Made by a program: the position numbers and the translations under genes. Shown in pieces: positions 1 through 64,000 of a DNA stretch of 64,000 nucleotides. This stretch comes from a virus (Duplodnaviria > Heunggongvirae > Uroviricota > Caudoviricetes > Straboviridae). The DNA lies in the IMG/VR virus record IMGVR_UViG_638277085_000001, positions 163,399 through 227,398 of that record. The stretch is one strand, 5' to 3'. Under the pieces are notes generated by a model. The model worked only from the letters and a program-made list of their open reading frames with translations. It searched no databases and was not told the DNA's origin. Positions within the stretch are counted from its first letter, which is position 1, and each line of letters opens with the position of its first letter.

Positions 1-897
1 CAGCTTTGCTAATTGCAACGTTACCAGTGAACGTATCGCCAGCCACGTTAGCAAAACGAGCATCAGATTCTGTTTCAGTGTAGTAACGACCATCATGCGT
101 GTGTGAATCGTTCGCTACAGTCGCTGTAACGGTCACAGTTGCGTTAGCCGACCCATCAATCGTCATAGACGCAGAACCGCTTACATCGCCCGTTAGAGTC
201 GTTGTGAGCGTGCGTGCAGTTGTCCACTTATCAGCATTTGGATGATAACCGTCGTGAAACACATTGTTATCTTTGTACTTGATCGCAGTTGTATTAACAA
301 CAAACCCACTTGCAGTCGCTGAACCGACTTGCAACGTACCATCAGTACGAACTAGAGACGAGCCGAAGTATACCCCAGTTGTAAATGCGGCTTGGTCATT
401 GATTCTCAACCATGAATCAAATCCGCGAAATGCAGTTTTCGCGTTGATGTCAATGTTCTCAATGCCGAAGTTTGCTGCCGTTGCATCAATACGAAATCGA
501 GTTGTCGCTGTATCATTTTCACGTAAACTAAAATTACCACCATCGTTGATCAGATACCAACGCTTTGTACCGTCATTATCTTGAAGCAACAGACGCGGAG
601 AACCACCTCGAATCTCAATTTCATTCGCCGTATTTGTCAGTTTACCCGTCATCGTATCGCCGATCTTTTGAACGTAGCCACCGCCCGCAATCGGGGCAAA
701 TCGAGCATCAGATTCAGCTTTTGTAAATGCAGAAGTCGTCCCACCGTTACCTAGTTCGCCTGGCAGTGGTGTGTCGTGTTCTGTGTAAATTTTGTAGCCT
801 TGGTAGCGGATAGTCTCGCCTTGCGGGTCAAAGCGAAGATTTCCTCCGTGCCAGACTATATTACCACCAATTGCGGTAGTTGATCTTAGTTCTGCCA
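1..897 (-). CDS. Tail fibre protein paralogue. Only the N-terminal part lies in the window (start codon at 897); the gene runs off the left edge.
   Basis: The reverse-strand reading frame opens with MAELRSTTAIGGNIVWHGGNLRFDPQGET, nearly identical to the N-terminus of the 970..4254 product. It contains the same YHPNADKWTTARTLT...GDVSGSASxDGS repeat unit. It is not in the ORF track because it is truncated by the window edge. Confidence 0.6.
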
Positions 898-943
898 TGT
901 TATTCTCTCATTGAGTACGTTTATCATGTATTTATGAAGATAC

Positions 944-970
944 AAAAAAAGCTCCCGAAGGAGCTTTTAT
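944..970 (-). terminator. Rho-independent terminator (hairpin aagctcccgaaggagctt flanked by A/T runs; possibly bidirectional)
   Basis: Perfect 7-bp GC-rich stem with a 4-nt loop, followed by a T-run on the minus strand immediately after the stop of the 970..4254 gene. Confidence 0.6.
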
Positions 971-3900
971 TAACTTAGTAGTGCTTCTAGTCTAGCGATT
1001 CGTTCTTCAAGAGCTTCGCGTTTGCGCTTCTCTTCTTTGATACCCTCGATCAATAGACCAACCATATTTCCGTATGCAACTGCATAGTGACCATCAGCAT
1101 CGCCACCGGATTCAACAACAGCTTCTGGTAGAACTTCAAGAACTTCTTGAGCAATTACACCAGTTTGTCGCGGACATTCAACGTCTGTACGATCATATGT
1201 GTAACCATTCAGACGGTCAATCTTCTCAAGCGGATTTGTGATTCGCTCAACGTTAGTCTTGACTCGCGCATCCGAGTATGCTGTAATATTACCAGCAGAT
1301 TGAATGCTTTGATAGTAGTAGAAACCACTTGTCGCATCAGTTGAGTTATGAATCCATGATGTATTACGAGCTCCGAAATGCCATGTCTTACCGTTATCAG
1401 AACGGAAAAGCCAGCTACCTTCGTTCGATGAGTTCTGCATGTATCGTGTAGTATCGCCACCCAATGCAATGACGTTCTTAACCATCAGGTTACCGCCAGT
1501 CGTCAAAGACATTGCCCCATCAGTCGCTGCGTCACCCTCATCACGCCACAAGAATCCACGATCCGTATCGTTGTTCATTGTGAACGTCATTGCGTAGTCA
1601 TTCAACCAACCAAAGGATTGTCCGCTTGCCATGCCGATTGTATATGAACCACTAGACCACACTCGAATCTTATCATAAGAAGAAACACCAGTTGAGATCA
1701 ATGTCCCATTGACTGTGAAGCTTCCATCAGAATGAGTATGATTGTGTGAATCATTCGCAACCGCAACAGATAATGTAACGTTTGCGCTACCGTCGATTGA
1801 AGCAGAACCACTTACATCGCCGTTCAGAGTCAGAGTACGAGCCGTAGTCCACTTATCTGCCAACGGGTGATAAGATGAGTTGTAGTTCGCACGCCATCCC
1901 GGTGAATAGCTAGACCCATTATCAATGTAGATGAATTCTTGTCTAGTTGTCGCACCAGAAGCAGTTGTCGGTGTAATAACTTTGATTGTGCAGTTTGTAG
2001 TTGAAGTACCATGAACTTCAATCACAGAACCCGCAGTCCCAAACACACCAAAACCAGTGTCTACCGTCACCTGAGCAGCATATGACCAACTACCACGACA
2101 TGTCCAATACCAAGTTGAGAACGCGCCTTGTGCAGACAGCAATGAAATAAATTCAGCAGTCGTTACTCGATTATTTGTCCCAAATGAAATTTGACCTGCA
2201 CCGTTAGTGCCTGTAACCTCTTGAGGAGACCATGATACGTTAGCTGTACCGTTTACAGACTTGCCAGTTTTCCCGATTGTCAACGTACGAGCAGTTGTCC
2301 ACTTCGTCGCTTGTGTAGCTGAAGTCGCAGATGTTGCAGTCGTAGCGTTACCACTCAATGCCCCGATGAATGTCGGTGCTGTGATATTCACAGTCGATGT
2401 AATTGAAGTACTCTTAACTGAAAATTGTTTATTGTCAGCTAGTATACCACCGACGCCAAGAACAACCTCGCCTGCCGTGTTTGAGTTGTGCAAATACACC
2501 GCAGTGCGGTTACCAATCAATCCAAATTTATCAACTTTAACCGTTTCAGATGCAGGAGCCGTATTGCCAGCAGAGTCAGTGATGATCAATGATGAACTCA
2601 TCGTATCACCAGTTTTCTGTACGTAGCCGCCGCCCGCAATAGGTGCGAATCTCGCGTCTGCTTCAGTCTCGGTGTAGTATCGACCATCGTGCGTATGTGA
2701 GTCATTAGCAACCACAACAGACAAGGTAACGTTTGAGCTACCGTCGATTGAAGCAGAACCACTTACATCGCCGTTCAGAGTCAATGTTCTTGCAGTTGTC
2801 CACTTATCAGCCAATGGGTGATATTCATCATCGAAGATCTTCATCCACGCTGAACTAACACCAGACTCTCGACGCTTCCACCATAGGCGATTACTATTCT
2901 GACCCATAGCAAGAGTCATTGCATAACCGTTACCGTTGTTGTGCTCAGTATGAACACCCCACATCCAACCAGTTTCTTCAGCAGGCTTACCCGTGATTGA
3001 GCTATTTACATCAATGAAACCGCTTCGTTGGTAATCATCAATGTCACCGGAAGATAGCTGCATCGAGCCGATTTTGCCGCCAGATGTTCCACCAAAACCG
3101 TAAACCACGTTACTTGACTGAGCTTGTGTAGTAGGTACATTCAAGTAACCAGTCATCGTATCGCCAGTCGCGTTTACGAAACGAGCATCAGATTCTGCTT
3201 CGGTGTAGTAACGACCATCGTGAGTATGAGAGTCGTCAGCAACTGTAACTGCGAGTGAAATATTCGAGCTACCATCAAACGAAACTGATCCACTAACATC
3301 ACCAGATAACGTCAACGTTCTTGCAGTTGTCCACTTATCAGCTTCTGGGTGGTAGTCGGTGTGGTACATATAAACCCAGTCTTCCCACACGTCTGCGTAT
3401 CTCGTACGAAGTGCAATTGTACCTGAGTTGCCGCTTATACCATATGGGTAAGCAACTTGAGTCGCGTTAGTAGTCGAACCATATGTCATTGTCTGAGCAT
3501 ACCAGTAACCAGTAAACCCAGAAGGTCGATTTAAACCTTGTGATAACTTGTTGTAAAAGCCACCTCGATAAAGAGTATCCCAGTCAACTGTGGTATCAAC
3601 ACCCGATAGAGTACGCCCCGTCGCGATATATTCAGGGTTACTTGCGCTCAGACCAACTTCAGCGTATGTTGTATGATTTGGAACAACTGTATTGATAGTG
3701 ACGTTTGAACTACCGTCAATTGAAACTGAACCAGTTACTTCGCCTGATAGAGTAAGCGTTCTTGCAGTCGTCCATTTATCGGCATTTGGGTGATAGTTGT
3801 CTGCAAAAATTCGCTGCGTTGTGTTTAGATAACCAATACCGTTGATAACAACGTTGTTGTTTGATCTAGAACCGTACATGACAACCGATTCAGAATTCGA

Positions 3901-4254
3901 TTCACGTCTGATAATCTGCCATTGATTGACATCGCCATCATAGTGATAACGAACCCCGTGATTTCCGTTGTCCTCAGTCAAGTATAGACTTGCATCGGTG
4001 TTTGCAGTACTGCTCAAGTGCAATTGCGCAGTCGATTTGGCGATTTGCAAATCGCCACTCATGACATCACCAGCACGTTTAACAACAGACTCGGTTAAAT
4101 CTGTATGAGGGTCTGGCTTGTCATTTTCTGTATAAAGTTTGTAGCCATTGTAAAGTACTGTTTCTCCTTGCGGATCGAAACGCAAATTACCGCCATGCCA
4201 AACTATGTTACCGCCAATCGCGGTTGTTGAACGTAATTCTGCCATTAGTTTCAT
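970..4254 (-). CDS. Large tail fibre / tailspike protein with an internal roughly 100-150-aa repeat unit and a C-terminal intramolecular chaperone (peptidase S74-like autoproteolytic) domain
   Basis: 1094 aa. The motif YHP(L/N/E)ADKWTTARTLTL(N/S)GDVSGS(A/V)S(I/F)DGSSNVTL occurs four times. The C-terminus (SDARVKTNVERITNPLEKIDRLNGYTYDRTDVECPRQTGVIAQEVLEVLPEAV...coiled coil EEKRKREALEERIARLEALLS) matches the auto-cleaving intramolecular-chaperone domain of tail fibres and endosialidases. Confidence 0.7.
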   Translation of the reverse strand: MKLMAELRSTTAIGGNIVWHGGNLRFDPQGETVLYNGYKLYTENDKPDPHTDLTESVVKRAGDVMSGDLQIAKSTAQLHLSSTANTDASLYLTEDNGNHGVRYHYDGDVNQWQIIRRESNSESVVMYGSRSNNNVVINGIGYLNTTQRIFADNYHPNADKWTTARTLTLSGEVTGSVSIDGSSNVTINTVVPNHTTYAEVGLSASNPEYIATGRTLSGVDTTVDWDTLYRGGFYNKLSQGLNRPSGFTGYWYAQTMTYGSTTNATQVAYPYGISGNSGTIALRTRYADVWEDWVYMYHTDYHPEADKWTTARTLTLSGDVSGSVSFDGSSNISLAVTVADDSHTHDGRYYTEAESDARFVNATGDTMTGYLNVPTTQAQSSNVVYGFGGTSGGKIGSMQLSSGDIDDYQRSGFIDVNSSITGKPAEETGWMWGVHTEHNNGNGYAMTLAMGQNSNRLWWKRRESGVSSAWMKIFDDEYHPLADKWTTARTLTLNGDVSGSASIDGSSNVTLSVVVANDSHTHDGRYYTETEADARFAPIAGGGYVQKTGDTMSSSLIITDSAGNTAPASETVKVDKFGLIGNRTAVYLHNSNTAGEVVLGVGGILADNKQFSVKSTSITSTVNITAPTFIGALSGNATTATSATSATQATKWTTARTLTIGKTGKSVNGTANVSWSPQEVTGTNGAGQISFGTNNRVTTAEFISLLSAQGAFSTWYWTCRGSWSYAAQVTVDTGFGVFGTAGSVIEVHGTSTTNCTIKVITPTTASGATTRQEFIYIDNGSSYSPGWRANYNSSYHPLADKWTTARTLTLNGDVSGSASIDGSANVTLSVAVANDSHNHTHSDGSFTVNGTLISTGVSSYDKIRVWSSGSYTIGMASGQSFGWLNDYAMTFTMNNDTDRGFLWRDEGDAATDGAMSLTTGGNLMVKNVIALGGDTTRYMQNSSNEGSWLFRSDNGKTWHFGARNTSWIHNSTDATSGFYYYQSIQSAGNITAYSDARVKTNVERITNPLEKIDRLNGYTYDRTDVECPRQTGVIAQEVLEVLPEAVVESGGDADGHYAVAYGNMVGLLIEGIKEEKRKREALEERIARLEALLS

Positions 4255-4297
4255 TCCATTTATTGAAATTTTTCATATGACAGTATTTATTATGCCG

Positions 4298-4323
4298 TAA
4301 AAAAGGGCGCTATTTGCGCCCTT
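4298..4323 (-). terminator. Rho-independent terminator after the minus-strand gene 4310..4840
   Basis: Hairpin aagggcgctatttgcgccctt preceded on the plus strand by aaaaaa, which gives a T-run after the hairpin on the minus strand. Confidence 0.55.
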
Positions 4324-4840
4324 TACGATTTGCCTTATTTGCTTTTCTTTTTGCTCTACGCAACTCTTTGCGTTTTGCGATTTTGTCTGCACGTCTAACT
4401 GCATCATAATCCGCAGCACACGACGCAGCAAACGCATCAGGCTTGAAAACGGGTTCTTGGCCCACGTATCCCAAGATAGTGCCCTTAGCTTCGTTATACG
4501 CAACGTGTGAACGATGGGATGGGTCTGGGTTGATGTCAACGTGAACTTCAAACCCACGAGTACCACACATTGGCTTAACACGCAGAGCAGTTTCACCTGC
4601 TTTATAGACTTCATTCATCAAACGACTACGAATACCATCTTTACACGACATGTACGCTGGTTCAGTTTCGATAGATTTGAATACTTGAGCGCCTTTGCTA
4701 CCCTCAAGGTGAATGATGATTACAGTAGCGTAACTAATCATATCACTCTTACGCTTGCTATCACACCCAACATAAATCGTACTGTTCGGATGACTGTTAT
4801 TGATAGCTGTTTCAATTGCTTCCCAATCGAACATTTTCAC
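4310..4840 (-). CDS. Hypothetical protein, possibly an RNase H-like-fold nuclease, with a lysine/arginine-rich C-terminal tail
   Basis: 176-aa ORF. The N-terminal motif TIYVGCDSK...ISYATVIIIH resembles the first beta-strand / catalytic Asp region of RNase H-like (RuvC/YqgF-type) folds. The C-terminus KRKELRRAKRKANKANRKGRK is basic and nucleic-acid-binding-like. The assignment is weak. Confidence 0.35.
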   Translation of the reverse strand: MKMFDWEAIETAINNSHPNSTIYVGCDSKRKSDMISYATVIIIHLEGSKGAQVFKSIETEPAYMSCKDGIRSRLMNEVYKAGETALRVKPMCGTRGFEVHVDINPDPSHRSHVAYNEAKGTILGYVGQEPVFKPDAFAASCAADYDAVRRADKIAKRKELRRAKRKANKANRKGRK

Positions 4841-4846
4841 CTCTGT

Positions 4847-4875
4847 ACAAAAAAGGGCAGCACAATGCCGCCCTT
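4847..4875 (-). terminator. Rho-independent terminator after the minus-strand gene 4885..6321
   Basis: Hairpin gggcagcacaatgccgccc preceded by aaaaaa on the plus strand (a T-run on the minus strand). Confidence 0.5.
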
Positions 4876-4884
4876 ATCACTTAT

Positions 4885-6321
4885 TTAAAAGCTGTAGCGT
4901 TCAACGCCTACAGTTTTCAGCATGATCTTGACTGGCTCAAGCTCACCACCCAACAGTGAAGTCAGGATAGATGGGCTACAACCCGATACCAGTGCAGTAC
5001 CCGCTTCGCCAGCTTTAACCGGAACGTTGCCAAGACGACCACGAATGTTCCAGAAGACTAGTTGTGGCATTTCATAGCCAGCACGTGCGTACATAGCTTT
5101 GATTGCGTCGAAGTTTGCACGTTCGCCACGACCGTACCAGCCACCACCAGTATTTGCTTGGTCGAATTCCATGTCGCTCATGATAAGCAACTTAGTCGGC
5201 ATTTCTTCTTGTGAAAGATTTGCACGTTTCGCACGTTCTAACAGAACGTTGAAGCACTTACCGATGTTTGTGCTCATGTCTTCGCCTGATCGATTCATGT
5301 TGTCAAGACGCTCTTTTAGTGAGCTACCGCGTAACTGGTGGAAGTGCGGATCGCTTGAGAACGAAATGAACTGATCTTTGAAGATGCCTTCATTGCGTTC
5401 AGCAACATAGATGCCAAGAGACATTGCAACTTGCTTACAAGTCACACCTGAACGATCTGCACCTGCGTTGATTGGCGTGCTCATAGAGCCAGACACGTCA
5501 ACAACTGGGATGATGCGCTCATCAGAGCCTTCCATGTAGTTCGGCAGGGCTTTCCATTGCTCGTTCGCTACAGACGCATTACCATGACTAACGCTCTTAA
5601 CGACATCATATGGGAACAAGGCACCAGCGTTGATCTTCGCTTCACCTTTTTGAAGCGACTCGATGTAGCTTGTGTAACGAACAGAAGCGTTACGACCGAA
5701 TGCTTTTTGATAACGAGCAGACGCTACAGATGGCAACTTACCGAAGTCGATTGCATCCCATTCTTGCGCACACATCTTCTGTTCAACAGTGTCAGACAAA
5801 AGTGCTAGAATCTTACGCCACTGCTTCGCAGTTACACCAAGAGACTTGATTGTGCGCTTGAACACATGACCGTTTTTGCTGTTCTCGCGTGGGAACCACT
5901 TCGCAGCGAGACCGTTCTTGTCGTTTACAATCGCATTTGACCACAGTGTGATCGCGTCTTTTTCAAGTCTTGTGCCGAAAGCAGAAATCAAGTCGTCGAA
6001 GCGACCTAGTTCTGGAATTTTCGACATTACAGCACGAGCTACGTCAGGCTGCTCATTACAAAGCTTAGTGAATAGAGTACGGAAAGTACCACGTTCACCC
6101 GCACCACCGCGAACATCACGAGACCACAAAAGAATGCGTGTCGCTAGTTCTGGGTTTTCTGCAAACGCACGACCGAACAGTGTTTTAGACTGATCGTTAC
6201 CACGCATAGCAGCAATACCGAAGAACAAGTTTAGACACTCGTTACCTGAAGTGCTGTGAGTAACTGCACCGTTTGCTGTACGTGAATCGTTTGATTGCAT
6301 AGCGTTCATAAATGCTGACAT
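4885..6321 (-). CDS. von Willebrand factor A (MIDAS) domain protein of the DUF2828-like type, with an N-terminal roughly 260-aa helical domain followed by vWA. This architecture is reminiscent of Ro60/Rsr (TROVE+vWA).
   Basis: 478 aa. The MIDAS motif VVDVSGSMS lies at about residue 270, followed by an alpha/beta vWA-like region. The N-terminus MSAFMNAMQSNDSRTANGAVTHSTSGNECLNLFF matches my recollection of DUF2828-family N-termini. Confidence 0.5.
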   Translation of the reverse strand: MSAFMNAMQSNDSRTANGAVTHSTSGNECLNLFFGIAAMRGNDQSKTLFGRAFAENPELATRILLWSRDVRGGAGERGTFRTLFTKLCNEQPDVARAVMSKIPELGRFDDLISAFGTRLEKDAITLWSNAIVNDKNGLAAKWFPRENSKNGHVFKRTIKSLGVTAKQWRKILALLSDTVEQKMCAQEWDAIDFGKLPSVASARYQKAFGRNASVRYTSYIESLQKGEAKINAGALFPYDVVKSVSHGNASVANEQWKALPNYMEGSDERIIPVVDVSGSMSTPINAGADRSGVTCKQVAMSLGIYVAERNEGIFKDQFISFSSDPHFHQLRGSSLKERLDNMNRSGEDMSTNIGKCFNVLLERAKRANLSQEEMPTKLLIMSDMEFDQANTGGGWYGRGERANFDAIKAMYARAGYEMPQLVFWNIRGRLGNVPVKAGEAGTALVSGCSPSILTSLLGGELEPVKIMLKTVGVERYSF

Positions 6322-6412
6322 TGTTTATTCCTCATATTAAATTGCTGTAAAATGTCGTTTTGATGTGATGATTATACACGGATTTGAACCCGTGTAAACA
6401 CTTTTTTCAATT

Positions 6413-6727
6413 TTATCGAAAATTCATTCGAGTTAGATTCGTACCGTTTTCGTGAATCTCAACTAGCACGCGACCGCCCGTTTCATAAGACGTTCGGATA
6501 GAACGATAACCATGCTCTTCGAAGAATGTACGAATAATAGTCGCACCACGCTTGTCTTTATCAGCAGCGTGAATGGGCACTTTTACGATGATAGGGAAAC
6601 TAGACCCCGACTCAACTGCGTGCATGAATTCTTTCTCACATTCGCTCGTGTAATGCTCGGTAAGAATTCGTTTTTCTTCTGCTTCACGAGCGTGAATTTG
6701 TTGTTTGAGATCATTATGATTAATCAT
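6413..6727 (-). CDS. Hypothetical protein
   Basis: 104-aa ORF, tightly packed with its neighbours. Confidence 0.4.
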   Translation of the reverse strand: MINHNDLKQQIHAREAEEKRILTEHYTSECEKEFMHAVESGSSFPIIVKVPIHAADKDKRGATIIRTFFEEHGYRSIRTSYETGGRVLVEIHENGTNLTRMNFR

Positions 6728-7059
6728 TGAAACCCCGCTTGTTTGTTTTCTCGAATTGTCAATTTGACAAAAGAATATGAGTAATCTCTCATATCACGCG
6801 GATCTCCAGAGTAATGTCCGAACTGTGCATCGAAGTTATGAAAACCCTCGCGTCGCATGACGCCTTTGATGAGAGACATCATTTCATCACAACATTCATT
6901 GCGGTCAACATTCACCTGAATCGTGATTGGAAACTGAAACCCAGCAACGCCCCCGATTTTACGTTCGATTGCTTTGCGCATTTCAACTACGAAGAGTTCT
7001 TCACGAGTTGAGCGATTCTGTTTGACTTTTTGAATTAATGTATCGTATAAATTACCCAT
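6724..7059 (-). CDS. Hypothetical protein (start placed at the internal Met MGNLYDTL; the ORF track extends it to 7131)
   Basis: An ORF exists. The longer version would overlap the upstream gene by 80 nt, whereas the Met at 7059 gives an 8-nt overlap. Confidence 0.35.
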   Translation of the reverse strand: MGNLYDTLIQKVKQNRSTREELFVVEMRKAIERKIGGVAGFQFPITIQVNVDRNECCDEMMSLIKGVMRREGFHNFDAQFGHYSGDPRDMRDYSYSFVKLTIRENKQAGFQ

Positions 7060-7426
7060 CAATATATTCCTTAATCGGCTTAGAAAAGTGACGAATACAA
7101 GAACTGTCAAGTCGTTTACGACCATCACCATCTATATCAGGTAGTGTGTATTCGTCATTAAACGGCTGACCGCTTTCTTTCGCAATCTCATAGGCATCGG
7201 CTCGATTGAAGTATTCACCACAATAGTTGATAAACCCCTGACCGCGATCCCCGAGTTCGTTTCGATGTTCATATGTACAACCTAGTTCTTTCAATAACTT
7301 AAAGACTGATTGCATGTTTCGACCGAAATGGCAGCTATCAGCAACAACAATGTCGCGCACTTCACCGTTCGGTAGTGTCACTCGAATTGCATTAGCAGCA
7401 GACGATATTACATTGACGTGCGACAT
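7052..7426 (-). CDS. Hypothetical protein
   Basis: 124-aa ORF. Confidence 0.4.
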   Translation of the reverse strand: MSHVNVISSAANAIRVTLPNGEVRDIVVADSCHFGRNMQSVFKLLKELGCTYEHRNELGDRGQGFINYCGEYFNRADAYEIAKESGQPFNDEYTLPDIDGDGRKRLDSSCIRHFSKPIKEYIDG

Positions 7427-7764
7427 GTATCGTACCTCATAAAAATTGAACCAACGCGCTTATACTGACCAGAGTGAGAAAGCAACAGAGCCATTTTACT
7501 ATGACCAACGGGATTGCTTGTCACTAGAACAACAGTGCGCGGAAAATTACGATGATCAATCGCATGAGAGAGAATATCATACCCCTCTCTACCAACATCA
7601 TCACCTAGGTCATTGTCCATGAATAGAGTGATGTCAGTTAGATTTGTGTGCTTGACGAAATTCATACCGTCTTCGAATGTACGAAGAACTAGCTTTTCAT
7701 CGTCGCGTACGTAATCTGACGTGAACTTATTAATGTCACGCAGATCATCAATCATAACGTACAT
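7408..7764 (-). CDS. Small protein with CheY-like receiver-domain signature residues (possible stand-alone receiver-like protein)
   Basis: 118 aa. It has MIDDLRD (acidic pair), LFMDNDLGDD (candidate phospho-acceptor Asp), LVTSNP (Thr/Ser) and a downstream HSK (Lys), in the order and spacing typical of receiver domains. Confidence 0.3.
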   Translation of the reverse strand: MYVMIDDLRDINKFTSDYVRDDEKLVLRTFEDGMNFVKHTNLTDITLFMDNDLGDDVGREGYDILSHAIDHRNFPRTVVLVTSNPVGHSKMALLLSHSGQYKRVGSIFMRYDTCRTSM

Positions 7765-7826
7765 AATATTTCTCTTTCGTTAGTGTTGATAAATACATCA
7801 TACAGGTTCAACAAACGGAAGTCAAC

Positions 7827-8198
7827 ATGAACGACGAAAAAATTATTTCTTTTGATGAATATCTAAATGAAGGGTGGTTTGAAAGGCAATGGGCTAGATA
7901 TAAGGCAGGTGAAGATGCACGCAGCATAAAGAAACTAGCTAAGATGCATACCAAGATTCTGCACATCGAACAGAAAGCAAAGCAAAACAAATACCGATAC
8001 GAAGCCGTACGGTTCAACTACGAACACATCAAAATGAATGTGCTCGATGCCAAGAAGCTAATTAACAAGCTGCGATACAAAAAAGGGATTAGTCAAGAGC
8101 TAGTTCAGGCAATGGATAAACTAGACATTGAACTTGATAGACTCAACGACTTTGCCGTTGAGGGATTGCATGAGCTAATGATTCAACATAAGCTATAA
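7827..8198 (+). CDS. Hypothetical protein (coiled-coil rich)
   Basis: 123-aa ORF on the plus strand, followed by a strong terminator. Confidence 0.45.
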   Translation: MNDEKIISFDEYLNEGWFERQWARYKAGEDARSIKKLAKMHTKILHIEQKAKQNKYRYEAVRFNYEHIKMNVLDAKKLINKLRYKKGISQELVQAMDKLDIELDRLNDFAVEGLHELMIQHKL

Positions 8199-8203
8199 AA
8201 GAA

Positions 8204-8228
8204 AAGCCCCGTTTTTGGGGCTTTTTTG
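8204..8228 (+). terminator. Rho-independent terminator (aagccccgtttttggggctt + T-run)
   Basis: 7-bp GC stem followed by ttttttg. Confidence 0.7.
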
Positions 8229-8229
8229 T

Positions 8230-8442
8230 TTAATGTGAGTGGCGTAACTTCTTTTCGATCATTCGATCTACAATCGTGGAGTACATAAGATGCTCTTTGT
8301 AGTATTTCTCATCAACTCGGTTGCACTGGAATTGTCGAAAATCTTTGCGTAAGCGGGCAATGAATTTATTAAGTGCTTTGCGCACTTTGCAAACTTCAGA
8401 CAGTTCCATGCTTTTTAGTGTATCTTCAGAAAGTATTTCCAT
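8230..8442 (-). CDS. Hypothetical protein
   Basis: 70-aa ORF. Confidence 0.35.
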   Translation of the reverse strand: MEILSEDTLKSMELSEVCKVRKALNKFIARLRKDFRQFQCNRVDEKYYKEHLMYSTIVDRMIEKKLRHSH

Positions 8443-8470
8443 GATTGTTCACCTCTTAGTTAATAGAATA

Positions 8471-8516
8471 CGGGAGACACGGGAATCGAACCCATTGCCT
8501 TGACCACATATCTCCC
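8471..8516 (-). ncRNA. tRNA-like minihelix (acceptor stem + T-arm only, 46 nt) or internally deleted tRNA remnant
   Basis: The reverse complement reads GGGAGAT-[14 nt]-ATGGG TTCGATT CCCGT GTCTCCC G. This gives a 7-bp acceptor stem (one G.U) and a canonical T-arm, but no D or anticodon arm. Confidence 0.4.
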
Positions 8517-8540
8517 ACTGAGAGTTACGCCAATCTGAGG

Positions 8541-8771
8541 TTAGTGTGCTAGACGCATCAAACGGCGCATACGTTCGCGTTCAGATAAATCTTCCAAATT
8601 TTCTTGTTTCACCTCTTTGATTTCTTCTTCGGGTTCTTCAGCTTCCTTTTTGATTTTTTCAGCATCGGGACCGATGTTTTTCCAAAGCGAAGCATTTCGC
8701 CAGTTATCGTTAAAACCATTACCTAAACCGCGCCCTTCACGCGCATGAGATTTTTGATGAATGTTTTTCAT
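8541..8771 (-). CDS. Hypothetical protein
   Basis: 76-aa ORF. Confidence 0.35.
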   Translation of the reverse strand: MKNIHQKSHAREGRGLGNGFNDNWRNASLWKNIGPDAEKIKKEAEEPEEEIKEVKQENLEDLSERERMRRLMRLAH

Positions 8772-8977
8772 TATTCGTTAGATTTCTTTGTTACTTGTCT
8801 TGCTACGCCAACAGCAGCAGCACCAGCAGCTACTTTAGCACCTGTTTTTGCCGCCTTACCGGCTTTTTTAGCGCCCGACTTGATACGATCTTTTACAGAA
8901 CGTTTCTTTTTCTTTTTGTCTTCTGGGCGCGACTCTTCGATTTCTGACATGAATTTGTCAAAGGTTTTCTCACTCAT
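8771..8977 (-). CDS. Hypothetical protein (Lys/Ala-rich)
   Basis: 68-aa ORF. Confidence 0.35.
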   Translation of the reverse strand: MSEKTFDKFMSEIEESRPEDKKKKKRSVKDRIKSGAKKAGKAAKTGAKVAAGAAAVGVARQVTKKSNE

Positions 8978-9014
8978 GACCTATCTCCAGTTAATTGAGT
9001 TCATTTGTATTTAG

Positions 9015-9419
9015 TCATGAGAAAATGTGTTTTCGGCTCAACTGCACATCAAATTCATTTTCGAAGCGACAGCGTTCAGTCCCGTAAAGTACATCATCAA
9101 GCGTGAATCGTTTTCGCTTTCGTGTGTGAAGGTTCATATAACGCTCTAGAGCAGTGTCTGAGTCGAATTCAATACGTTCACAACGTCTTTGTTCGGATGT
9201 CTGTGAATAATCGCTTACAGTGCGATACAGAAACAATCCGCGTACCACTACTGCGTTAAGTGTATTTGAACTTTTGATTGTCACGCCGTCAATATTTTCA
9301 TAACGACTCAAGGTAAAGATTATCTCTGAGTCTGGCATTTCAGCGACGCGCTTCATTTTGGATATTGATGTTCGTTTGTTTGATTTGTACATAGTTATCA
9401 CCTCATAATGACTGTACAT
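9015..9419 (-). CDS. Hypothetical protein
   Basis: 134-aa ORF. Confidence 0.4.
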   Translation of the reverse strand: MYSHYEVITMYKSNKRTSISKMKRVAEMPDSEIIFTLSRYENIDGVTIKSSNTLNAVVVRGLFLYRTVSDYSQTSEQRRCERIEFDSDTALERYMNLHTRKRKRFTLDDVLYGTERCRFENEFDVQLSRKHIFS

Positions 9420-9440
9420 GATTTATCATGCGCTATAAAC

Positions 9441-9464
9441 AAAAAAACCTGCTCAAGGCAGGTT
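9441..9464 (-). terminator. Rho-independent terminator on the minus strand (acctgc tcaag gcaggt after an A-run on the plus strand)
   Basis: Hairpin plus T-run when read on the minus strand. It lies downstream (in the minus direction) of the tRNA block. Confidence 0.55.
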
Positions 9465-9738
9465 CTAATGTGCAATACACAGACATTCGAGAATTGTTTT
9501 ATCGTCTTTCCTTAAATCTCAATTGACTATCTCGATGTTTCTCATCAAGAGAATACCCATGATTCGGCATGAGACCTATTTCGTTTAACAGTACGAACAC
9601 CGTCTTAATGGTCATTTCCTACCACGAGAATGCGACAGGCTCACGTCATCACTGAGAAAGCAGCTAGTGCGCCTCATTACTATTAAAGTTTGCTTCTTTG
9701 ATTAGTAATAGTTGCTGTACAATGTCTTATTGCGAATT

Positions 9739-9827
9739 TGGCGGAGATACTGGGAATCGAACCCAGAGAACGCTATTAACGTCCGACACCTTAGCAGGGT
9801 GCTGTCATACCTTTAGACCATATCTCC
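9739..9827 (-). tRNA. tRNA-Ser(GCU), type II with a long variable arm; CCA encoded
   Basis: Hand fold: 7-bp acceptor GGAGATA/TATCTCC, T-arm CTGGG TTCGATT CCCAG, anticodon stem GCACC/GGTGT with loop CTGCTAA. Confidence 0.65.
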
Positions 9828-9833
9828 GTAGAT

Positions 9834-10012
9834 CATTTCTTACCACGCTCTGCTTTGCTAATCTCGACAGCAGCGATTTGCGCGTTGGCTTCTTTCTCAG
9901 TGTCATGAGTACCAAGTACTCGACCTTTAGATGAAAGAGCAACCCATTTGTCGCCACGCTTCTCGACTTTCTCAACAAGCTTGTGATATTCATCAAATGT
10001 TTTAAGTTTCAT
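9834..10012 (-). CDS. Small hypothetical protein (59 aa, MKLKTFDEYHKLVEKVEKRGDKWVALSSKGRVLGTHDTEKEANAQIAAVEISKAERGKK). It is absent from the ORF track because it is under 60 aa.
   Basis: ATG preceded by GAGGGA. A clean ORF lies between tRNA-Ser and the next intergenic region. Confidence 0.5.
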
Positions 10013-10267
10013 GTGTCATCCCTCAGTTAGTTTATTGTATTTATAACTGAACGACTTTTAAACAGTGGCATGCTGCTCCCATGCTCAGACACATATTTGC
10101 TCTTAATGCAGGCGTGTGCCACGCGCAGCGCAGATCCCATTCGATAATTTAATGACCAGCGGGACTCTTAGCAGGTCTACACATAGCCTTTCAGCTATAT
10201 CTTCTTTTAAGACCATAGTGTCGTACGGTCTAATCACTCTCTTTCGATTCGCGTTGCTAAGTGAATT

Positions 10268-10344
10268 TGGTGCCCAACCCGAGATTCGAACTCGGATCAT
10301 CTAGTGTTTGAAACTAGCGCCTCTGCCAATTGGACTAGTTGGGC
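10268..10344 (-). tRNA. tRNA with anticodon CAA (Leu-decoding) but a short 5-nt variable loop (type I); A73; CCA encoded
   Basis: Acceptor GCCCAAC/GTTGGGC is perfect. D-arm is GTCC-AATTGGCAG-AGGC. Anticodon stem CTAGT/ACTAG with loop TTCAAAC. T-arm CCGAG TTCGAAT CTCGG. Confidence 0.55.
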
Positions 10345-10460
10345 TTGAATAAGCTGCCGCAACTCTTTAATCCCTAACGCCTGTCAGCTTTCGCTCGGCT
10401 GAGACCGTTTTTCAACGGCGGTAGTCTAGCTTCGTGTAGAACGCGGCTTATGCTAGAGTT

Positions 10461-10537
10461 TGGTACGCACGGGCGGATTCGAACCGCCATCCCTGAGATT
10501 TTAAGCCTCATGCCTCTGCCAATTGGACCACGTGCGC
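10461..10537 (-). tRNA. tRNA with anticodon UAA (Leu-decoding), type I; A73; CCA encoded
   Basis: Acceptor GCGCACG/CGTGCGT (G1.U72). D-arm nearly identical to that of 10268..10344. Anticodon stem TGAGG/TCTCA, loop CTTAAAA. Confidence 0.55.
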
Positions 10538-10539
10538 AG

Positions 10540-10613
10540 TGGAGCCCGAACAGAGAATCGAACTCTGACCGCGGGATTTGCAATCCCTCATACTTCCATT
10601 ATACGATTCGGGC
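10540..10613 (-). tRNA. tRNA-Cys(GCA); CCA encoded
   Basis: Acceptor GCCCGAA/TTCGGGC. Anticodon loop TTGCAAA. T-arm CAGAG TTCGATT CTCTG. Confidence 0.65.
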
Positions 10614-10716
10614 AATTTGTTAGTGCATTGCATGGACTACTGGCGATCTTAATGGGTATCTCAAGCATTCAGAATTCCCATGCGCTACTACAATGCTTTT
10701 TTCGCTAAATGCACTT

Positions 10717-10793
10717 TGGGGTGACAGACGGGGATCGAACCCGCATCTTCCGGAATCACAACCCGGGGGTATTTCCACTTCACCCACTGCCAC
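10717..10793 (-). tRNA. tRNA-His(GUG); discriminator C73; CCA encoded
   Basis: Acceptor GTGGCAG/CTGTCAC. Anticodon stem CCGGG/TCCGG, loop TTGTGAT. Confidence 0.65.
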
Positions 10794-10847
10794 ACCAAAG
10801 TACACTTTGGGATGTTTACGACATCAAACGAATGCGCTCCCTGTGCA

Positions 10848-11087
10848 TTAATCAGTTTTCTTTAAGTAGATACTATCAGGCGATAGCTCTCTCGTAAACA
10901 TATTTTTGAAATAAATTTCGATGTCATCAGAAGTTGTTGAAGACTCAATTTCAAGAGCACGTTCTAAAATCTTACCGCGTTTATAACCAGCGCGCCAACA
11001 GTCAAACATAAGTCTGTCCATGCGTTTCAGTTTTTCAATTTGGTTTTGATTTACGTATTCGTGAGTTTCAAGTAATACAGGCGTCAT
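10848..11087 (-). CDS. Hypothetical protein
   Basis: 79-aa ORF located between tRNA genes. Confidence 0.4.
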   Translation of the reverse strand: MTPVLLETHEYVNQNQIEKLKRMDRLMFDCWRAGYKRGKILERALEIESSTTSDDIEIYFKNMFTRELSPDSIYLKKTD

Positions 11088-11100
11088 AATTTATTTCTCA

Positions 11101-11174
11101 TCATAAAGAATGGTAGTCCCTAGTGGAATCGAGCCACTTCTTTCTCTGTGTAAAAGAGACGTACTGCCATTATA
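11101..11174 (-). tRNA. tRNA-Val(UAC); CCA encoded
   Basis: Acceptor GGTCCCT/AGGGACT. Anticodon stem TCTCT/AGAGA, loop TTTACAC. The T-loop CTCGATT is slightly atypical. Confidence 0.6.
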
Positions 11175-11179
11175 CTAAG

Positions 11180-11253
11180 GGACCAAAATTGGAGCGGGTA
11201 CACGGACTCGAACCGAGACGAACGACTTGGAAGGACGTCATGCTACCATTACA
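11180..11253 (-). tRNA. tRNA-Gly(UCC); CCA encoded
   Basis: Acceptor GCGGGTA/TACCCGC is perfect. Anticodon loop CTTCCAA. Confidence 0.65.
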
Positions 11254-11267
11254 TCATACCCGCATTG

Positions 11268-11462
11268 TTAATCTGAAGCGTCGAACAAATCACGTATTGC
11301 ACGCAGATTCGTAAGCTCTACAGTAAGTGTTCTTATAAAGAACGGGTTGGTCTCTTTCGCGAGACGATTTTCAACACAGCGAATCTTATCGCGTATGTTG
11401 CCCTTGCTTAGTGTAAAGTAGTCATGCTTCTTATCCTCTTTGCTTGAATTTGGTGGAGACAC
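11268..11462 (-). CDS. Doubtful small ORF (no ATG; it would need a GTG start inside the 3' end of the adjacent tRNA)
   Basis: ORF-track ORF of 64 aa. Its 5' end overlaps tRNA 11451..11526. Confidence 0.2.
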   Translation of the reverse strand: MSPPNSSKEDKKHDYFTLSKGNIRDKIRCVENRLAKETNPFFIRTLTVELTNLRAIRDLFDASD

Positions 11463-11526
11463 CGATACTCGAAATCGGATCTAATGGCTTATGAGACCAT
11501 TGCTCTACCACTTGAGCTACATCTCC
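11451..11526 (-). tRNA. tRNA with anticodon CAU (elongator Met or lysidine-Ile2); CCA encoded
   Basis: Acceptor GGAGATG/TGTCTCC. D-arm GCTC-AAGTGGTA-GAGC. Anticodon stem ATGGT/GCCAT, loop CTCATAA. Confidence 0.6.
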
Positions 11527-12030
11527 AAAATCAGTAATTAACTCATTTAATCGCACACGGGCTGACACCATATATTCATGGTCTGAGCGAGGAACCACAT
11601 AGTGGGTACTATTACCTCATCTTAGTTTTGATTGTTTTACATGACGATAACTAGAAACGTTCATAATAATGCCACGCGATACTTCCTGTATCACGGCTAA
11701 CTGAGTTAGCATATCGTGCCTTGCGGCTGTAGTGTCGTTTCCGACGAATTAAGTACAGACAATACCGAAGTGTTTTTTCGTCTTTGACATGAATCGGAGT
11801 TGACTATCTTGTTATTCACAACAAGCAAATATCGTCTGTTTCAGCGACGCGCCTATCTGACTATTTCTAGACAGAGAGAATCTTTCCTTTCAAGCTGCAC
11901 CGAAGCACCGCCCAGGTTAAGATCATTACCATTTTAAGTAAGATTTTAATTTGTTGCTGTATATTGTCTCTCAAACCATGCTCGTGATATGCCGAAGCAA
12001 GTATCATTCGGCGCATGATAGAGCTTAATT

Positions 12031-12106
12031 TGGCATCCCCAGAGGGATTCGAACCCACAACCCACGACTTAGAAGGTCGTTGCTCTTCCAATTGAGCTAT
12101 GAGGAC
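12031..12106 (-). tRNA. tRNA-Arg(UCU); CCA encoded
   Basis: Anticodon stem ACGAC/GTCGT, loop CTTCTAA. T-arm GTGGG TTCGAAT CCCTC. Confidence 0.6.
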
Positions 12107-12182
12107 GTTGAAAGTATTCGATCCATGAGCTATTGCGCAGACGATGGTAGTAAAGAGACTCTGCACTCATGTGATCGAAATT

Positions 12183-12258
12183 TGGTGGACACGCAGGGAG
12201 TCGAACCCTATCTTCCTCATTGCAAGTGAGGCGCTTTCCCAATTAAGCTAACGGCCCA
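12183..12258 (-). tRNA. tRNA-Ala(UGC)-like with G3.U70 present but the lower three acceptor pairs mismatched (possible pseudo-tRNA)
   Basis: D-arm GCTT-AATTGGGA-AAGC. Anticodon stem CCTCA/TGAGG, loop CTTGCAA. T-arm TAGGG TTCGACT CCCTG. The 5' end GGGCCGT versus 3' end CGTGTCC pairs only at positions 1-4. Confidence 0.45.
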
Positions 12259-12268
12259 ATGTTCGTTT

Positions 12269-12480
12269 TTACAACTGTGTGATTGAGATATGATCCCAGC
12301 CGTATAAACCTTCAAGTTCTTCAATAGGCTCACAAACAATGTCAGAAATATATTCAGCAACTTTTGCTTCAATTTCTTCATCAGATAGCTTTTCATCAAT
12401 TGCAAAAGCATCTTCATTATTGTTGCCACCGAAATAGCCACCAATGTCATATTCACACCATACTGAAATATAGTTCATGT
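12269..12480 (-). CDS. Hypothetical acidic small protein (start placed at MNYISVW; the ORF track extends it into the tRNA)
   Basis: 70-aa ORF. The longer track version overlaps tRNA-Thr. Confidence 0.35.
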
Positions 12481-12502
12481 TATTCTCACAGTTGTTTGAA
12501 AA

Positions 12503-12578
12503 TGGTGCCCTGACACGGATTTGAACCGCGAACCTGCTCATTACAAGTGAGCTGCACTGCCAATTGTGCTATCAGGGC
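12503..12578 (-). tRNA. tRNA-Thr(UGU); CCA encoded
   Basis: Acceptor GCCCTGA/TCAGGGC is perfect. Anticodon stem GCTCA/TGAGC, loop CTTGTAA. Confidence 0.65.
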
Positions 12579-12706
12579 GTTACTGAGTGTTATTACTTGC
12601 GTCGTCCAGACCAGAGATACCAACTCTGAAAGGGAATCGAACCCCAAACATTTCTTTTCGTAAGAAGAATATTAGTAATTGTTTGCTGAAAACACTCTTC
12701 GGTATT

Positions 12707-12780
12707 TGGCAGGGGATAACGGATTCGAACCGGTACTGCGTGAGTCAAAGTCACGTATGCTGCCTTTACATCAATCCCCT
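12707..12780 (-). tRNA. tRNA-Gln(UUG); CCA encoded
   Basis: Acceptor AGGGGAT/ATCCCCT. Anticodon stem CGTGA/TCACG, loop CTTTGAC. Confidence 0.6.
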
Positions 12781-12799
12781 ATTATTCTTAAATTATCTT

Positions 12800-12875
12800 T
12801 GGCGGAACCGACGGGTTTCGAACCCGCTACCTTCTCCGTGACAGGGAGACATGCAACCACTTACACCTCGGCTCC
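12800..12875 (-). tRNA. tRNA-Asp(GUC); CCA encoded
   Basis: Acceptor GGAGCCG/CGGTTCC. Anticodon stem TCTCC/GGAGA, loop CTGTCAC. Confidence 0.6.
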
Positions 12876-13097
12876 CCAAAGACAACTTAACGTTGCTTTG
12901 TGCTCGTGCAAACCAAACACTAGCTGAACGACTTCTTGATTTCTTAGTTGTACTACACATTCCCTCGCTAAAGGGCGTCATCGTTCTTGTTTTTAACAAA
13001 TGCTATGAAAGTGAGATCTTGCTATGCAGGAGGTTTCAAATCTCTGCACACAAGCAGACATCGCAACCAACGCTCTCAAACATTGTCATGGTCAAAC

Positions 13098-13173
13098 TGG
13101 CGCCTTATGTTGGACTCGAACCAACGACTCTCTGGTTAACAGCCAGACACTCTACCGACTGAGTTAATAAGGC
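13098..13173 (-). tRNA. tRNA-Asn(GUU), copy 1; CCA encoded
   Basis: Acceptor GCCTTAT/ATAAGGC. Anticodon stem TCTGG/CCAGA, loop CTGTTAA. Confidence 0.6.
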
Positions 13174-13179
13174 AAAATA

Positions 13180-13254
13180 TGGCGGGCGTGGAGAATTTCG
13201 AAATCTCGACCTGACGGTTAACAGCCGTCTGCTCTGCCTCTGAGCTACACACCC
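13180..13254 (-). tRNA. tRNA-Asn(GUU), copy 2 (divergent sequence; atypical palindromic T-arm with a 53-61 mismatch); CCA encoded
   Basis: Acceptor GGGTGTG/CACGCCC. Anticodon stem GACGG/CCGTC, loop CTGTTAA. T-arm GAGAT TTCGAAA TTCTC. Confidence 0.5.
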
Positions 13255-13332
13255 TTTAAATTAAACAGCAATCCTTTTCTCTTTTTCCAAATAAAAGTTT
13301 TGTATTGTTTGCTGAAAGATTGCTTAATTCTG

Positions 13333-13527
13333 TTACGACGTAAACTGCTCGACTTTACAAGAGTCAACATCGTCAAACTTTTCGATTCGTTTAGCTAACA
13401 TTTTAGCCTTTCGCTCAATCGAGCGATCTTCGTAACCGAATTCAGATTTGTTATTGTCACAAGCTAATGCGCTCGACTTGACAACAGTCGAATCATTCAT
13501 TACCATCACTAGTCTGTACATAAACAC
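13333..13527 (-). CDS. Hypothetical protein
   Basis: 64-aa ORF between tRNA genes. Confidence 0.35.
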   Translation of the reverse strand: MFMYRLVMVMNDSTVVKSSALACDNNKSEFGYEDRSIERKAKMLAKRIEKFDDVDSCKVEQFTS

Positions 13528-13536
13528 CTCTGATAA

Positions 13537-13610
13537 TTGGCAGGGACATAGAGATTCGAACTCTAACGAACGGGTTTGGAATCCGTCATGCTGCCGTTAC
13601 ATCATGTCCC
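13537..13610 (-). tRNA. tRNA-Trp(CCA); CCA encoded
   Basis: Acceptor AGGGACA/TGTCCCT is perfect. Anticodon loop TTCCAAA. Confidence 0.6.
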
Positions 13611-13616
13611 TAAAAT

Positions 13617-13690
13617 TTGGTAGCCCCAGACAGACTCGAACTGTCAACGTGCGATTATCGGTCGCGTGTTTTACCGTTAAACTATGGAGC
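13617..13690 (-). tRNA. tRNA-Ile(GAU) (C at position 33 and a C.A at 27-43 in my fold); CCA encoded
   Basis: Acceptor AGCTCCA/TGGGGCT. Anticodon region CGCGA CCGATAA TCGCA. Confidence 0.5.
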
Positions 13691-13755
13691 TAAAGTGAGC
13701 ACATTTCAGTGCTCGTGTTAATCGGTTAAGTGACTAAACTTCCCGGTTAACTAAT

Positions 13756-13854
13756 TGGCGGAAGACTAGGGATTCGAACCCTAACATCACCTCCCGGTGA
13801 CCGACGGTTTTCAAGACCGTTGCCGCTACCCAGAATCTTTCGGCTAAGCCTTCC
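13756..13854 (-). tRNA. tRNA-Ser(UGA), type II, unusually long (96 nt + CCA) with an oversized D-loop
   Basis: Acceptor GGAAGGC/GTCTTCC. Anticodon stem ACGGT/ACCGT, loop CTTGAAA. Variable arm TCACC-GGGA-GGTGA. Confidence 0.5.
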
Positions 13855-13861
13855 ATTAATT

Positions 13862-13937
13862 TGGTAGCGAGTGCCAGAATCGAACTGACCTAAACTAGCT
13901 TATGAGACTAGTGAGTTCACCAGAACTCTAACTCGCA
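13862..13937 (-). tRNA. tRNA with anticodon CAU (Met/Ile2 candidate) and an unpaired 1-72 (U.U); CCA encoded
   Basis: D-arm GAGT-TCTGGTGA-ACTC. Anticodon stem CTAGT/GCTAG, loop CTCATAA. Confidence 0.55.
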
Positions 13938-14038
13938 ATTATTCAACAGCTTGCGTTCTTTGGTCTGTTTATCGCTGTCTGAACTGAGTTCGCCGAGCGA
14001 TCAATAGATTAAGTTGAATTGCAGTATGCAAGCTAAAT

Positions 14039-14124
14039 TTGGTGGAGCGTAGAGGAATCGAACCTCTCTTCCCATTACGGGACACGGATTTACAGTCCGC
14101 TGCCGCACCTTGCGGCTTACGCTC
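14039..14124 (-). tRNA. tRNA-Tyr(GUA), type II; CCA encoded
   Basis: Acceptor GGAGCGT/ACGCTCC is perfect. Anticodon loop CTGTAAA. Variable stem TCCC/GGGA. Confidence 0.65.
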
Positions 14125-14130
14125 CAGAAT

Positions 14131-14205
14131 TTGGTACTCGATACGGGAGTCGAACCCGTCCTACTTCCTTGAAAGGGAAGTGACCTACCGATAGTCGAAT
14201 CGAGC
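14131..14205 (-). tRNA. tRNA-Glu(UUC); CCA encoded
   Basis: Anticodon stem CTTCC/GGAAG, loop CTTTCAA. D-stem is 3 bp. Confidence 0.55.
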
Positions 14206-14269
14206 ATTAAATTGTATATTGATTTGCAAGCTAATCAACTCGCAAAGCGATACACAATGTATCTAATTT

Positions 14270-14346
14270 GGTACGCCGCCCTGGACTCGAACCAGACACC
14301 TGAGAGTTAAAAGCTCCCTGCTCTTCCATGATGAGCTACCGACGCA
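14270..14346 (-). tRNA. tRNA-Lys(UUU), copy 1; CCA encoded
   Basis: D-arm GCTC-ATCATGGAA-GAGC. Anticodon stem GGGAG/CTCTC, loop CTTTTAA. G.G at 7-66. Confidence 0.55.
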
Positions 14347-14354
14347 TTATAAAA

Positions 14355-14429
14355 TCTGGTGGGTCGCAAGAGATTCGAACTCTCACCGTTCTGGTTAAAA
14401 GCCAGATGTACTACCGTTATACGAACGAC
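14355..14429 (-). tRNA. tRNA-Lys(UUU), copy 2 (divergent); CCA encoded
   Basis: Acceptor GGGTCGT/GCGACCC. Anticodon stem TCTGG/CCAGA, loop CTTTTAA. Confidence 0.6.
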
Positions 14430-14435
14430 CCAGAA

Positions 14436-14510
14436 TGTGGTGCACCCCCTCGGAATCGAACCGAGCACTGCGGGACTTCAATCCGCCGCTTTTCCTGATA
14501 AGCTAAGGGT
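14436..14510 (-). tRNA. tRNA-Phe(GAA); CCA encoded
   Basis: Acceptor GCACCCT/GGGGTGC. Anticodon loop TTGAAGT. Confidence 0.6.
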
Positions 14511-14511
14511 G

Positions 14512-14589
14512 CATGGTACGCAAGAAGAGATTCGAACTCTTAACTTCTGGTTTCTAAGACCAGTGCCTCTGCCAGATTGGGCTACTTGC
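14512..14589 (-). tRNA. tRNA with anticodon UAG (Leu-decoding), type I with a short variable loop; A73; CCA encoded
   Basis: Acceptor GCGCAAG/CTTGCGT. D-arm GCCC-AATCTGGCAG-AGGC. Anticodon stem CTGGT/ACCAG, loop CTTAGAA. Confidence 0.55.
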
Positions 14590-14624
14590 GCATTGTTTGT
14601 TTTTGAACGTTACTTCGTTCTTCT

Positions 14625-14660
14625 TCATTGTACATGATGTTTATATCGTTGTAAACATCT
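14625..14660 (-). promoter_or_regulatory. T4-early-like sigma70 promoter (minus strand: A-rich UP, -35 GTTTAC, 18-nt spacer, -10 TACAAT), copy 1 of a tandem pair
   Basis: The reverse complement reads aaaaaagatGTTTACaacgatataaacatcatgTACAATgaag. It sits immediately upstream (minus orientation) of the tRNA block starting at 14589. Confidence 0.5.
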
Positions 14661-14709
14661 TTTTTGAAAAACTTTTCATTAACTTTTGAATGATATTTCG
14701 CTTTTCTCT

Positions 14710-14745
14710 ATTGTACATGATGTTTATATCGTTGTAAACATCTTT
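14710..14745 (-). promoter_or_regulatory. T4-early-like promoter, copy 2 (35/36 identical to copy 1)
   Basis: Same GTTTAC-N18-TACAAT arrangement. The two copies form a direct repeat 80 bp apart. Confidence 0.5.
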
Positions 14746-14903
14746 TTAAATTTATTTTGAAGAACTTAACGTTTTCATTTTTCTATGTGTTAATCTTAAC
14801 ACTCGCTCAAGACATCTTAAACACTAATTTGTGAAAAAGTTCGTTAAATTCTATCATCACGACAGTACTTAACGAGATACGGTCCTAAGCGTATCAAATT
14901 AAT

Positions 14904-15028
14904 TCAGAATGGTGAGACTTGAACTCACTTCGAGTAATAGCGTAAACTAACAGTTGTTGCCAGAGGCTATCAATTATTCTCTACCGAGTATGTTGCAACT
15001 CTGCATTTCCCCATTTCTAGGCATTCTG
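14904..15028 (-). ncRNA. 125-nt tRNA-like element. The termini form a perfect 7-bp acceptor-like helix (CAGAATG/CATTCTG) stacked on a T-arm (GTGAG TTCAAGT CTCAC), with a roughly 90-nt non-cloverleaf body.
   Basis: Acceptor and T-arm complementarity seen directly. There is no D or anticodon arm and no encoded CCA. Confidence 0.35.
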
Positions 15029-15033
15029 AAATA

Positions 15034-15109
15034 TGGCACCCCACAGAAGATTCGAACTTCTAACCTGCGCCTTCGTAGGACGCTGCTCTTCCAATTGAGC
15101 TAGTAGGGC
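15034..15109 (-). tRNA. tRNA-Arg(ACG); CCA encoded
   Basis: D-arm GCTC-AATTGGAA-GAGC. Anticodon stem GCGTC/GGCGC, loop CTACGAA. Confidence 0.6.
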
Positions 15110-15116
15110 ATTAAAC

Positions 15117-15193
15117 TGGTCCGTGACAAGCGATTCGAACGCTTAACTTCTCCGCCCCAAACGGAGTACTCTACCAGATTGAGCTAGTCACGG
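15117..15193 (-). tRNA. tRNA-Pro(UGG), copy 1 (C1-G72); CCA encoded
   Basis: Acceptor CCGTGAC/GTCACGG is perfect. Anticodon stem CTCCG/CGGAG, loop TTTGGGG. Confidence 0.65.
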
Positions 15194-15202
15194 ATTTTAA
15201 AT

Positions 15203-21244: not shown

Positions 21245-23214
21245 TAGTTCACGTTACCTCTTGTAGACGGAATCTTAGCTTCACCGCTTGTAGTCAATGG
21301 ACGAGTGAAGTTGGTTGTATTTTGCACTGAGCTTACAGCGTTGTTGACGAAGTTCGTCCCAACTTCTTTTGTTTGCTGTGCTGCTCTGTATGCTGCTTCA
21401 CGCGCTGCTACAGCTTCTAAGATTACTGAACGCTTAATCTCTTGGAATGGCTTAATCAACCCTTCTTCAATCATACGTTGTCTCTCAGCAGCAACGATAG
21501 CGTCTTCTTGCATTTGCTTCTTCTCAACTTCAGCCGCTAGGAACTTGTCTAGGGATTCAGTTGAACTTGCTAATGACTCGACAGGTCGTTTGATTGCATC
21601 GGCAGCGTTCTTAGCACCGTCTATAACCGCTTGTGCTGTATTCTTAGCACCGTCTACGATCATATCCCCTGCTTTCCCTAGATAGTCAGTTTGATAGCGT
21701 GCATTGAGTCTGTCCTTGACTTCAGCCTTGCTTGCGTCAATACGCGCTCGGTTGCCTTCGATGTCTGCGCCAGCAATGAACTTCTCCATGCCTTCTGACT
21801 TCAGAAAATCAGGTAGTGCATTTAATGCATTCACGACGAACTCTTTAACGTTTAACATTAGGTCATCTATTGCTAACATAAGAAGTCTGAATGAGTCAGG
21901 AATTGATAGCCAACTTGCAATGATCTTATTAACCGCATTGACATACATTTGAAACGCACTTCTAACGAAAGAAGTTACTTTCTCGAAGCCAGATACGATT
22001 CCCTCAACTGCGCCTTCTGGTACAGCGTCTTTGATGTTTTCACCAACGATTCCAAACCATTCACCAATCCCTCGAACCATATCCGTGAACCAGTTCGAGA
22101 TTATACTGAATAGCATTGCTCGTTTTTCGGGGTCGCTAAAAATGTTCTTCAGTGCGGCGAAGATTCTGTCTAGCTCTTCTTCGAAGATTTTGTAAATACC
22201 ATAACCTGCAACCATTGCAACTAGAGCCGCTGGGTTTAGCATTATCGCAACCATTCTACCTAGACCTAAGAATAATTGACGAACAACAGTCCACATCCAC
22301 CCTTTTATAGTGCCGCTCATATCAGTAGCAAGAGCTTGAACTATATTACCTGTTCCTTTACTAAACTTACCGAACCCTAGAAGAATGTTAGATGCGATTT
22401 TACCGAGCGTTCCGAATTTCGTTGCAGTCGAAGCAGCCATTGCCATTGATGTACTGAATGTTACCAATTGACCGCCTAACATTACTAACCCAACACCGAC
22501 AAGTCTGAATAATTTAGCAATCCAGCCTAGTTTTTCACCAGCAAGGTGATTCGCGATACGTCGCAGATCACTAGCTTGATTGCGCTGAACTTTCATATTC
22601 TCTTTGTAGCGTAGTTGTTCAGTCTTACGATTGCGAGTTTCGGTAACGACTTGATACGCGAAAATTTTCTTGTACAATGCGCTTATAAAGCCCACAGTCA
22701 ACGGAGCGTTGTTACCCGCACCGTTCTGTAGAAAACTGTTTAAATCGTCGGCAGCCGTCTTCTGAAGCCCTATAACGCGCTTCATGTCGTTGACTCTAAA
22801 GATCAGACGTTCAAACCAACGATTAAAGCCCTCCTGCATACGTGCGAACTGCATTTTTGCAGTTAAGCGCATTTCTTGAATGCCACGATCAATACGAGAC
22901 AAATGTCCTTTAAAGTCAAGAGTAGTCTTGATAATATCCGTTAGTGATATAATCGAAGCACGAACTTTATTGGAAGTTTGCTCAAAGTTTTCGATAACGC
23001 GCTGAAACAGATTCTTTTGCTGCGCCACCGCCTTTTCGTTTGTTTTAAACACCGACTGCATAGTTTCGAGCATAGACGTGGTCGTAATATCAATGTTGTT
23101 GATATGACGAGCGACACGCTGCATCGTATAAACTTCAGGTCGGTCTTCTTGTTGGAGAATGATATGATCTAATCTTCCGATTATCTCATTCATTTTCTTG
23201 TCGTCAGCCGCCAT
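21244..23214 (-). CDS. 29: Tail length tape measure / baseplate hub protein gp29-like
   Basis: 656 aa. Long helical/coiled-coil N-terminal half plus a hydrophobic central segment (GVGLVMLGGQLV...AIMLNPAALVAMVAGYG). Position with the gp3 and tube-initiator genes. Confidence 0.4.
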   Translation of the reverse strand: MAADDKKMNEIIGRLDHIILQQEDRPEVYTMQRVARHINNIDITTTSMLETMQSVFKTNEKAVAQQKNLFQRVIENFEQTSNKVRASIISLTDIIKTTLDFKGHLSRIDRGIQEMRLTAKMQFARMQEGFNRWFERLIFRVNDMKRVIGLQKTAADDLNSFLQNGAGNNAPLTVGFISALYKKIFAYQVVTETRNRKTEQLRYKENMKVQRNQASDLRRIANHLAGEKLGWIAKLFRLVGVGLVMLGGQLVTFSTSMAMAASTATKFGTLGKIASNILLGFGKFSKGTGNIVQALATDMSGTIKGWMWTVVRQLFLGLGRMVAIMLNPAALVAMVAGYGIYKIFEEELDRIFAALKNIFSDPEKRAMLFSIISNWFTDMVRGIGEWFGIVGENIKDAVPEGAVEGIVSGFEKVTSFVRSAFQMYVNAVNKIIASWLSIPDSFRLLMLAIDDLMLNVKEFVVNALNALPDFLKSEGMEKFIAGADIEGNRARIDASKAEVKDRLNARYQTDYLGKAGDMIVDGAKNTAQAVIDGAKNAADAIKRPVESLASSTESLDKFLAAEVEKKQMQEDAIVAAERQRMIEEGLIKPFQEIKRSVILEAVAAREAAYRAAQQTKEVGTNFVNNAVSSVQNTTNFTRPLTTSGEAKIPSTRGNVN

Positions 23215-23380
23215 TATTGTTGTTCCTTATTCTTTTCTTGAATGTAATGTATAAGCTGTGCGGCATAGATTTCACGCTCGAATAGAACCATCGTTTCTAA
23301 GTCGTGAAGAGAAAAATTGCCATGAGTGATCATGGCAAAGTTTTCCTTGTAATACTCTTCAAGTGAGTATCTACCGAGCA

Positions 23381-24229
23381 TTATACGAAAAAATCTTCGA
23401 TGCCTCTTAGCGTAACTTTCTCGTGATTACCACACTTAGGACATTTCACGTCAACGTATGTCGTGATGCGTGGAACTGAATCGACGAATGTCTGAACTTT
23501 TTTGAATGCTGCCGTATCAAGTTCGCCCATGATGTTCACAAGCTGCCCTTGCTCTTCAAGTTCTTCTTTGGTGTAAACAGTATCACCAACATGAACTTCT
23601 TTAATTGATTCAACCGCAATATTGAACAGACCTTGTGGTGTATTCGGGTCGTTGTTCTCATACACTCGAATTGTCGGGTGTTGGAGTTTGATAACAACTT
23701 TTGGGTTGACTCGAACTGTATCTTCACCTGTAAATTCAGGCACGAAAGCAGCTTTCAAGTCGATGTTGGTTCTGATACGCTCACCGCATAAGTGCTTCTC
23801 AGGTGCAAACACTGCTTCAATCGCTTCTTCGTTTGATTGATTCATAATCTCGGCAAAAATATCATCAGCAGATTTAGCCAGTTCAGCCTCTTCTTCTTCA
23901 GAAAGCTTTTGAAGTTCTTCTTCGGACTTCGGAGCACAGCAGTTGTATTCTGCTTGAATGTTAGTCACACCGTTACTGTTCATATACATATGCAGAAACA
24001 GATACTCAGAGTCACCAACCGTCAGGTCATCCATTTTGATGTCAGATACAATGCAGTTTTCAAGACACTGTTCGATTGCGTCAATCTTCTCATCAGATTC
24101 ATTTGCGATAAGCAATGCTTTATGCTCTTTTGCAAGCATTGCACGCAGTTTAATTTCTTCACCAGTTGATGGTAGTTTTACAGTATATTGTGGCGCAGCA
24201 AGTACGCTAATATCAAATGCTTTAGTCAT
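23381..24229 (-). CDS. Baseplate / tail-associated protein with a C-terminal CxxC...CxxC zinc ribbon (possibly gp48-like)
   Basis: 282 aa. CPKCG near the C-terminus. Assigned by synteny only. Confidence 0.25.
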   Translation of the reverse strand: MTKAFDISVLAAPQYTVKLPSTGEEIKLRAMLAKEHKALLIANESDEKIDAIEQCLENCIVSDIKMDDLTVGDSEYLFLHMYMNSNGVTNIQAEYNCCAPKSEEELQKLSEEEEAELAKSADDIFAEIMNQSNEEAIEAVFAPEKHLCGERIRTNIDLKAAFVPEFTGEDTVRVNPKVVIKLQHPTIRVYENNDPNTPQGLFNIAVESIKEVHVGDTVYTKEELEEQGQLVNIMGELDTAAFKKVQTFVDSVPRITTYVDVKCPKCGNHEKVTLRGIEDFFV

Positions 24230-24240
24230 GATGTTTTACC

Positions 24241-24987
24241 TTAGAATAGACCTGAAATGGCTTCAGCGCCTGTATTGAAAAAGCTGTTATATGTTTTCTC
24301 GAAGTTTTGAGTAATACCCAGTTTATCCGAGATTGTGCTTGATAGATCTTCAGTCATGTATGTTGCGCTTTCGTAAACAAACTCGACTTCGAATTCAGCC
24401 ACTGCGTTGTTATTCTCGTATCCTAACTGAACCCCACCTACTCGAATTGGATACGCATTCTTCAAGCTAGTCATCGTAACCATTTCTGCGTTACGATTGT
24501 ATGTGTAAATCTCAATTGTTCGAGCATAGTTCGAGAAGAAACCGACTTGAGCAGAATCATTCGAATAAATCTGCTTAAACCAACCAAGTAACATTTTACG
24601 TTCTGGGTGTGTTGGTGACAGATACAATGACATGGTCACTGTTTCGTCGGTTTTCGCTTTTACTACGTGATGTGGCTTACGTCGAGTTTTATCTACGTCA
24701 GTTTCGTATGACGACCCTGGGATATTAACTGATTTCACCATCATTCCGATGTTTCGTTCGAACTCAAACCCTGAGCCGAAAAGAGAAGCAGTTGACGCAA
24801 GGGCATCTTGTACCCCTACGCCTTTGATGTCTGAAAAGTCAGCATTCAAAAATGACTCGCCTGTATTCATCAACTGCTTTGCTGTATCTTGTAGCGATGC
24901 AAATCGCACCGCATACAAGTTTTGTCTGGCTAAGTCGTTCTTTGTAATTTGAGATAAGAACTTCTTAACATCTATTCCGATTGCCAT
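24241..24987 (-). CDS. Tail tube-like baseplate protein (gp54 tube initiator / gp19 family)
   Basis: 248 aa. The N-terminal motif DLARQNLYAVRF parallels the gp19 motif DFARPNLFEVEI seen at 56760..57260. Confidence 0.4.
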   Translation of the reverse strand: MAIGIDVKKFLSQITKNDLARQNLYAVRFASLQDTAKQLMNTGESFLNADFSDIKGVGVQDALASTASLFGSGFEFERNIGMMVKSVNIPGSSYETDVDKTRRKPHHVVKAKTDETVTMSLYLSPTHPERKMLLGWFKQIYSNDSAQVGFFSNYARTIEIYTYNRNAEMVTMTSLKNAYPIRVGGVQLGYENNNAVAEFEVEFVYESATYMTEDLSSTISDKLGITQNFEKTYNSFFNTGAEAISGLF

Positions 24988-24990
24988 TCG

Positions 24991-25587
24991 TTATCTCCTT
25001 CTATAACGATCATCGTAAGCACGAACAGCAGAAATGTTGCGACCATTTTTAGCAACGAATTGTTGCAATGGCATGTGAATAACGTTGTACCAGTCATGTG
25101 GCTTGACTTCTTCAAGCGACCCTTTAATTCGCTTGAGAATGTATAATTTCACCATATGTTTACTGAACTTGATGTTTTTCACTCGACCCCAATCGATCAT
25201 TAATCGTGTGGAGTTGCTCACTGTTTTCGTGTTAGCATATCTAAGTAATGTGGTTAAAAATTTCTCGCGATCTTTGGGTGGGATGTAATGCAAGTTCAAG
25301 CCTAGCATATAGCCTTTTTGTTGCCCCAAGCAGATGATGCACGGAAATTTATCCCAGTATGGTAACTGGTGTTTAGTTTTTGCGTCGTACGCGAAAACAT
25401 ACATGTTGCCTTTGTGAGGAACTTGCACTTTTCGACTACGAATTGCATCATGAACGCGCTTTTTGAACCACGCCAGTGATTTGCGCTGATTCTTTGCAAT
25501 TGGAGTACGACCAAGCTCGTGTGTTTGAGCTTTGAAGCTGTCAAGAAGACTCTCTTTTTTCTTCTTTGCTCTTTCTGGTCTAGCCAT
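24991..25587 (-). CDS. Putative head completion / DNA-end protector protein (gp2/gp4-like by position)
   Basis: 198-aa basic protein. Divergent to the gp53 operon, as gp4/gp2 are in T4. Confidence 0.3.
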   Translation of the reverse strand: MARPERAKKKKESLLDSFKAQTHELGRTPIAKNQRKSLAWFKKRVHDAIRSRKVQVPHKGNMYVFAYDAKTKHQLPYWDKFPCIICLGQQKGYMLGLNLHYIPPKDREKFLTTLLRYANTKTVSNSTRLMIDWGRVKNIKFSKHMVKLYILKRIKGSLEEVKPHDWYNVIHMPLQQFVAKNGRNISAVRAYDDRYRRR

Positions 25588-26042
25588 TACACTCTCAGTC
25601 CTATTAGTTTACGAAGTCCGACTTCAGTCAAGACTTTGAATTGCCATCCCTTCTGCTTTGCGAATTTAATCGCAGCAGCCCACTTATCTTGGTTTACTTG
25701 ATACGTATATATCTCTTTCAGTAAACGCTTCTTAGCTTTTTCAGTAAGTCTCTGTGGTTTCTCGGGTGGCAACGTTTCTTTGTTGGGTTTGATCTCGAAT
25801 ATGAATTCTCGACCGTCACTGAACTTCACGTAAAAGTCCATGAAATATCTACGTTTTTTCCCACCGTCAGCAGAACTAACATAAGGGATAACGATTTCTT
25901 CAGAGTTCCAGCGAACTACATGCGGGTTGTTGTCACACCAGCGCATGAAAGACAATTCCCATGAGCTTCTGTACTCAATTTTCTGATAGTTGCCTTTGTA
26001 TTTCGATTTGTTTGTTGGAACGTATTTGCCAGAATATGCCAT
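25587..26042 (-). CDS. Putative head completion protein (gp4-like; 151 aa versus T4 gp4 at 150 aa)
   Basis: Size and position divergent from the gp53 operon. Confidence 0.3.
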   Translation of the reverse strand: MAYSGKYVPTNKSKYKGNYQKIEYRSSWELSFMRWCDNNPHVVRWNSEEIVIPYVSSADGGKKRRYFMDFYVKFSDGREFIFEIKPNKETLPPEKPQRLTEKAKKRLLKEIYTYQVNQDKWAAAIKFAKQKGWQFKVLTEVGLRKLIGLRV

Positions 26043-26108
26043 AAAACGCCTCCTTTCATTTATTTAGTATCGAGTCTAAATACAGATATATTTTAAAGGA
26101 GATCTAAC

Positions 26109-27248
26109 ATGGGATTTTTAAGTTACGTCGGTCTTAACGGAAAACAAAGTGATACTCTTGATCGTGTACTGTCTTTTGATGGGGGCGTTGAAAGTAGCAC
26201 AACTGAGATTACCCAAGACACAGATCAGGGCAGAGTTAGCACGTCTAATATAGTTGCACTGACATATCCGCCCAATCTTGGCGCGAGATCTGGACACTCG
26301 AACTTTTTTATTTTTCGAGCGTATGACTTGGCTAGCACAACAAAGCAACATTACACTGACATGCGGCAGTCATTCACAGCATCATCGAAAGAATCTAAGC
26401 AGGCGTCTGAAATTCCTAGTGAGTTGATGGCAACTATGGCTCTTTACGCGCCAAACTTAGTTGAAGAAGTTTCGCATGAATATGACAAAACACCGACTTC
26501 AGTTTTAAATGACTTCTTAGCCGCAGCCGCTACAGCAGCCGGTGCAGATACTGTTTCTCAGGGTGTAGAAGCGGGTAAGAAAGCCGTAGCAACCGCAGCC
26601 GGTGCTACGTTAGCACAGATCAAGCGTTCATTCATTCAATCAAATGCTGCCGGTCAGCTTGAGAAGAACAGCAGCGTAGTTACGGATAACGTTACTGTAA
26701 CTGCATACAAAGGGACCGCTCAACGTCAGCAAACATTGATGTATCAATTTCACCCGAAATCACTAGATGAACTGAAGATCGTCGGTGAGGTCATTAAAAC
26801 ATTCTATCGACTTTCTCTACCAGTGAAAGGTCAGATTAGTTCTGATTTGCTAGATACTGGTAATGCTGCATTAGGTTCAGGGTTTTCAAATGGCTTTGCG
26901 AAGTATGCAACGCTATTGAAAACGCCGCCAGTGTGGATGATTGAAGAAGTTTCAGATGTTGACGCGACACGATACACCCCGCGATTCGTTTTCGGACCTG
27001 CGGGTATCACGTCAGTGAAATTAAACAGAACACCAGATCAGTATTGGCGCACATTTCGCGGTACAGCAGGCGACCCAGCAGGTATTGAACTTGAAGTAAC
27101 GTTCACTGAGCTTATCCCTATGGATCGTGCAATGTACGAGCGAGATCAAGCAAGTAGCATTCGTGGTTACGACAATGGTACCACTACTGCAAGTGGTAAC
27201 CGTAATGATTCTGGTTCATTCTTTGGTGATATTGGGAGTTTATTCTAA
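26109..27248 (+). CDS. Putative baseplate structural protein
   Basis: 379 aa. First gene of the plus-strand baseplate operon, immediately upstream of the gp53 homologue. Confidence 0.3.
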   Translation: MGFLSYVGLNGKQSDTLDRVLSFDGGVESSTTEITQDTDQGRVSTSNIVALTYPPNLGARSGHSNFFIFRAYDLASTTKQHYTDMRQSFTASSKESKQASEIPSELMATMALYAPNLVEEVSHEYDKTPTSVLNDFLAAAATAAGADTVSQGVEAGKKAVATAAGATLAQIKRSFIQSNAAGQLEKNSSVVTDNVTVTAYKGTAQRQQTLMYQFHPKSLDELKIVGEVIKTFYRLSLPVKGQISSDLLDTGNAALGSGFSNGFAKYATLLKTPPVWMIEEVSDVDATRYTPRFVFGPAGITSVKLNRTPDQYWRTFRGTAGDPAGIELEVTFTELIPMDRAMYERDQASSIRGYDNGTTTASGNRNDSGSFFGDIGSLF

Positions 27249-27826
27249 TGATTTTCGCGATATTTGACAAGACTGAATATCTTGGTGTTGAAACTGCGAA
27301 TATTTTCAAGAATTTGAATTATTATCATAAGCAGATCATCCCATCATTCACGACTATTCAGTACAAAATCAGGGGCGACTATCGCCCTGAACAGATTGCA
27401 TATGAACTGTATGGCGATACGTCGTTATACTGGTTGATTATGCTTCTAAACGAACGAGTTGACCCTTTTTATGATTGGGTTCAGCCCAACGAATCGGTTT
27501 CTGAGAACGCTATTTATCGTTATCAGTTTATTGGCGGCAACGAGCAAGTTCATCATCACGTAGATGAGCAAGGTCGATGGTGGTATGACGTGGTCGAAGA
27601 CCCAGAAAATCCTCGAAATTGGTACAATAAATTCGATTGGGAAAACAACGCGCCTGAAGAAGGGCAGGAAGATTATCGTGAGCTTCTATATCACGGCGTG
27701 ATGATCCCTGTTTCCGTTGACGAATATGAATTCAACCGAAACGAAGAAAATCGCGTAATCAATGTACTATCGAGGGATGATGTTAGTACTTACATTAGCA
27801 CATTCATGAAATTAGCAGGGGTATAA
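27248..27826 (+). CDS. 53: Baseplate wedge protein gp53
   Basis: 192 aa (T4 is 196 aa). The segments AIFDKTEY, YKIRGDYRPEQIAYELYGDTSLYWLIMLLNERVDPFYDW and VHHHVDEQGRWWYDV align with the T4 gp53 motifs TFFDPIEY, YYIKGSPRPEELANAIYGNPQLYWVLLMCNDNYDPYYGW and VYHVNENGEKFYNL. Confidence 0.8.
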   Translation: MIFAIFDKTEYLGVETANIFKNLNYYHKQIIPSFTTIQYKIRGDYRPEQIAYELYGDTSLYWLIMLLNERVDPFYDWVQPNESVSENAIYRYQFIGGNEQVHHHVDEQGRWWYDVVEDPENPRNWYNKFDWENNAPEEGQEDYRELLYHGVMIPVSVDEYEFNRNEENRVINVLSRDDVSTYISTFMKLAGV

Positions 27827-27827
27827 C

Positions 27828-29099
27828 ATGTTTGAAATGCGCTCCGCTAACCCAATTGAGAACTTTGTGGTTAGCAAGATTCACATACGCGGTCTTGATT
27901 TTGCAGCGTCGGTGGAGAATGAAATCACACACATGGAAATTTATGAATCGCTTAACGGGTTGGTTTCTGGCATGTTCATGTTCAAGGATTCGATTGGCGT
28001 CGTTGACACAATTCGAATGACTGGGTTTGAAGCAATTGACGTTGAATTTGCGTCGTATGTCGGGGAGCAAGCAAACCGAGTCTATCAAAAATCATTTCGT
28101 GCAACGGGTATTTCTAGAATGCCCGCACGTACTGGTGGGTTTGAGACTGTATTGGTGCGTTTCACAAATAACTTACTGACTCTTAACGATTACGTTAAAC
28201 GACCTTATGTATTCAAGAAGACTAGTATTTCGAATATCATAAAAGCGATTTTGGATAATCTGGGCGATGAGAAGCCAGAATATGAAATTGAAACGTCTTT
28301 ATATCAACGTGATTTTGTGACGAAGATTGGTAAACCGTACGACATTATTAAAAGTATCGTCGATCATGCTAGTACAGACGTGAATAACAGTTGTAAATTC
28401 ATGTTCTATGAAGACCGCGACTCAGTTAAATTCGCATCACTTGGGTCAATTCGTGACAAAGAATATGAATACATCATCCGTAAGGGTGCTGATACGGGCG
28501 ATGGTAAATGGACTTCTGGCAACACGAATACAATTACAGCATTGCGGGTTGTGGTGAAGGAACAATCTAATATGCACGAGATTTCTAGTGGTTTATTCGG
28601 ATCTAGAACATATTCGCATAGTTTAATTCGGAAGAAATTGACTACAAAAGATGTTCGTAGAAATGATTATATTGCTCAAGTTGGAATTTTGAATGACCGC
28701 GCTCATATGTACACTAATGAACTTGAGTTTGCAAGCGAAGTTCCTGAAACTGAGCAGCCATTAAACAGCATTCAGCTACTCCCGAACGATGGTTTTTACG
28801 AACATGACAACAAACACCCACTGGGGTCTATTCACGGCGTATCTCTTATGGAGGAGACGTATTTGAAAGCTAAACAGATCATCGTTGAAATACCCGGGAA
28901 CACTAACATCACGGTTGGTGACGTTGTATTTCTTGATTATCACGCGGTGACTGGTGAGAATCATTCTAGTTTAGACGCATCGGGTCGTTGGATTGTTCAT
29001 GAGTTGAAGCACCGTGTTGAACCCAACTCATTTATAACTACTCTTGAATTGTCTAGTGATTCATCGGTTAATATCGCAATTGCGGGGAGCAAGAAATAA
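27828..29099 (+). CDS. Baseplate protein (possibly hub subunit gp27-like; assigned by position next to gp5)
   Basis: 423 aa between gp53 and gp5. Confidence 0.3.
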   Translation: MFEMRSANPIENFVVSKIHIRGLDFAASVENEITHMEIYESLNGLVSGMFMFKDSIGVVDTIRMTGFEAIDVEFASYVGEQANRVYQKSFRATGISRMPARTGGFETVLVRFTNNLLTLNDYVKRPYVFKKTSISNIIKAILDNLGDEKPEYEIETSLYQRDFVTKIGKPYDIIKSIVDHASTDVNNSCKFMFYEDRDSVKFASLGSIRDKEYEYIIRKGADTGDGKWTSGNTNTITALRVVVKEQSNMHEISSGLFGSRTYSHSLIRKKLTTKDVRRNDYIAQVGILNDRAHMYTNELEFASEVPETEQPLNSIQLLPNDGFYEHDNKHPLGSIHGVSLMEETYLKAKQIIVEIPGNTNITVGDVVFLDYHAVTGENHSSLDASGRWIVHELKHRVEPNSFITTLELSSDSSVNIAIAGSKK

Positions 29100-30364
29100 T
29101 GTTTATGGGATTAGATGGGTTTGAGTGGTGGACTGGCGTTGTCGAAGATCGAACAACCGACCCACTCAAACTTGGTAGAATTAAAGTTCGAATGATTGGT
29201 CTGCACCCAGATAAGAAAAGTTCAGAACAAGGTATTCGAACTGAAGAACTGCTTTGGGTTCATCCCATGCAGTCTCTTGATAATGCAGCAATGAACGGAA
29301 TCGGGAATGCTCCTATAGGCGTCGTTGAGGGAACGTGGGTTTTTGGTTTCTTCAGAGACAAGTTGCGTCAAGATGCAGTCGCCATGGGTGTATTGCCCGG
29401 GATTCCCGAAGATTTGCCGAACGGTAGCGTTGGGTTTAATGACCCGAATGAGAAATATCCGTTAGCAGATAAGCTTAATGAGCCAGATACAAACCGTCTA
29501 GCTCGTAATGACGTTGATCCTGACGTATATGACGAAAGTCAATCTCAGACTGCGTTTGATAACGGTGAAGCGCCTTATGTATATCGACCGCACCCGATCA
29601 TTGCAAGTAAAAGAGCGGCTGAAGAGAAAGAAATCCCACTTGCTGGTTACAATGCAGAGGGTCCGAAGTACGATGAGAAAGGCACGCCGTATGCAGCACA
29701 GTATCCGTACAATCATGTTCGTGAATCAGAATCAGGACACATTCATGAGATTGATGACACAGAGGGAGCAGAGCGTCTTCATACGTATCACAGAACTGGA
29801 ACGTTTGAAGAAATTCACCCAGATGGTAGTCGAGTGACAAAGATTATAGGCGATGATTTTGAGATTGTACATAAGAATCAAAATGTGTACATCAAAGGCA
29901 ACTTGAATATCACCGTTGTTGGCGACGCGACTTTTTACTGTCAGCAAAACGTTACTCAACAGATTGACGGGGACTTGAAACAGCACGTCAAGGGTAATGT
30001 TGATCAGCACGTCGAAATGAACGTGACTCAAACAGTTGACAAAGACGTTACGCAAGTCGTTCATCAGAACGTTACACAAACCGTCGATATGAATGTCACT
30101 CAGACAGTGCATCAGAACGTTACACAGACGGTTGACGGGGATGTTAATCAAACTGTGGGCGGTAACGTTCAAAGTAACGTCACGGGCGATTACACGCAGA
30201 ATATCAGCGGTAATTACACAATCACAGTGGGCGGTTCTATGTCTGAAAGTGTTAGTTCATCGTATACTCGTTCAGCAGCATCAATAAGTGATGATGGTGG
30301 TGGCGCAACTTTGAATTTAGCAGGTTCAGCAGCATTGGACGGCACAACAGTAAGTCTAGGTTAA
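29099..30364 (+). CDS. 5: Baseplate hub/spike protein gp5 (N-terminal OB-fold domain + C-terminal triple beta-helix repeats; no lysozyme domain)
   Basis: 421 aa. N-terminus MFMGLDGFEWWTGVVEDRTTDPLKLGRIKVR. C-terminal octad-like repeats (NVTQTVD / HQNVTQTV repeated more than 8 times). Confidence 0.7.
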   Translation: MFMGLDGFEWWTGVVEDRTTDPLKLGRIKVRMIGLHPDKKSSEQGIRTEELLWVHPMQSLDNAAMNGIGNAPIGVVEGTWVFGFFRDKLRQDAVAMGVLPGIPEDLPNGSVGFNDPNEKYPLADKLNEPDTNRLARNDVDPDVYDESQSQTAFDNGEAPYVYRPHPIIASKRAAEEKEIPLAGYNAEGPKYDEKGTPYAAQYPYNHVRESESGHIHEIDDTEGAERLHTYHRTGTFEEIHPDGSRVTKIIGDDFEIVHKNQNVYIKGNLNITVVGDATFYCQQNVTQQIDGDLKQHVKGNVDQHVEMNVTQTVDKDVTQVVHQNVTQTVDMNVTQTVHQNVTQTVDGDVNQTVGGNVQSNVTGDYTQNISGNYTITVGGSMSESVSSSYTRSAASISDDGGGATLNLAGSAALDGTTVSLG

Positions 30365-30368
30365 TTGA

Positions 30369-30854
30369 ATGGCTAGTATTACACCAACAACATTGCCAAT
30401 CATTGCAGAGGGTGAGAACGTCGATGTGACGTTCTTCGCTGTTATGGATGAAGGCGAAACATTGGTTGACATAAACATCACGAATTTTATACCAAATACG
30501 GGCATCACGATTGAGGGTGCTCGTTATTACGGTCAGTATCAGGATTCGTTTGATTTGGGACCAAGTGGCTTGAAGTATCGCGACACGCGAGACAATAGCT
30601 ATCATGAAGTGAGTAAATTCAGTGATTTGCCAGCGAATCCGGCTCATGGTCACGTGTATCGCTTCGAAGCGCCTAGTCCGCTGTCAACTGATTACACATA
30701 CGAAGTCACAGTCAATTACGAGTATGAAGATCCACTTGTGCCTGGTGTTATCGAAGAGCGTCAGCTAATCGAAACGTTCAGTCAGACCGTAAAGGGTAAA
30801 TGGGATAATTGGGCACAGCAACTTAGAGATTATATAGCAGCGGGAGGTAATTAA
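30369..30854 (+). CDS. Hypothetical protein (gp5.1-like by position and size)
   Basis: 161 aa between gp5 and the PAAR gene. Confidence 0.3.
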   Translation: MASITPTTLPIIAEGENVDVTFFAVMDEGETLVDINITNFIPNTGITIEGARYYGQYQDSFDLGPSGLKYRDTRDNSYHEVSKFSDLPANPAHGHVYRFEAPSPLSTDYTYEVTVNYEYEDPLVPGVIEERQLIETFSQTVKGKWDNWAQQLRDYIAAGGN

Positions 30855-31150
30855 TGCCAGCTTTAGCAGGGGCAGACGAACCGACTACTGGTCACGGAAC
30901 ATATCCACCGACAGTAGTAACAGGGGGTAGCGGGAGAGTTACAGTACAAGGCAAACCTGCGTTATCAAAAGATAACATGGTTCATGTTACGCATTGTAAC
31001 ACAGTTCCGAATCATGATTGTCACGCCGGTAGTGCAGCAACGTTTAGTCCGAAAGTGTTTATTGAGGGGAGTAATGCAATCCGTATCGGCGACACATTGA
31101 CGTGCGGCGATACGGTAGCAGGTGGTGCGGGGAAGGTTACTAGTTCGTAG
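30854..31150 (+). CDS. 5.4: PAAR-repeat spike-tip protein (gp5.4-like)
   Basis: 98 aa, Gly/His/Cys-rich with PAAR-like repeats (HCNTVPNHDCHAGS). Immediately downstream of gp5. Confidence 0.7.
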   Translation: MPALAGADEPTTGHGTYPPTVVTGGSGRVTVQGKPALSKDNMVHVTHCNTVPNHDCHAGSAATFSPKVFIEGSNAIRIGDTLTCGDTVAGGAGKVTSS

Positions 31151-31499
31151 CGTTGTGCGATTTGATTCGCTCTTCACTATTCAGAGTCGTAACGTCAACT
31201 TCTTCAGCTTTGAATGAATTATCGACCATTTTTGGTGCTTCGACAGTCGTCATTGGATCGACTTTGTATTTTGCAGTGTCGTTTACGACTTCGGTCGCTG
31301 TAGGGCGTGTGATTGGTGATGTGAACACTTTAAACGCACCAGCAGCAAGTGTCAGAACTAGAGCTACTGCAATGATTTTGCCGTAAGGTAGTTTCAAATC
31401 AAACTTGAAGATCTTTGACAAGATGAACGCAACAAGCAAGATTAGCAGTAATGAAACGAATACGCCAACGACTGGTGCGAGAACTAATAAAAATTCCAT
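31140..31499 (-). CDS. Membrane protein (two predicted TM helices)
   Basis: 119 aa with LLVLAPVVGVFVSLLLILLVAFIL and IIAVALVLTLAAGAF. Confidence 0.4.
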   Translation of the reverse strand: MEFLLVLAPVVGVFVSLLLILLVAFILSKIFKFDLKLPYGKIIAVALVLTLAAGAFKVFTSPITRPTATEVVNDTAKYKVDPMTTVEAPKMVDNSFKAEEVDVTTLNSEERIKSHNATN

Positions 31500-31523
31500 T
31501 GTATTTTCCTATTTCGTGTGAAA

Positions 31524-31551
31524 CAAAGGGGCGACATAGCCGCCCCGTTTT
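31524..31551. terminator. Hairpin terminator (ggggcgacatagccgcccc + T-run), likely bidirectional between convergent genes
   Basis: 8-bp GC stem flanked by A- and T-runs. Confidence 0.55.
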
Positions 31552-31553
31552 GA

Positions 31554-32429
31554 TTATTTAATCGGAGTTTGCACTGCGATTTTGTCAAGCATTTCGGTAG
31601 GTACGAATACCTTGTTGTTTGATTTCGCAAGCTCACGTAGAGTTTTTTGCTCTTCTAGGAAGCGTACGTTGTTGTTCATCAGCTTGTCAGCAACCAGTTT
31701 CTTGGTTTCTGCTTCGTACAGTTCGATTTCGCGTTGACGTTTTGAAACTTCTTCACGAGTCGCAATCTGTAGCAGGTCAAGTTTACGTTGTGCTTTTACA
31801 GTATCTTCTTGCTGACGACGTTCAGCCGATGCTTCTTGCGCAGCAGTAATCGTTTTAGGGTAAACTACGTCAGTAACACCCACGACTTTAAGAACGAATG
31901 GCGTATCTTTCAGTTCTTGATTAAGACGCTGTTTCACGAACTGGTTAAGCTTTTCACGGTTAGATGCGACTTCCGAAATGCTGTATTCAGCAATGATTGA
32001 CGGAATAATCGTGTTCAGTTTAGCTCGTGCATAACGAACGAACACATCTTGCTGTGAAATCACACCTAATTGATCAGTCTGCGATTTGAACGGCACCTTC
32101 GCAAAAACGAAGTTGTATTTCGCAGGATCGACCGCCATGGTCATTTCAACGTCGTACTTCAGCATTAGTTCGTCTTTCGGCATGAAAGTGTCAAACTTCA
32201 TTTCGTAGAAGCTGTCAGATACATCAAGCAGTACTAGACGATCTGGGTAGCGCCATGCCCAATCAAGACGGAACTTAGATGGTTGACGTGGCTCTTGAGT
32301 CAAATCGAAGCCGTCTTTAGTCTGAATCTTACCAACGAAGCCGGTTGGGATTTCAGCAGGAGTACCACAGCCAGTTAGTGCGAAGCCCAGTGCTGCTACT
32401 GAAAGAAGTTTAGCGATATTTTTAAACAT
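31554..32429 (-). CDS. Putative lipoprotein (signal peptide + lipobox LTGC) with a coiled-coil C-terminal region, possibly SPFH/band-7-like
   Basis: 291 aa. N-terminus MFKNIAKLLSVAALGFALTGC. Confidence 0.4.
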   Translation of the reverse strand: MFKNIAKLLSVAALGFALTGCGTPAEIPTGFVGKIQTKDGFDLTQEPRQPSKFRLDWAWRYPDRLVLLDVSDSFYEMKFDTFMPKDELMLKYDVEMTMAVDPAKYNFVFAKVPFKSQTDQLGVISQQDVFVRYARAKLNTIIPSIIAEYSISEVASNREKLNQFVKQRLNQELKDTPFVLKVVGVTDVVYPKTITAAQEASAERRQQEDTVKAQRKLDLLQIATREEVSKRQREIELYEAETKKLVADKLMNNNVRFLEEQKTLRELAKSNNKVFVPTEMLDKIAVQTPIK

Positions 32430-32583
32430 GTTTTGCTCTCTTAGTTAAGTTGACGATGTGAATGATACGTTGTGTAGTTCAGCATGTCAAGTTGTTTTTC
32501 ACAAATTTCTCATTTTGTTTGTGCGCTTCGTTGCGCTGAGGAGTACATAGTAGGCAAAACAAATACCCCTGTCAACACTTTTC

Positions 32584-32591
32584 TATAAATA
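32584..32591 (+). promoter_or_regulatory. T4 late promoter box TATAAATA upstream of gp25
   Basis: Exact TATAAATA 24 nt before the start codon at 32615. Confidence 0.6.
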
Positions 32592-32614
32592 AATTTAAAA
32601 TTCGGAGAAAATCT

Positions 32615-33034
32615 ATGGCAATTGCAGAGTTGAACACTCTAAAGCCAGGGAGTTACTACTTCAGTGACATCCCAGCAAATTTCGGCAAGAGTGTTGTAAA
32701 CAATGACTTGAGCGCATCATATGACTTGAAAGCAATACAAGAATCAATCATCGGAATCGTGAGTACAAAGAAAGGCGAGCGACCTTTCAATCCCGAATTC
32801 GGATGTGACATCAGCAATCAGCTATTTGAAAATATTTCGCCTGCAAGTGCGTTTGCAATCAAATACAGTATTGAGAACGCGATTTCTAAATGGGAACCGC
32901 GTGTGGTGATTCAAAAGATTGAAGTTCTACCGCTTTATGACAAGAACACATACGAAATTGTGGTTCAGTATCATCTACGCACCAACTTTGATCGACTGTT
33001 TGCGCTTAAAACAAGACTTGTGAATCGTCTTTAA
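32615..33034 (+). CDS. 25: Baseplate wedge protein gp25 (GPW/gp25 family)
   Basis: 139 aa (T4 is 132 aa). Directly upstream of the gp6-gp12 block. A late promoter precedes it. Confidence 0.55.
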   Translation: MAIAELNTLKPGSYYFSDIPANFGKSVVNNDLSASYDLKAIQESIIGIVSTKKGERPFNPEFGCDISNQLFENISPASAFAIKYSIENAISKWEPRVVIQKIEVLPLYDKNTYEIVVQYHLRTNFDRLFALKTRLVNRL

Positions 33035-33037
33035 TGA

Positions 33038-33066
33038 ACAGCCCGCCATTGTGCGGGCTTTTTTGT
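33038..33066 (+). terminator. Rho-independent terminator (cagcccgccattgtgcgggc + T6)
   Basis: Hairpin plus T-run after gp25. Confidence 0.6.
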
Positions 33067-33118
33067 GCATTAAATATAAGAAACGAAATTTACATAATTT
33101 TACCAACAGGGGAATAAC

Positions 33119-35077
33119 ATGACAACTAACTCGAATTTGCCTGTTAGTTCTGGCTCGTTTGAGACAATCAAACAAGACCTTATTCAATATCTGAAAGGTC
33201 AAGACGAGTTCAAGGATTACGACTTTAAAGGTAGTCGCCTGAACGTACTAACAGATTTGCTTGCATACAACACAATGTATCTTCAGCACTACTCGAATGC
33301 AGCACTATTCGAGGGATTTATTCGCACTGCACAGAAACACAGCAGTGTGGTTCAGCACGCTCAAGATATGGGTTATGCTCCAAGCTCTTTGTCGGCAGCA
33401 ACACATACTATCGGTATCAAAGCGTATCACGCTGAAAACCCAGTTGAGATCACATTAGGTACAGGTACTCGATTCAGCGCAGATGTTGATGGTGTTGATT
33501 ACTACAGCTACATCGTATGGGAACCTCATATTCTAATCGGTGCGAAACAAGACCCGCTTGATCCTGCGAGTCCCTTAGTGTATCAAGACCAGATTGATTT
33601 GGTTCAAGGAACACTAGGTCGCTATGAAACGATTTTCAGTGAAAGTGAGTCGATTACGATCAAAGACCCGGATTTAGACAGAAATTATGTTCGTGTGTTC
33701 GTAGATAATGCAGAATGGACTAACTGGACTGACAAATCAATCGTGAACGTAACTGGTGGCTCGAATGTATTCTATCTTCGCGAAACAGTAGACGGGTACA
33801 CTGAGGTTTACTTCGGCGAGGGTGTTCTGACTGATTTTACCGAGAACGCAGGTGCATACAATCCCGGTTATATCGGTGGTTTGCGACCAATTGAAGGTCA
33901 GCGCATTCGTGTTCAATACGTGAAAACATCGGGACCGCTTGCGAACGGTTCACAACGTTTCACATGGGCAGATGACATCCCGAATTTCCAATTGGATGAC
34001 AAGAACATCGACGACAATCCGAATAACGATGAGAACTTCGTGGGATCTATCGGCGGTGGCTATGCTGAAGGCACAGAACGTATTAGAGAACTCGCACCGA
34101 TTTTCCGCGAGTCGCAACGTCGATGCGTGACTAAACTTGACTATGAAACGTTCGTTTCTCAGAAGTTCGGTAATATCGTTCAGGCTGTTCAAGCGTTCGG
34201 TAGCTCAGACAAGCCGGGATATGTGTTCATTTCGATTAAACCGAAAAGCGGATTGACTCTGCCTCAAGTTGCTCGTAATGACATCGAAGAATATCTGAAA
34301 GAATTTAATATTGTAACAGTAACACCTAAAGTTGTTGACCCAGATTACTTGTACATCAAGCACAATCTGAGAATCAACTACCGTACCGGTTCATTGGCTG
34401 AGGGTGCTGACTATCTGAAAGCTCAGATCATCAATGCGATTTCAGATTACTACTACAATGAAGTGGAGATTTTCAACGCATCGTTTCACGTGTCAAAGAT
34501 GTTGAGCTACGTAGATGACGCGCACCCGTCTATTCTAGGTTCACGCTGTGACATCAGCTTGATTCGCGAATTGACCAACTTTGCACAAACTCCTATGAGT
34601 GGCTACAGTTTCTTGAACCCAATTACACCAGCAACTGTGAAGTCCGAAGACATCACGTTTACCCCGGGTAATTACAAAGTTCAAATGAGAACAACTGAAG
34701 CTCGTACTGCGCCGACACAAGAAGATATTGGTACAATTCTATTGGGTCCATTTGCAGCAGGTGACATCACAGCGCCAGTTGACCCAGAGACTGGCTTGCC
34801 AACTGGCGCATACACAGACAACGACTTTGATCGCGAAGTAATTGGCGGTCGCAGTCTATATTACCGTGTAGGTACAATTAACTACGCATCAGGCATGATG
34901 GACTATGACTTCATCAACTTGGGTATCAACTCATCAGATTGGGATGTTACTGGCAACCTGATCGTGTCAGCAACGCCAACACGTGTGAATATATACACAG
35001 ATGACGGTAGCTTGATTGTATATGAGAACGAGCTGCGTCCTCAATACACAGACATCGTCCTAGAGGGTATTTCTTAA
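33119..35077 (+). CDS. 6: Baseplate wedge protein gp6
   Basis: 652 aa (T4 is 660 aa). First of the gp6-7-8-9-10-11-12 syntenic series. Confidence 0.6.
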   Translation: MTTNSNLPVSSGSFETIKQDLIQYLKGQDEFKDYDFKGSRLNVLTDLLAYNTMYLQHYSNAALFEGFIRTAQKHSSVVQHAQDMGYAPSSLSAATHTIGIKAYHAENPVEITLGTGTRFSADVDGVDYYSYIVWEPHILIGAKQDPLDPASPLVYQDQIDLVQGTLGRYETIFSESESITIKDPDLDRNYVRVFVDNAEWTNWTDKSIVNVTGGSNVFYLRETVDGYTEVYFGEGVLTDFTENAGAYNPGYIGGLRPIEGQRIRVQYVKTSGPLANGSQRFTWADDIPNFQLDDKNIDDNPNNDENFVGSIGGGYAEGTERIRELAPIFRESQRRCVTKLDYETFVSQKFGNIVQAVQAFGSSDKPGYVFISIKPKSGLTLPQVARNDIEEYLKEFNIVTVTPKVVDPDYLYIKHNLRINYRTGSLAEGADYLKAQIINAISDYYYNEVEIFNASFHVSKMLSYVDDAHPSILGSRCDISLIRELTNFAQTPMSGYSFLNPITPATVKSEDITFTPGNYKVQMRTTEARTAPTQEDIGTILLGPFAAGDITAPVDPETGLPTGAYTDNDFDREVIGGRSLYYRVGTINYASGMMDYDFINLGINSSDWDVTGNLIVSATPTRVNIYTDDGSLIVYENELRPQYTDIVLEGIS

Positions 35078-38000
35078 TGGCAAATGTATTACAGGCACCG
35101 CCAATTATGGAAGTGTCGATTAACAAATTGACACGAAACTATGCTGAACTTTCGTGGACAACCGTGGGTGAGAATTTCCGTTATGAAATTCACGTGCGCT
35201 CGGCGGTCAGTGCTGAACTGCTTTTAACGCAGCCTTTCGCGCCGTTATACCCAAACCCGTTCACGGCTGAAACACGTCTGTTTACAAACATTAACGAATC
35301 AGTGCGCTACTATCAGTGGCGCATTCGTTCAGTTTATCAAGGATTTAATCCGAGTGAATGGATTCAGTCAGACATCGGTTACACGTCTGAAACAAACGAT
35401 TACGATATTGTCACGCAAGACGAATTCACGCCTGCTAGTTCATTTATAGAAGCGCGTCTTAACAACGATAACGTTCAGTATCTTAACAGCCGCAACCAGT
35501 TGCAAGCAACCTTAGTAAGACCAGGGTTTGAATTTGACCCAAATATGTTCAATGCTGATTCAGCCGCGTATTGGTTCGTTACTAACCCAGGATTTAGCGC
35601 AAATTACGGGAAAGTGCCGTCAGTTTGTCAGAGCAATAGTCGAGTGATCCCGTCGGTGATCGACGATGTGATATATGCATTCGAGCGTTGGCAACAAGTT
35701 TGTAAAGTATCAAACGACGGTGGGAAAACATGGCAGACATACAAGGCAACCAACTCGCGTCTAGGTAGCCCTGTGTACGACTGTATCTGTAAGCAGTCTA
35801 ACACGTTTAGTTATCTTCTAGGGTACGATTACCTTATTCAGGGCGTTTCGTCTACTGACGTTGATTACTCGCATGATAACGGACTGGAATACTCACACGC
35901 TTCGGTTGATCTTACGTTCGATAAACTAGACTTTGACTTGGGTTTTGGTTTTGATGTTGAGCGTTTCAAAGATCTTGCTATTTTACCACCACAAGTGCGT
36001 CATAAAGCAGATGCGTTCGGGGTTGATGATGTAATGACCGTTGTAACATACGGAAACACATACGTATGGCACAACAATAGAATCCCGCGTATTTTCGACA
36101 ACGTTCAATCTGACCTATACGGTGAACGTATTTTCGAAACAGTAGGTGAGCTTGACAATGAGCCGGTCTATTTCGAAGCTCGTATTGTTCAGAACGATAT
36201 TAGTCGCCCAGATTTCGACGAAAATACTGCCGATGTTTGCGTGAAAAAGATTCAGTACTTTGATGATCCTGAGCAAGGTCTTGATTATCAAGATGGTCAC
36301 ATGTATGCGCTGGTTATAGGTGAGTGGGAGCATGATAGTAACGGCAAACGAATCGGAACTTCTGATCCAAATGAGATTCGCGGCGTATATCGTCTGAATC
36401 GCACCGCTATCATGAACGGCGACATCGTTGTAGGCTATTCAGGTCTATCTTGGGAGCGCGTATACGGTAATATTGCTGAAGAGCGTTTGCTGCTAAACGA
36501 ACGTTCGGTTATTTCTCGCGATAACACTCATCTAATCGTTGGGCATGACTTGACAAAGAACTATGGTGAAGAAGGCAACCCTGCTTATGATAATCGTCAA
36601 GAATCTAGCGGCGCGCCTGGCAACTATCACTCAACTCTCGGTAGCAATTACGGCACAGTCGATGACCCGTACCTAGTTGCAGACAACGATGAAGTTGACG
36701 AAGCAGTTCGCATGTTTACTAAGCCGTTCTTTACGACTTATGTTAAGCCGATGACTCAGATTATCGCAACGAAAGACGGGAATACGTGGGATTATAAGCC
36801 ACAAGATTACTACGGTTCAGCGCACTTTAACTGGATGCAGCGTGCAGAAACGCGAGATTGGAAATCGTGGGCAAACGAAATCATGTACTACAAGAAAGAG
36901 TCTATCTTCCGCCATGATTTTGCTGATCTTGATGATGTTCGTTGGAAAGAAACGTTTAACGAAGGCGAATACACATTTGAAGCACCGAACTTATCTATTT
37001 TCGGTTTCAATGGGTATGCGGCAGGTGCAATCATTCACTCAAAGAATGATAACAAAGTGATTGGTTACTACAAGTTCCCTTATCGCGTTGACATCACCGC
37101 ACCGATTCGTTGGTCGCCAGAGCGTCGTGTGATAACTGCTAGTCTGTCAAATTACACACCTGTAATCATCGAGCCGCCAGCAGAAGATCCAACGACTATG
37201 CTCGATCCTACGTTGACGCCACTGATTTACAAAATGATGCCAGAAAACTACTTAGATGCAGACGGATTTTACAAGCAATTCGCGAAGCACTACTTGGATT
37301 TCATCAGTAAAGGCGACGGAACAGCGTATAATAACGTGTACAACTTGCTGAACAGCAAAAACCCGTTAGATGACCATTACACTGAATACTTGCACAAGCT
37401 TGTATATGAGCGAAATCGTATCTTAGAGCCAGAGAAGCGCGACGCAGTTGTTAAGTTCTTCTTAGCACGCAGAGCAGACTTTTACAGCACGAAGGGTATT
37501 TTGGACTCATACAAGTTTCTGTTCAAGTTACTGTACAACGAAGATGTTGAAGTTGAGATTGAATCGCTTAACACATTTGAGTATGCAATTGTGGTGAATT
37601 CAAATGATGTAACAGATGATATTGTCGGTCGACGTATCTACTCAGGTACAGGCAATGCGGATGTTACGTATATCTCTAGACATTACATTGAGGGTAAACG
37701 TTACTGGAAATTGACGTTGAACAACTTAATCGGTGAATTGAACATCGGTGATGTTTTGTCAATTGACGGTCTGGATTTTACCGCTACCGCGATCACTCGC
37801 GTACAAGGTGAACGAATCGACTACGACTCAAACGAGTTCTTAGATCGAAGCAAGTCATACTACGTGATGAAATTGCGTTCTGAAATGCAATTGAGTCAGT
37901 ACAAAGATGATGTAATTCGATTTGTGCATCCAATTGGATTTGGGTTTTTGGGTATTACGCTACTAACCGTACTGATCAATCATGGTATCTCAGTAGAGCA

Positions 38001-38574
38001 CCATGAAACAATCGTTGATTCGTATCGTTTGATTAGATACGACAATGGTATCGGTCTAAACTTCACAGAAGAAACGTCATTACTTGACATGTATGAAGAG
38101 CGTGTTTACAACTCGTTCGGTGAGCTTCAAGTGAAGCCGCATCCGTTAGCTCTTGAAAATCCGTTAGACCATGTGATTCATGATCGTATTCTGAACACGC
38201 AAGGCGTGACAATCACAGAATACAACGACTACTGGCGTAATGATCGCGTAATCGCCCTTGACGAATCGGTTGCGATTGATGAGCAACGATATATAGAGAC
38301 AGATACGGGTGATATTAATGACATTTGGGGTGGGAAACAGCGCGTTCTTAACCCGAATTACAACCCAACTGCGAAAATTCAACCAGCAGACGCGAACAAC
38401 TCAGAGCAATGGGGAATGACGCCGTACGAACGTGCGCCTGCATTCATGTTTGACTGGTCGACAGGGGCAACGAGTATTTCAGATATGTACGAGGATACTG
38501 ACTACAGACTGAAAGACAACGTAGGTAACCCATACGACCCAGAAACGCCGACTCAAAAACAAATAGGTGAATAA
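35077..38574 (+). CDS. 7: Baseplate wedge protein gp7
   Basis: 1165 aa (T4 is 1032 aa). Synteny. Confidence 0.55.
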   Translation: MANVLQAPPIMEVSINKLTRNYAELSWTTVGENFRYEIHVRSAVSAELLLTQPFAPLYPNPFTAETRLFTNINESVRYYQWRIRSVYQGFNPSEWIQSDIGYTSETNDYDIVTQDEFTPASSFIEARLNNDNVQYLNSRNQLQATLVRPGFEFDPNMFNADSAAYWFVTNPGFSANYGKVPSVCQSNSRVIPSVIDDVIYAFERWQQVCKVSNDGGKTWQTYKATNSRLGSPVYDCICKQSNTFSYLLGYDYLIQGVSSTDVDYSHDNGLEYSHASVDLTFDKLDFDLGFGFDVERFKDLAILPPQVRHKADAFGVDDVMTVVTYGNTYVWHNNRIPRIFDNVQSDLYGERIFETVGELDNEPVYFEARIVQNDISRPDFDENTADVCVKKIQYFDDPEQGLDYQDGHMYALVIGEWEHDSNGKRIGTSDPNEIRGVYRLNRTAIMNGDIVVGYSGLSWERVYGNIAEERLLLNERSVISRDNTHLIVGHDLTKNYGEEGNPAYDNRQESSGAPGNYHSTLGSNYGTVDDPYLVADNDEVDEAVRMFTKPFFTTYVKPMTQIIATKDGNTWDYKPQDYYGSAHFNWMQRAETRDWKSWANEIMYYKKESIFRHDFADLDDVRWKETFNEGEYTFEAPNLSIFGFNGYAAGAIIHSKNDNKVIGYYKFPYRVDITAPIRWSPERRVITASLSNYTPVIIEPPAEDPTTMLDPTLTPLIYKMMPENYLDADGFYKQFAKHYLDFISKGDGTAYNNVYNLLNSKNPLDDHYTEYLHKLVYERNRILEPEKRDAVVKFFLARRADFYSTKGILDSYKFLFKLLYNEDVEVEIESLNTFEYAIVVNSNDVTDDIVGRRIYSGTGNADVTYISRHYIEGKRYWKLTLNNLIGELNIGDVLSIDGLDFTATAITRVQGERIDYDSNEFLDRSKSYYVMKLRSEMQLSQYKDDVIRFVHPIGFGFLGITLLTVLINHGISVEHHETIVDSYRLIRYDNGIGLNFTEETSLLDMYEERVYNSFGELQVKPHPLALENPLDHVIHDRILNTQGVTITEYNDYWRNDRVIALDESVAIDEQRYIETDTGDINDIWGGKQRVLNPNYNPTAKIQPADANNSEQWGMTPYERAPAFMFDWSTGATSISDMYEDTDYRLKDNVGNPYDPETPTQKQIGE

Positions 38575-39598
38575 AGTGGCAAAAATTTACAGATCAACAA
38601 TCACAACAGAATATCGAGTTAACAACTTGATGAACTTCTACGAAAACGTAGGTGATGAAGACGACAAGAACACAATTTACCTTATGTTCGGTCGTAATGA
38701 GCCTTGGTCAGATCGCGAAGATGAAATAAACTTCGCGCCACCTTACCCGAACGACAGCCCAGACGGAAAAGCCGACGTTTGGGCGCGTGCGCTCGGTCTG
38801 ATCAAGATTCCAAAATCACAGCTTCGCCCTGTTCTTCCTCGTAAGGACTGGGGCGACCCTGATTTGAATAACTCGCTTCGATTCACATTCGGTGATATTG
38901 TAACAGTTAACACTATGCCGATCAATAGTCACCCAAGTGCATTGAACGGCTACATGGTTTATCGTTGCATAGACATCCCAGAAACAGACCCGAACAACAC
39001 AAACATTCGCGGTACGTGTTCGATTGCGACAGTAACGAACAAAAATGACTGTGTAGCAGTCGGCGGTGAATGGAATGCACCGTCATCACCAGGTAACCAA
39101 GAAAACATCCCACACGGCACAGGGAATGCAATCGAAACAGGTGATGGGTACGTATGGGAATATCTTTACACTATTCCACCGAGTGAAGTTCTTACGAACG
39201 TAACTCAAGAATACATCGTTTGCCCGTTCCCTGAAGACATTATCGCTGATCGTGTTGCATGGGGTCTAGATCAGAACATCGTTTTCAATGAAAACTACGA
39301 TGAGACGATTTACAGTGTAGGCGCAGTGCAGTTGCGTTTTCGAGCTAAACTAGCAGGTGCAGACTTCATTCACTTGTTTGGTCCCGGCAATCAGGGCTAT
39401 CGCCAGATTTCGCTGGTTCAAAACCCGTTGCTAGTTCGAGAAGAAGGCGCAACGTCGGATACGAAAGCGACTGAAACACGTTATGACCCACACGAGATTC
39501 AAGCAGGGACTGGTCAGATAATTTACATGGAAAATCGCCAGCCGATTCGTAAAACACTTGACCAAGTAGAAGAGTTCAACTTGATCTACAACTTCTAA
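38567..39598 (+). CDS. 8: Baseplate wedge protein gp8
   Basis: 343 aa (T4 is 334 aa). Synteny. Confidence 0.5.
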   Translation: MNKVAKIYRSTITTEYRVNNLMNFYENVGDEDDKNTIYLMFGRNEPWSDREDEINFAPPYPNDSPDGKADVWARALGLIKIPKSQLRPVLPRKDWGDPDLNNSLRFTFGDIVTVNTMPINSHPSALNGYMVYRCIDIPETDPNNTNIRGTCSIATVTNKNDCVAVGGEWNAPSSPGNQENIPHGTGNAIETGDGYVWEYLYTIPPSEVLTNVTQEYIVCPFPEDIIADRVAWGLDQNIVFNENYDETIYSVGAVQLRFRAKLAGADFIHLFGPGNQGYRQISLVQNPLLVREEGATSDTKATETRYDPHEIQAGTGQIIYMENRQPIRKTLDQVEEFNLIYNF

Positions 39599-39620
39599 TA
39601 AATAAAGTAAACAACTCATT

Positions 39621-39643
39621 AGGCGCGTGTTCGCGCCTTTCTT
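39621..39643 (+). terminator. Hairpin/terminator between gp8 and gp9 (aggcgcgtgttcgcgcct + ttctt)
   Basis: 7-bp GC stem followed by a U-rich tract. Confidence 0.4.
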
Positions 39644-39653
39644 GGAGATTAAG

Positions 39654-40610
39654 ATGGGACGACAAAGATTAGAAACTGGTACTGCGGGTTCGGTTGGTAC
39701 TGGTGATACAATTCACAACGGTGGTAATAAGCTGCGTGACAACTCTGACGAGTTCTACCACATTAACGCAGACTTTGAACTAACTGAAGCAGGTGAAAAC
39801 TATATCCCTGCTTACAATGACACGTCGCCACGCCCTTTTGCAGGTGGCTATTGGCAGAGAATTCCGCCAAGCTCAACTGCGGGTGGTTCAGGTGGTCCGA
39901 ACAACACTAACTTGCTAACATCAATCATTACTGGTGGTAAGTATGACATTGACACGTCAGCACTAGGCGGCGGGGCATCAATGACATTAAACTTGCCGAA
40001 AATCGGTACAACAGCGGGTATGGCAAAGCGCGGTGAGAGAATTGAATTTCAAAACACGACTGCGACTCTAGACACAAACCCGATTGTTATCGCACCATCA
40101 GCAGGTGATGCAATTGTTGGTGCGACTGAACTAAACGGCACACAAATCGTTCGTAACAATTACTGCCACATAATCTGTACAGTAATTGATGATGGTACTG
40201 GTCTAGCAGGCACACCTCAGTGGGGTATTAAAATCATCCCAATTTTAGGTGACTTCGGTGCGCCAGTTAACGACACGATTTACACAATCCCAGAGACAGT
40301 GACAGTCACAATGCCGCTATTTGATACTTTATCGTATGCAGCGTGTAAGTTGATGGTTTACGCAGAAAACAGCGACCCAGCTCAGGGTGGTGCGGTTACT
40401 CGTCGTATGTCATCAGAATTGTTGCTGCTAAATAATGTAACAGACGTTTATATTGATGAATACTCAGTAATCAATACAGACAAAGATTTCGGTAACTTGG
40501 TTCTAATTGAACCGCGAGTTGATAACGGAACAATCGTTCTCGATATTACATCAAATGACGATAACGTGTCAATTTCAATCAAATCTATCGAAACAATCAG
40601 ACTATCGTAA
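39654..40610 (+). CDS. 9: Baseplate wedge / long-tail-fibre connector gp9 (start at MGRQRL with a GGAGA RBS)
   Basis: 318 aa (T4 is 288 aa). Synteny. Confidence 0.5.
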   Translation: MGRQRLETGTAGSVGTGDTIHNGGNKLRDNSDEFYHINADFELTEAGENYIPAYNDTSPRPFAGGYWQRIPPSSTAGGSGGPNNTNLLTSIITGGKYDIDTSALGGGASMTLNLPKIGTTAGMAKRGERIEFQNTTATLDTNPIVIAPSAGDAIVGATELNGTQIVRNNYCHIICTVIDDGTGLAGTPQWGIKIIPILGDFGAPVNDTIYTIPETVTVTMPLFDTLSYAACKLMVYAENSDPAQGGAVTRRMSSELLLLNNVTDVYIDEYSVINTDKDFGNLVLIEPRVDNGTIVLDITSNDDNVSISIKSIETIRLS

Positions 40611-40619
40611 GGGACAATA

Positions 40620-42866
40620 ATGAAACAGACGATCAACGTCGGGCAAATTGTTGATGACGGTACTGGTGATTACCTACGACAAGGTGGCATTAAGACCCGT
40701 GACAATTTCGACGAAATATACAGTCACTTAGGCGACGGTAGCAGACTCTATGCTGCCGGTGCTTGGCGCAATTGGAAATTTGCTTCTACATATCTAAACG
40801 GTGATACATCGTACAACCCTGCTAACGCTGAACTGTATTTCGACGAGAACGGCGATGGTCAGGGTCCTGAACTACATACGAATTTCGGCGAGTCATGGAC
40901 AGTCGATACGTCGCTTGGTGCAGTCGATGTGTATCTCCCAAGTGGTGTTGAAGAAGCAGACTACGGTAAAGCGATTCGCGTTCGTGATGTTAAGGGTACA
41001 TGGGACAAACAGCTTGTAACAATATACCCAGATTCGAAAGACTCAATCAAACGTGTTGCAGGTTCAACTCAGAACGAACTAGGCTCAGGTGCTGAATTCA
41101 GCAACGCATATCAAGATCTTGAGCTAGTGTTTACGCCACCCCGCCATTGGGAATATGTTGCTCAGAAATACGTAAACGGGCTGACATTTGGCGATGTTCC
41201 GAGCGTATTACGTCGTGCAATTATTGCACGTCAAGATCAGCGTGATTTCAACATGTCACTTGAATTGAATGGTGGCGTGTACAACCAAGCTGCGGTTGAA
41301 GTATATCGCCGCGGTAACTTGCTGTACTTCGGAAACGACCTGAATGACTTCAGTGACTACGGCTCAGTTCCGCTTCACACAGTCGAACCGTGGGTTGCTA
41401 ATAACCCTGAAACGTATTACGTAGGTGACTTAGTTCGAGGGGACGTGGTTACAGGTCGTGATGACCGAGTATGGCAGTGTATTGTTGAACACAACAGCAT
41501 CGGTACGTGGGAAGAGAACAACTGGGCAGAATTTGCAGATTTTCCTGATTATCAACCACATGCAGGTTCAACTGCATATTCAGTAGGTGATGTGGTTACT
41601 CAAGTTGTAGGCGGTTTTGTTCAAACATTTGAATGCTTGATTTCACACACATCAGCGGCGGGTACAACTGACTTAACTACTGATAATCGCTGGAAGCAAT
41701 TGACAAATGACGACTTAGCACCACTTGATGGTCGTACAATCCGTCTTCGATTGCCTGCAAATGAAGCAGACCCGGTCGCAATGGTCACTTATTTGAGTGA
41801 CGTATCGAGCTTCCGTAGCAGTTATGTTCTGAAGTCAATCAAAGTGATTGATGAAAATAACTATGGCGTTCAAGAATCACCGGGCGCGGTTGTTAAAAAA
41901 GATTTCGTACCGGGAATGCAAGTTACACTATCAGATTTTGGTCTTCCTGAATATACTCAGTTCAATACAGAAACTCTTGAAGTTCTCCTGAACGGTACTC
42001 AGTTGACAAAATCAAACACTGCGGGTAATGGTGACAGTCAGAACGGCGGTGATTATGATTATGACTACATTCAAGATGCTGAAGGGCGCTGGAATACAAT
42101 CGTGTTTGCAGAAGCATTAGCTGATAGTGATGTAATCACAGTCAGATGGTACGATAACGTAATCGGAACGCTTTTGACGTGGGATGAAGGCGATGACAAC
42201 TTGCAAGAGCGTACACGTGAGATTTTCGTTTCTCGTGACGACTGGGCAGACGTTCGTCGATTCAACAAGATCATTTACACTGATCCACAAAACCCGTCTG
42301 CGGCTGTTACTGAAGTTCTACCGGACCCAGAGACATTTGCACCGGGCGGAACGCTAGTTTCGTTATTTGAAAGTATCTTCCCGATTGGCTCAGTGTATAC
42401 GAATGCAAACAACCCGAACAACCCCGCCGATTACATGGGATTCGGTACTTGGGTTCGCTATGCGCCAGGTCGTACAATCGTGGGATGGAACCCAAATGAT
42501 GATGGGAAATTCCATCGAAACAATAACAACGAAAACATTGTTCAAGCAGGTGGTACAGGCGGTTCGATTGGTGTGACTCTTACTAAAGAGAACATCCCTG
42601 AGCTAATAAGTACAACAAACCCTGACTACAACAGTGAAGGCGAACGCGACATTGGAAATGTCAACGAGCAATATAGCTTAGTTGCGCGTTCAGCAACATC
42701 GGGTGGTGACATTAACTTGAACGGCTGTCTTGGTGATCCAGAGAACACAGTTCCTCTAGCTTACTACAAAGAAGAGCCAATCAAAGTCAACCACGGTCAA
42801 ATCGCACAAGCAGTTGACGTAACTCAGCCATACATCACTGCATACACTTGGTTAAGGACTGCATAA
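40620..42866 (+). CDS. 10: Baseplate wedge protein gp10
   Basis: 748 aa (T4 is 602 aa). Synteny. Confidence 0.5.
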   Translation: MKQTINVGQIVDDGTGDYLRQGGIKTRDNFDEIYSHLGDGSRLYAAGAWRNWKFASTYLNGDTSYNPANAELYFDENGDGQGPELHTNFGESWTVDTSLGAVDVYLPSGVEEADYGKAIRVRDVKGTWDKQLVTIYPDSKDSIKRVAGSTQNELGSGAEFSNAYQDLELVFTPPRHWEYVAQKYVNGLTFGDVPSVLRRAIIARQDQRDFNMSLELNGGVYNQAAVEVYRRGNLLYFGNDLNDFSDYGSVPLHTVEPWVANNPETYYVGDLVRGDVVTGRDDRVWQCIVEHNSIGTWEENNWAEFADFPDYQPHAGSTAYSVGDVVTQVVGGFVQTFECLISHTSAAGTTDLTTDNRWKQLTNDDLAPLDGRTIRLRLPANEADPVAMVTYLSDVSSFRSSYVLKSIKVIDENNYGVQESPGAVVKKDFVPGMQVTLSDFGLPEYTQFNTETLEVLLNGTQLTKSNTAGNGDSQNGGDYDYDYIQDAEGRWNTIVFAEALADSDVITVRWYDNVIGTLLTWDEGDDNLQERTREIFVSRDDWADVRRFNKIIYTDPQNPSAAVTEVLPDPETFAPGGTLVSLFESIFPIGSVYTNANNPNNPADYMGFGTWVRYAPGRTIVGWNPNDDGKFHRNNNNENIVQAGGTGGSIGVTLTKENIPELISTTNPDYNSEGERDIGNVNEQYSLVARSATSGGDINLNGCLGDPENTVPLAYYKEEPIKVNHGQIAQAVDVTQPYITAYTWLRTA

Positions 42867-43552
42867 TGACAACTAAAGCAAGACATGCGTCACGAGTGTG
42901 GAGCAATGACTCGCGCATGAAGATTTTCGATCAAACAGCAATTGACGACTCGGGTTTATTCCCGGGTGGTCGCTTCAATTTCCGCGGTGCGGTATTAGGC
43001 GATTCAACAATTGACGAAATTCAAGAAGGCGCGTGGGACCCGAACGTTCAAGCTGCGATCATGCAGCTTGCAATGGCAGCAATTTTGCCAGTCGGTACTA
43101 TTATCTCGTCAACAGACGCAACGAACCCGTTTAACACGAACCAGTTCAACGAAACAATTACATTCACTGGGACTTCGGCAGTTGATAACATCAGCTTATA
43201 TGGCGTTTCAGTGCAGTTGACTGTAGGCGATTCGGATAATGACATTGCAGAAAAAGTTTTCACGGCTCTGCACGCATCGAATCTGTTTGACACTGTTCCG
43301 ACAGATCACGTCGCACCGTCAAACACGTTTCTATTGAAGCACCGCAGTTCTAGACCGCACAATCCTGCGTACTCAACGACGTTTGAAGACATTTTAGACC
43401 CAGAAGGTAGTCCAACTGGGATTCAAGCTAAAAGCGTCGTCACGGGTTCGTCAGACGGTCAGAAGAGCTTAGGTTACGGGGAATGGGAATTGTATCACAC
43501 TGATACAACAACATTCACTGATACTGTATATTACTACAGAAGGATTGCATAA
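42866..43552 (+). CDS. 11: Baseplate wedge / short-tail-fibre connector gp11 (ATG overlaps the gp10 stop: taATG)
   Basis: 228 aa (T4 is 219 aa). Synteny. Confidence 0.5.
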   Translation: MTTKARHASRVWSNDSRMKIFDQTAIDDSGLFPGGRFNFRGAVLGDSTIDEIQEGAWDPNVQAAIMQLAMAAILPVGTIISSTDATNPFNTNQFNETITFTGTSAVDNISLYGVSVQLTVGDSDNDIAEKVFTALHASNLFDTVPTDHVAPSNTFLLKHRSSRPHNPAYSTTFEDILDPEGSPTGIQAKSVVTGSSDGQKSLGYGEWELYHTDTTTFTDTVYYYRRIA

Positions 43553-45090
43553 TGTCAGGAACAAACATATTCACGCACGCGAGTGACGAGGCAAAATATG
43601 TTTACCTGCAACCGTTCACTTCTCCCGGTTCAGCTTTTGAAGCGGGAGGAGATGTTCAGAGTATTTTGGAGCAAATTGATCCAAGCGCATTGCTACCACT
43701 GCCGCCGTTACCTTATGCAACTCCGACTGAGGACGGTGCAGTTGAGTACTCGACTCAAGCAGAAGCTAATGCACTTGATGATTTATTGACTGTTCTTACA
43801 CCCGAAACATTAGACGGTGTTGATCAGTTTGTATCACCAGCAACCGATACTCAGCTAGGTAACTTACTTGAATTACGTTCAAGTGATTTGACTCGAACAT
43901 ATGCATCGTCAGATGCTAGTCGTTTGCTTTCATATCGTCGTCTTGAAGAAATGATGACGACTAGAAATGCACTTGCCGATGACACAACTAATGAATCTCA
44001 GGGGTTTGCTCAGTTTGCAACTCTAGCTGAATCATTAGCATACAACCCATCACGCATAATCTCGCCTATGCGAACGTGGAACTTGATTAAAAAAGAAATT
44101 CCAAACCCGTGGGCGCAAGCAACCGAGACATCAACCGGTGTCGTTAGAACAGTAGCACCGAGTGATTCATTGAAATCAGATGCTTCTATCGCGATTAGTG
44201 TCAAAGGGTTGAATCATGTATCAGCAACAACTTCAAAGCGAGGTGCGTTTAAGTTAACACAAAACAACTATGATCGCAATGCAAGTGATGCAAACGAATA
44301 TGCAATAACTCCCGGTACAATTGATAATTTATTGGCTACGAGTGATAAGGTCGGATTCTTTCAACTCCCTGCTACGTTCACAAACGACTCAACTCAAGCA
44401 ACTAGTGCGGCATTAGGCTACGAACTTGCAAATAAACTGGGTCCAGATGGTGGTACGATTACAGGTACGCTTCAATGTGACAACATTTACAGTAATATTG
44501 TTACGAGACAAAAGCAATACAGCTATGGCGGCTCATATTACGTTAATGTAAGAGAAACGCGAGAAGTATTCCCGAACAATCAACTTGACGCTAAAATCGG
44601 CTTAGCAGGTCGACCAGTCGGGAGCATTTTCCATTGTACCGAAAATGTAGACCCGAATGTTGTATTTGGGGGCGTGTGGTATAGAATCAGAGCAGGTCAA
44701 ACAATGATTGGTCAAGGCACGGGCGACGATGGCGTGCGTCGTCGTTACTTCTCGGCAGGGACATATCGCGATGACGACCGAGTTACATTGTACGAGCGCC
44801 ATTTGCCTAGTCATAGTCACAAAAGCTGGGGTGAAACATACTCGGGTTCTAAATCTGCATGTGTTAAGTACGGTACATATCGAAACCCGTATGGCGTGAC
44901 GTATTACTGTAAAGAATACAGCTACGTTGATTATTGGAGATTTGGTAAATCTGGCTCTCGCAATAATATAGGCATGGGTTCTACTGACCGAGATAATTAC
45001 ATGTATTACACATCACCGGTAGGTGGCGGTCAAGCTCATGAAAACATGATGCCATTCTATCCCGTTTATATTTGGAGACGAGTTAAATGA
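43552..45090 (+). CDS. 12: Short tail fibre gp12
   Basis: 512 aa (T4 is 527 aa). C-terminus DNYMYYTSPVGGGQAHENMMPFYPVYIWRRVK. Synteny. Confidence 0.6.
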   Translation: MSGTNIFTHASDEAKYVYLQPFTSPGSAFEAGGDVQSILEQIDPSALLPLPPLPYATPTEDGAVEYSTQAEANALDDLLTVLTPETLDGVDQFVSPATDTQLGNLLELRSSDLTRTYASSDASRLLSYRRLEEMMTTRNALADDTTNESQGFAQFATLAESLAYNPSRIISPMRTWNLIKKEIPNPWAQATETSTGVVRTVAPSDSLKSDASIAISVKGLNHVSATTSKRGAFKLTQNNYDRNASDANEYAITPGTIDNLLATSDKVGFFQLPATFTNDSTQATSAALGYELANKLGPDGGTITGTLQCDNIYSNIVTRQKQYSYGGSYYVNVRETREVFPNNQLDAKIGLAGRPVGSIFHCTENVDPNVVFGGVWYRIRAGQTMIGQGTGDDGVRRRYFSAGTYRDDDRVTLYERHLPSHSHKSWGETYSGSKSACVKYGTYRNPYGVTYYCKEYSYVDYWRFGKSGSRNNIGMGSTDRDNYMYYTSPVGGGQAHENMMPFYPVYIWRRVK

Positions 45091-46508
45091 GTAAAGGAAC
45101 TCAAATTTTCAATCACGTGATTGATGATGCGGGTACGGTTACAGTTGAAGTCGCTGGTACTGCCTTTGACGGGCAGACTGGCGGCAACGATGATCTTCAG
45201 ACGTGCCTTGAATTGATTCAAGATCACGCTGTTCAGCCGTTACCTGATTATCCAGTCGCGTCAACGACTGTGGCTGGTATTACGAAATTAAGTGATGAAG
45301 CCGCTGTAGTTGACCCGCTAAACACAGATAGCGCGGTTACGCCAAGTTCGCTTGATTATTGGATGCAAAATCACGCAACTGCAACTGAATTGCAGTATGG
45401 TTTCGTAAAGCTGATAACCGAAAGCACAATCGACACAGTAGCACCGTCAGATCCCGTAGAAGCTGCACAAAAGCACGCATTCACGTTAAAAACGCTGAAC
45501 TATGCTCTTAATACTAGATTTTACGCGACTGAATCTGACCCAGGTGCTGTGCGTCTAGCGACGAACGCGCAAGCAACGACAACAGGCACACTTTCAACGA
45601 CTGTAGCAATGACGCCGCAGCGAGTTAAAGAAATGCTTGACGTGTGGGCAAATACAACTGCATCAGACGCATCCGAAACTACAAAAGGGTTGATTCGACT
45701 AGCAAACGGGACTGAAGTCAACAGTACATTAGCGACTGAAGATAACTTGGCAATTTCGCCATATCGTTTTAACTTTAGAACAGCAACTACGACTCGTAAG
45801 GCAGGGTTTTATCTACCCGACGCTACAGTTGCCAACGCTCGTGCGTCGAACGAACATGCAGTTACAGTGGGCACATTGAATCTATTCAGTGCAAATAGTT
45901 CTCGTGTGGGTGTTGCTAAAATAGCAAATAACCTGACGACGAATGATCCGTTACAAGCTCTAAGCGCAGCAATGGGTTATAAGTTGAACAACGAGAAGAT
46001 TGGCGATGCAGGTGGTACAGTCACGGGTACCCTGAAGATCAACAATGTTCAGTCAGTTGGCGGAACTCAGTTGATGACTAATGGTCTAATTGAATCGCAA
46101 GCAATGCTTAATATGTATCCAGTCGGTTCAGTTTACATGTCGTTAGTATCAACATCACCGGCTACACTTTTCGGTGGTACATGGGCTAGATTGGCACAAG
46201 GTCGTGTTCTTGTTTCAGAGGGTTCATATGGCGGGAGAACTTTTGCAGTTCGCCAAACTGGCGGCGAGTATGAAGTTCAGCTAACTGAAGCAACAATCCC
46301 TGCTCATAAACACGCTGGCTGGGGTGAACATTACGATGGTAATGGTATAGGATTTGGTGTTGCGAAGCAATACGGTCGTAACAACCCAGGTTCTCGTAGA
46401 ACAGACAGTGACAACTATCTATACTACACATCACCAGTCGGTGGTAACCAAGCGCACAACAACGTACAGCCATACTATACTGTTTACATGTGGGAAAGAA
46501 CTGCATAA
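45087..46508 (+). CDS. Second short-tail-fibre paralogue (gp12-like) with a divergent receptor-binding region
   Basis: 473 aa. The C-terminal module (LFGGTWARLAQGRVLV...HKHAGWGEHYDG...DNYLYYTSPVGGNQAHNNVQPYYTVYMWERTA) parallels that of the preceding gp12. The N-terminal part is divergent. Confidence 0.55.
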   Translation: MSKGTQIFNHVIDDAGTVTVEVAGTAFDGQTGGNDDLQTCLELIQDHAVQPLPDYPVASTTVAGITKLSDEAAVVDPLNTDSAVTPSSLDYWMQNHATATELQYGFVKLITESTIDTVAPSDPVEAAQKHAFTLKTLNYALNTRFYATESDPGAVRLATNAQATTTGTLSTTVAMTPQRVKEMLDVWANTTASDASETTKGLIRLANGTEVNSTLATEDNLAISPYRFNFRTATTTRKAGFYLPDATVANARASNEHAVTVGTLNLFSANSSRVGVAKIANNLTTNDPLQALSAAMGYKLNNEKIGDAGGTVTGTLKINNVQSVGGTQLMTNGLIESQAMLNMYPVGSVYMSLVSTSPATLFGGTWARLAQGRVLVSEGSYGGRTFAVRQTGGEYEVQLTEATIPAHKHAGWGEHYDGNGIGFGVAKQYGRNNPGSRRTDSDNYLYYTSPVGGNQAHNNVQPYYTVYMWERTA

Positions 46509-46548
46509 AGACAAGCATAGTATAGCTTGAAAGTCAATGCTAATAAAC

Positions 46549-46576
46549 GGGTGAGATTGATTTCTCACCCTTTTTT
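46549..46576 (+). terminator. Rho-independent terminator (gggtgaga ttgattt ctcaccc + T6)
   Basis: 8-bp stem plus T-run after the gp12 paralogue. Confidence 0.65.
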
Positions 46577-46759
46577 GTATGAGCGAAGCGGTAGAAACGG
46601 ATCGAGGCGGAAAAATTCCGTCTCATCTTAGTAGTATTAGTGGTTTTAGTGAAGTTAGAGATATTAGTATGATTAGTATTAAATACTTGTTTAAACCCAT
46701 GAATGTGCCTGCTATTATAAACGCATAAAGACATCTCCCTCCTTGATCCTTTGTATTGC

Positions 46760-46767
46760 TATAAATA
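46760..46767 (+). promoter_or_regulatory. T4 late promoter TATAAATA upstream of the fibritin gene
   Basis: Exact TATAAATA about 40 nt before the ATG at 46807. Confidence 0.6.
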
Positions 46768-46806
46768 GTAGTAAGCTATGTTCATTTACAATACAAGGGA
46801 ACAAAA

Positions 46807-48486
46807 ATGACAATTCAAAAGCCTATCATTACAGAGCTTAGATATGTAAATGGTCAACCAGATCCTTCTCAACGTCCCGATCAAACTCGAATTAACTGGG
46901 CTAAGAATGGTGAAAGCATCAATGGTGCTTCTGGTGACACGGTTTCTGACGGTGTGCTAAACCGCGCAGGAGTACAGATCCAAGAAAACGTTCTGAACAC
47001 ACATTATAATACAAAAGCACAGCAAACGACAATCGAAGAACTTGTCGATACCGTAAACGAACTGACGGGTGGTGGCGACGCAAACCTTGGTGCTCGTGTT
47101 TCTCAGACTGAATTCGATATTGATGTTCTTGAAAATCAAGTAGATGATCTTCAAGACAATGTTGGTGTACCGTCTACTATTGATGTTATGGCAACCGGTT
47201 TATATCGTCGCGCTGAAGACATCGAAGCTGATATTGGTGTTCGTAACCCAAATGACATCCCAAATGACGTTGAGAATAATGACACGATTCGTAAAGACTT
47301 GTATTTCATCAAACGTCGTATCGGTAACGACCGTAACTACGATGTCAACGGGAATTCATCTCCGAGTACAAACCCAACTGGTATGAAATATCAGATTGAA
47401 GATTTGTACAACAAAACTGCAACGATCAATGCTGAAATTGGTGAAAACACAATCCCGTTGACAATCAATGGTCGTCTGTATGAGTTGGAGCAAAACTCAC
47501 AAGTTGGTGACGTTGCTGAACTTCGTAGCGAAATCGGCGATTCTCAAGATGCAGATCCTGCTCGTACGATTTATTTGCGCCTTGACGACGCAGAGAGTGC
47601 GATTAGTGACAACTCATCAGACATAAATTTGTTGCAACAAGAAATCGAAACTCCAACAACTGGTCTAATTGTTCGCGTTTCGGCTAATGAAACTGCAATT
47701 TCAGACGGTCAGACTCAAATCACGGCTAATGCTCAGTCAATTAATGACATTACAACTGACCTTGGCTCGTACTCAGTAGGTGACGTGTATGCAGGTACGG
47801 TTAAAGCTCGTCTATCGACGTTTAACGACGACATTTCTAATCTATGGAGCCGTTTAGGGGCTACTGACGCAGAGACTGGCACAGTGTCGTACAGAGTGGC
47901 AGGATTAGAGGCTAGTCTAGGGGATCGCGATAGTCCGGTTGAATTCACAGCGTGGTACACTATTCAAGAAAACCGTGGTCTGATTGACTCAGCTCAGTCG
48001 GATGTTGATGGTCTATTGACTGTAGTCGGTCAGAGTGATACTGAAGTGGGTACTTTGCGTGCTCGTGTTCTTGAGCTTGAAGCCAACTTGGATTATGCAA
48101 TGTTGACTTCAGACACGCCAAACACGGCATCGTTGACAACAACACCGACAGACATGTTCAGTTTATTCAACGTTGAATCAGACGTAAGTGGTTTCACATA
48201 CACAGGTGGTGTTTTGACTAGAACTGGTCTTGGTATTAAAAAGCCGATCATGTTGAACTGGGTAGTTGTTTCGCCAACTACAACAACACTTACGATTAAG
48301 ATTGATATTGTCAATCCGTCTGGTAGTGTTACTATTGAAAAAACACGTACGCTTCGTGCAGGTGCAGTTACGCCGATCAATATTGTTCACGTTGCTGACA
48401 TTGAAGACACTGGTGACATTAGTATTCTTGCTAGTACTGCGGCAAACGTTACGATTGAACACGAATCGTTCTTCATGCAACTATAA
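46807..48486 (+). CDS. wac: Fibritin / neck whisker protein (wac-like)
   Basis: 559 aa. Long coiled-coil heptad-rich central region. Position between gp12 and gp13, as in T4. Confidence 0.45.
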   Translation: MTIQKPIITELRYVNGQPDPSQRPDQTRINWAKNGESINGASGDTVSDGVLNRAGVQIQENVLNTHYNTKAQQTTIEELVDTVNELTGGGDANLGARVSQTEFDIDVLENQVDDLQDNVGVPSTIDVMATGLYRRAEDIEADIGVRNPNDIPNDVENNDTIRKDLYFIKRRIGNDRNYDVNGNSSPSTNPTGMKYQIEDLYNKTATINAEIGENTIPLTINGRLYELEQNSQVGDVAELRSEIGDSQDADPARTIYLRLDDAESAISDNSSDINLLQQEIETPTTGLIVRVSANETAISDGQTQITANAQSINDITTDLGSYSVGDVYAGTVKARLSTFNDDISNLWSRLGATDAETGTVSYRVAGLEASLGDRDSPVEFTAWYTIQENRGLIDSAQSDVDGLLTVVGQSDTEVGTLRARVLELEANLDYAMLTSDTPNTASLTTTPTDMFSLFNVESDVSGFTYTGGVLTRTGLGIKKPIMLNWVVVSPTTTTLTIKIDIVNPSGSVTIEKTRTLRAGAVTPINIVHVADIEDTGDISILASTAANVTIEHESFFMQL

Positions 48487-48496
48487 GGGGTAATTT

Positions 48497-49420
48497 ATGC
48501 AAGCGTATAACGCCACATCGCCTCGTGAAATGAAAGATTTGATTTTAAGGCGCCTAGGTGCGCCTATTGTCAACGTCGAAGTATCTGAAGATCAGGTATA
48601 CGACTGTATTTCTCGTGCGCTTGAATTATACATTGAGTATCACCCAGACGGTGTTAATAAAACGTATTCTATCATTTCATTATCTGAAGAGCAAGCTCAG
48701 ACAGGCATCATCGACTTGGATATCCCTGCGACTGCTATCACTAAGATTTTGCGTGCAGAAAGTTCGTTTTTCACTATGGATGGTAATGCTACTTACTCAT
48801 GGTTTAGTGATTTTCTACAAGGTCTAGCTGGCGGTCCCGGTGCGGGGTCGTGTAACTCATATCATCAGGGGATGTTAGGTCAAGGTAGTCTAAGTGACTA
48901 CTGGAACTTGATGTCATACAAAAATATGTTGACTGACTTGTTATCACCTGAATACGATTATTGGTATAATGGCGTAAACAAGCAGCTTCGTATCAATGCA
49001 AACTTGAGTGCAGGTGAGCTTATTGTAGTTGAAGCATTTGTTCCTAGTGCGTTGTTGGTTTCTGAATCGGCAACTGGTATTATTGGTAACAAAGCAGCTA
49101 CTATCGGCTCATATGAAGATACGACTGCACAAGAGCGTTGGGATGACCCATACAGCATTCTTCGTCAGAACAACACAATCGGTAACCCGAACCAATTCGC
49201 TGAACAAAATGCTTATTCAGTTCGCTGGGTTAAAGACATGGCAACCGCTATGACTAAGCAAATGAACGGCGTTATCTTGAAAAAACATCAAGGGTTGCAA
49301 TTGCCAGGTGGAATTACAATTGATGGTAAGGAAATTTACGATGAGGCAACTCAAGAGATTGAGAGGCTACGTGAAGAGCTAATGTCATTGACTGTTCCAC
49401 TAGGCGTATTCATGGGGTGA
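48497..49420 (+). CDS. 13: Neck protein gp13
   Basis: 307 aa (T4 is 309 aa). Synteny. Confidence 0.5.
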   Translation: MQAYNATSPREMKDLILRRLGAPIVNVEVSEDQVYDCISRALELYIEYHPDGVNKTYSIISLSEEQAQTGIIDLDIPATAITKILRAESSFFTMDGNATYSWFSDFLQGLAGGPGAGSCNSYHQGMLGQGSLSDYWNLMSYKNMLTDLLSPEYDYWYNGVNKQLRINANLSAGELIVVEAFVPSALLVSESATGIIGNKAATIGSYEDTTAQERWDDPYSILRQNNTIGNPNQFAEQNAYSVRWVKDMATAMTKQMNGVILKKHQGLQLPGGITIDGKEIYDEATQEIERLREELMSLTVPLGVFMG

Positions 49421-49423
49421 TTT

Positions 49424-50260
49424 ATGGGAGCATACGACACTAATACGGGTGGTATGTTCGCTAAGTTAGAAAGTCAAAAAGGGTATGATCAGATTTACAA
49501 CAATCACTTGGTCAACCCTTATTTTAACTGGGTGAATCATACTAATGAGCAGAATCTAACGGACATGCTCGTAGCAGAATCAATCATCAACCGAGGGGTT
49601 GAATGTGTGTATCTGCGAAGAGAAATGGAAAAGGTCGATCTTGTGTTCGGCGAAGACCCAATGAGTAAATTCACTCAGAACTTTCGAATGTCTCTTTACG
49701 TCGAATCATTTGAAGGGTGGGATGGTGACGGCGATTGGTACAGTAAATTCGGATTTCAAGTGAATGATGAAATGAACGTCTGTATCAACCCGAAATTGTT
49801 CGCTCAACAAGGCGACGGTAAGCAGCCGTTAATGGGTGATTTAATTTACTTCCCTCTTGCAAATAGTCTTTTTGAGATTAGTTGGATTGAGCGCGAAGAC
49901 CCTTGGTATATGAACGGTGTTCTACCTATGCGCAAGATGAAAATGACTAAATTCGTTTACTCCGGTGAAGAAATTAATCTTGAGAAGCCAGAGGCAGTCA
50001 TTGATTCAATTGACGATATTCTAAACTTTGGAGAAGATACTGACGAAATGATTGACATTGACAAAATCAATGCACTTGACGGGCGTTGGGATATTGGTAT
50101 CGAACAAGGTGCTGAAATTACTCAAATCGAAGATGAAGTTGACAAGTTCTATGAGTCTGAGCAAGTCGTGCCTAGCGGCAGTGACGTTCAGCCTACAGAC
50201 CCGCGCAACGCAACGATTGGTTTCAATGTAAATAACAGTAATCCATTCGACAGTTTTTAA
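49424..50260 (+). CDS. 14: Neck protein gp14
   Basis: 278 aa (T4 is 256 aa). Synteny. Confidence 0.5.
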   Translation: MGAYDTNTGGMFAKLESQKGYDQIYNNHLVNPYFNWVNHTNEQNLTDMLVAESIINRGVECVYLRREMEKVDLVFGEDPMSKFTQNFRMSLYVESFEGWDGDGDWYSKFGFQVNDEMNVCINPKLFAQQGDGKQPLMGDLIYFPLANSLFEISWIEREDPWYMNGVLPMRKMKMTKFVYSGEEINLEKPEAVIDSIDDILNFGEDTDEMIDIDKINALDGRWDIGIEQGAEITQIEDEVDKFYESEQVVPSGSDVQPTDPRNATIGFNVNNSNPFDSF

Positions 50261-50269
50261 GGGGGCATC

Positions 50270-51622
50270 GTGAAAGGGTATTTCTATCACAGATCGATAC
50301 GAAAATACGTTCTCTTGATGGGAAACTTGTTCTCTAACATATACGTGTCTCGCGGAGACGGGTATAGAAAGGTGCCAATTACAGTTTCATCAAAGGAGCA
50401 CTTTGTTGCATCTTTGAACAGTCAAGAGCTTAACGGCGACGGTAGCGTGGCAAATGTAGCTACGCTGCTACCAAGAATTGGCTTGGACATGGTTTCGTGT
50501 ACGTATGACGCTACTCGAAAGACAAACATTGCAAATCGTAAGCTGACACGTGACTTTACGGGAGACCGACCTAAGTCGAACAAGTTGTTTAACCCTGTCC
50601 CTTACGACTTCGAATTTGAAGTGAGCGTTTATACGCGACATCAGGATGATGCATTTCAGATTATAGAACAAATACTACCATACTTTCAACCTCAGTTCAA
50701 TACAATGATCAAAGAGCTTGATGAAAATGAAGTTGTGGTAGACCAGCGTGATATTCCGATCATCTTAGAATCGGCTGTTCCTGAGACAACGTTCGAGGGT
50801 GCGGCTGGTGATATGAGACACATCGAATGGACGCTTAACTTGCGAATGAAAGGTTGGCTATATCCGCCTACAAACGCACAGTTTGGTGAAATCAGAACGA
50901 TTTACCTAAACTTTCAAGATGAAGAACAAACGATCATTCACGCAGAGCGCGAAGCGGTTACAAGCTCTTACGACATTCTTTGGAAAGTTCGCTCAGAGGT
51001 TGAAGCACTTACTACGTTCGGATGGCGTCATAGCGTTGATAGTCTATACGGTCTTGTATGGAACACACGTGGCGATATTGTCAGCGATCTTGAAATTGAC
51101 TGGAATCGTCGATTCAGCATCACAGATGCATTGCAAATTGATTGGTCAACACGTTCAAGCGCGAGTTCTGAGCTATTGGTTGATTGGAATATTCGTGATG
51201 TCGTCGGTCGAGACTACGATGTTGACTGGTACAACCGTCAGATCATTGAAAGCACATACGACTCGCCTTGGGGCGTATCACCAATTGCTTCTAATGAACT
51301 GGCAATCGACTGGGATACACGTGAGTTTGTTGAACTCAACACCGACATTCAGTGGTCAGAGGGTGCAATTGCTGAAAGTAGCTTAGATGTTGATTGGAAT
51401 CGTTCTCAATATGTTGAAGCAGTGTCAGACATAGATTGGTCGACTCGCGCAGTCGTAACATCGGTCAATGACATAGATTGGTCAACACGTTCTGAACTAT
51501 CGGCATCTACTGATATTAACTACAACATGTCTTCACAAGTAACAAGCAGCTACGAAATGTACTACCTACCGGGTGAACTTGCTTGGAACTTCACTGACGT
51601 GACGTACAACATTGAAAACTAA
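50270..51622 (+). CDS. 15: Tail sheath stabiliser / tail completion protein gp15 with a roughly 180-aa C-terminal extension of DW(N/S)xR repeats
   Basis: 450 aa. The N-terminal 260 aa match the gp15 pattern (GYFY..S.R.Y..LMG.LFSNI, RVPIT..SKEHF, LLPRI, IIEQILPYFQPQFNT, RHIEWTLN, KGWLYPP). The C-terminus has about 10 tandem IDWNRR / IDWSTR / VDWNIR repeats. Confidence 0.75.
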   Translation: MKGYFYHRSIRKYVLLMGNLFSNIYVSRGDGYRKVPITVSSKEHFVASLNSQELNGDGSVANVATLLPRIGLDMVSCTYDATRKTNIANRKLTRDFTGDRPKSNKLFNPVPYDFEFEVSVYTRHQDDAFQIIEQILPYFQPQFNTMIKELDENEVVVDQRDIPIILESAVPETTFEGAAGDMRHIEWTLNLRMKGWLYPPTNAQFGEIRTIYLNFQDEEQTIIHAEREAVTSSYDILWKVRSEVEALTTFGWRHSVDSLYGLVWNTRGDIVSDLEIDWNRRFSITDALQIDWSTRSSASSELLVDWNIRDVVGRDYDVDWYNRQIIESTYDSPWGVSPIASNELAIDWDTREFVELNTDIQWSEGAIAESSLDVDWNRSQYVEAVSDIDWSTRAVVTSVNDIDWSTRSELSASTDINYNMSSQVTSSYEMYYLPGELAWNFTDVTYNIEN

Positions 51623-51676
51623 TACGTATGGTCTTCTAAATATGAAGACCATCCTTATCTTTTTGGAGAGCTAACA

Positions 51677-52225
51677 ATGCCTATCGTAACAGGTGATTTG
51701 AAATTTAAGAAAAGTCTGCACGTAGTTGCAGCGGGACCGGGTAACGGCAATACGCATGATCTAGAAATTGATTCACTTGGTGGCGGTATTAGTGCTACTG
51801 AATTAGTGTCTGGTGAATTGCACGGTCTTTTTGATGCTGTGCCGTCAGCGGAAGCAGCATCAGGACGTGTTGAGTATCGTTTGATTTACGTACAGAACAC
51901 ACACGCTACATTGACACTGTATGATGCGAAAGTATTCATCTTTGCAAATACAGCATCGCCAGATTCAACAATCGAAATCGGTCTGGACCCTGTAGCAGGC
52001 AATGGCGTTGACTCGCTGATCTTGCTAGATGATGAAGTTGACTCAGGTAATGAATTGTCTGCGGTAGTATTCGGTGAACATTCTGATTTCGCATCAGGTC
52101 TAGACATCGGTAATCTACAAGCAGGTGAACAACGCGCCGTTTGGGTTCGTCGTACAATCAGTCCGGGTGCAGCGGCAGCGGCAGAAACTGCAACAATATC
52201 ATTGCGCGGTGACACTGACGCTTAA
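51677..52225 (+). CDS. Hypothetical protein inserted between gp15 and gp16 (Ala/Gly-rich)
   Basis: 182-aa ORF with its own RBS. No recognisable motifs. Confidence 0.4.
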   Translation: MPIVTGDLKFKKSLHVVAAGPGNGNTHDLEIDSLGGGISATELVSGELHGLFDAVPSAEAASGRVEYRLIYVQNTHATLTLYDAKVFIFANTASPDSTIEIGLDPVAGNGVDSLILLDDEVDSGNELSAVVFGEHSDFASGLDIGNLQAGEQRAVWVRRTISPGAAAAAETATISLRGDTDA

Positions 52226-52336
52226 ATGCTTATTTTAACGCTGTGTGCAGCTCGTACGCAGCGTTTGTCTATTTTATTGAGTGTTTGTACTCATATTATT
52301 GAAAAGACGCTCACAGAGCGTTTTAGAGAGGAACGT

Positions 52337-54647
<2,311 letters not shown>

Positions 54648-54648
54648 T

Positions 54649-54656
54649 TATAAATA
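54649..54656 (+). promoter_or_regulatory. T4 late promoter TATAAATA upstream of gp18
   Basis: Exact TATAAATA 38 nt before the ATG at 54694. Confidence 0.6.
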
Positions 54657-54693
54657 TTGAATGAACAAACAACTTAATGGTAAGGAAAAATAA

Positions 54694-56709
54694 ATGACTC
54701 TTTTATCTCCGGGCATCGAAAATAAAGAGATTAACCTTGCAAGTGCTATCGGTCGTGCGGCTACAGGTCGTGCGGCTATGGTGGGGAAATTTGAGTGGGG
54801 TCCAGCTTACAGCATCACTCAGGTAACTTCAGAGTCTGACTTGGTTACTATTTTCGGTCGTCCAAACGACTATACCGCAGCTTCATTCATGACTGCAAAC
54901 AACTTCTTGAAGTATGGTAACGATCTGCGTTTGGTTCGTATCTGTGATGCAACAACTGCACAGAACGCGACTCCACTGTACAACGCAGTTGAATACACCA
55001 TCGGTGCTTCAAACGGTTGTGTTGTGGGTGATGACATTACAATCACTTACTCGGGCGTTGGTGCGCTAACTGCAAAGGGTAAAGTTCTAGAAGTTGACGC
55101 TGGTAACAACAACGCTGCATCGAAGATTTTCTTGCCTTCTGCTGAAATCGTCGCTGCTGCGAAATCTGACGGGAACTACCCGAGTGTGGGTACTATCACA
55201 CTTCAGCCAACTCAAGGTGACATTGCACTAACAAACATTGAAATTATCGACACGGGTTCAGTTTACTTCCCTAACATCGAGCTTGCTTTTGATGCGTTGA
55301 CAGCAATCGAAACTGAAGGCGGTGCGCTGAAATACGCTGATCTAATCGAGAAGCAAGGTTTCCCACGTCTTTCTGCACGCTATGTAGGCGACTTTGGTGA
55401 TGCAATCTCAGTAGAGATCATCAACTACGCTGATTATCAGACTGCATTTGCATTCGCAGCGGGTCACACACTAGGCGACATCGAACTTCCAATCTACCCA
55501 GATGGCGGTACACGTTCGATCAACCTATCGAGCTACTTCACATTCGGTCCGTCGAACAGCAATCAATACGCTGTAATCGTTCGTGTATCTGGTGAAGTTG
55601 AAGAAGCGTTCATCGTTTCGACTAACCCAGGCGACAAAGACGTAAACGGTCAATCAATCTTCATTGATGAGTACTTTGAAAACAGTGGGTCGGCTTACAT
55701 CACTGCTATCGCAGAGGGATGGAAAACTGAATCTGGTGCGTACAACTTCGGTGGTGGCTCAGATGCTAACGCAGGTGCTGACGATTGGATGTTCGGTCTA
55801 GACATGCTATCTGACCCAGAAGTGCTTTACACTAACCTAGTTATTGCGGGTAACGCGGCGGCTGAAGAAGTTTCAATTGCTTCAACTGTTCAGAAATACG
55901 CGATTGACTCAGTTGGTAACGTTCGTCAAGACTGTGTGGTATTCGTATCTCCGCCTCAGTCACTGATTGTTAACAAGCAAGCAGGTACTGCGGTAGCGAA
56001 TATTCAAGGCTGGCGTACGGGCATCGACCCTACGAATGGTCAAGCAGTAGTTGACAATCTAAACGTAAGCACAACTTACGCAGTGATTGACGGCAACTAT
56101 AAGTATCAATACGACAAGTACAACGACCGCAATCGCTGGGTTCCACTAGCAGGTGATATTGCTGGTCTATGTGCGTACACTGATCAAGTATCACAACCTT
56201 GGATGTCGCCAGCGGGCTTCAACCGTGGTCAGATCAAGGGCGTAAACCGTCTAGCAGTAGACTTGCGTCGTGCGCATCGTGATGCACTGTATCAAATCGG
56301 TATCAACCCTGTAGTCGGCTTTGCTGGTCAAGGTTTCGTACTGTACGGTGATAAGACTGCTACACAGCAAGCAAGTGCATTTGACCGCATCAACGTGCGT
56401 CGCCTGTTCAACTTGCTGAAGAAAGCAATCTCAGACGCTGCTAAGTACCGCCTATTTGAATTGAACGATGAGTTCACACGCTCAAGCTTCAAGTCAGAGA
56501 TCGACGCTTACTTGACTAACATTCAAGATCTAGGTGGCGTATACGACTTCCGCGTTGTGTGTGATGAGACTAACAACCCTGGCTCTGTCATCGACAGAAA
56601 CGAGTTTGTGGCAAGTATCTACGTGAAACCTGCTAAGTCAATCAACTTCATTACGCTGAACTTCGTAGCAACGTCAACTGACGCTGACTTCGCAGAAATC
56701 ATCGGTTAA
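54694..56709 (+). CDS. 18: Tail sheath protein gp18
   Basis: 671 aa. N-terminus MTLLSPGIENKE...GKFEWGPAYSITQVT...YGNDLRLVRI and internal AIDGNYKYQYDKYNDRNRWVPLAGDIAGLCA...WMSPAG...RINVRRLFN closely match T4 gp18. Confidence 0.9.
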   Translation: MTLLSPGIENKEINLASAIGRAATGRAAMVGKFEWGPAYSITQVTSESDLVTIFGRPNDYTAASFMTANNFLKYGNDLRLVRICDATTAQNATPLYNAVEYTIGASNGCVVGDDITITYSGVGALTAKGKVLEVDAGNNNAASKIFLPSAEIVAAAKSDGNYPSVGTITLQPTQGDIALTNIEIIDTGSVYFPNIELAFDALTAIETEGGALKYADLIEKQGFPRLSARYVGDFGDAISVEIINYADYQTAFAFAAGHTLGDIELPIYPDGGTRSINLSSYFTFGPSNSNQYAVIVRVSGEVEEAFIVSTNPGDKDVNGQSIFIDEYFENSGSAYITAIAEGWKTESGAYNFGGGSDANAGADDWMFGLDMLSDPEVLYTNLVIAGNAAAEEVSIASTVQKYAIDSVGNVRQDCVVFVSPPQSLIVNKQAGTAVANIQGWRTGIDPTNGQAVVDNLNVSTTYAVIDGNYKYQYDKYNDRNRWVPLAGDIAGLCAYTDQVSQPWMSPAGFNRGQIKGVNRLAVDLRRAHRDALYQIGINPVVGFAGQGFVLYGDKTATQQASAFDRINVRRLFNLLKKAISDAAKYRLFELNDEFTRSSFKSEIDAYLTNIQDLGGVYDFRVVCDETNNPGSVIDRNEFVASIYVKPAKSINFITLNFVATSTDADFAEIIG

Positions 56710-56719
56710 GAGCAATCAC

Positions 56720-56739
56720 GAGGGGCTAAAAAGCCCCTC
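56720..56739 (+). other. Strong intercistronic hairpin (gaggggct aaaa agcccctc) between gp18 and gp19, without a U-run
   Basis: 8-bp GC-rich stem. Likely an RNA-stability / processing or attenuating structure. Confidence 0.4.
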
Positions 56740-56759
56740 TAAATAAAAGGTAAGAGAAA

Positions 56760-57260
56760 ATGGCACTTAATGTAGACAACATTAAAAGAGCTTTCAGCAA
56801 CGGTGATTTCGCTCGTCCTAACTTGTTCGAAGTTGAGATTCCGTATCTGGGACAGAACTTTAAATTTCAATGTCGCGCCTCTTCAATGCCGCCGGGCAGT
56901 GTTGAGAAAGTGGAAGTTTCATATCAAAACCGTAAGTACAACATTGCGGGCGACCGTACGTTCGACGATTGGAACGTTACTGTGTACAACGATGAAACTC
57001 ACGACATTCGCAAAGCAATTATGGCATGGCAAGCTCGTGCTGTAGGCTTAGGCAAAGACATTTCAGGTGAAACGCCTGATCAGTACAAACGTACTGGTAC
57101 AATCACACAGTTAGACCGTAACGGTGATCCGACTACTTCGGCAACTGTATACGGAATTTTCCCGACTGTGGTGGGTGAAGTTGCGCTTGACTGGGATTCA
57201 AACAACGAAATCGAAACGTTTGAAGTAACATTCAGCCTTGATTACTTCACATTAGATTAA
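56760..57260 (+). CDS. 19: Tail tube protein gp19
   Basis: 166 aa. FSNGDFARPNLFEVEIPYLGQNFKFQCRASSMPPG...NIAGDRTFDDWNVTVYNDE...LDWDSNNEIETFEVTFSLDYF is highly similar to T4 gp19. Confidence 0.9.
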   Translation: MALNVDNIKRAFSNGDFARPNLFEVEIPYLGQNFKFQCRASSMPPGSVEKVEVSYQNRKYNIAGDRTFDDWNVTVYNDETHDIRKAIMAWQARAVGLGKDISGETPDQYKRTGTITQLDRNGDPTTSATVYGIFPTVVGEVALDWDSNNEIETFEVTFSLDYFTLD

Positions 57261-57267
57261 GAACAAT

Positions 57268-57289
57268 AGGGGCGTTCAGCCCCTTTATT
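57268..57289 (+). terminator. Rho-independent terminator after gp19 (aggggc gttc agcccct + ttatt)
   Basis: Hairpin followed by a U-rich tract. Confidence 0.5.
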
Positions 57290-57299
57290 GAGGTAAAAT

Positions 57300-58847
57300 A
57301 TGTTAGAGTTTATGAAATTCTGGACAAAAGAAGAAGAGCAGGACATTCAAAAAATCGAGAAAAACCCTGTCCGTTCGTTTTCTGCGCCAGATAACGTAGA
57401 TGGTGCTAAAGAGATTCATACTAACTTATTAGCACCTCAACTTGGTCATGCAATTATCCCGTCGGATGCTCAATCTGAAGGGACGATTCCAGTTAAGGAA
57501 CTAATCAAGAGCTATCGTGCTCTAGCAGAATATCACGAAGTCGATGATGCGATTCAAGAAATCGTCGATGAAGCAATCGTTTATGAAAACGATAAAGAAG
57601 TTGTGTGGTTGAACTTAGACAACACCGACTTTTCAGAAAATATCAAAGCTAAGATCAATGAAGAATTCGACCGCGTTGTAAGCTTGCTTCAAATGCGTAA
57701 ACATGGTTACAAGTGGTTTAGAAAGTGGTATGTTGACTCTCGAATCTATTTCCACAAAATCTTAGACAAAGATAACAACATTATCGAATTGCGCCCGCTA
57801 AACCCGATGAAAATGGAGCTAGTGCGCGAGATTCAGAAAGAAACTATTGATGGCGTAGAAGTTGTAAAAGGAACGCTTGAGTATTACGTTTACAAGCAGT
57901 CTGACTACAAAATGCCGTCATGGATGAGCGCAACAAACCGTGCTCAGACATCATTCAGAATTCCAAAAGATGCAATTGTTTTCGCTCACAGCGGATTAAT
58001 GCGCGGTTGTGCCGATGACCCGTACATTATCGGTTATCTTGATCGTGCTATCAAGCCTGCAAACCAGTTGAAAATGCTAGAAGATGCGTTGGTAATCTAT
58101 CGTCTAGCACGTGCGCCCGAGCGTCGCGTATTCTATGTTGACGTTGGTAACTTGCCGACTCAGAAAGCACAGCAATACGTAAATGGTATCATGCAAAACG
58201 TTAAAAATCGCGTTGTGTACGACACACAGACTGGTCAAGTTAAAAATACGACTAATGCAATGTCGATGCTTGAAGACTACTACCTACCACGCCGAGAAGG
58301 TTCGAAGGGTACTGAGGTAAGCACACTACCTGGCGGTCAGTCGCTTGGAGACATCGAAGACGTATTGTACTTCAACCGTAAGTTGTATAAAGCAATGCGA
58401 ATTCCGACATCACGTGCAGCGTCTGAAGATCAGACGGGCGGTATTAACTTCGGTCAGGGTGCAGAAATCACACGTGACGAATTGAAGTTTACTAAATTCG
58501 TGAAGCGTTTGCAAACAAAATTCGAAACTGTAATTACCGATCCGCTTAAACATCAGTTGATTGTAAATAATATCATAACTGAAGAAGAGTGGGATGCTAA
58601 TCATGAAAAACTTTACGTTGTATTCAACCAAGACTCATATTTTGAAGAGGCTAAGGAATTAGAGATTCTAAATAGTCGTATGAACGCAATGCGTGACATT
58701 CAAGATTATGCTGGGAAATATTACAGTCATAAATACATTCAGAAAAACATTTTACGTTTGTCTGACGATCAGATCACTGCAATGCAGAGCGAAATTGATG
58801 AAGAAGAGACAAACCCACGATTCCAACAAGACGATCAAGGATTTTAG
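57300..58847 (+). CDS. 20: Portal vertex protein gp20
   Basis: 515 aa. RKWYVDSRIYFHKILD, IGYLDRAIKPANQLKMLEDALVIYRLARAPERRVFYVDVGN and NRVVYDTQTGQVKN match T4 gp20. Confidence 0.85.
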   Translation: MLEFMKFWTKEEEQDIQKIEKNPVRSFSAPDNVDGAKEIHTNLLAPQLGHAIIPSDAQSEGTIPVKELIKSYRALAEYHEVDDAIQEIVDEAIVYENDKEVVWLNLDNTDFSENIKAKINEEFDRVVSLLQMRKHGYKWFRKWYVDSRIYFHKILDKDNNIIELRPLNPMKMELVREIQKETIDGVEVVKGTLEYYVYKQSDYKMPSWMSATNRAQTSFRIPKDAIVFAHSGLMRGCADDPYIIGYLDRAIKPANQLKMLEDALVIYRLARAPERRVFYVDVGNLPTQKAQQYVNGIMQNVKNRVVYDTQTGQVKNTTNAMSMLEDYYLPRREGSKGTEVSTLPGGQSLGDIEDVLYFNRKLYKAMRIPTSRAASEDQTGGINFGQGAEITRDELKFTKFVKRLQTKFETVITDPLKHQLIVNNIITEEEWDANHEKLYVVFNQDSYFEEAKELEILNSRMNAMRDIQDYAGKYYSHKYIQKNILRLSDDQITAMQSEIDEEETNPRFQQDDQGF

Positions 58848-58859
58848 AGGTAGCAGATT

Positions 58860-59026
58860 ATGAGCTTAGAAACAATGGTAGCAGCGGCACGCGACGGTAA
58901 ACTAGCAGATTTTGAAGCGCAATTCCGCCAAGAAATCGGGCAACGTGTAGCGGCTCGCATTGACGACATGAAGCAAGAGCTTGGTCGCTCAATCAAAGTA
59001 GACGGTGAAATCAATCAGGAGGACTA
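58860..59026 (+). CDS. 67: Prohead core protein gp67-like (55 aa; under the ORF-track cut-off)
   Basis: ATG at 58860 with RBS GAGG. MSLETMVAAARDGKLADFEAQF resembles the gp67 N-terminal pattern. Its stop overlaps the next start. Confidence 0.4.
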
Positions 59027-59518
59027 ATGAAGTTCATTTCCGAAGCCGTACAAGAGAAAATGGTTGAAGACTTGGTTGAAGCAGTACTTGGCGGTCATCT
59101 TGATCGTCAAGATATTAGCGACACAATCAAGGCGTTCGCCGAAGCTGAAGACATCGGCGTACACAGCAATAAAGACATCACAGATGAAGTCAATGTTGTT
59201 CTTGACGTGCTGAGTTCTCTTGAAAACGGATTAACATTTGAAGAAGCATGTGCAGAGTTCAATCTGTCTGAAAAACTGGTTAAGCAAGTATCGGTAGCTA
59301 ATCAGAAAGCGGGCGGGCCTCTGATCTCTAAGCGCATCGACCGAAAAACTGCCTCACGAAAAGCGACGCAGACAACTGGTCTAAGTAAATCGAAGAGACA
59401 AAAAACGGCTCGCAAAGCAGCTAAAACGCGCAGACGCCAAAAGGGCACAAGTGCAGAGCGAAAAGCTAATAAGTTGCGTAAAAAGTCGCTGAAGAAGCGT
59501 AAGCAAATGGGGCTTTAA
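59027..59518 (+). CDS. 68: Prohead core protein gp68-like
   Basis: 163 aa with a basic C-terminal tail. Position between gp20 and gp21. Confidence 0.45.
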   Translation: MKFISEAVQEKMVEDLVEAVLGGHLDRQDISDTIKAFAEAEDIGVHSNKDITDEVNVVLDVLSSLENGLTFEEACAEFNLSEKLVKQVSVANQKAGGPLISKRIDRKTASRKATQTTGLSKSKRQKTARKAAKTRRRQKGTSAERKANKLRKKSLKKRKQMGL

Positions 59519-59520
59519 TT

Positions 59521-60162
59521 ATGGAATTACAACTCTTAATTGAAGACTGGGGCGTATCGAGCTATGCAACTGCTGAGACTGGCGAAAAGCCGCTTGTTGA
59601 AGCGAAAATGCCCGCTGAAAAAGGCGGCGACTTGTACATTGAGGGTATTTTCATGCAATCGAATGTCGTGAACCGTAATGGTCGCAGATATCCGAAAAAA
59701 GTCATGGAAAATGCCGTATCTAAATACATTCAAGAGCAAGTCAAGACGAATCAAGCGTTGGGCGAGCTTAATCACCCTAGCCGTTCGAACGTCGATCCTG
59801 CTGAAGCTGCAATTCGTATCACTGAGTTGTGGTGGGATGGCGATAACGTAATGGGAAAAGCAATCGTACTAAATACTCCGAAGGGACAAATCGTACGCGG
59901 TCTAATCGAAGGCGGTTGGGTTCCGGGCGTAAGTTCACGAGGTCTTGGTTCAGTTAAGCAAGTTGACGGGATCAACGAAGTACAAGACTTTCGTCTTACA
60001 GTTGGTGTAGATGTAGTGTGGGGTCCGAGTGCGCCTGCTGCATACGTTAAGCCAGTAACTGAGTCAAATGAAGCTGCTAAATCAGTAAAAACAGAAGAAA
60101 TTACAGAAAGTAATGACGCTGAGTTTGCGAAACTAGCGGAAACGTTAAAAACTCTCTTATAA
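59521..60162 (+). CDS. 21: Prohead core scaffold protein and protease gp21
   Basis: 213 aa (T4 is 212 aa). Synteny gp20-67-68-21-22-23. Confidence 0.6.
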   Translation: MELQLLIEDWGVSSYATAETGEKPLVEAKMPAEKGGDLYIEGIFMQSNVVNRNGRRYPKKVMENAVSKYIQEQVKTNQALGELNHPSRSNVDPAEAAIRITELWWDGDNVMGKAIVLNTPKGQIVRGLIEGGWVPGVSSRGLGSVKQVDGINEVQDFRLTVGVDVVWGPSAPAAYVKPVTESNEAAKSVKTEEITESNDAEFAKLAETLKTLL

Positions 60163-60165
60163 ATA
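60158..60165 (+). promoter_or_regulatory. T4 late promoter TATAAATA upstream of gp22
   Basis: Exact TATAAATA about 30 nt before the ATG at 60195. Confidence 0.55.
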
Positions 60166-60194
60166 TATAAAACATATTTAAGGAATTGAAGAAG

Positions 60195-61037
60195 ATGCAA
60201 ATCAAAGAGCAACTACTTGAAGCGGTATCAAAAGACGATACTAAAATCACTACTGCTTTGGATGGCATTTTTGAATCAGTTGAACTTTCCGAAGATGTTC
60301 GTAATAAGTTCAGCACTGTTTTCGAAAGTGTAATCAAGACTAAAGCCGTTGAGCTTGCTGAAGCACATATTGCTGAAGCTGCTGAAAAGGCTGAAGCAGT
60401 AATCAACGAACACAAAGAAGAGCTAAATGAAGCTGCTGAAAAATACGGCGAACATCTAGCAGAGCAAATGGCGAACAAACTTGATTCATACCTAGATCAC
60501 GTTGTTGAAGCTTGGATGGCTGAAAACAAACTAGCGGTTGAAAATGGTCTGAAAGTTTCTATGTTCGACGGCTTGATGGAAGGCATGAAAAATGTATTCA
60601 TCGAGAACAACGTTCACTGCCCAGACGAGAAGATCGACATGATCGAAGCTCTTGAAGAAAACATTCAAGATCTTGAAAGCCGTCTAGACGCAGTTATCGT
60701 CGAAAACCGCCAACACAAAGAATACGCTAACTACGTAGAGAAAAACATCATCATCGAGCGCGTGACTGCTGGTATGGCTGAATCTCAAAAAGAGAAAGTT
60801 GCTGACCTAGCCGAGTCAATCCGCTTCGACGAGAACTTTGAAGACAATCTAAATAGTGTTATCAAGTTCGCTTCTGGTATCAAGCTTGCTGAAAAAGAAG
60901 ATATGGAAGATGACAAGAAGCCGGCTGAGAAAAAAGACGGTGAAGACGACGCTGAGAAGAAAGACGACAAAGAAATGAAAGAATCCGCAGTACCATCTAT
61001 GGCTGCATACTTGAAAGCTGCTCGTACTACTCGATAA
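60195..61037 (+). CDS. 22: Prohead core scaffold protein gp22 (start at the ATG MQIKEQ; the track uses an upstream TTG)
   Basis: About 280 aa, highly acidic and helical (T4 is 269 aa). Synteny. Confidence 0.6.
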   Translation: MQIKEQLLEAVSKDDTKITTALDGIFESVELSEDVRNKFSTVFESVIKTKAVELAEAHIAEAAEKAEAVINEHKEELNEAAEKYGEHLAEQMANKLDSYLDHVVEAWMAENKLAVENGLKVSMFDGLMEGMKNVFIENNVHCPDEKIDMIEALEENIQDLESRLDAVIVENRQHKEYANYVEKNIIIERVTAGMAESQKEKVADLAESIRFDENFEDNLNSVIKFASGIKLAEKEDMEDDKKPAEKKDGEDDAEKKDDKEMKESAVPSMAAYLKAARTTR

Positions 61038-61061
61038 GCAATAAAACGTGATTTCACGTTA

Positions 61062-61069
61062 TATAAATA
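61062..61069 (+). promoter_or_regulatory. T4 late promoter TATAAATA upstream of gp23
   Basis: Exact TATAAATA 39 nt before the ATG at 61108. Confidence 0.6.
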
Positions 61070-61107
61070 CTTTTGTAAATTTTAGAATTAATTAAGGAAT
61101 CATTCAA

Positions 61108-62652
61108 ATGAACCTAACTGAAAAATGGAAAGACTTGCTTGAAGCAGAAGGTGCGGATATGCCAGAGATTGCAACTGCAACTAAGCAAAAAATCATGTCG
61201 AAAATCTTTGAAAACCAAGATCGCGACATCAACAACGATCCGATGTATCGTGACCCGCAACTTGTTGAAGCATTCAATGCTGGTCTTAACGAAGCTGTAG
61301 TTAACGGCGACCACGGTTACGATCCTGCGAATATCGCACAAGGCGTTACTACTGGTGCAGTAACTAACATCGGTCCTACCGTAATGGGTATGGTACGTCG
61401 TGCTATTCCACAGCTTATCGCTTTCGATATTGCTGGTGTCCAGCCAATGACTGGTCCAACTAGCCAAGTATTCACACTTCGCTCAGTATACGGTAAAGAT
61501 CCTCTAACTGGCGCAGAAGCATTCCATCCGACTCGTCAAGCTGACGCTTCGTTCTCTGGTCAAGCTGCTGCATCGACGATTGCAGACTTCCCAACTACTG
61601 GTGCTGCAACTGACGGTACTCCGTACAAAGCTGAAGTAACTACTTCTGGTGGCGACGTTTCAATGCGTTACTTCCTAGCACTAGGCGCTGTTACTCTAGC
61701 AGTAGCTGGTCAAATGACTGCAACTGAATACACTGACGGTGTTGCGGGTGGTCTGCTTGTTGAAATCGACGCTGGTATGGCAACTTCTCAGGCTGAACTA
61801 CAAGAGAACTTCAACGGTTCAAGCAACAACGAGTGGAACGAAATGTCATTCCGCATCGACAAACAAGTTGTTGAAGCGAAATCTCGTCAATTGAAAGCTC
61901 AATACTCAATCGAGCTTGCGCAAGACCTACGTGCTGTACACGGTCTAGACGCTGACGCTGAACTGAGCGGTATCCTAGCTAACGAAGTAATGGTTGAACT
62001 GAACCGTGAAATCGTTAACCTAGTTAACTCTCAAGCTCAAATCGGTAAGTCTGGCTGGACTCAAGGCGCAGGTGCTGCTGGTGTGTTTGACTTCTCAGAC
62101 GCAGTAGACGTGAAAGGCGCTCGTTGGGCTGGTGAAGCTTACAAAGCTCTATTGATCCAAATCGAAAAAGAAGCGAACGAAATCGGTCGTCAAACTGGTC
62201 GTGGTAACGGTAACTTCATCATTGCATCACGCAACGTAGTTTCTGCACTATCAATGACTGATACTCTTGTTGGTCCTGCTGCACAAGGTATGCAAGACGG
62301 TTCAATGAACACTGACACTAACCAAACTGTGTTCGCGGGTGTTCTAGGCGGTCGCTTCAAAGTGTACATCGACCAATACGCAGTGAACGATTATTTCACA
62401 GTTGGTTTCAAAGGTTCTACTGAAATGGACGCTGGTGTGTTCTACTCACCTTACGTACCGCTGACTCCACTACGTGGTTCAGACAGCAAGAACTTCCAGC
62501 CAGTAATCGGGTTCAAGACTCGTTACGGTGTGCAAGTTAACCCATTCGCAGATCCAACTGCTTCGGCAACTAAAGTTGGTAACGGTGCTCCAGTCGCTGC
62601 ATCAATGGGCAAAAACGCTTACTTCCGTCGCGTATTCGTTAAGGGTCTGTAA
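61108..62652 (+). CDS. 23: Major capsid protein gp23
   Basis: 514 aa (T4 is 521 aa). Position after gp22, with a late promoter and a strong terminator. Confidence 0.8.
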   Translation: MNLTEKWKDLLEAEGADMPEIATATKQKIMSKIFENQDRDINNDPMYRDPQLVEAFNAGLNEAVVNGDHGYDPANIAQGVTTGAVTNIGPTVMGMVRRAIPQLIAFDIAGVQPMTGPTSQVFTLRSVYGKDPLTGAEAFHPTRQADASFSGQAAASTIADFPTTGAATDGTPYKAEVTTSGGDVSMRYFLALGAVTLAVAGQMTATEYTDGVAGGLLVEIDAGMATSQAELQENFNGSSNNEWNEMSFRIDKQVVEAKSRQLKAQYSIELAQDLRAVHGLDADAELSGILANEVMVELNREIVNLVNSQAQIGKSGWTQGAGAAGVFDFSDAVDVKGARWAGEAYKALLIQIEKEANEIGRQTGRGNGNFIIASRNVVSALSMTDTLVGPAAQGMQDGSMNTDTNQTVFAGVLGGRFKVYIDQYAVNDYFTVGFKGSTEMDAGVFYSPYVPLTPLRGSDSKNFQPVIGFKTRYGVQVNPFADPTASATKVGNGAPVAASMGKNAYFRRVFVKGL

Positions 62653-62677
62653 TAGACTCTTAATTGAAACAGACAAC

Positions 62678-62705
62678 AAAGGGGACTCTTCGGAGTCCCT
62701 TTTTG
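62678..62705. terminator. Bidirectional rho-independent terminator (ggggactc ttcg gagtccc flanked by A/T runs) between gp23 and the convergent cca gene
   Basis: 8-bp stem with a T5 on the plus strand and an A-run upstream. Confidence 0.65.
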
Positions 62706-62708
62706 CGT

Positions 62709-63806
62709 TTATAGACTATGCAAATAATTGTAGGCGATACTGACTCGCTTATCTTCTAGAGCTTCGCCGTATGCAGGTCCCGGCTCAACGTCAACTTTGA
62801 TATTTCGAGTTAGTTCAATTAACTCAGTGAGCATTTTACGCTTCACTTCATCTTTTACTTGCGATAATGCAACTTCGAACGGTAGACCTTCTTTGTATGC
62901 ACCTAGTTTACGTAAAACAATGACAATCGTTTCATCAAATGCATTAGCAACGTTTAGACTCATCAAGATCTCAGATGCTTTATCAAATTGCTTAGTCGCA
63001 CCGAATTTTCGAGTGTAACGATTACGATGGTCGAATGATGCCCATTTAGCAATTAGCTGCACGTCTTCACACTTAAAAGGCATACGATTGTAGAACTTCA
63101 ATTCAAGCAATTCGCGTGCGCTAGGTACTGCACAGAACCCAATTTGACCTAAAAATGCGAAGTACATGTGCGCGTCTTTCTCAGACAGTGCTTTTTGAGT
63201 CTCTAGCCACACACGTTCTTTAGGTAGATTCTCAAGCATACCGTCATTGATCATCTTCTTGCATAGCTCAATCGTTTCTTCTGCGACTTTGAATCCCATG
63301 CTGTAGTAACGAGCATAGAAACGAGCAACACGCAGAACACGCAATGGGTCTTCAGCAAATGCTTCAGTCGTGTGACGAAGAATCTTATTTTTCAAGTCGT
63401 CTAGACCCCCGTACGGGTCGATGATGTCATCAGTCGAGCCCCACATGAATAGACTATTCGGTGTCATGTCTGGTATAGCCATTGAGTTGATAGTCAGATC
63501 TCGACGAGATAAGTCGTCTTCTAACGTAACACCGTCAGTTGTGAAAGTGAAGTCAGTAGTTTTACCGCCAGTGCTACGCTCTACACGAGCAAGCGCGACT
63601 TCATTACCGTCTTTATCAAGCCAAACAGGGAAATCAGCGCCGATTGGTTCGCCGTACATAGCCATCATTTGCTCATGCGTACAACCGGTTACTACGTAAT
63701 CAATGTCTTTCGGGAATCTAGACCAACCCTCGACATGTTTCAGAATGGAGTCGCGTACTGCGCCACCGACAATGTATTTTTTCATCAAGTTAAGATTCGC
63801 TTTCAT
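62709..63806 (-). CDS. cca: tRNA nucleotidyltransferase (CCA-adding enzyme) / class II polymerase-beta-like nucleotidyltransferase
   Basis: 365 aa. The N-terminal motif YIVGGAVRDSIL....DIDYVV is the GG-x-VRD / D-x-D head-domain signature. Confidence 0.7.
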   Translation of the reverse strand: MKANLNLMKKYIVGGAVRDSILKHVEGWSRFPKDIDYVVTGCTHEQMMAMYGEPIGADFPVWLDKDGNEVALARVERSTGGKTTDFTFTTDGVTLEDDLSRRDLTINSMAIPDMTPNSLFMWGSTDDIIDPYGGLDDLKNKILRHTTEAFAEDPLRVLRVARFYARYYSMGFKVAEETIELCKKMINDGMLENLPKERVWLETQKALSEKDAHMYFAFLGQIGFCAVPSARELLELKFYNRMPFKCEDVQLIAKWASFDHRNRYTRKFGATKQFDKASEILMSLNVANAFDETIVIVLRKLGAYKEGLPFEVALSQVKDEVKRKMLTELIELTRNIKVDVEPGPAYGEALEDKRVSIAYNYLHSL

Positions 63807-63878
63807 TGTGCTCTCCTTTTGAACCTATACAGTACATGACTAAATAATATAAGTCAACCAGATTTATGGGAAGATTTA

Positions 63879-64000
63879 TGGAATACACAAAATACGAGAT
63901 TCAGAAATATCGTAGTCGTCGAAGTCATGGCATCAATCTGCCAGATTACAACGGAGCGATATACATCGACTTGCCAAGTAGCCCGTGTGGGTCTGATAGC
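63879..64000 (+). CDS. Hypothetical protein, N-terminal fragment (runs off the window)
   Basis: ATG at 63879. Open to the window end. Confidence 0.3.

What the first reader, a model, noticed from the sequence alone, without database searches (positions are those of the whole stretch)
1..4254. Tandem paralogous tail-fibre genes, one with an auto-cleaving intramolecular chaperone domain
Two adjacent minus-strand genes share an almost identical N-terminal 45 aa (baseplate-attachment module) and the same internal repeat (YHP.ADKWTTARTLT...DGSSN, four copies in the complete gene). The complete one ends in a peptidase-S74-type intramolecular chaperone domain. Such a domain is unusual for T4-like long tail fibres, which normally use gp57A/gp38 chaperones. 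Two alternative fibres on one attachment module suggest host-range switching or dual receptor use.
Basis: partly seen in the sequence, partly recalled or inferred. Interest (0 to 1): 0.5.

Follow-up and report, generated by a model that had tools for sequence, protein, structure and literature searches.

The report
Two alternative KVP40 distal tail fibres
The window starts inside the known tail-fibre locus of Vibrio phage KVP40, where two intact neighbouring genes each encode a complete outer half of the long tail fibre with a self-cleaving folding domain; this arrangement is already described in T4-related phages, and the only new point is that the reference genome record does not annotate the second gene.

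Summary
The window is Vibrio phage KVP40 (100% identity). Gene A (window 970-4254, minus strand) and gene B (starts at 898 and runs off the window) share a 46-aa N-terminus (39/46 identical, the first 29 all identical). They also share the YHPxADKWTTARTLT repeat, with four canonical copies plus one degenerate copy in A. Both genes end in a Peptidase_S74 intramolecular chaperone with the Ser/Lys pair (A Ser994/Lys999, B Ser976/Lys981). In the full genome B is an intact 1085-aa ORF, not a pseudogene.

The interpretation needs three corrections.
- The shared module is the N-terminus of T4 gp36. It joins the distal half-fibre to the gp35 knee, not to the baseplate. Each gene is therefore a gp36+gp37 fusion.
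- A self-cleaving chaperone on gp37 is the rule in T-even-like phages. T4 is the exception.
- Tandem g37 duplications are already published or annotated for RB43, Aeh1, nt-1, phi-pp2 and pA3B5. In the relative 6E35.1a, both proteins that carry the module were found in virions.

The most likely mechanism is two alternative distal half-fibres with unrelated tips competing for one knee, so virions carry a mixture. I found no switch. Novelty: already known. One useful by-product is that gene B has no CDS feature in either KVP40 record.

The parts
1..898 (-). Gene B, 5' part (aa 1-299 of 1085). The rest lies upstream of the window at NC_005083.2 161039-163398. It is a gp36+gp37-fusion distal long-tail-fibre subunit and has no CDS feature in either KVP40 record.
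   Evidence: [quoted passage not shown]
761..898 (-). Gene B N-terminal module (aa 1-46), homologous to the N-terminus of T4 gp36. Inferred docking end for the gp35 knee.
   Evidence: alignment A2; tblastn; 39/46 identical to gene A
146..247 (-). Gene B, first YHPNADKWTTARTLT... repeat unit (aa 218-251).
928..935 (-). ATAAATAC box 30 nt upstream of the gene B start. It matches 7 of 8 positions of the T4 late-promoter core TATAAATA.
   Evidence: 7 matches in the window against 2.5 expected; the ATAAATA core is invariant in 7 phages (A4); gp23 has the same box 38 nt before its start
947..968 (-). Intrinsic-terminator hairpin (AAAAGCTCC-TTCG-GGAGCTTTT followed by a T run) between gene A and gene B.
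970..4254 (-). Gene A (KVP40.0298.1), a gp36+gp37-fusion distal long-tail-fibre subunit. The likely true start is 4245.
973..1275 (-). Gene A C-terminal intramolecular chaperone (aa 994-1094). Ser994 is encoded at 1273-1275 and Lys999 at 1258-1260. Cleavage is predicted between Tyr993 and Ser994, releasing an 11.3-kDa fragment.
   Evidence: Pfam; A1; PDB profile hits; AF2 pLDDT above 90 in this part; Foldseek to 7DC3 and 3GW6; masses
1276..1752 (-). Gene A distal tip (aa 835-993). It becomes the new C-terminal end after cleavage and is the inferred receptor-binding region. It is unrelated to the tip of gene B.
   Evidence: no A-B BLAST alignment covers this stretch; distribution among phages; AF2 confidence is low here
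1867..2187 (-). Gene A internal globular domain (aa 690-796), about 50% identical to aa 213-321 of the phage Mu G(-) fibre S' (8JU3).
   Evidence: E 5e-23; the identity of 8JU3 is taken from PMC11821841
1771..1872 (-). Gene A repeat copy 4 (aa 795-828).
2221..2322 (-). Gene A degenerate repeat copy (aa 645-678, ...TKWTTARTLTIGKTGKSVNG...).
2722..2823 (-). Gene A repeat copy 3 (aa 478-511).
3253..3354 (-). Gene A repeat copy 2 (aa 301-334).
3694..3795 (-). Gene A repeat copy 1 (aa 154-187). It closes the first full PF03903 (Phage_T4_gp36) domain, aa 61-190.
4108..4245 (-). Gene A N-terminal gp36-type module (aa 4-49 in the annotated numbering).
4283..4290 (-). ATAAATAC late-promoter-like box 38 nt upstream of the MAELRS start of gene A.
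4299..4321 (-). Terminator-like hairpin (GGGCGC-AAATA-GCGCCC followed by T6) ending the upstream RNaseH-like gene.

Best explanation
KVP40 has no separate gene 36. Instead it carries two late genes in tandem, and each encodes a whole distal half of the long tail fibre as a gp36+gp37 fusion.

Each protein has four parts in order: (i) a gp36-type N-terminal module that docks on the gp35 knee protein (KVP40.0383); (ii) a shaft of gp36-like domains punctuated by the KWTTARTLT...DGSSN beta-helix motif and DSHxH motifs; (iii) a tip of its own; (iv) a C-terminal S74 intramolecular chaperone.

The chaperone drives trimer folding and then cuts itself off at Ser994 (A) or Ser976 (B), with Lys at +5. This leaves mature fibres of about 106 and 104 kDa. 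No gp38-type adhesin is detectable, so the exposed tips themselves are the likely receptor binders.

Both genes are transcribed independently: each is preceded by a terminator and an ATAAATAC box. Both N-termini are held identical by selection. The two half-fibres therefore most likely compete for the same knee, and a virion's six fibres are a mixture of two specificities rather than the product of a switch.

Shown here: gene identity, domain architecture, catalytic residues, intactness, purifying selection and conserved regulatory motifs. Inferred: autocleavage, co-assembly on one virion and receptor binding by the tips.
For: Identity of the locus and fibre family
- The window is 100% identical to KVP40.
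- PF03903 scores 205.8 bits on A and 46.6 bits on B. Both fall in phrog_11011.

The N-terminal module is gp36-type
- It aligns with T4 gp36 (A2).
- In single-copy phages the module lies in gene 36.
- KVP40 annotates genes 34 and 35 but no gene 36.

The C-terminal chaperone
- Pfam PF13884 matches both proteins, and S, D and K are invariant.
- A profile of the domain hits S16 gp37 6F45 (E 7e-17), MyRF 7DC3, 8JOV and GA-1 3GUD.
- The AF2 model of this part has pLDDT above 90. It matches 7DC3 (TM 0.71-0.73) and endoNF 3GW6 (probability 0.99).

Both genes are functional
- Both are intact in KVP40, phi-pp2, VH1_2019 and nt-1.
- dN/dS for A is 0.04-0.09. For B it is 0.34-0.44, inflated by one swapped segment.
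- In the N-module the first 29 aa are identical, yet 17 of those 29 codons differ synonymously and synonymous sites are saturated. The identity is therefore maintained by selection on the protein, not by recent duplication or gene conversion.

Independent expression
- The hairpin, T run, invariant ATAAATA box and Shine-Dalgarno sequence upstream of gene B are conserved in 7 phages.
- The same box sits upstream of gene A and of gp23.

Different tips and no adhesin
- The two tips do not align with each other.
- Both tips are at least 94.6% conserved in the same 14 KVP40-species genomes and are replaced in other species.
- A gp38-type adhesin is found in 963 phage records, but Vibrio is not among the genera with six or more records. 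The downstream KVP40.0297 is unrelated to either kind of gp38.

Virion presence in a relative
- In 6E35.1a both proteins that carry the N-module were detected in purified particles. The gene B orthologue VP6E351A_0365 gave 259/365 spectra and VP6E351A_0368 gave 49/77 (ISME J 2025 supplement; orthology).
Against: - There are no KVP40 virion proteomics, expression data or cleavage data here.
- Spectral counts from a relative do not show that single particles carry both fibres.
- The tip models have low confidence, so receptor binding by the tips is only an inference.
- An adhesin too diverged for tblastn could exist elsewhere in the genome.
- The late-promoter assignment rests on a 7-of-8 match to the T4 consensus plus conservation, not on mapped transcripts.
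- Neither KVP40 tip is conserved in 6E35.1a, although both phages use OmpK. Which fibre, if either, binds OmpK is therefore open.
Confidence: 0.7

Rival explanations
1. Only one of the two genes is used to build fibres. The other is a silent or weakly expressed cassette that supplies modules by recombination when the host range has to change.
For: Trojet et al. 2011 leave this possibility open for RB43 and Aeh1 (PMC3157838). Gene B is not even annotated in KVP40. The locus is mosaic, with modules shuffled between genomes.
Against: Both ORFs are intact in every genome examined. Gene A has dN/dS 0.04-0.09, and gene B differs from its phi-pp2 orthologue at very few residues outside one swapped segment. 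Each gene has its own conserved terminator, ATAAATA box and ribosome-binding site. Both module-bearing proteins are present in 6E35.1a virions. A silent cassette would not keep 29 of 29 N-terminal residues while its synonymous sites saturate.
Confidence: 0.1
2. Both half-fibres sit on every long tail fibre at once, making it branched. The unusually large KVP40 gp35 knee (894 aa against 372 aa in T4) would offer two docking sites.
For: gp35 is enlarged in the dual-fibre phages that were checked: 894 aa in KVP40 and 528 aa in Citrobacter phage Miller, against 372 aa in T4. There is a faint similarity between the two halves of KVP40 gp35 (E 0.013).
Against: Only one stretch of KVP40 gp35 aligns with T4 gp35 (E 2e-7), and the internal similarity is not significant. 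Trojet et al. state that fibre dimensions fit a single gp37 trimer in the phages they discuss (RB43, Aeh1). I found no structural data for KVP40 fibres.
Confidence: 0.1
3. The two proteins are joined in series. A would act as a long gp36 and B as gp37, which is how the homologous pair is labelled in Citrobacter phage Miller.
For: The Miller annotation calls the first gene 'T4 gp36-like' and the second 'T4 gp37-like'.
Against: Both proteins carry the same gp36-type N-terminus and both end in a removable chaperone. The shared N-module matches only two places in the KVP40 record (the starts of genes A and B), and in single-copy T4-like phages it lies in gene 36, not gene 37. Fibre length fits a single trimer.
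Confidence: 0.05

Closest known systems
RB43 gp36-37.1 and gp36-37.2 (Pseudotevenvirus; GenBank AY266307, 2003), with the same pair in Citrobacter phage Miller and in Cronobacter phages
   Same: Two adjacent same-strand genes. Each has the gp36-type N-terminus and each ends in Peptidase_S74. The duplication, and the fact that its function is unknown, are stated in Trojet et al. 2011.
   Different: The RB43 pair sits directly after genes 34 and 35 and is followed by a gp38 adhesin and the holin t. In KVP40 the pair lies about 70 kb from genes 34/35, and no gp38-like gene is detectable.
Pairs already annotated in close relatives: nt-1 ('gp36+37 fusion long tail fiber distal subunit', twice), phi-pp2 pp2_296/297, and vB_VpM-pA3B5 ORF115/116
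   Same: These are orthologous loci with the same architecture. The pA3B5 paper reports both of its distal subunit genes (3258 and 3276 bp) as 99.8% identical to their KVP40 homologues (PMC13373721).
   Different: None of substance. The KVP40 records simply lack the CDS for the 3258-bp gene.
T2/S16-type gp37 with an autocleaving chaperone, capped by the gp38 adhesin (PDB 6F45)
   Same: The same chaperone family and the same S-D-x-R-x-K cleavage motif. It is the best PDB match (E 7e-17). Cleavage exposes the functional tip.
   Different: S16 has a separate gp36 and a single gp37, and a gp38 adhesin docks on the cleaved tip. KVP40 fuses 36 and 37, has two copies, and shows no gp38.
T4 gp36 + gp37
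   Same: The N-terminal gp36 module, PF03903 domains and HxH-type motifs are shared, as is synteny with asiA downstream.
   Different: In T4, genes 36 and 37 are separate and gene 38 is annotated as tail-fibre assembly. According to Trojet et al., T4 gp37 folds with the gp38 and gp57 chaperones and its own C-terminal extension is the adhesin. No T4 gp37 structure appeared among the PDB matches of the KVP40 chaperone profile; I did not scan T4 gp37 itself.
Four-gene form of the same locus in 6E35.1a and ValKK3
   Same: The position is the same (RNA-binding protein, RNaseH-like gene, fibres, phrog_15749 gene). There are exactly two proteins with the gp36 N-module, and the last gene is the orthologue of KVP40 gene B.
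   Different: The gene A slot is replaced by three genes in 6E35.1a: a 546-aa module-bearing protein without S74, a 1094-aa laminin-G/lectin-like virion protein, and a 526-aa S74 fibre without the gp36 module. ValKK3 has the same four-gene layout by annotation and gene size.
Endosialidase endoNF (K1F) and GA-1 neck-appendage C-terminal intramolecular chaperone domains
   Same: The fold and the catalytic Ser/Lys are shared.
   Different: These are tailspikes or appendages of unrelated phages. Only the chaperone is shared.
Phage Mu S/S' alternative tail fibres
   Same: It works alike in that one phage encodes two fibre ends for different hosts. A aa 690-796 is also about 50% identical to a domain of Mu S'.
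   Different: Mu expresses one fibre at a time through G-segment inversion. KVP40 shows no invertible segment, and both genes are in the same orientation, each with its own promoter-like box.

Membership tests
Peptidase S74 / C-terminal intramolecular chaperone domain | Sequence match to PF13884 above the gathering score, at the extreme C-terminus of a fibre or spike protein | tested here: met
   A aa 994-1046 scores 58.2 bits and B aa 976-1032 scores 64.5 bits, against a cutoff of 22. Profile positions 1-57 of 58 are covered.
Peptidase S74 / C-terminal intramolecular chaperone domain | Catalytic Ser at the cleavage site with Lys five residues downstream | tested here: met
   A has Y^S994-D-A-R-V-K999 and B has Y^S976-D-R-R-L-K981. 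S, D and K are invariant in 8 fibres. The motif aligns with S16 S^SDRRIKK and with the first residue of the released GA-1 chaperone, SDERHK.
Peptidase S74 / C-terminal intramolecular chaperone domain | Fold of solved chaperone domains | tested here: met
   The AF2 model of A aa 835-1094 has pLDDT above 90 in the chaperone part. Foldseek finds MyRF ICA 7DC3 (E 6e-6, TM 0.71-0.73) and endoNF chaperone 3GW6 (E 8e-3, probability 0.99).
Peptidase S74 / C-terminal intramolecular chaperone domain | Autoproteolytic release after trimerisation | not testable with these tools
   This needs expression of the wild type and a Ser-to-Ala variant, or virion mass spectrometry.
T4-type distal half-fibre (gp36/gp37) | gp36-type N-terminal module | tested here: met
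   Alignment with T4 gp36 has 13 invariant columns. tblastn places the module in gene 36 of single-copy phages.
T4-type distal half-fibre (gp36/gp37) | PF03903 Phage_T4_gp36 domains | tested here: met
   A scores 205.8 bits over 3 stretches and B scores 46.6 bits over 2 stretches.
T4-type distal half-fibre (gp36/gp37) | Partner proteins gp34 and gp35 encoded in the same genome | tested here: met
   KVP40.0384 (gene 34) and KVP40.0383 (gene 35) are annotated. gp35 aligns weakly with T4 gp35 (E 2e-7).
T4-type distal half-fibre (gp36/gp37) | Presence in the virion as part of the long tail fibre | not testable with these tools
   Published only for the relative 6E35.1a.
T4-proper gp37 (gp38/gp57A-assisted, no chaperone domain) | An adjacent T4-type gp38 assembly chaperone | tested here: not met
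   KVP40.0297 shows no alignment to T4 gp38.
T4-proper gp37 (gp38/gp57A-assisted, no chaperone domain) | C-terminus without an S74 domain | tested here: not met
   Both KVP40 proteins carry S74.
T2/S16-type fibre (chaperone removed, then capped by gp38 adhesin) | A gp38 adhesin gene downstream or elsewhere in the genome | tested here: not met
   KVP40.0297 against RB43 gp38 gives E 12. tblastn with RB43 gp38 finds 963 records, with Vibrio not among the genera that have six or more. The test is limited to tblastn sensitivity.
Tandem gp36-37 fusion duplication (RB43 / nt-1 type) | Two adjacent same-strand genes, each with a gp36 N-module and an S74 C-terminus | tested here: met
   All 54 Vibrio records show two places for the module.

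The most novel reading that the evidence does not exclude
Every KVP40 particle is a mosaic whose six long fibres are drawn at random from two distal half-fibres with different receptors. This bet-hedging, not a single promiscuous adhesin, would underlie the phage's unusually broad host range. The unannotated gene B would then encode the still-unidentified OmpK-binding fibre. Its orthologue is the most abundant distal fibre protein in 6E35.1a virions.
Probability: 0.25. Interest if true: 0.5.

Novelty: already known. Interest (0 to 1): 0.2.

Why it matters
KVP40 is the reference broad-host-range vibriophage. Its receptor OmpK has been known since 1995, but the phage protein that binds OmpK has not been identified: a 2025 study found no candidate.

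What tandem g37 duplications do in T4-related phages was called 'unclear' in 2011, and I found no experimental answer in the papers searched.

This finding adds little new biology. It does show that one of the two distal fibre genes is missing from both public KVP40 records. Any proteomic, transcriptomic or structure-prediction screen built on the deposited KVP40 annotation would therefore miss a prime receptor-binding candidate.

The analysis also argues that both copies are functional and bind the same partner. The N-terminal protein sequence is kept identical while synonymous sites are saturated, and the expression signals are conserved.

Tried and rejected
- The KVP40 genome paper (PMC180978) is not held, so I could not see what its authors wrote about gene 37.
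- Several fetched loci (L003, L005, L007-L010) never appeared in the Python sandbox. Comparisons with them were done with the alignment and BLAST tools instead.
- KVP40.0297, the gene after B, was tested as a holin t, a T4 gp38 chaperone or a T2-type gp38 adhesin. No similarity was found. Pfam gave nothing, and it falls in phrog_15749 of unknown function. Its role stays open.
- An internal duplication in gp35 was tested as support for a branched fibre. The best self-match has E 0.013, which is inconclusive. Miller gp35 against KVP40 gp35 gave no significant match.
- The AF2 model of the gene A tip has pLDDT mostly below 60, so nothing could be said about the tip fold or the type of receptor. 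Apart from the chaperone hits, the Foldseek matches were noise.
- The apparent 960-bp 'insertion' in phi-pp2 seen in the megablast table is an artefact of joining repeat matches. The genes are collinear: A is 1091 aa in both phages, and B is 1085 aa in KVP40 against 1109 aa in phi-pp2.
- Recent gene conversion as the cause of the N-terminal identity is rejected. The DNA is only 77% identical, and 17 of the 29 identical-residue codons differ synonymously.
- A switching mechanism by inversion is rejected for lack of inverted repeats in gene A or a nearby invertase.

Full report
**What the window is.** Megablast of window 1-4300 gives a 100% match over the full length to Vibrio phage KVP40 (NC_005083.2 / AY283928.2, positions 163399-167698). 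It also gives 95-99.5% matches to a dozen KVP40-species phages. KVP40 is a Schizotequatrovirus in the Straboviridae, so 'T4-like' is correct.

**The two genes.**
- Gene A is window 970-4254 on the minus strand, 1094 aa. [quoted passage not shown]
- Gene B starts at window 898 on the minus strand and leaves the window after 299 codons.
- In the full genome, gene B is an uninterrupted 1085-aa ORF (L001 6040-9297).
- Neither the RefSeq nor the GenBank record has any feature there. There is a 3.4-kb annotation gap between KVP40.0297 and KVP40.0298.1, and tblastn reports 'none' under the match.

**The shared features.**
- Counting from the MAELRS start, the two N-termini are identical at 39 of 46 positions, and the first 29 are all identical.
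- phi-pp2, VH1_2019 and gene B all start at MAELRS, as does the annotated start in 6E35.1a, and T4 gp36 starts at the aligned MADLKV. The annotated MKLMAELRS start of gene A is therefore probably three codons too long.
- The repeat YHPxADKWTTARTLTLxGxVxGSxSxDGSxN occurs four times in A (aa 154, 301, 478, 795), with a degenerate fifth copy at aa 645. B has three copies plus a variant.
- The same motif matches the C-terminal region (aa 100-132 of 137) of the phage L Dec protein (6E3C). It is a common fibre motif, not something peculiar to this phage.

**The C-terminal domain.**
- Pfam PF13884 (Peptidase_S74, 'chaperone of endosialidase') matches A at aa 994-1046 (58.2 bits, E 1e-15) and B at aa 976-1032 (64.5 bits). 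Both cover almost the whole model.
- In an alignment of eight such fibre C-termini (KVP40 A and B, 6E35.1a, RB43, nt-1), Ser, Asp and the Lys five residues later are invariant.
- A profile of that alignment finds four solved relatives: S16 gp37 (6F45, E 7e-17), the MyRF ICA domain (7DC3), another phage fibre (8JOV), and the released GA-1 chaperone, whose first residue is the aligned Ser (3GUD).
- An AF2 model of A aa 835-1094 is confident in the chaperone part (pLDDT above 90). It matches 7DC3 (TM 0.71-0.73) and the endoNF chaperone 3GW6 (probability 0.99).
- Predicted cleavage is Tyr993^Ser994 in A and Tyr975^Ser976 in B. This would give mature chains of about 106 and 104 kDa and fragments of 11.3 and 12.8 kDa.

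**What the N-terminal module really is.**
- A tblastn search with the 46 residues finds 1,427 phage records, nearly all T4-type phages of enterobacteria, Acinetobacter, Aeromonas and Vibrio.
- Direct alignment with T4 gp36 shows the shared pattern M-A-x-L...GG...W...N...P-x-G...Y...E...P.
- KVP40 annotates gene 34 (1256 aa) and gene 35 (894 aa) about 70 kb away and has no separate gene 36.
- Each of the two genes is therefore a gp36+gp37 fusion that encodes the whole distal half-fibre. The shared end is the one that meets the gp35 knee, not the baseplate.
- Phage nt-1 already labels its two genes 'gp36+37 fusion long tail fiber distal subunit'.

**How the identity is maintained.**
- Across the 29 identical residues the DNA is only 77% identical.
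- 17 of those 29 codons differ synonymously, and synonymous sites are saturated.
- The identity is therefore held by selection on the protein and does not come from a recent duplication or gene conversion.
- The two N-module types are each conserved between KVP40 and the distant 6E35.1a. The A type is 90% identical over 68 aa, and the B type is about 70% identical over 300 aa. The duplication thus predates those species.
- This is what one expects if both proteins must fit the same partner.

**Both genes look functional.**
- Both are intact in KVP40, phi-pp2, VH1_2019 and nt-1.
- Against phi-pp2 and VH1_2019, dN/dS is 0.087 and 0.043 for A. For B it is 0.44 and 0.34. The B values are inflated by one replaced segment at about aa 620-700; outside that segment B is nearly identical.
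- Between A and B lie a strong hairpin terminator and an ATAAATAC box 30 nt before the B start. The same box lies 38 nt before the MAELRS start of A and 38 nt before the gp23 start.
- ATAAATAC occurs 7 times in the window against 2.5 expected.
- In an alignment of the region upstream of gene B from seven phages, several elements are conserved or invariant: the hairpin, the T run, the ATAAATA core, the GAGA ribosome-binding site and the start. The seven are KVP40, phi-pp2, VH1_2019, nt-1, 6E35.1a, ValKK3 and 1.081.O.
- Calling these late promoters is an inference from the T4 consensus TATAAATA.

**The tips differ.**
- The stretch between the last repeat and the chaperone does not align between A and B.
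- Tip A (aa 835-992) is at least 94.9% conserved in 14 KVP40-species genomes and 81-83% in the V. splendidus phages VS1 and VS2. It gave no match in ValKK3, nt-1 or 6E35.1a.
- Tip B (aa 690-975) is at least 94.6% conserved in the same 14 genomes and 59% in QD01.
- Gene A also carries an internal domain (aa 690-796) about 50% identical to part of the Mu G(-) fibre S' (8JU3, E 5e-23).
- No gp38-type adhesin is detectable. The gene after B (KVP40.0297, with an N-terminal hydrophobic, probably membrane-spanning stretch) matches neither kind of gp38 nor the T4 holin.
- A tblastn search with RB43 gp38 finds 963 records, with Vibrio not among the genera that have six or more.
- The cleaved tips themselves are therefore the likely receptor binders. 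This step is inferred.

**What is already known.**
- Chaperone domain on gp37:
  - S16 gp37 cleaves at DLNVS^SDRRIKK (PMC7917993).
- Tandem g37 duplications:
  - Trojet et al. 2011 note that RB43 and Aeh1 'have duplications of g37' and that the function is unclear. They suggest a mixture of the two subunits or use of only one of them (PMC3157838).
  - The RB43 record of 2003 names gp36-37.1 and gp36-37.2, and both carry S74.
  - About 119 of the 1,427 records have two copies of the module. These include all 54 Vibrio records and the Pseudotevenvirus group.
- KVP40 and its close relatives:
  - A 2026 paper reports the 3258-bp and 3276-bp distal subunit genes of phage pA3B5 as 99.8% identical to their KVP40 homologues (PMC13373721).
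  - The preprint of the 2025 Schizotequatrovirus study describes the endoNF-like chaperone on two neighbouring fibre proteins, VP6E351A_0365 and VP6E351A_0366.
  - The supplement of the published version reports all four fibre-locus proteins in purified virions. The gene B orthologue gave the highest counts.

**Variation of the locus.** In 6E35.1a and ValKK3 the slot of gene A holds three genes:
- a roughly 540-aa protein with the A-type gp36 module and no chaperone;
- a roughly 1,100-aa laminin-G/lectin-like virion protein;
- a roughly 530-aa chaperone-bearing fibre without the gp36 module.

The gene B orthologue stays last (domain content checked for 6E35.1a). Every genome examined keeps exactly two proteins with the knee-docking module.

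**Mechanism and rivals.**
- The best-supported reading is two alternative distal half-fibres made in parallel. They would compete for the single gp35 knee, so particles carry a mixture of two tips.
- The 'silent cassette' reading is disfavoured by the selection and expression signals.
- The 'in series' reading is disfavoured because both proteins have the same gp36 end and both end in a removable chaperone.
- The 'branched fibre' reading has only the enlarged gp35 in its favour, and the test for an internal duplication was inconclusive.
- None of these readings can be settled without virion data for KVP40.

**Verdict.** The arrangement is an already described feature of non-T-even T4 relatives, and the 'unusual' and 'baseplate' parts of the interpretation are wrong. 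The practical residue is an annotation gap in the reference genome and a sharper argument that both copies are in use.

Noticed in passing
window 1-898 and NC_005083.2 161039-164296 (L001 6040-9297): Gene B, an intact 1085-aa distal tail-fibre gene, has no CDS feature in either KVP40 record (NC_005083.2, AY283928.2). The neighbouring locus tag KVP40.0298.1 hints at a past re-annotation.
   Followed up: yes
window 62709-63806 (-): A second intact ORF is missing from the RefSeq annotation (locus tag KVP40.0364 is absent). It is 365 aa with PolyA_pol head and RNA-binding domains, so it looks like a CCA-adding tRNA nucleotidyltransferase. It sits just after gp23.
   Followed up: partly
window 43552-45090 and 45087-46508 (+): The short tail fibre gene is also duplicated in tandem (12-1 and 12-2). 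Both copies have a Gp10_C-type C-terminal domain, so fibre duplication in this phage is not confined to the long fibre.
   Followed up: partly
window 1867-2187 (-), gene A aa 690-796: An internal globular domain is about 50% identical to aa 213-321 of the phage Mu G(-) tail fibre S' (PDB 8JU3, E 5e-23). It could be a lateral binding domain. Its function is unknown.
   Followed up: partly
L001 about 7240-7650 (gene B aa about 551-687); L003 20637-21065: The '...ARYIDFHTTNSTADYDIRLDC...' domain is internal in KVP40 gene B. In 6E35.1a p0267 it sits directly before the chaperone, so there it is the tip. The distal part of the same stretch (about aa 620-700) is the only part of gene B swapped between KVP40 and phi-pp2/VH1_2019. 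This is a lead for a receptor-contact module.
   Followed up: partly
window 4245-4254 (-): The annotated start of gene A (MKLMAELRS) is probably three codons too far upstream. MAELRS matches gene B, phi-pp2, VH1_2019 and the aligned start of T4 gp36.
   Followed up: partly
L001 5414-5989 (-), KVP40.0297: A conserved 191-aa protein with an N-terminal hydrophobic (probably membrane-spanning) stretch follows the fibre genes in every relative examined. It occupies the position that holin t has in T4 but has no detectable similarity to it or to gp38 (phrog_15749, unknown function). Its orthologue gave only 2 spectra in 6E35.1a virions.
   Followed up: partly
L003 13645-16929 (6E35.1a p0265); L009 11551-15009 (ValKK3): In the four-gene form of the locus, a roughly 1,100-aa virion protein sits between the fibre genes; the 6E35.1a copy has Laminin_G_3/ConA-like lectin domains. 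It is a candidate glycan-binding accessory of the fibre.
   Followed up: no
proteins P0002-P0075; Cellulophaga and Maribacter phage hits: The module made of tip A plus the chaperone occurs as short stand-alone ORFs (158-440 aa) in many marine metagenome contigs. It also occurs weakly in Bacteroidota phages, which suggests that this tip is a widely exchanged cassette.
   Followed up: no
L007 43333-46017 (-), KVP40 gp35: The knee protein is 894 aa, against 372 aa in T4 and 528 aa in Citrobacter phage Miller. Only about 130 aa align with T4 gp35, and no Pfam family matches. The extra mass is unexplained.
   Followed up: partly

What the first reader, a model, noticed from the sequence alone, without database searches (positions are those of the whole stretch)
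4885..6321. vWA/MIDAS protein with an N-terminal helical domain in the same island as the Y-RNA-like tRNA mimics (possible Ro60/Rsr-like RNP partner)
Bacterial and phage Y RNAs are almost always encoded near an Ro60/Rsr orthologue, whose architecture is an N-terminal helical TROVE domain plus a C-terminal vWA domain with a MIDAS site. The 478-aa protein here has exactly an N-terminal helical domain of about 260 aa followed by a vWA domain with the MIDAS motif DVSGSMS. It sits within about 10 kb of five tRNA-mimic RNAs and next to the tRNA island. It is shorter than canonical Ro60, and its N-domain may instead be DUF2828-type, so homology to TROVE is unproven. The co-occurrence is nevertheless suggestive of a phage-encoded RNP or RNA quality-control module.
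Basis: inference. Interest (0 to 1): 0.75.

Follow-up and report, generated by a model that had tools for sequence, protein, structure and literature searches.

The report
Phage Ro60-like protein beside tRNA genes
This Vibrio phage KVP40 gene encodes a diverged relative of the Ro60 RNA-binding protein, from a large phage family already annotated as "Ro-like" that often sits next to tRNA gene arrays. In several unrelated phages it lies directly beside a widespread class of oversized tRNA-shaped RNAs for which I found no published description, and these RNAs are its best candidate partners.

Summary
The ORF is real: window 4885-6321, minus strand, 478 aa, KVP40.0300, named "RNA-binding protein" in RefSeq. 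It is Pfam DUF2828 + DUF7788 and PHROG 850.

**Prior knowledge.** The family occurs in 711 phage records. Its Bas63 orthologue gp130 (46% identical) counters the Ppl defence system, and it does so alone when moved into T7. The authors of that work already proposed a Ro60/Y-RNA link.

**Link to RNA genes.**
- The gene abuts co-oriented tRNA arrays in many lineages, but not all.
- The five "tRNA mimics" are real structured RNAs. They are not YrlA.
- They belong to a widespread phage RNA family: a tRNA body plus a UGAYAA hairpin and an ACAGCAA module.
- That family lies within 500 nt of the Ro-like gene in at least five unrelated phages or contigs.
- Many other lineages that carry the protein lack these RNAs.

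**Verdict.** New member of a known kind. The ribonucleoprotein idea is plausible and testable, but unproven.

The parts
4885..6321 (-). Ro-like protein gene KVP40.0300 (478 aa; DUF2828 + DUF7788; PHROG 850)
5536..6321 (-). N-terminal basic alpha-helical (HEAT-like) domain, residues 1-262. Net charge +10. Twelve K/R positions are conserved across lineages.
4888..5535 (-). C-terminal Ro60-type vWA domain, residues 263-478
   Evidence: hhalign 95% / E 2e-8 to Ro60 residues 315-538; Pfam DUF7788
5485..5499 (-). MIDAS DxSxS motif (D275-S279). With T351 and D383 it is invariant in the family.
4310..4840 (-). Downstream neighbour: RNase H-like protein (PF04308/DUF458), a predicted ribonuclease
7408..7764 (-). 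Upstream neighbour: cREC receiver-like domain, predicted to process cyclic phosphates in RNA repair
   Evidence: PMC9503650
9739..17187 (-). Co-oriented tRNA array (28 ARAGORN tRNAs), upstream of the gene in the direction of transcription
15903..16018 (-). Oversized tRNA-like RNA e1 (tRNA-Pseudo-3). A tRNA-Asn(GUU) body with a ~42-nt module in the 5' strand of the anticodon stem.
   Evidence: 101.8 bits
17569..17692 (-). Oversized tRNA-like RNA e2 (tRNA-Pseudo-4). A tRNA-Asn(GUU) body with the module after position 37.
   Evidence: 98.7 bits
17702..17815 (-). Oversized tRNA-like RNA e3 (tRNA-Pseudo-5)
   Evidence: 84.4 bits
17933..18056 (-). Oversized tRNA-like RNA e4 (not annotated in RefSeq)
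   Evidence: 109.7 bits; 76% identical to a metagenomic element
18321..18443 (-). Oversized tRNA-like RNA e5 (not annotated in RefSeq)
   Evidence: 103.6 bits
19108..19563 (-). 57B-like protein, weakly similar to 2H/LigT RNA 2',3'-cyclic phosphodiesterase. It lies just upstream of the oversized RNA cluster.

Best explanation
KVP40.0300 belongs to the large phage DUF2828/DUF7788 ('Ro-like RNA-binding protein', PHROG 850) family. It has a basic HEAT-like alpha-solenoid fused to a Ro60-type vWA domain with a complete MIDAS site.

Shown here: the domain make-up, the whole-protein fold similarity to Ro60, the Ro60-specific relationship of the vWA domain, its position downstream of and co-oriented with a tRNA array, and the recurrence of that arrangement in unrelated phages.

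Shown by others: the 46%-identical Bas63 orthologue gp130 neutralises the Ppl defence system and raises plating efficiency even when moved into T7.

Inferred: the protein is an accessory or anti-defence factor. Its basic solenoid binds structured, tRNA-shaped RNAs, either tRNAs or the oversized tRNA-like RNAs. Its MIDAS face recruits or blocks a protein partner. This would parallel the way Ro60-Y RNA complexes tether and attenuate PNPase.

Approximate sub-probabilities: Ro60-like fold and architecture 0.8; direct RNA binding 0.55; the oversized tRNA-like RNAs as dedicated partners in KVP40 0.3.
Confidence: 0.55

Rival explanations
1. The protein is an anti-defence factor that acts through protein-protein contacts. 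The MIDAS face of the vWA domain binds an acidic residue of a host defence protein (Ppl-like or other) and blocks it. The solenoid is only a scaffold. Adjacency to tRNA genes reflects shared early or accessory expression, not a shared function.
For: gp130 alone is sufficient in T7 and from a plasmid. The MIDAS residues are invariant across all lineages, and vWA/MIDAS domains typically bind protein ligands (established knowledge of the fold). No conserved RNA partner is found across lineages. No protein neighbour is conserved across lineages.
Against: The N-domain is basic, with 12 conserved K/R positions. Co-orientation with tRNAs is strict, 313 of 313. The gene is repeatedly adjacent to one particular RNA family in unrelated phages. 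The closest structural relatives are all RNA-binding Ro60 proteins. Host RNAs could serve as partners in the T7 experiment.
Confidence: 0.25
2. The protein is a tRNA maturation or repair scaffold. It holds damaged or precursor tRNAs, and possibly the module-bearing tRNA-like RNAs, for the phage RNA-end-healing and ligation enzymes (Rnl/Pnk, cREC, 2H/57B, RtcB). Any anti-defence effect would be secondary to keeping the tRNA pool intact.
For: cREC and DUF458 flank the gene, and 57B/2H flanks the RNA cluster. In Listeria LP-125, an RtcB ligase, an RNA ligase and a phosphoesterase follow the gene. Bacterial rsr is commonly linked to rtcBA, and Aravind's group places TROVE proteins in RNA-repair platforms. 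In e1 and e2, excising the module would restore a perfect tRNA-Asn anticodon arm.
Against: RNA-repair genes are not conserved neighbours across lineages. Ppl is thought to be a DNA-directed PHP nuclease/ATPase, not a tRNA nuclease. T7 has no tRNAs or repair enzymes, yet it benefits from gp130.
Confidence: 0.15
3. The resemblance to Ro60 is convergent. A generic HEAT-like domain became fused to a vWA domain, giving a protein with a function unrelated to RNA, for example an assembly co-chaperone.
For: The N-domain alone is not Ro60-specific and has no TROVE sequence signal. vWA proteins act as co-chaperones in some phages.
Against: The vWA domain and the preceding helix are specifically related to Ro60. 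The full-length match covers 386 residues. No MoxR-type ATPase partner is nearby. The tRNA and RNA-element synteny argues against it.
Confidence: 0.05

Closest known systems
Ro60/Rsr-Y RNA ribonucleoproteins (Xenopus/human Ro60, D. radiodurans Rsr, Thermus phage phiLo Ro60 with Yrl1/Yrl2)
   Different: No TROVE domain is detectable by sequence. The N-domain is about 100 residues shorter, and on its own it matches only generic solenoids. No Y RNA or YrlA is present. The candidate RNAs have a normal, unpermuted tRNA topology with free CCA ends and a module in the anticodon arm. No binding data exist.
Bas63 (Felixounavirus) gp130, an anti-Ppl counter-defence protein (PhageMaP preprint 10.1101/2024.10.10.617714)
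   Same: Same family: 46% identity over the full length, and the same Pfam architecture. The gene abuts a co-oriented tRNA array. It was described as structurally Ro60-like, with the same Y-RNA speculation.
   Different: Bas63 has no oversized tRNA-like element near the gene. The anti-Ppl activity has not been tested for KVP40, and Vibrio hosts may present different defences.
Mycobacteriophage cluster L 'Ro-like RNA binding protein' (e.g. LeBron gp53)
   Same: Same DUF2828/DUF7788 family (31-34% identity), already annotated as Ro-like.
   Different: No tRNA or tRNA-like RNA lies within 10 kb of the LeBron gene. These are temperate siphoviruses with a different genome context.
YrlA (Rfam RF02553), the tRNA-mimicking bacterial Y RNA
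   Same: It is a tRNA-like module with T- and D-arms encoded near a Ro-type gene. It is processed by tRNA enzymes.
   Different: YrlA is permuted: its ends form the Ro-binding stem and its acceptor arm is closed. The KVP40 RNAs keep tRNA order and an open acceptor stem. The only Rfam hit (29.8 bits against a gathering score of 69) is an artefact spanning two tandem elements.
Phage T4 rnaC/rnaD (species 1 and 2 stable RNAs) in the syntenic 57B-tRNA region
   Same: Similar size (119-139 nt), and the same genomic neighbourhood at the edge of the tRNA cluster.
   Different: They are not matched by the covariance model of the KVP40 family. T4 lacks the Ro-like gene.

Membership tests
Ro60/Rsr (TROVE + vWA) family | TROVE domain (Pfam PF05731) detectable in the N-terminal ~350 residues | tested here: not met
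Ro60/Rsr (TROVE + vWA) family | C-terminal Ro60-type vWA domain with a MIDAS site | tested here: met
   hhalign gives 95% probability, E 2e-8, for residues 231-461 against Ro60 residues 315-538. D275, S277, S279, T351 and D383 are invariant.
Ro60/Rsr (TROVE + vWA) family | Closed ring (toroid) of HEAT-like repeats capped by the vWA domain | tested here: inconclusive
Ro60/Rsr (TROVE + vWA) family | Y RNA / YrlA encoded within ~4 kb on the same strand | tested here: not met
   No Rfam Y RNA or YrlA reaches threshold in the window or in seven homologous loci. The 29.8-bit YrlA hit is a tandem-gene artefact. A different tRNA-like RNA class lies adjacent in some phages.
Ro60/Rsr (TROVE + vWA) family | Binds Y RNA or misfolded RNA, and tethers PNPase | not testable with these tools
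   Requires biochemistry.
Phage DUF2828/DUF7788 'Ro-like RNA-binding protein' family (PHROG 850) | PF11443 and PF25043 above gathering score, and a full-length PHROG 850 match | tested here: met
   DUF2828 scores 100.9 bits (cut-off 29), DUF7788 scores 155.9 bits (cut-off 27.1), and PHROG 850 gives E 2.8e-172 over residues 1-478.
Phage DUF2828/DUF7788 'Ro-like RNA-binding protein' family (PHROG 850) | Full-length homology to the characterised member Bas63 gp130 | tested here: met
   46% identity, E 4e-144, residues 1-476.
Phage DUF2828/DUF7788 'Ro-like RNA-binding protein' family (PHROG 850) | Counter-defence activity (anti-Ppl) | not testable with these tools
   Shown only for Bas63 gp130.
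YrlA (RF02553), for the five tRNA-like RNAs | Score at or above the Rfam gathering threshold, and the permuted tRNA-like topology with a terminal Ro-binding stem | tested here: not met
   The best score is 29.8 bits against a threshold of 69. The elements have standard tRNA topology with covarying acceptor, D, T and inner-hairpin helices.

The most novel reading that the evidence does not exclude
The oversized tRNA-like RNAs combine a tRNA acceptor/D/T body with a module that replaces or interrupts the anticodon arm: a UGAYAA-loop hairpin followed by an ACAGCAA motif. I found no published description of this phage non-coding RNA class. On the most novel reading, these RNAs are the functional counterparts of Y RNAs for the DUF2828-type Ro-like proteins, and together they form a phage ribonucleoprotein that counters host defences. 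Alternatively, the module is an intron-like insertion that phage RNA-repair enzymes remove, with the Ro-like protein acting as the platform.
Probability: 0.25. Interest if true: 0.8.

Novelty: new member of a known kind. Interest (0 to 1): 0.55.

Why it matters
The DUF2828-type Ro-like family is one of the commonest accessory genes of large lytic phages: 711 isolate genomes and thousands of metagenomic proteins. One member defeats a bacterial defence system by an unknown mechanism. If the family works as a ribonucleoprotein with tRNA-shaped RNAs, Ro60/Y-RNA biology would extend into phage-host conflict. That would also give a function to the "pseudo-tRNAs" scattered through phage tRNA arrays. 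KVP40, Aeh1 and BUCT-ZZ01 are culturable systems in which the protein-RNA pairing can be tested directly.

Tried and rejected
- **TROVE membership.** Pfam at E <= 10, HMMER profiles against PDB sequences and hhalign of the N-domain gave nothing significant. A separate AlphaFold model of residues 1-265 matched only generic solenoids.
- **YrlA / Y RNA.** There are no Rfam hits at threshold. The one weak hit is an artefact spanning the T-arm of one element and the D-arm of the next.
- **Known ribozymes or other Rfam families for the insertion module.** None were found.
- **T4 rnaC/rnaD as members of the oversized-RNA family.** The model does not match them.
- **A protein partner conserved across lineages.** A census of neighbours in about 90 loci found only clade-specific synteny.
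- **NCBIfam and PADLOC.** Neither has a model for the protein.
- **Literature.** One search was wasted on "trove" matching "treasure trove". The term DUF2828 returns only irrelevant plant papers. The phi-pp2 and Aeh1 genome papers list the RNAs only as pseudo-tRNAs. I found no paper describing the RNA family.
- **ARAGORN intron-mode calls of 150-180 nt.** I rejected these as fusions of adjacent tRNAs.
- **The element from the L133 clade.** It has no blastn match among isolated phages.

Full report
**Observation**

The window is Vibrio phage KVP40; position 1 corresponds to record position 163399. An ATG-to-stop ORF of 478 aa lies on the minus strand at 4885-6321. It is KVP40.0300 / NP_899547.1, which RefSeq names "RNA-binding protein". 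DVSGSMS is at residues 275-281. A co-oriented array of 28 tRNAs occupies 9739-17187.

**What the protein is**

- Pfam assigns DUF2828 (100.9 bits) and DUF7788 (155.9 bits). PHROG 850, "RNA-binding protein", matches end to end at E 3e-172.
- The family is very large. More than 7,800 proteins match at E <= 1e-5, and all those listed have the same two domains.
- tblastn finds it in 711 isolated-phage records. These include Felixounavirus, cluster L mycobacteriophages (annotated "Ro-like RNA binding protein"), and phages of Listeria, Enterococcus, Staphylococcus, Campylobacter, Bacillus and Aeromonas, as well as jumbo phages.
- NCBIfam and PADLOC have no model for it.

**Is it Ro60-like?**

An AlphaFold2 model (pLDDT 74, pTM 0.68) is helical from residue 28 to 258, followed by a vWA fold.

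- Foldseek's ten best PDB hits are all Ro60, including the Thermus phage phiLo Ro60, with TM-scores of 0.47-0.57.
- At the sequence level, a cross-lineage profile (A3) ranks Ro60 chains first among PDB sequences, but only at E 0.4-0.9 and only over the MIDAS segment.
- I built a Ro60 alignment from database proteins that carry PF05731. They were retrieved with a recalled human Ro60 sequence, which proved 99% identical to a real one.
- hhalign against that alignment gives 95% probability (E 2e-8) for residues 231-461 against Ro60 residues 315-538. That region is the last ring helix plus the vWA domain.
- The N-terminal 240 residues give nothing significant (E 0.21). No family member hits Pfam TROVE even at E <= 10.

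Conclusion: the vWA domain is Ro60-type and the overall solenoid+vWA arrangement is Ro60-like. TROVE membership is tested and not met. The N-domain is a basic HEAT-like solenoid with net charge +10 and 12 K/R positions conserved in at least 14 of 15 diverse members. The MIDAS residues are invariant.

**What is already known**

- Chen et al. 2014 surveyed only genomes annotated with TROVE, so this family was not covered.
- In that work, gp130 alone rescues T7 on a ppl host and raises plating above the no-defence control. The authors speculate that some "tRNAs" are Y RNAs.
- I verified that Bas63 gp130 (MZ501086) is 46% identical to the KVP40 protein over its full length, E 4e-144.
- The canonical phage Ro60 of phiLo binds two upstream Y-like RNAs and attenuates host PNPase.
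- Iyer et al. 2021 note "ROT/TROVE" proteins with tRNA-like partners in some jumbo phages.

**Genomic context across phages**

The gene sits next to a co-oriented tRNA array in several lineages:

| Phage lineage | Position relative to the array |
|---|---|
| Felixounavirus | 160 nt from the array |
| Campylobacter PC14 | 230 nt |
| Listeria LP-125 | 0.6 kb; RtcB, an RNA ligase and a phosphoesterase lie downstream |
| Bacillus Tsamsa | 0.6 kb |
| Enterococcus phiSHEF16 | 1.3 kb |
| KVP40 | 3.4 kb |
| LeBron | no tRNA within 10 kb |

In 80 viral-contig loci, 30 have a tRNA within 6 kb and 22 have one within 1 kb. All 313 of these tRNAs are on the gene's strand. Among 34 long contigs with full flanks, 12 have a tRNA within 2 kb. 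My rough chance expectation is about 7%, which gives a binomial P of about 2e-6, but the loci are not phylogenetically independent.

No protein-coding neighbour recurs across lineages. In KVP40 the neighbours are an RNase H-like DUF458 protein and a cREC domain, which is predicted to process cyclic phosphates in RNA repair.

**The "tRNA mimics"**

Rfam's tRNA model and ARAGORN's intron mode find five 114-124-nt elements at 15903-16018, 17569-17692, 17702-17815, 17933-18056 and 18321-18443. RefSeq annotates three of them as pseudo-tRNAs.

Each has tRNA acceptor, D and T arms, and often an encoded CCA. In the anticodon arm each carries a 40-50-nt module: a 5-6-bp hairpin with a 6-nt loop (consensus UGAYAA), followed by an invariant GCA.

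On 18 sequences from five diverged T4-like groups:
- 97.9% of pair cells are paired, against 67% in shuffles and 33-46% in slid controls.
- Five of the six inner-hairpin pairs change on both sides.

They are not YrlA. The only hit scores 29.8 bits against a gathering score of 69, and it spans two tandem elements.

A covariance model (R1) separates family members from ordinary tRNAs:
- Family members score 76-110 bits. These are the five in KVP40 and two in Aeh1, which lie 2.6-2.8 kb downstream of the Aeh1 Ro-like gene.
- Ordinary tRNAs score at most 47 bits.
- T4 rnaC/rnaD are not matched.
- No element is found within 10 kb of the Ro-like gene in the Felixounavirus, LeBron, Listeria, Campylobacter, Tsamsa, Staphylococcus or Enterococcus loci.

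**Reverse test: from the RNA to the protein**

A pattern scan of viral contigs found more than 119 stretches. The model confirms 45 full-length members (53-107 bits) in 41 loci. In the consensus fold of these 45, 18 of 22 pairs show compensatory changes.

The elements are embedded in tRNA arrays at normal tRNA spacing; 39 of 41 loci also hold ordinary tRNAs. The Ro-like gene is present in 11 of these 41 stretches, which average 8.8 kb. It is always co-oriented with the elements, and these genes span at least five clades below 60% identity. In L134, L133, L110 and L144, and in L077 from the first set of 80 loci, an element lies within 500 nt of the gene.

Among isolated phages, blastn with a metagenomic element finds only two groups: the KVP40-like phages (76% identity to e4) and Synechococcus phage BUCT-ZZ01. 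BUCT-ZZ01 encodes a Ro-like protein (39% identity, E 2e-120). Within 430 nt of its stop codon there follow one tRNA and then two elements scoring 81 and 96 bits.

It is confounded by the fact that both features associate with tRNA arrays. It is also clearly not universal for the protein family.

**Mechanism**

Best supported (confidence 0.55): an accessory or anti-defence protein of Ro60-like architecture. Its basic solenoid binds tRNA-shaped RNAs, and its MIDAS face engages a protein partner. The fold, the context and the orthologue's phenotype are shown. RNA binding and the identity of any partner RNA are inferred.

Rivals:
- A purely protein-directed MIDAS inhibitor (0.25).
- A tRNA repair or maturation scaffold (0.15).
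- Convergent architecture with a function unrelated to RNA (0.05).

**Novelty and score**

The protein is a new member of a known, already annotated family, and the Ro60/Y-RNA idea is already published for an orthologue. What this analysis adds is the negative TROVE test, the quantified tRNA synteny, and the definition of a widespread oversized tRNA-like RNA family that is repeatedly adjacent to the gene. Interest: 0.55.

Noticed in passing
window 15903-16018, 17569-17692, 17702-17815, 17933-18056, 18321-18443 (all minus strand); L002:14061-14176 and 14193-14314; L215:19996-20242; 45 members in L096-L175: A widespread phage RNA family for which I found no published description. It has a tRNA acceptor/D/T body of 114-129 nt, usually with an encoded CCA. 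Its anticodon arm carries a hairpin with loop UGAYAA, an (A)CAGCAA motif and often a second hairpin (UUCCA...UGGAA). Covariation is strong, and the elements are embedded in tRNA arrays at normal tRNA spacing. Rfam recognises them only as tRNA with an insertion.
   Followed up: yes
window 15903-16018 (e1) and 17569-17692 (e2), with orthologues in L090, L091 and L093: Deleting the module restores a perfect tRNA-Asn(GUU) anticodon arm. In e1 the module interrupts the 5' strand of the stem (CG|UGC-CUGUUAA-GCACG). In e2 it follows position 37 (AAAGA-AUGUUA|A-UCUUU). The restored arm is fully conserved while the module flanks diverge. This suggests either an intron-like or mobile insertion, or tRNA genes recruited to a new function. 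KVP40 also has two intact tRNA-Asn(GUU) genes at 13098-13254.
   Followed up: partly
window 19108-19563 (minus strand), and the syntenic genes in L090-L094: The 57B-like gene is annotated 'RNA ligase/cyclic nucleotide phosphodiesterase' and gives a weak LigT/2H hit (E 4e-6, below the cut-off). It lies just upstream of the oversized-RNA cluster in all KVP40-like phages. T4 has the same 3-1-57A-57B-tRNA synteny, but its rnaC/rnaD do not match the RNA model.
   Followed up: partly
window 4310-4840, 7052-7426, 7408-7764 (all minus strand): An RNase H-like DUF458 protein, an arn.3-like protein (PHROG 839) and a cREC domain flank the Ro-like gene. cREC is predicted to process cyclic phosphates. Together they form a possible RNA-processing gene cluster specific to KVP40-like phages.
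   Followed up: partly
window 13180-13254, 13756-13841, 13862-13937, 14040-14125: ARAGORN and Rfam call tRNA-Asn, tRNA-Ser(UGA) and tRNA-Met genes that the RefSeq record does not annotate. They also call a tRNA-Tyr that RefSeq labels 'Pseudo-2'. The KVP40 tRNA complement appears under-annotated.
   Followed up: no
L002:13926-14044 (Aeromonas phage Aeh1): A 119-nt tRNA-like element lies next to the two family members. A second T-arm-like hairpin (GAACGGTTCGATTCCGTTG) is nested in its anticodon region. It scores only 31.9 bits with the family model.
   Followed up: no
L018:9357-9468 and 9748-9868; L042:8267-8382: Other 112-121-nt tRNA-like elements lie downstream of the Ro-like gene in marine viral contigs. 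They lack the UGAYAA hairpin but carry a similar GCAAUU motif. They may be a related or separate class.
   Followed up: no
L005:12855-18232 (Listeria phage LP-125): An RtcB-like ligase, a second RNA ligase, a HAD-like protein and a phosphoesterase lie within 7 kb downstream of the Ro-like gene. Together with the adjacent tRNA array this forms a compact RNA-repair island.
   Followed up: no

Follow-up and report, generated by a model that had tools for sequence, protein, structure and literature searches.

The 64,000-nt stretch of DNA analysed here (the window) comes from Vibrio phage KVP40 and encodes three leucine tRNAs, all of which are type I, with a variable loop of only 5 nt, at odds with the textbook rule that every leucine tRNA has a long extra arm. 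From their structure, identity nucleotides, covariation and conservation within the clade, from the absence of type II tRNA-Leu, and from the wide distribution of the type I form, we infer that the trio are probably functional leucine tRNAs which are charged by the host LeuRS and sustain phage translation.

The genes for tRNA-Leu(CAA) and tRNA-Leu(UAA) lie on the minus strand at positions 10268..10344 and 10461..10537 of the window, as given in a preliminary description of this DNA, and each measures 77 nt with its encoded CCA. The 78-nt gene for tRNA-Leu(UAG), also on the minus strand and with encoded CCA, was located at 14514..14591 and not, as had been proposed, at 14512-14589, a displacement of 2 nt. 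All three were recovered by ARAGORN, Rfam alignment and segment parse and have orthologues, those of Leu-CAA with compensatory stem changes; the GenBank KVP40 record already names them tRNA-Leu-1 (CAA), tRNA-Leu-2 (UAA) and tRNA-Leu-3 (UAG), and MFE folding by itself sufficed to bring Leu-UAG into the type I cloverleaf. Scores against the Rfam tRNA model (RF00005) were 53.3 bits for Leu-CAA, 53.5 for Leu-UAA and 62.3 for Leu-UAG (E-values 1e-9 to 1e-14), all above the gathering score of 29. ARAGORN returned the anticodons that had been read by hand, CAA, UAA and UAG, and each is flanked by U33 and A37 in a 7-nt loop and conforms to the leucine-decoding pattern (NAG or YAA). As these anticodons match sense codons (UUG, UUA and CUA) and the bodies carry leucine identity elements, suppressor or recoding tRNAs were ruled out.

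The variable loops were AUGAU in Leu-CAA, GGGAU in Leu-UAA and AAGUU in Leu-UAG by ARAGORN, covariance-model alignment and direct parse alike, which bears out the short loops originally claimed and rules out the type II class, whose variable arm exceeds 10 nt and forms a stem-loop. The segment parse likewise recovered the near-identical D arm, G(U/C)CC-AAU(C)UGGCAG-AGGC, and the A73 noted earlier, together with U8, A14, A15, G18G19, A20a and U48 in all three; the D loop of Leu-UAG is 10 nt. The sole non-standard pair in the covariance-model alignment of each is C.A at 13:22 in the D stem. Of the acceptor stems, all described earlier as perfect, that of Leu-CAA starts with G1-C72, but those of Leu-UAA and Leu-UAG start with a G1.U72 wobble and so are not fully Watson-Crick. 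Neither G3:U70 nor any other strong foreign identity element was seen in the segment parse of the trio.

Other tRNAs of the window served as internal comparators. Two tRNA-Ser genes (9739..9827 and 13756..13841) and one tRNA-Tyr(GUA) gene (14040..14125), all on the minus strand and all detected by ARAGORN, retain the long arms ascribed to them earlier, of 19-20 nt in Ser(GCU) and Ser(UGA) and 16 nt in type II Tyr(GUA), and MFE folds of the first tRNA-Ser and of tRNA-Tyr contained the arm hairpin. In GenBank this tRNA-Tyr(GUA) bears the label tRNA-Pseudo-2. Some further tRNA matches in the window were missed by default ARAGORN, all with 5-nt variable loops and with D arms unlike those of tRNA-Leu. 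Outside the window, the KVP40 genome yielded no tRNA at all by ARAGORN, Rfam or GenBank annotation. Thus no further tRNA-Leu, and hence no type II tRNA-Leu, was found anywhere in the 244.8-kb genome, and the claim that the type is absent stands.

All three tRNA-Leu remain type I, with the 5-nt variable loop, in the distant Schizotequatroviruses 1.081.O, D482 and F86, where the acceptor, anticodon and T stems have changed in compensatory fashion. In a set of 117 unique viral type I tRNA-Leu sequences, 97.7% of cells were standard pairs (34-46% in slid controls) and 771 were compensatory (149-196 in slid controls), and U8, A14, A15, G18, G19, A20a, U48 and A73 were nearly invariant. Since compensatory changes keep every stem across the four Schizotequatroviruses and these 117 family members, a tRNA pseudogene was ruled out. 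Among 174 viral type I tRNA-Leu, retrieved with a search pattern that included neither A73 nor position 48, A73 was present in 173 and A15:U48 in 169. Anticodon stem-loops in the viral set are canonical, having U33 and, at 37, a purine; all six leucine anticodons are represented. A D-arm signature, NCCC-AAYYGGCAG-AGGN with C13.A22, was shared by 111 + 22 of the 174 viral genes and by most actinobacterial ones, taking the form GUCC or GCCC ... AGGC in KVP40.

The same body plan (5-nt variable loop, A73, A14, A15:U48, G18G19, A20a and the C13·A22 D arm) was also found in FelixO1-like coliphages, Vequintavirinae, some T5-like phages, Bxz1-like mycobacteriophages and actinophages, and surveys showed type I tRNA-Leu in hundreds of phage genomes from unrelated families. 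It also occurs in at least 120 cellular genomes, in most cases as a solitary gene on a chromosome of Actinomycetota. In a Met-anchored viral sample, which is unbiased for Leu type, short arms occurred in 13 of 51 tRNA-Leu (~25%), 0 of 31 tRNA-Ser and 1 of 20 tRNA-Tyr. Several virulent phages that are unrelated to one another, namely KVP40, LRRHood and the E. coli phage wV8, have type I tRNAs throughout their leucine sets, wV8 with three type I and zero type II tRNA-Leu in the region examined. The structurally atypical set proposed for KVP40 is thus real but not peculiar to it, and the view that, animal mitochondria apart, type I tRNA-Leu is essentially unknown is contradicted both by these surveys and by Streptomyces coelicolor (PMC6614811). 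Type I tRNA-Leu was already known in Streptomyces; what is new here is how common it is in unrelated phages and on actinobacterial chromosomes. The arm-less viral tRNA-Leu form a much larger pattern than the KVP40 trio, one that apparently had not been described.

Functionally, we envisage a bacterial tRNA-Leu core that lacks the long variable arm and would be transcribed, with its CCA pre-encoded, from the tRNA cluster of KVP40. Host LeuRS would charge it via A73 together with tertiary-core elements (U8-A14, the Levitt pair A15:U48, G18G19 and A20a), and the trio would then support phage translation by reading UUG, UUA(/UUG) and CUA(/CUG), which make up ~70% of the leucine codons of the phage (UUG 22.9%, UUA 13.5%, CUA 20.1% and CUG 13.5%). 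The arm would be dispensable for leucine only, bacterial LeuRS identity lying outside it. Dependence on the arm is established knowledge for SerRS and bacterial TyrRS and would explain why tRNA-Ser and tRNA-Tyr keep it in the same genomes. That wV8, a virulent E. coli phage, has type I tRNA-Leu alone in the region examined suggests that in a gammaproteobacterial host such tRNAs are selected to work. The E. coli LeuRS identity set (A73, A14, A15:U48, G18G19 in register, A20a; PMC9976931, PMC6614811) is complete in all three KVP40 tRNAs; according to published work the set comprises A73, A15-U48, G18G19 and A20a, and E. coli tRNA-Leu variants without the arm remain active (PMC9976931). A single bacterial LeuRS charges the natural type I tRNA-Leu of Streptomyces and requires its LeuRS-specific domain (LSD) to do so (PMC6614811). 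These reports are in conflict over the E. coli enzyme, however, as EcLeuRS "could not leucylate" the Streptomyces type I tRNA-Leu(CAA) and "only charges type II" (PMC6614811). Our segment parse found the same A14, A15:U48, G18G19, A20a and A73 in the Streptomyces tRNA, so possession of the identity nucleotides is not by itself a guarantee that a Vibrio or E. coli enzyme will charge a tRNA. The bearing on LeuRS recognition that the preliminary description raised is kept, in sharper form, given that phages of gammaproteobacteria, such as KVP40 and, in the region examined, wV8, carry only the type that EcLeuRS reportedly rejects.

Among the other explanations, it is possible, though we would not favour it, that KVP40 simply holds an old and viable tRNA-Leu lineage present among phages and Actinobacteria, whose arm was lost by neutral streamlining without special benefit to the phage. 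ScoLeuRS works on type I at about half its rate on type II (PMC6614811), which is a cost and not a gain. The derived signature (C12-G23, C13.A22 and the NCCC-AAYYGGCAG-AGGN arm) links the phage and actinobacterial genes, the D stems of type II tRNA-Leu being different (GCGG/ACGC and GUGG/ACAC), and this D arm occurred with type I spacing in at least 120 viral contigs as against 2 with type II spacing. Some phages, Gordonia phage Phendrix among them, also carry both types side by side, as do 7 of 25 Leu-bearing loci. Neutral inheritance, however, leaves unexplained the whole type I sets of the unrelated virulent phages KVP40, wV8 and LRRHood. Nor does it account for phages that retain a form reportedly disfavoured by host-type LeuRS in hosts whose own tRNA-Leu genes are believed to be exclusively type II.

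Selection of the arm-less body as a defence against host effectors whose target, for recognition or cleavage, is the long arm of type II tRNAs, with host LeuRS still charging it, seems to us unlikely. Such counter-defence concerns why the arm is missing and is compatible with functional tRNA-Leu; as a rationale, evasion of enzymes that target long arms may be regarded as plausible. The MenT3 toxin of M. tuberculosis shows a preference for long-armed tRNAs, namely tRNA-Ser and a tRNA-Leu (PMC7450476). Type I takes up a disproportionate share of viral tRNA clusters, about a quarter of Leu genes, and occurs in hundreds of virulent phages, and an enterobacterial-phage type I tRNA-Leu query had no match among 5,426 complete E. 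coli genomes. Against this, we know of no nuclease or toxin that targets the tRNA-Leu arm in Vibrio or E. coli, and the documented cases involve Tyr and Ser, whose phage copies retain their arms. Moreover, type I tRNA-Leu is an ordinary chromosomal gene in Actinobacteria, so that the design needs no defence rationale, and T5 copes with a type II tRNA-Leu(UAG) of 85 nt with a 13-nt variable region, as does T4 with type II tRNA-Leu. More speculative still, and in our view doubtful, is the broader proposal that complete type I sets are a widespread phage strategy by which leucine decoding would continue under arm-directed attack by PtuAB-like nucleases or MenT/AbiEii-like nucleotidyltransferases, with gammaproteobacterial LeuRS accepting them; if true, phage type I tRNA-Leu would carry extra compensating determinants, of which G1.U72 is one candidate.

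That the trio are not leucine adaptors at all, being left uncharged by host LeuRS and serving as decoys, as regulators or as substrates for a different enzyme, or carrying another amino acid, is very improbable: EcLeuRS does fail on ScotRNA-Leu(CAA), with no rescue in chimeric EcLeuRS constructs (PMC6614811), but across 117-174 viral sequences A73 and the complete tertiary identity set for LeuRS hardly vary, the anticodon stem-loops have the canonical form and include all six leucine anticodons, the KVP40 set fits the codon usage of the phage and lacks strong foreign identity elements such as G3:U70, and arm-less minimal E. coli tRNA-Leu is active (PMC9976931).

In well-known phage groups, the KVP40-like, FelixO1-like and Bxz1-like phages among them, the entire leucine set is arm-less. 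This pattern supplies a ready experimental system for a contradiction, in that E. coli LeuRS reportedly charges type II only, yet an E. coli phage, wV8, carries type I only in the region examined, and it offers a simple hypothesis for tRNA-directed phage defence. For annotators and tRNA-seq pipelines, short tRNA-Leu genes should not count as errors.

The closest known system is the native type I tRNA-Leu(CAA) of S. coelicolor, characterised biochemically by Fan, Huang, Ji & Wang (NAR 2019; PMC6614811) and presented then as rare, the single bacterial exception described; there it matters for charging that the variable loop is 5 nt long. KVP40 shares with it the 5-nt loop, a leucine anticodon, A73, U8-A14, A15:U48, G18G19 and A20a, and both are cytoplasmic bacterial-type tRNAs whose D and T loops are canonical. 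The D arm GCCC-AAYYGGCAG-AGGC with C13.A22 is common to KVP40 and to Streptomyces (L315), Mycobacterium (L290) and Bifidobacterium (L265) genes. In Streptomyces, however, type I is one chromosomal isoacceptor beside four of type II, with a LeuRS that accepts it (PMC6614811), whereas KVP40 has three type I isoacceptors, zero type II and a gammaproteobacterial host with an E. coli-like LeuRS; G1.U72 in Leu-UAA and Leu-UAG also differs from the mostly G1-C72 actinobacterial genes.

With the type II tRNA-Leu of E. coli and T5, the KVP40 genes share A73, A14, A15:U48, the G18G19 register, an AAYUGGYAGA D loop, leucine anticodons and a 3-bp D stem with 13:22 unpaired, but they differ in the D stem (C12-G23/C13 as against G12-C23/G13 or A13) and in the variable region, which is 5 nt without a hairpin in KVP40 but measures 13 nt in T5 and ranges over 12-20 nt among viral tRNA-Leu of type II. 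Animal mitochondrial tRNA-Leu, such as human mt-tRNA-Leu(UUR), resembles them in its short variable loop and in the use of A73 and A14 as identity elements, but it has a reduced, floppy structure and a dedicated LeuRS; the fully canonical, GC-rich cloverleaves of KVP40, with G18G19, a TTCGAAT T loop and a GC content of 48-58%, rule out a mitochondrial-type tRNA. ScoLeuRS does not charge human mt-tRNA-Leu (PMC6614811), and the mitochondrial and Streptomyces-type classes are thus functionally distinct. Finally, T5 tRNA-Tyr, whose altered variable loop was shown experimentally to resist retron-Eco7/PtuAB, is, like KVP40 tRNA-Leu, a phage copy of a type II tRNA with a variable region unlike that of the host, although its arm is altered and not removed and the demonstrated resistance concerns Tyr, not Leu.

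By megablast, window positions 9700-17900 are 100% identical to Vibrio phage KVP40 (AY283928.2), record position 163399 being window position 1. The GenBank KVP40 record already annotates tRNA-Leu-1 (UUG), tRNA-Leu-2 (UUA) and tRNA-Leu-3 (CUA); the genes were therefore known, and the point needing a test was the structural claim of the preliminary description, that all three are type I tRNAs with a short variable loop while those for Ser and Tyr keep long arms. ARAGORN and Infernal/Rfam were used for detection. ARAGORN found 28 tRNAs, every one on the minus strand, within window positions 9739-17187, among them tRNA-Leu(CAA) (10268-10344, minus strand, 77 nt), tRNA-Leu(UAA) (10461-10537, minus strand, 77 nt) and tRNA-Leu(UAG) (14514-14591, minus strand, 78 nt), all with an encoded CCA; the positions first assigned held for two of these genes and were 2 nt off for tRNA-Leu(UAG). 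The Rfam tRNA model scored them at 53.3, 53.5 and 62.3 bits, respectively (gathering score 29), and its alignments gave each a variable region of 5 nt, with 13:22 as the sole non-standard pair. The segment parses were GCCCAAC UA GUCC AAUUGGCAG AGGC G CUAGU UUCAAAC ACUAG AUGAU CCGAG UUCGAAU CUCGG GUUGGGC A CCA for Leu-CAA, GCGCACG UG GUCC AAUUGGCAG AGGC A UGAGG CUUAAAA UCUCA GGGAU GGCGG UUCGAAU CCGCC CGUGCGU A CCA for Leu-UAA and GCGCAAG UA GCCC AAUCUGGCAG AGGC A CUGGU CUUAGAA ACCAG AAGUU AAGAG UUCGAAU CUCUU CUUGCGU A CCA for Leu-UAG, again with 5-nt variable loops. The D arm, with 3 bp, C13.A22 and the loop AAUUGGCAG, is that of a bacterial tRNA-Leu. Long variable arms were found, as described, in Ser(GCU) and Ser(UGA) (19-20 nt) and in Tyr(GUA) (16 nt). 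Calling the Leu acceptor stems perfect was slightly overstated, since two of the three (Leu-UAA and Leu-UAG) open with a G1.U72 wobble.

ARAGORN, the Rfam alignment, the GenBank annotation and the hand parse were concordant, which rules out a wrong anticodon or reading frame, and the anticodons read sense codons, which excludes suppressor tRNAs. A canonical type II tRNA-Leu hidden elsewhere was sought by ARAGORN, Rfam and reading of the annotation throughout the window and the other 181 kb of KVP40, and none was found; by all three approaches those 181 kb held no tRNA. Inside the window, Rfam gave four tRNA hits beyond the default ARAGORN run, and ARAGORN with intron detection gave two further tRNA-like genes. 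One of these six is Ala(UGC)-like with a weak acceptor stem, and five carry an insert of about 45-56 nt in the anticodon arm; as their variable loops are of 5 nt and their D arms unlike those of tRNA-Leu, none is a long-arm tRNA-Leu in disguise. Thus KVP40 is without a type II tRNA-Leu.

In the five insert-bearing genes (15903-16018, 17569-17692, 17702-17815, 17933-18056 and 18321-18443, all minus strand, 114-124 nt) the acceptor, D and T arms are all intact and the insert takes the place of the anticodon loop. Detailed examination of three of them (15903-16018, 17569-17692 and 17702-17815, labelled 'tRNA-Pseudo-3/4/5' in GenBank) showed that the insert contains a hairpin whose stem covaries and whose loop is conserved (GAUAC-UGACAA-GUAUC, GAAUAC-UGACAA-GCAUUC and GAAGUC-UGAUAA-GAUUUC). 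A group I intron would need more length than these inserts offer, and for these genes the ARAGORN calls of intron and anticodon contradict one another. The distantly related phages 1.081.O, D482 and F86 have orthologues of 115-124 nt, so that these are conserved genes and not decaying pseudogenes. KVP40 also encodes RnlA, Rnl2 and PseT, which invites the hypothesis of cut-and-ligate processing. Possible analogues of the insert-bearing genes are several RNAs (rna1, rna2, rna3, RNAI, RNAIII, RNAIV) that lie among the tRNAs of the T5 record (L371, 26000-46000), where they are annotated as 'tRNA-like stable RNAs with unknown functions'. The Ala(UGC)-like gene (12183-12257, minus strand, Rfam 44.9 bits, missed by ARAGORN; tRNA-Pseudo-1 in GenBank) has G3:U70 and three mismatches at the base of the acceptor stem. 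A second tRNA-Asn (13180-13254), tRNA-Ser(UGA) (13756-13841), tRNA-Met(CAU) (13862-13937) and tRNA-Tyr(GUA) (14040-14125), all called by ARAGORN on the minus strand, are missing from the 2003 GenBank annotation or called pseudogenes in it; in addition, the Tyr gene narrowly passes the Rfam tRNA-Sec gathering threshold (49.2 against 47 bits), presumably owing to its long arm.

The same three Leu isoacceptors, all with 5-nt variable loops, are present in the distant Schizotequatroviruses 1.081.O, D482 and F86, where Leu-UAG is 78-86% identical to that of KVP40 and the Leu tRNAs show multiple compensatory changes. In Leu-CAA, for instance, the acceptor stem reads GCCCAAC/GUUGGGC in KVP40 but GCGUGUA/UACACGC in 1.081.O; in Leu-UAG, the T stems compare as AAGAG/CUCUU against GAGAG/CUCUC. 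The genes are old and structurally selected. Covariation also rules out pseudogenes: across 117 unique, ungapped viral type I tRNA-Leu sequences, 97.7% of pairs were standard, against 34-46% in slid controls, with 771 compensatory cells against 149-196. U8, A14, A15, G18, G19, A20a, A22, U48 and A73 were near-invariant in this set, and C13 was present in 108 of the 117.

Uniqueness to KVP40 or to Vibrio phages was ruled out by a sensitive blastn search of 50,697 phage genomes, using the Leu tRNAs of KVP40 and its relatives as queries, which gave full-length ungapped matches annotated as tRNA-Leu in many phage groups. These were Vequintavirinae (Cronobacter phages CR3, CR8 and CR9, Enterobacter phage vB_ExiM), FelixO1-like Ounavirinae (41 Escherichia, 27 Salmonella and 12 Shigella records), several T5-like Demerecviridae (Serratia Slocum and Kamaji, Pectobacterium My1, Klebsiella Shiner), 105 Bxz1-like and Faith1-like mycobacteriophages, and Gordonia and Streptomyces phages. 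On structural parsing, E. coli phage wV8 had three Leu tRNAs with variable loops of 5, 6 and 7 nt beside Ser tRNAs of 20 and 21 nt and a Tyr of 15 nt, mycobacteriophage LRRHood three Leu tRNAs of 5 nt, CR9 two of 5 and 6 nt, Slocum two of 5 nt, and Gordonia phage Phendrix two of type I and one of type II (13 nt).

In IMG/VR, at least 120 contigs, a lower bound, matched a pattern of type I spacing in which the D arm was CCAA..GGYAGAGGC and a Leu anticodon loop and a T loop were required; the otherwise identical pattern with type II spacing matched 2. Among the matches listed, ARAGORN found 197 Leu tRNAs in the type I-pattern loci, 174 of them (166 unique) with loops of 4-7 nt as delimited by the first TTCNA 3' of the anticodon and cross-checked by total tRNA length alone. 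The anticodons of these 174 were UAG (58), UAA (54), CAA (45), CAG (9), GAG (7) and AAG (1); 173 had A73 and 169 A15:U48, and Ser and Tyr tRNAs in the same listed loci were long-armed. A sample unbiased for Leu type, anchored on tRNA-Met(CAU) in 118 loci among the matches listed, is small and may include host fragments; it gave type I in 13 of 51 Leu genes with a measurable loop (25%) and short loops in 0/31 Ser and 1/20 Tyr tRNAs.

Cellular genomes hold the form as well. A type I tRNA-Leu pattern with the D stem unconstrained gave at least 120 matches in the GTDB species collection, and all 120 listed carried a Leu anticodon (CAA 51, UAA 40, CAG 16, UAG 12, GAG 1), with A73 in 120/120 and A15:U48 in 118/120. 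The listed matches were mostly from Actinomycetota, including Mycobacterium, Nocardia, Pseudonocardia, Streptomyces, Bifidobacterium and Corynebacterium. In 86 of the 120 the gene was the lone tRNA of its 8-kb locus, and most of these lone genes had a conserved NCAGU variable loop and G1-C72; the remainder were situated in dense tRNA arrays. Some arrays hold 9-25 tRNAs within 8 kb (cellular and MAG loci L264, L299, L312, L267, L259 and others), their sources being genomes and MAGs of Acidobacteriota, Lachnospiraceae, Polyangiaceae, Microcoleus and Asanoa, and they recall the 'tRNA array' units of phages or mobile elements. One match (L330) came from a Nitrososphaerales archaeon MAG. An enterobacterial-phage type I tRNA-Leu used as query gave no match in 5,426 complete E. 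coli genomes.

The KVP40 genes are most likely working leucine tRNAs, and their anticodons directly cover UUG, UUA, CUA and CUG, about 70% of the phage Leu codons. The E. coli LeuRS identity set comprises A73, A14, the A15-U48 Levitt pair, G18G19 and A20a, and leucylation is uncorrelated with the sequence and fold of the long arm, arm-less variants staying active (PMC9976931). Every nucleotide of the set occurs in each of the three KVP40 tRNAs, and we infer that the host LeuRS would charge them through this complete bacterial set. In S. coelicolor, tRNA-Leu(CAA) is a native type I tRNA-Leu for which the 5-nt loop length matters; a single ScoLeuRS charges both types, type I charging being conferred by its LSD domain (Fan et al. 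2019, PMC6614811). The same study reported that this tRNA is one which E. coli LeuRS 'could not leucylate', and that the E. coli enzyme 'only charges type II'. This failure is a real caveat to charging by the host enzyme. G1.U72 is unusually common among viral type I tRNA-Leu genes (59/174, 34%, among the matches listed, L011-L250), including KVP40 Leu-UAA and Leu-UAG, with G1-C72 in most lone actinobacterial chromosomal genes; it may be relevant to recognition, since the CP1 domain of E. coli LeuRS touches A73 and the 1-72 region (PMC6614811).

How the arm came to be absent could be explained in two ways. The phage genes could have inherited an old alternative tRNA-Leu lineage, and the C12-G23/C13.A22 D-arm signature is indeed common to phage and actinobacterial type I tRNA-Leu, unlike type II. 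Alternatively, by analogy, selection could have favoured insensitivity to arm-directed effectors, for which there is precedent in PtuAB, which cuts the tRNA-Tyr variable loop, and in MenT3 (PMC7450476) and AbiEii, which prefer long-armed tRNAs, although none of these is known to act on tRNA-Leu. The contrast of long-armed Ser and Tyr with short Leu, seen in every genome examined, fits established synthetase biology. Both SerRS and bacterial TyrRS make use of the long arm, whereas LeuRS does without it, which is why its loss is limited to Leu.

The initial observation was thus correct and its interpretation partly so, as the supposed rarity of type I tRNA-Leu outside animal mitochondria is contradicted by the Streptomyces study and by the phage and GTDB surveys. 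In the searchable literature the phrase 'type I tRNALeu' was used by the Streptomyces paper alone, and no literature on the phage form was found; the original KVP40 genome paper, outside the search, may remark on it. Phage type I tRNA-Leu contradicts, on a large scale, what textbooks generalise, and brings out a conflict on LeuRS specificity that can be tested. The KVP40 trio is neither unique nor mechanistically mysterious, and belongs to a known kind, type I tRNA-Leu, of which it represents a large unreported phage contingent. T5 differs from KVP40 in that its tRNA-Leu(UAG) is of type II, at 85 nt, and the T4 tRNA-Leu is likewise type II, which probably explains why the short form escaped classical phage work.

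What the first reader, a model, noticed from the sequence alone, without database searches (positions are those of the whole stretch)
14625..14745. Tandem duplicated T4-early-type promoters driving the tRNA island
There are two 36-bp direct repeats (14625..14660 and 14710..14745, one mismatch). On the minus strand each reads A-rich UP element, GTTTAC, 18 nt, TACAAT. This is the T4 early promoter architecture, pointing into the tRNA block that starts at 14589. On the plus strand the same sequences fold as an AT-rich hairpin followed by a T-run, so they may double as plus-strand terminators or attenuators. A duplicated strong early promoter in front of a 30-gene tRNA operon is a plausible way to flood the cell with phage tRNAs early.
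Basis: partly seen in the sequence, partly recalled or inferred. Interest (0 to 1): 0.55.

Follow-up and report, generated by a model that had tools for sequence, protein, structure and literature searches.

The report
Tandem tRNA promoters in vibriophage KVP40
The repeat is real: it is two copies of a conserved bacterial-type (T4-early-like) promoter, part of a row of three sitting inside the tRNA gene cluster of Vibrio phage KVP40. This is a sound but fairly ordinary way to drive stable-RNA genes hard.

Summary
The window is Vibrio phage KVP40 (record position = window + 163398). It extends to 64 nt at 89% identity.

On the minus strand each copy reads AAAAAGAT-GTTTAC-N18-TACAAT. The proximal -10 box ends 35 nt before tRNA-Leu(tag).

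Across the KVP40 genome, GTTTAN-N18-TANNAT occurs 37 times against 2.6 expected. It is enriched only at 18-nt spacing and lies on the gene strand. So KVP40 has a T4-early-geometry promoter class, and these two copies belong to it.

In 17 related phages the A-tract, -35 and -10 are invariant or nearly so, while 8 spacer bases vary. Eleven phages keep two copies and six keep one.

The copies sit inside the cluster, not at its head. Pro-Pro-Arg tRNAs with their own promoter (P4, 15297-15326) lie upstream. A third conserved promoter with an extended -10 (P3, 14793-14822) lies 83 bp upstream of the distal copy.

The plus-strand terminator idea is weak. Early timing is untested.

Verdict: a new member of a known kind, of modest interest.

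The parts
14627..14665 (-). P1, the proximal promoter. The -10 box TACAAT is at 14627-14632, the -35 box GTTTAC at 14651-14656, and the A-tract at 14660-14665. The predicted start site is about 14620, 29 nt before the tRNA-Leu 5' end.
14710..14747 (-). P2, the distal promoter. The -10 box TACAAT is at 14710-14715, the -35 box GTTTAC at 14734-14739, and the A-tract at 14743-14747. The predicted start site is about 14703.
14601..14747 (.). Tandem repeat with an 83-bp period. The matching parts are 14601-14664 and 14684-14747 (64 nt, 89% identity), with an exact 38-nt core.
14636..14659 (.). Inverted repeat GATGTTT(A)-N8-(T)AAACATC, overlapping the -35 box and spacer of P1. The same repeat lies at 14719-14742 in P2.
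   Evidence: It occurs nowhere else in the KVP40 genome.
14666..14706 (-). P2 leader hairpin, lying between the P2 -10 box and the P1 A-tract.
   Evidence: 13 predicted pairs, 3 of them with changes on both sides (for example CATTC/GAATG against CGTTC/GAACG).
14793..14822 (-). P3, a third promoter 83 bp upstream of P2. It reads GTTTAA-N18-TAAGAT with an extended -10 (TGn) at 14800-14801. The predicted start site is about 14786.
   Evidence: GTTTA, TG, T-12, A-11, A-8 and T-7 are invariant in 17 phages, while positions -10 and -9 vary.
15297..15326 (-). P4, GTTTAA-N18-TATGAT, in front of tRNA-Pro (5' end at 15276).
   Evidence: (present in 16 of 17 phages).
15357..15377 (-). Intrinsic-terminator-like hairpin followed by a T-run, just upstream of P4.
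14514..14591 (-). tRNA-Leu(tag), the first gene downstream of P1.
9739..14591 (-). Block of 24 tRNA genes, one pseudo-tRNA and small ORFs downstream of P1-P3. No minus-strand terminator-like site was found before 9955.
9444..9466 (-). Terminator-like site at the end of the tRNA block.
14834..14895 (-). Conserved two-hairpin element (14841-14895) followed by T5 (14834-14838), between tRNA-Arg and P3. It may be the 3' end or a processing structure of the upstream transcription unit.

Best explanation
The two repeats are two functional copies (P2 distal, P1 proximal) of a promoter read by the host's sigma-70 RNA polymerase. The promoter has the bacteriophage T4 early geometry: an A-tract at -44 to -40, GTTTAC at -36 to -31, an 18-nt gap, and TACAAT at -12 to -7.

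Together with a diverged third unit (P3, GTTTAA-N18-TGt-TAAGAT) they form an array of three promoters spaced about 83 bp apart, inside the KVP40 tRNA cluster. The array starts transcripts that begin 7 to 35 nt upstream of tRNA-Leu(tag), or of an inserted tRNA-Pro in some relatives. These transcripts run through about 24 tRNA genes to a terminator near 9450.

The array adds to read-through from P4, which serves Pro-Pro-Arg upstream.

The duplication is old. It is kept in most of the genus, the two copies have been made identical again in KVP40 by gene conversion, and it has been lost repeatedly by recombination between the copies.

What is shown: the motif, the genome-wide promoter class, the conservation pattern and the gene context. 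What is inferred: promoter activity, promoter strength, early timing, and any dosage benefit from two copies.
For: 1. Motif. Each copy matches 10 of 12 positions of TTGACA-N17-TATAAT. Each fits exactly the T4/PST consensus TTTACW-N17-TAYWAT given in PMC4122927. Each also fits the T4 layout of GTTTAC at -36 to -31 with an A-rich -40 to -44 region given in PMC1524935.

2. Promoter class. In the whole KVP40 genome GTTTAN-N18-TANNAT gives 37 hits against 2.6 +/- 1.6 in 40 dinucleotide shuffles. Spacers of 15-17 and 19-21 nt give only 2-6 hits. In the region 1-160.4 kb, 24 of 26 hits lie on the gene strand (p = 1e-5). Many hits sit just upstream of gene starts. At positions not fixed by the search pattern, P1 and P2 score 0.7 and 4.5; class members score a mean of -0.8 and background scores -8.5.

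3. Conservation. There are 28 copies in 17 phages, 24 of them distinct. Positions -42 to -41, -39 to -31, -22 to -18, -16, -12 to -11 and -9 to -7 are invariant. Positions -30 to -23 vary. In nt-1 the -10 box is TATAAT.

4. Context. In every phage a copy lies 14-35 nt upstream of a mature tRNA 5' end. In the ValKK3 group it lies directly upstream of an inserted ORFan.

5. Age of the duplication. The P2 spacer AATGACGA is shared by PG216, ValKK3 and D491s, while P1 in those phages carries AACGATAT or AACGAAGA. The P2 leader is homologous in all two-copy phages.

6. Real T4 early promoters in the T4 tRNA region have the same layout, for example ttttcacaaaact-GTTTAC-N18-TACTAT.

7. Early promoters 5' to tRNA genes have been reported for other T4-like phages (PMC1524935).
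Against: There is no transcript-mapping data. No KVP40 or Schizotequatrovirus transcription start-site study was found.

P1 and P2 lack the TGn extended -10 that is typical of T4 early promoters; their TG sits one base out of register.

They do not fit the published KVP40/nt-1 PeSL promoter consensus TTGYVH-N17-TAWWAT.

The conserved AAACATC at -22 to -16 is not explained by standard sigma-70 contacts.

Six relatives manage with one copy, so the second copy is not essential.
Confidence: 0.78

Rival explanations
1. Only one promoter matters. The second copy is a selectively neutral tandem duplication that comes and goes by unequal recombination between repeats, as described for PeSL (promoter-early stem-loop) cassettes, and gives no dosage function.
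For: Copy number is polymorphic. Six of 17 phages have one copy, and the deletion outcomes differ: a P1-type leader in TCU-VP03, V09 and nt-1, but a P2-type leader in 1.081.O. Recombination between repeated promoter cassettes is documented in T4-type phages (PMC2839356 and PMC4122927).
Against: In all 11 two-copy phages both copies keep intact -35, -10 and A-tract elements, although the surrounding leaders have diverged to about 60-70% identity. P2 copies in different phages are more alike than P1 and P2 within one phage, so the duplication has persisted since before the genus diverged.
Confidence: 0.25
2. The repeats act mainly as plus-strand intrinsic terminators or insulators (hairpin plus T-run) that stop transcription antisense to the tRNAs.
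For: The plus-strand fold is -10.1 kcal/mol with z about -4, followed by T5-6. KVP40 PeSL cassettes do combine a hairpin with a promoter (PMC4122927).
Against: The stem has only 2 G-C pairs and failed the terminator scan. Its stability drops to -5.8 to -7.3 kcal/mol in most relatives and to -2.2 in 1.081.O. In three phages the P2 copy prefers a different fold. No TATAAATA motif lies on the plus strand in window 8-19 kb, and no member of the promoter class lies on the plus strand upstream. The T-run is simply the complement of the promoter's A-tract.
Confidence: 0.08
3. The conserved inverted repeat GATGTTT-N10-AAACATC over the -35 box and spacer is an operator. A dimeric phage or host protein binds both copies, which lie 83 bp (about 8 helical turns) apart, to switch tRNA transcription on or off. 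The promoters are then regulated rather than constitutive.
For: AAACATC at -22 to -16 is invariant or nearly so in 24 distinct copies, while the 8 nt between the arms vary freely. The one variant copy (1.081.O) breaks the pairing without a compensating change, which suggests a sequence constraint rather than a folding constraint.
Against: No binding protein is known. The motif occurs nowhere else in the genome, so there is no regulon. Conservation could reflect RNA polymerase contacts with the spacer or descent from a PeSL-like hairpin.
Confidence: 0.12

Closest known systems
Bacteriophage T4 early promoters (for example those upstream of e.8, trna.4 and ipI in the T4 tRNA region)
   Same: GTTTAC at -36 to -31, an 18-nt gap to a TAnnAT -10 box, and an A-rich region at -40 to -44. 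They lie next to a tRNA cluster and are read by host sigma-70 RNA polymerase (PMC1524935, PMC2988021).
   Different: P1 and P2 lack the in-register TGn and the TTTCACAAA upstream block seen in the T4 examples; P3 has both. The host is Vibrio. No Alt-type stimulation or early timing has been shown.
PeSL promoter-terminator cassettes of T4-type phages (Arbiol 2010, Comeau 2014)
   Same: A repeated cassette with an AT-rich region, a sigma-70-like promoter and a stem-loop. It is associated with insertions and deletions: the copy-number polymorphism here, the ORFan insertion after P1 in the ValKK3 group, and a tRNA-Pro insertion in D491s and QD01. In KVP40's own PeSLs the hairpin overlaps the -35 box and spacer, as it does here.
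   Different: The stem is AT-rich, at -7 kcal/mol on the promoter strand against -19.9 for a KVP40 PeSL. No U-run follows on the promoter strand. No Shine-Dalgarno sequence or ORF lies downstream. It does not fit the KVP40/nt-1 PeSL consensus. It scores -50 to -61 bits against a scoring matrix (PWM) built from KVP40 PeSLs. It is found only at this locus.
Tandem promoters of bacterial stable-RNA operons (E. coli rrn P1-P2) and tandem phage early promoters (T7 A1-A2-A3). This comparison is from general knowledge, not tested here.
   Same: Two or three strong sigma-70 promoters in series, about 80-120 bp apart, with A/T-rich upstream elements, in front of rRNA or tRNA genes or at the start of an early transcription unit.
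   Different: Here the units are recognisable tandem duplicates of one another, phased at about 83 bp, and variable in copy number among close relatives.

Membership tests
T4-early-type promoter | GTTTAC-like -35 box at -36 to -31, with an 18-nt gap to the -10 hexamer | tested here: met
   GTTTAC-N18-TACAAT in both copies. This spacing alone is enriched genome-wide in KVP40. The layout is as given in PMC1524935 and as seen in T4 itself.
T4-early-type promoter | -10 hexamer TAnnnT with conserved T-12, A-11 and T-7 | tested here: met
   TACAAT. T-12, A-11 and T-7 are present in 24 of 24 distinct copies.
T4-early-type promoter | A-rich, UP-like region at -40 to -44 | tested here: met
   AAAAA at -44 to -40, conserved in 23-24 of 24 copies.
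T4-early-type promoter | TGn extended -10 at -15/-14 (the 'UP/-35/TGn/-10' architecture, PMC2988021) | tested here: not met
   P1 and P2 read ATG-TACAAT, placing TG at -14/-13. The neighbouring P3 does have TGn, invariant in 17 phages.
T4-early-type promoter | Used immediately after infection by unmodified host sigma-70 RNA polymerase | not testable with these tools
   No transcript data were found.
PeSL cassette (T4-type phages) | Sigma-70-like early promoter with an AT-rich upstream region | tested here: met
PeSL cassette (T4-type phages) | Stem-loop that is an effective terminator (G/C-rich; A3-4G3-loop-C3T3-4 in KVP40/nt-1) | tested here: not met
   The stem is 8 bp and AT-rich, at -7.0 kcal/mol on the promoter strand with no U-run. 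A KVP40 PeSL hairpin folds at -19.9 kcal/mol.
PeSL cassette (T4-type phages) | KVP40/nt-1 promoter consensus TTGYVH-N17-TAWWAT | tested here: not met
   TTTACA and TACAAT fail at two positions. The score against the KVP40 PeSL matrix is -50 to -61 bits.
PeSL cassette (T4-type phages) | Shine-Dalgarno sequence and start codon downstream; many copies across hyperplastic regions | tested here: not met
   tRNA genes lie downstream. The core occurs only at this locus.
PeSL cassette (T4-type phages) | Association with insertions and deletions between close relatives | tested here: met
   One copy against two copies, the ORFan insertion in ValKK3, phi-Grn1 and XZ1, and the tRNA-Pro insertion in D491s and QD01.
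Intrinsic terminator (plus strand) | Stable G/C-containing hairpin immediately followed by a U-run, conserved among relatives | tested here: inconclusive
   KVP40 gives -10.1 kcal/mol plus U5-6. But the stem has only 2 G-C pairs, was not called by the scan, and is weak or lost in relatives.

The most novel reading that the evidence does not exclude
The three promoters, spaced 83 bp apart (about 8 helical turns, so on the same face of the DNA), form a regulated 'super-promoter'. In this reading the conserved palindrome GATGTTT-N10-AAACATC that overlaps the -35 box and spacer of P1 and P2 is an operator, or a PeSL-derived recombination module. It would let the phage time or throttle transcription of about 24 tRNAs. 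For example, P1 and P2 depend on their -35 box and would be silenced as KVP40 AsiA accumulates, while P3, which has a TGn extended -10, would persist. The same module would also let the tRNA cluster gain and lose cassettes.
Probability: 0.1. Interest if true: 0.5.

Novelty: new member of a known kind. Interest (0 to 1): 0.3.

Why it matters
If confirmed, the tRNA cluster of KVP40-like vibriophages gets a transcription map: promoter P4, then Pro-Pro-Arg, then a structured element, then promoters P3-P2-P1, then about 24 tRNAs.

It also shows that these phages carry a T4-early-geometry promoter class with a rigid spacing (GTTTAN-N18-TAnnAT, about 35 sites). That class sits alongside the PeSL class already described. 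As I recall, the original KVP40 genome paper said that early-mode transcription features had not been identified; I could not read that paper here.

The natural one-copy and two-copy variants offer a ready test of whether tandem promoters raise phage tRNA supply.

Apart from that, tandem strong promoters in front of stable-RNA genes are textbook biology.

Tried and rejected
- Tandem Repeats Finder reported nothing. Two copies with diverged linkers fall below its score threshold.
- An Rfam search at E <= 1 found no family in the 14592-15033 gap.
- No ORF of 60 aa or more lies in the gap. ORFs of 20-30 aa overlap the repeats, but these stretches carry no CDS annotation in most related phage records (one, PVA23, has an overlapping hypothetical CDS) and are not preserved across relatives.
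- A scan of IMG/VR for the full motif returned only one contig, the same length as the VH7D genome.
- A metagenome scan with AGATGTTTAC-N8-AAACATC was too loose. It gave 120 or more chance hits and none with the full promoter. That scan was wasted.
- A scoring matrix (PWM) built iteratively from KVP40 PeSL promoters does not recognise P1 or P2. Membership of that sequence family is rejected.
- The inverted repeat was searched genome-wide as a possible regulon and occurs only here.
- Similarity between T4 rnaC/rnaD and the KVP40 gap was tested by blastn. Only generic T-arm words matched.
- The KVP40 genome paper (PMC180978) is not held.
- No transcriptome or start-site study of KVP40-like phages was found.
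- I did not build a full scoring matrix from T4 early promoters. Only 10 kb of T4 was fetched, which gave 6-7 example promoters.

Full report
**Identity of the window.** The region is 100% identical to Vibrio phage KVP40 (NC_005083.2 / AY283928.2). Window position 14000 equals record position 177398, so record = window + 163398. The finding lies in a 442-nt unannotated gap between tRNA-Arg(acg) (15034-15109) and tRNA-Leu(tag) (14514-14591). Both are on the minus strand, inside the phage's tRNA cluster.

**The observation.**
- An exact 38-nt direct repeat, ATTGTACATGATGTTTATATCGTTGTAAACATCTTTTT, lies at 14627-14664 and 14710-14747. None of 100 shuffles gave a match.
- The similarity extends to 64 nt at 89% identity with an 83-nt period.
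- All seven mismatches fall in the 26 nt downstream of the -10 box (Fisher p = 0.001). So the promoter core is either constrained or was recently made identical.
- On the minus strand each copy reads AAAAAGAT-GTTTAC-N18-TACAAT. This is the same as TTTACA-N17-TACAAT, a 10-of-12 match to the sigma-70 consensus.

**Is this a promoter type the phage actually uses?** I assembled the whole KVP40 genome.
- GTTTAC-N18-TAnAAT occurs only at these two sites.
- The relaxed pattern GTTTAN-N18-TANNAT gives 37 hits against 2.6 +/- 1.6 in 40 dinucleotide shuffles.
- The same hexamers with spacers of 15, 16, 17, 19, 20 or 21 nt give only 2-6 hits.
- In the region 1-160.4 kb nearly all genes are on the plus strand, and 24 of 26 hits there are on the plus strand (p = 1e-5).
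- Many hits sit just upstream of annotated starts, including nrdH, gene 43, folE, phoH and gene 1.

This shows a genuine promoter class with a rigid 18-nt gap. That gap is the T4 early geometry: GTTTAC at -36 to -31 and the -10 box at -12 to -7 (PMC1524935). Real T4 early promoters in the T4 tRNA region have the same layout.

P1 and P2 fit exactly the T4/PST consensus TTTACW-N17-TAYWAT quoted by Comeau et al. They do not fit that paper's KVP40/nt-1 PeSL (promoter-early stem-loop) consensus TTGYVH-N17-TAWWAT (PMC4122927).

A scoring matrix (PWM) built iteratively from that second class recovers about 20 KVP40 PeSLs of the form AAAAGGGTTGCTTCGGCAGCCCTTTTctcgTATTATagctacATCGAAACGA. It scores P1 and P2 at -50 to -61 bits. 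KVP40 therefore has two promoter classes, and the tRNA cluster uses the T4-early-like one.

**Comparison with relatives.** Fifty phage records hold the gap sequence. I read 16 of them.
- Every one has the element between tRNA-Arg(acg) and tRNA-Leu(tag), or an inserted tRNA-Pro.
- Across 28 copies (24 distinct), positions -42 to -41, -39 to -31, -22 to -18, -16, -12 to -11 and -9 to -7 are invariant. Positions -30 to -23 vary freely. In nt-1 the -10 box is TATAAT.
- Two copies are present in KVP40, phi-pp2, PG216, VS1, ValKK3, PVA23, R10Z, VH7D, F86, D491s and QD01.
- One copy is present in TCU-VP03, V07, V09, PVA8, nt-1 and 1.081.O.
- The distal spacer AATGACGA is shared by PG216, ValKK3 and D491s, while their proximal copies carry AACGATAT or AACGAAGA. 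The distal leader is homologous in all two-copy phages. So the duplication predates the divergence of the genus.
- The perfect identity of the two copies in KVP40 reflects homogenisation. PG216 is 96.6% identical to KVP40 here but still differs at 5 clustered spacer bases.
- The one-copy state arose by independent deletions. TCU-VP03, V09 and nt-1 kept a P1-type leader; 1.081.O kept a P2-type leader.
- In ValKK3, phi-Grn1 and XZ1 a 72-aa ORFan is inserted exactly between P1 and tRNA-Leu.

This behaviour matches the recombination between repeated promoter cassettes that has been described for PeSLs (PMC2839356 and PMC4122927).

**A wider array of promoters.** The alignment of the gap and a motif scan of all loci reveal two more elements of the same geometry.
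- P3 (14793-14822) reads GTTTAA-N18-TAAGAT and lies exactly 83 bp upstream of P2 (79-85 bp in relatives). Its GTTTA, a TGn extended -10, and T-12, A-11, A-8 and T-7 are invariant in 17 phages. Positions -10 and -9 vary (TAAGAT, TAATAT, TAGAAT, TATGAT, TACTAT, TAGTAT), which is the classic pattern for a sigma-70 -10 box.
- In F86, P3 reads AAAAAGAT-GTTTAA, like P1 and P2. This suggests the three units share an origin.
- P4 (15297-15326) reads GTTTAA-N18-TATGAT. It follows a strong terminator-like hairpin (15357-15377) and precedes tRNA-Pro.

The likely map is P4, then Pro-Pro-Arg, then P3-P2-P1, then Leu(tag) and the other tRNAs, 24 in all, down to a terminator-like site at 9444-9466. No minus-strand terminator-like site was called between 14627 and 9955.

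**The hairpin.** GATGTTT(A)-N8-(T)AAACATC overlaps the -35 box and spacer.
- On the promoter strand it folds at -7.0 kcal/mol and no U-run follows.
- On the plus strand it folds at -10.1 kcal/mol and is followed by U5-6.
- In most relatives it is only -5.8 to -7.3 kcal/mol, and -2.2 in 1.081.O. Three distal copies prefer another fold.
- There is no plus-strand TATAAATA in window 8-19 kb and no plus-strand member of the promoter class nearby.
- The T-run is simply the complement of the promoter's conserved A-tract.

I therefore rate the plus-strand terminator idea as weak. The conservation of AAACATC at -22 to -16 remains unexplained. The motif occurs nowhere else in the genome. The only variant breaks the pairing without a compensating change. 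The options are contacts between RNA polymerase and the spacer, an operator, or descent from a PeSL-like hairpin; KVP40 PeSL hairpins also cover the -35 box and spacer.

The leader between P2 and P1 forms a small hairpin with three pairs changed on both sides.

**What is not shown.** I found no transcript or start-site data for KVP40-like phages. Promoter activity, strength, early timing and any dosage benefit from two copies are inferences. P1 and P2 lack an in-register TGn, so by analogy with T4 (PMC2988021) they may be more sensitive to KVP40 AsiA than P3. This is speculation.

**Verdict.** The repeat is a real, conserved tandem pair of T4-early-geometry promoters. It belongs to a three-promoter array in front of most of the phage's tRNA genes. 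Early promoters 5' to tRNA genes are already reported in other T4-like phages, and tandem promoters before stable-RNA genes are classical. So this is a new member of a known kind. The modest added interest comes from the rigid-spacing promoter class in KVP40, the 83-bp phasing, and the natural copy-number variants.

Noticed in passing
window 14834-14895 (minus strand): A stretch of about 60 nt just after tRNA-Arg is nearly invariant in all 15 aligned phages, more so than its surroundings. It forms two hairpins: GATACG-CTTAGGAC-CGTATC, and TCGTTAA..CTGTC-loop-GATAG..TTAACGA. Two pairs show compensatory changes and some show G-U intermediates. In KVP40 a T5 run follows. It could be the terminator or processing structure of the upstream transcription unit, or a small functional RNA. 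There is no Rfam match.
   Followed up: partly
window 14900-15033 (minus strand): A 134-nt tRNA-like element found only in the KVP40 species group. It has a 9-bp acceptor-like stem (TTCAGAATG/CATTCTGAA), internal hairpins and a canonical T-arm (GTGAGTTCAAGTCTCAC). It is built like T4 rnaC (species 1 RNA) and, as in T4, follows tRNA-Arg. There is no sequence homology beyond the T-arm. ARAGORN and Rfam do not call it.
   Followed up: partly
window 14755-14775 (minus strand): The block AAAACGTTAAGTTCTTCAAAA, between the P3 -10 box and the P2 -35 box, is almost invariant across all phages. It is unique in the KVP40 genome. It might be a factor-binding site about 66 bp upstream of the P2 start, or part of the P3 leader.
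   Followed up: no
window 15906-16018, 17572-17692, 17703-17815 (minus strand): Three tRNA-like genes of 113-121 nt score 50-55 bits against the Rfam tRNA model (gathering score 29). RefSeq annotates them as pseudo-tRNAs and ARAGORN misses them. They may be tRNAs carrying large insertions.
   Followed up: no
window 6371-6399 (minus strand; record 169769-169797): GTTTAC-N17-TATAAT with an A-tract, in the intergenic gap upstream of KVP40.0300 ('RNA-binding protein'). The spacer is a T-arm-like palindrome, TACACGG-GTTCAAAT-CCGTGTA. This is another promoter with a hairpin between the -35 and -10 boxes.
   Followed up: no
L018-L020 (KVP40 record 16-150 kb, plus strand), e.g. record 39859, 54585, 109859: About 20 PeSL cassettes share a very tight consensus. 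A -19.9 kcal/mol hairpin (AAAAGGGTTGC-TTCG-GCAGCCCTTTT) covers the -35 box and spacer. It is followed by TATTAT and a conserved transcribed block, ATCGAAACGA.
   Followed up: partly
whole KVP40 genome (L018-L022 plus the window): GTTTAN-N18-TANNAT gives 37 sites against 2.6 expected, enriched only at the 18-nt spacing and concordant with gene strand. Examples lie upstream of nrdH, gene 43, folE, phoH and gene 1. I did not find this T4-early-geometry class described for KVP40.
   Followed up: partly
L144 (T4 record 70696) compared with window 14817-14838: The T4 early promoter after tRNA-Arg, rnaD, rnaC and a terminator reads ttttcacaaaact-GTTTAC. KVP40 P3, after tRNA-Arg and the structured element, reads tttttcacaaattagt-GTTTAA. 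This may be conserved synteny of a terminator-promoter junction.
   Followed up: no
L009 482-700 (ValKK3; also phi-Grn1 and XZ1): A 72-aa ORFan (phrog_23805, unknown function) is inserted exactly between P1 and tRNA-Leu. Its ATG lies 11 nt after the -10 box. In the ValKK3 record its note field reads 'portal vertex protein' (the product is given as hypothetical protein).
   Followed up: partly
window 14040-14126 (minus strand): RefSeq calls this tRNA-Pseudo-2. ARAGORN calls it tRNA-Tyr(gta). Rfam's best hit is tRNA-Sec, just above the gathering score (49.2 against 47). It is most likely a normal tRNA-Tyr with a long variable arm.
   Followed up: no
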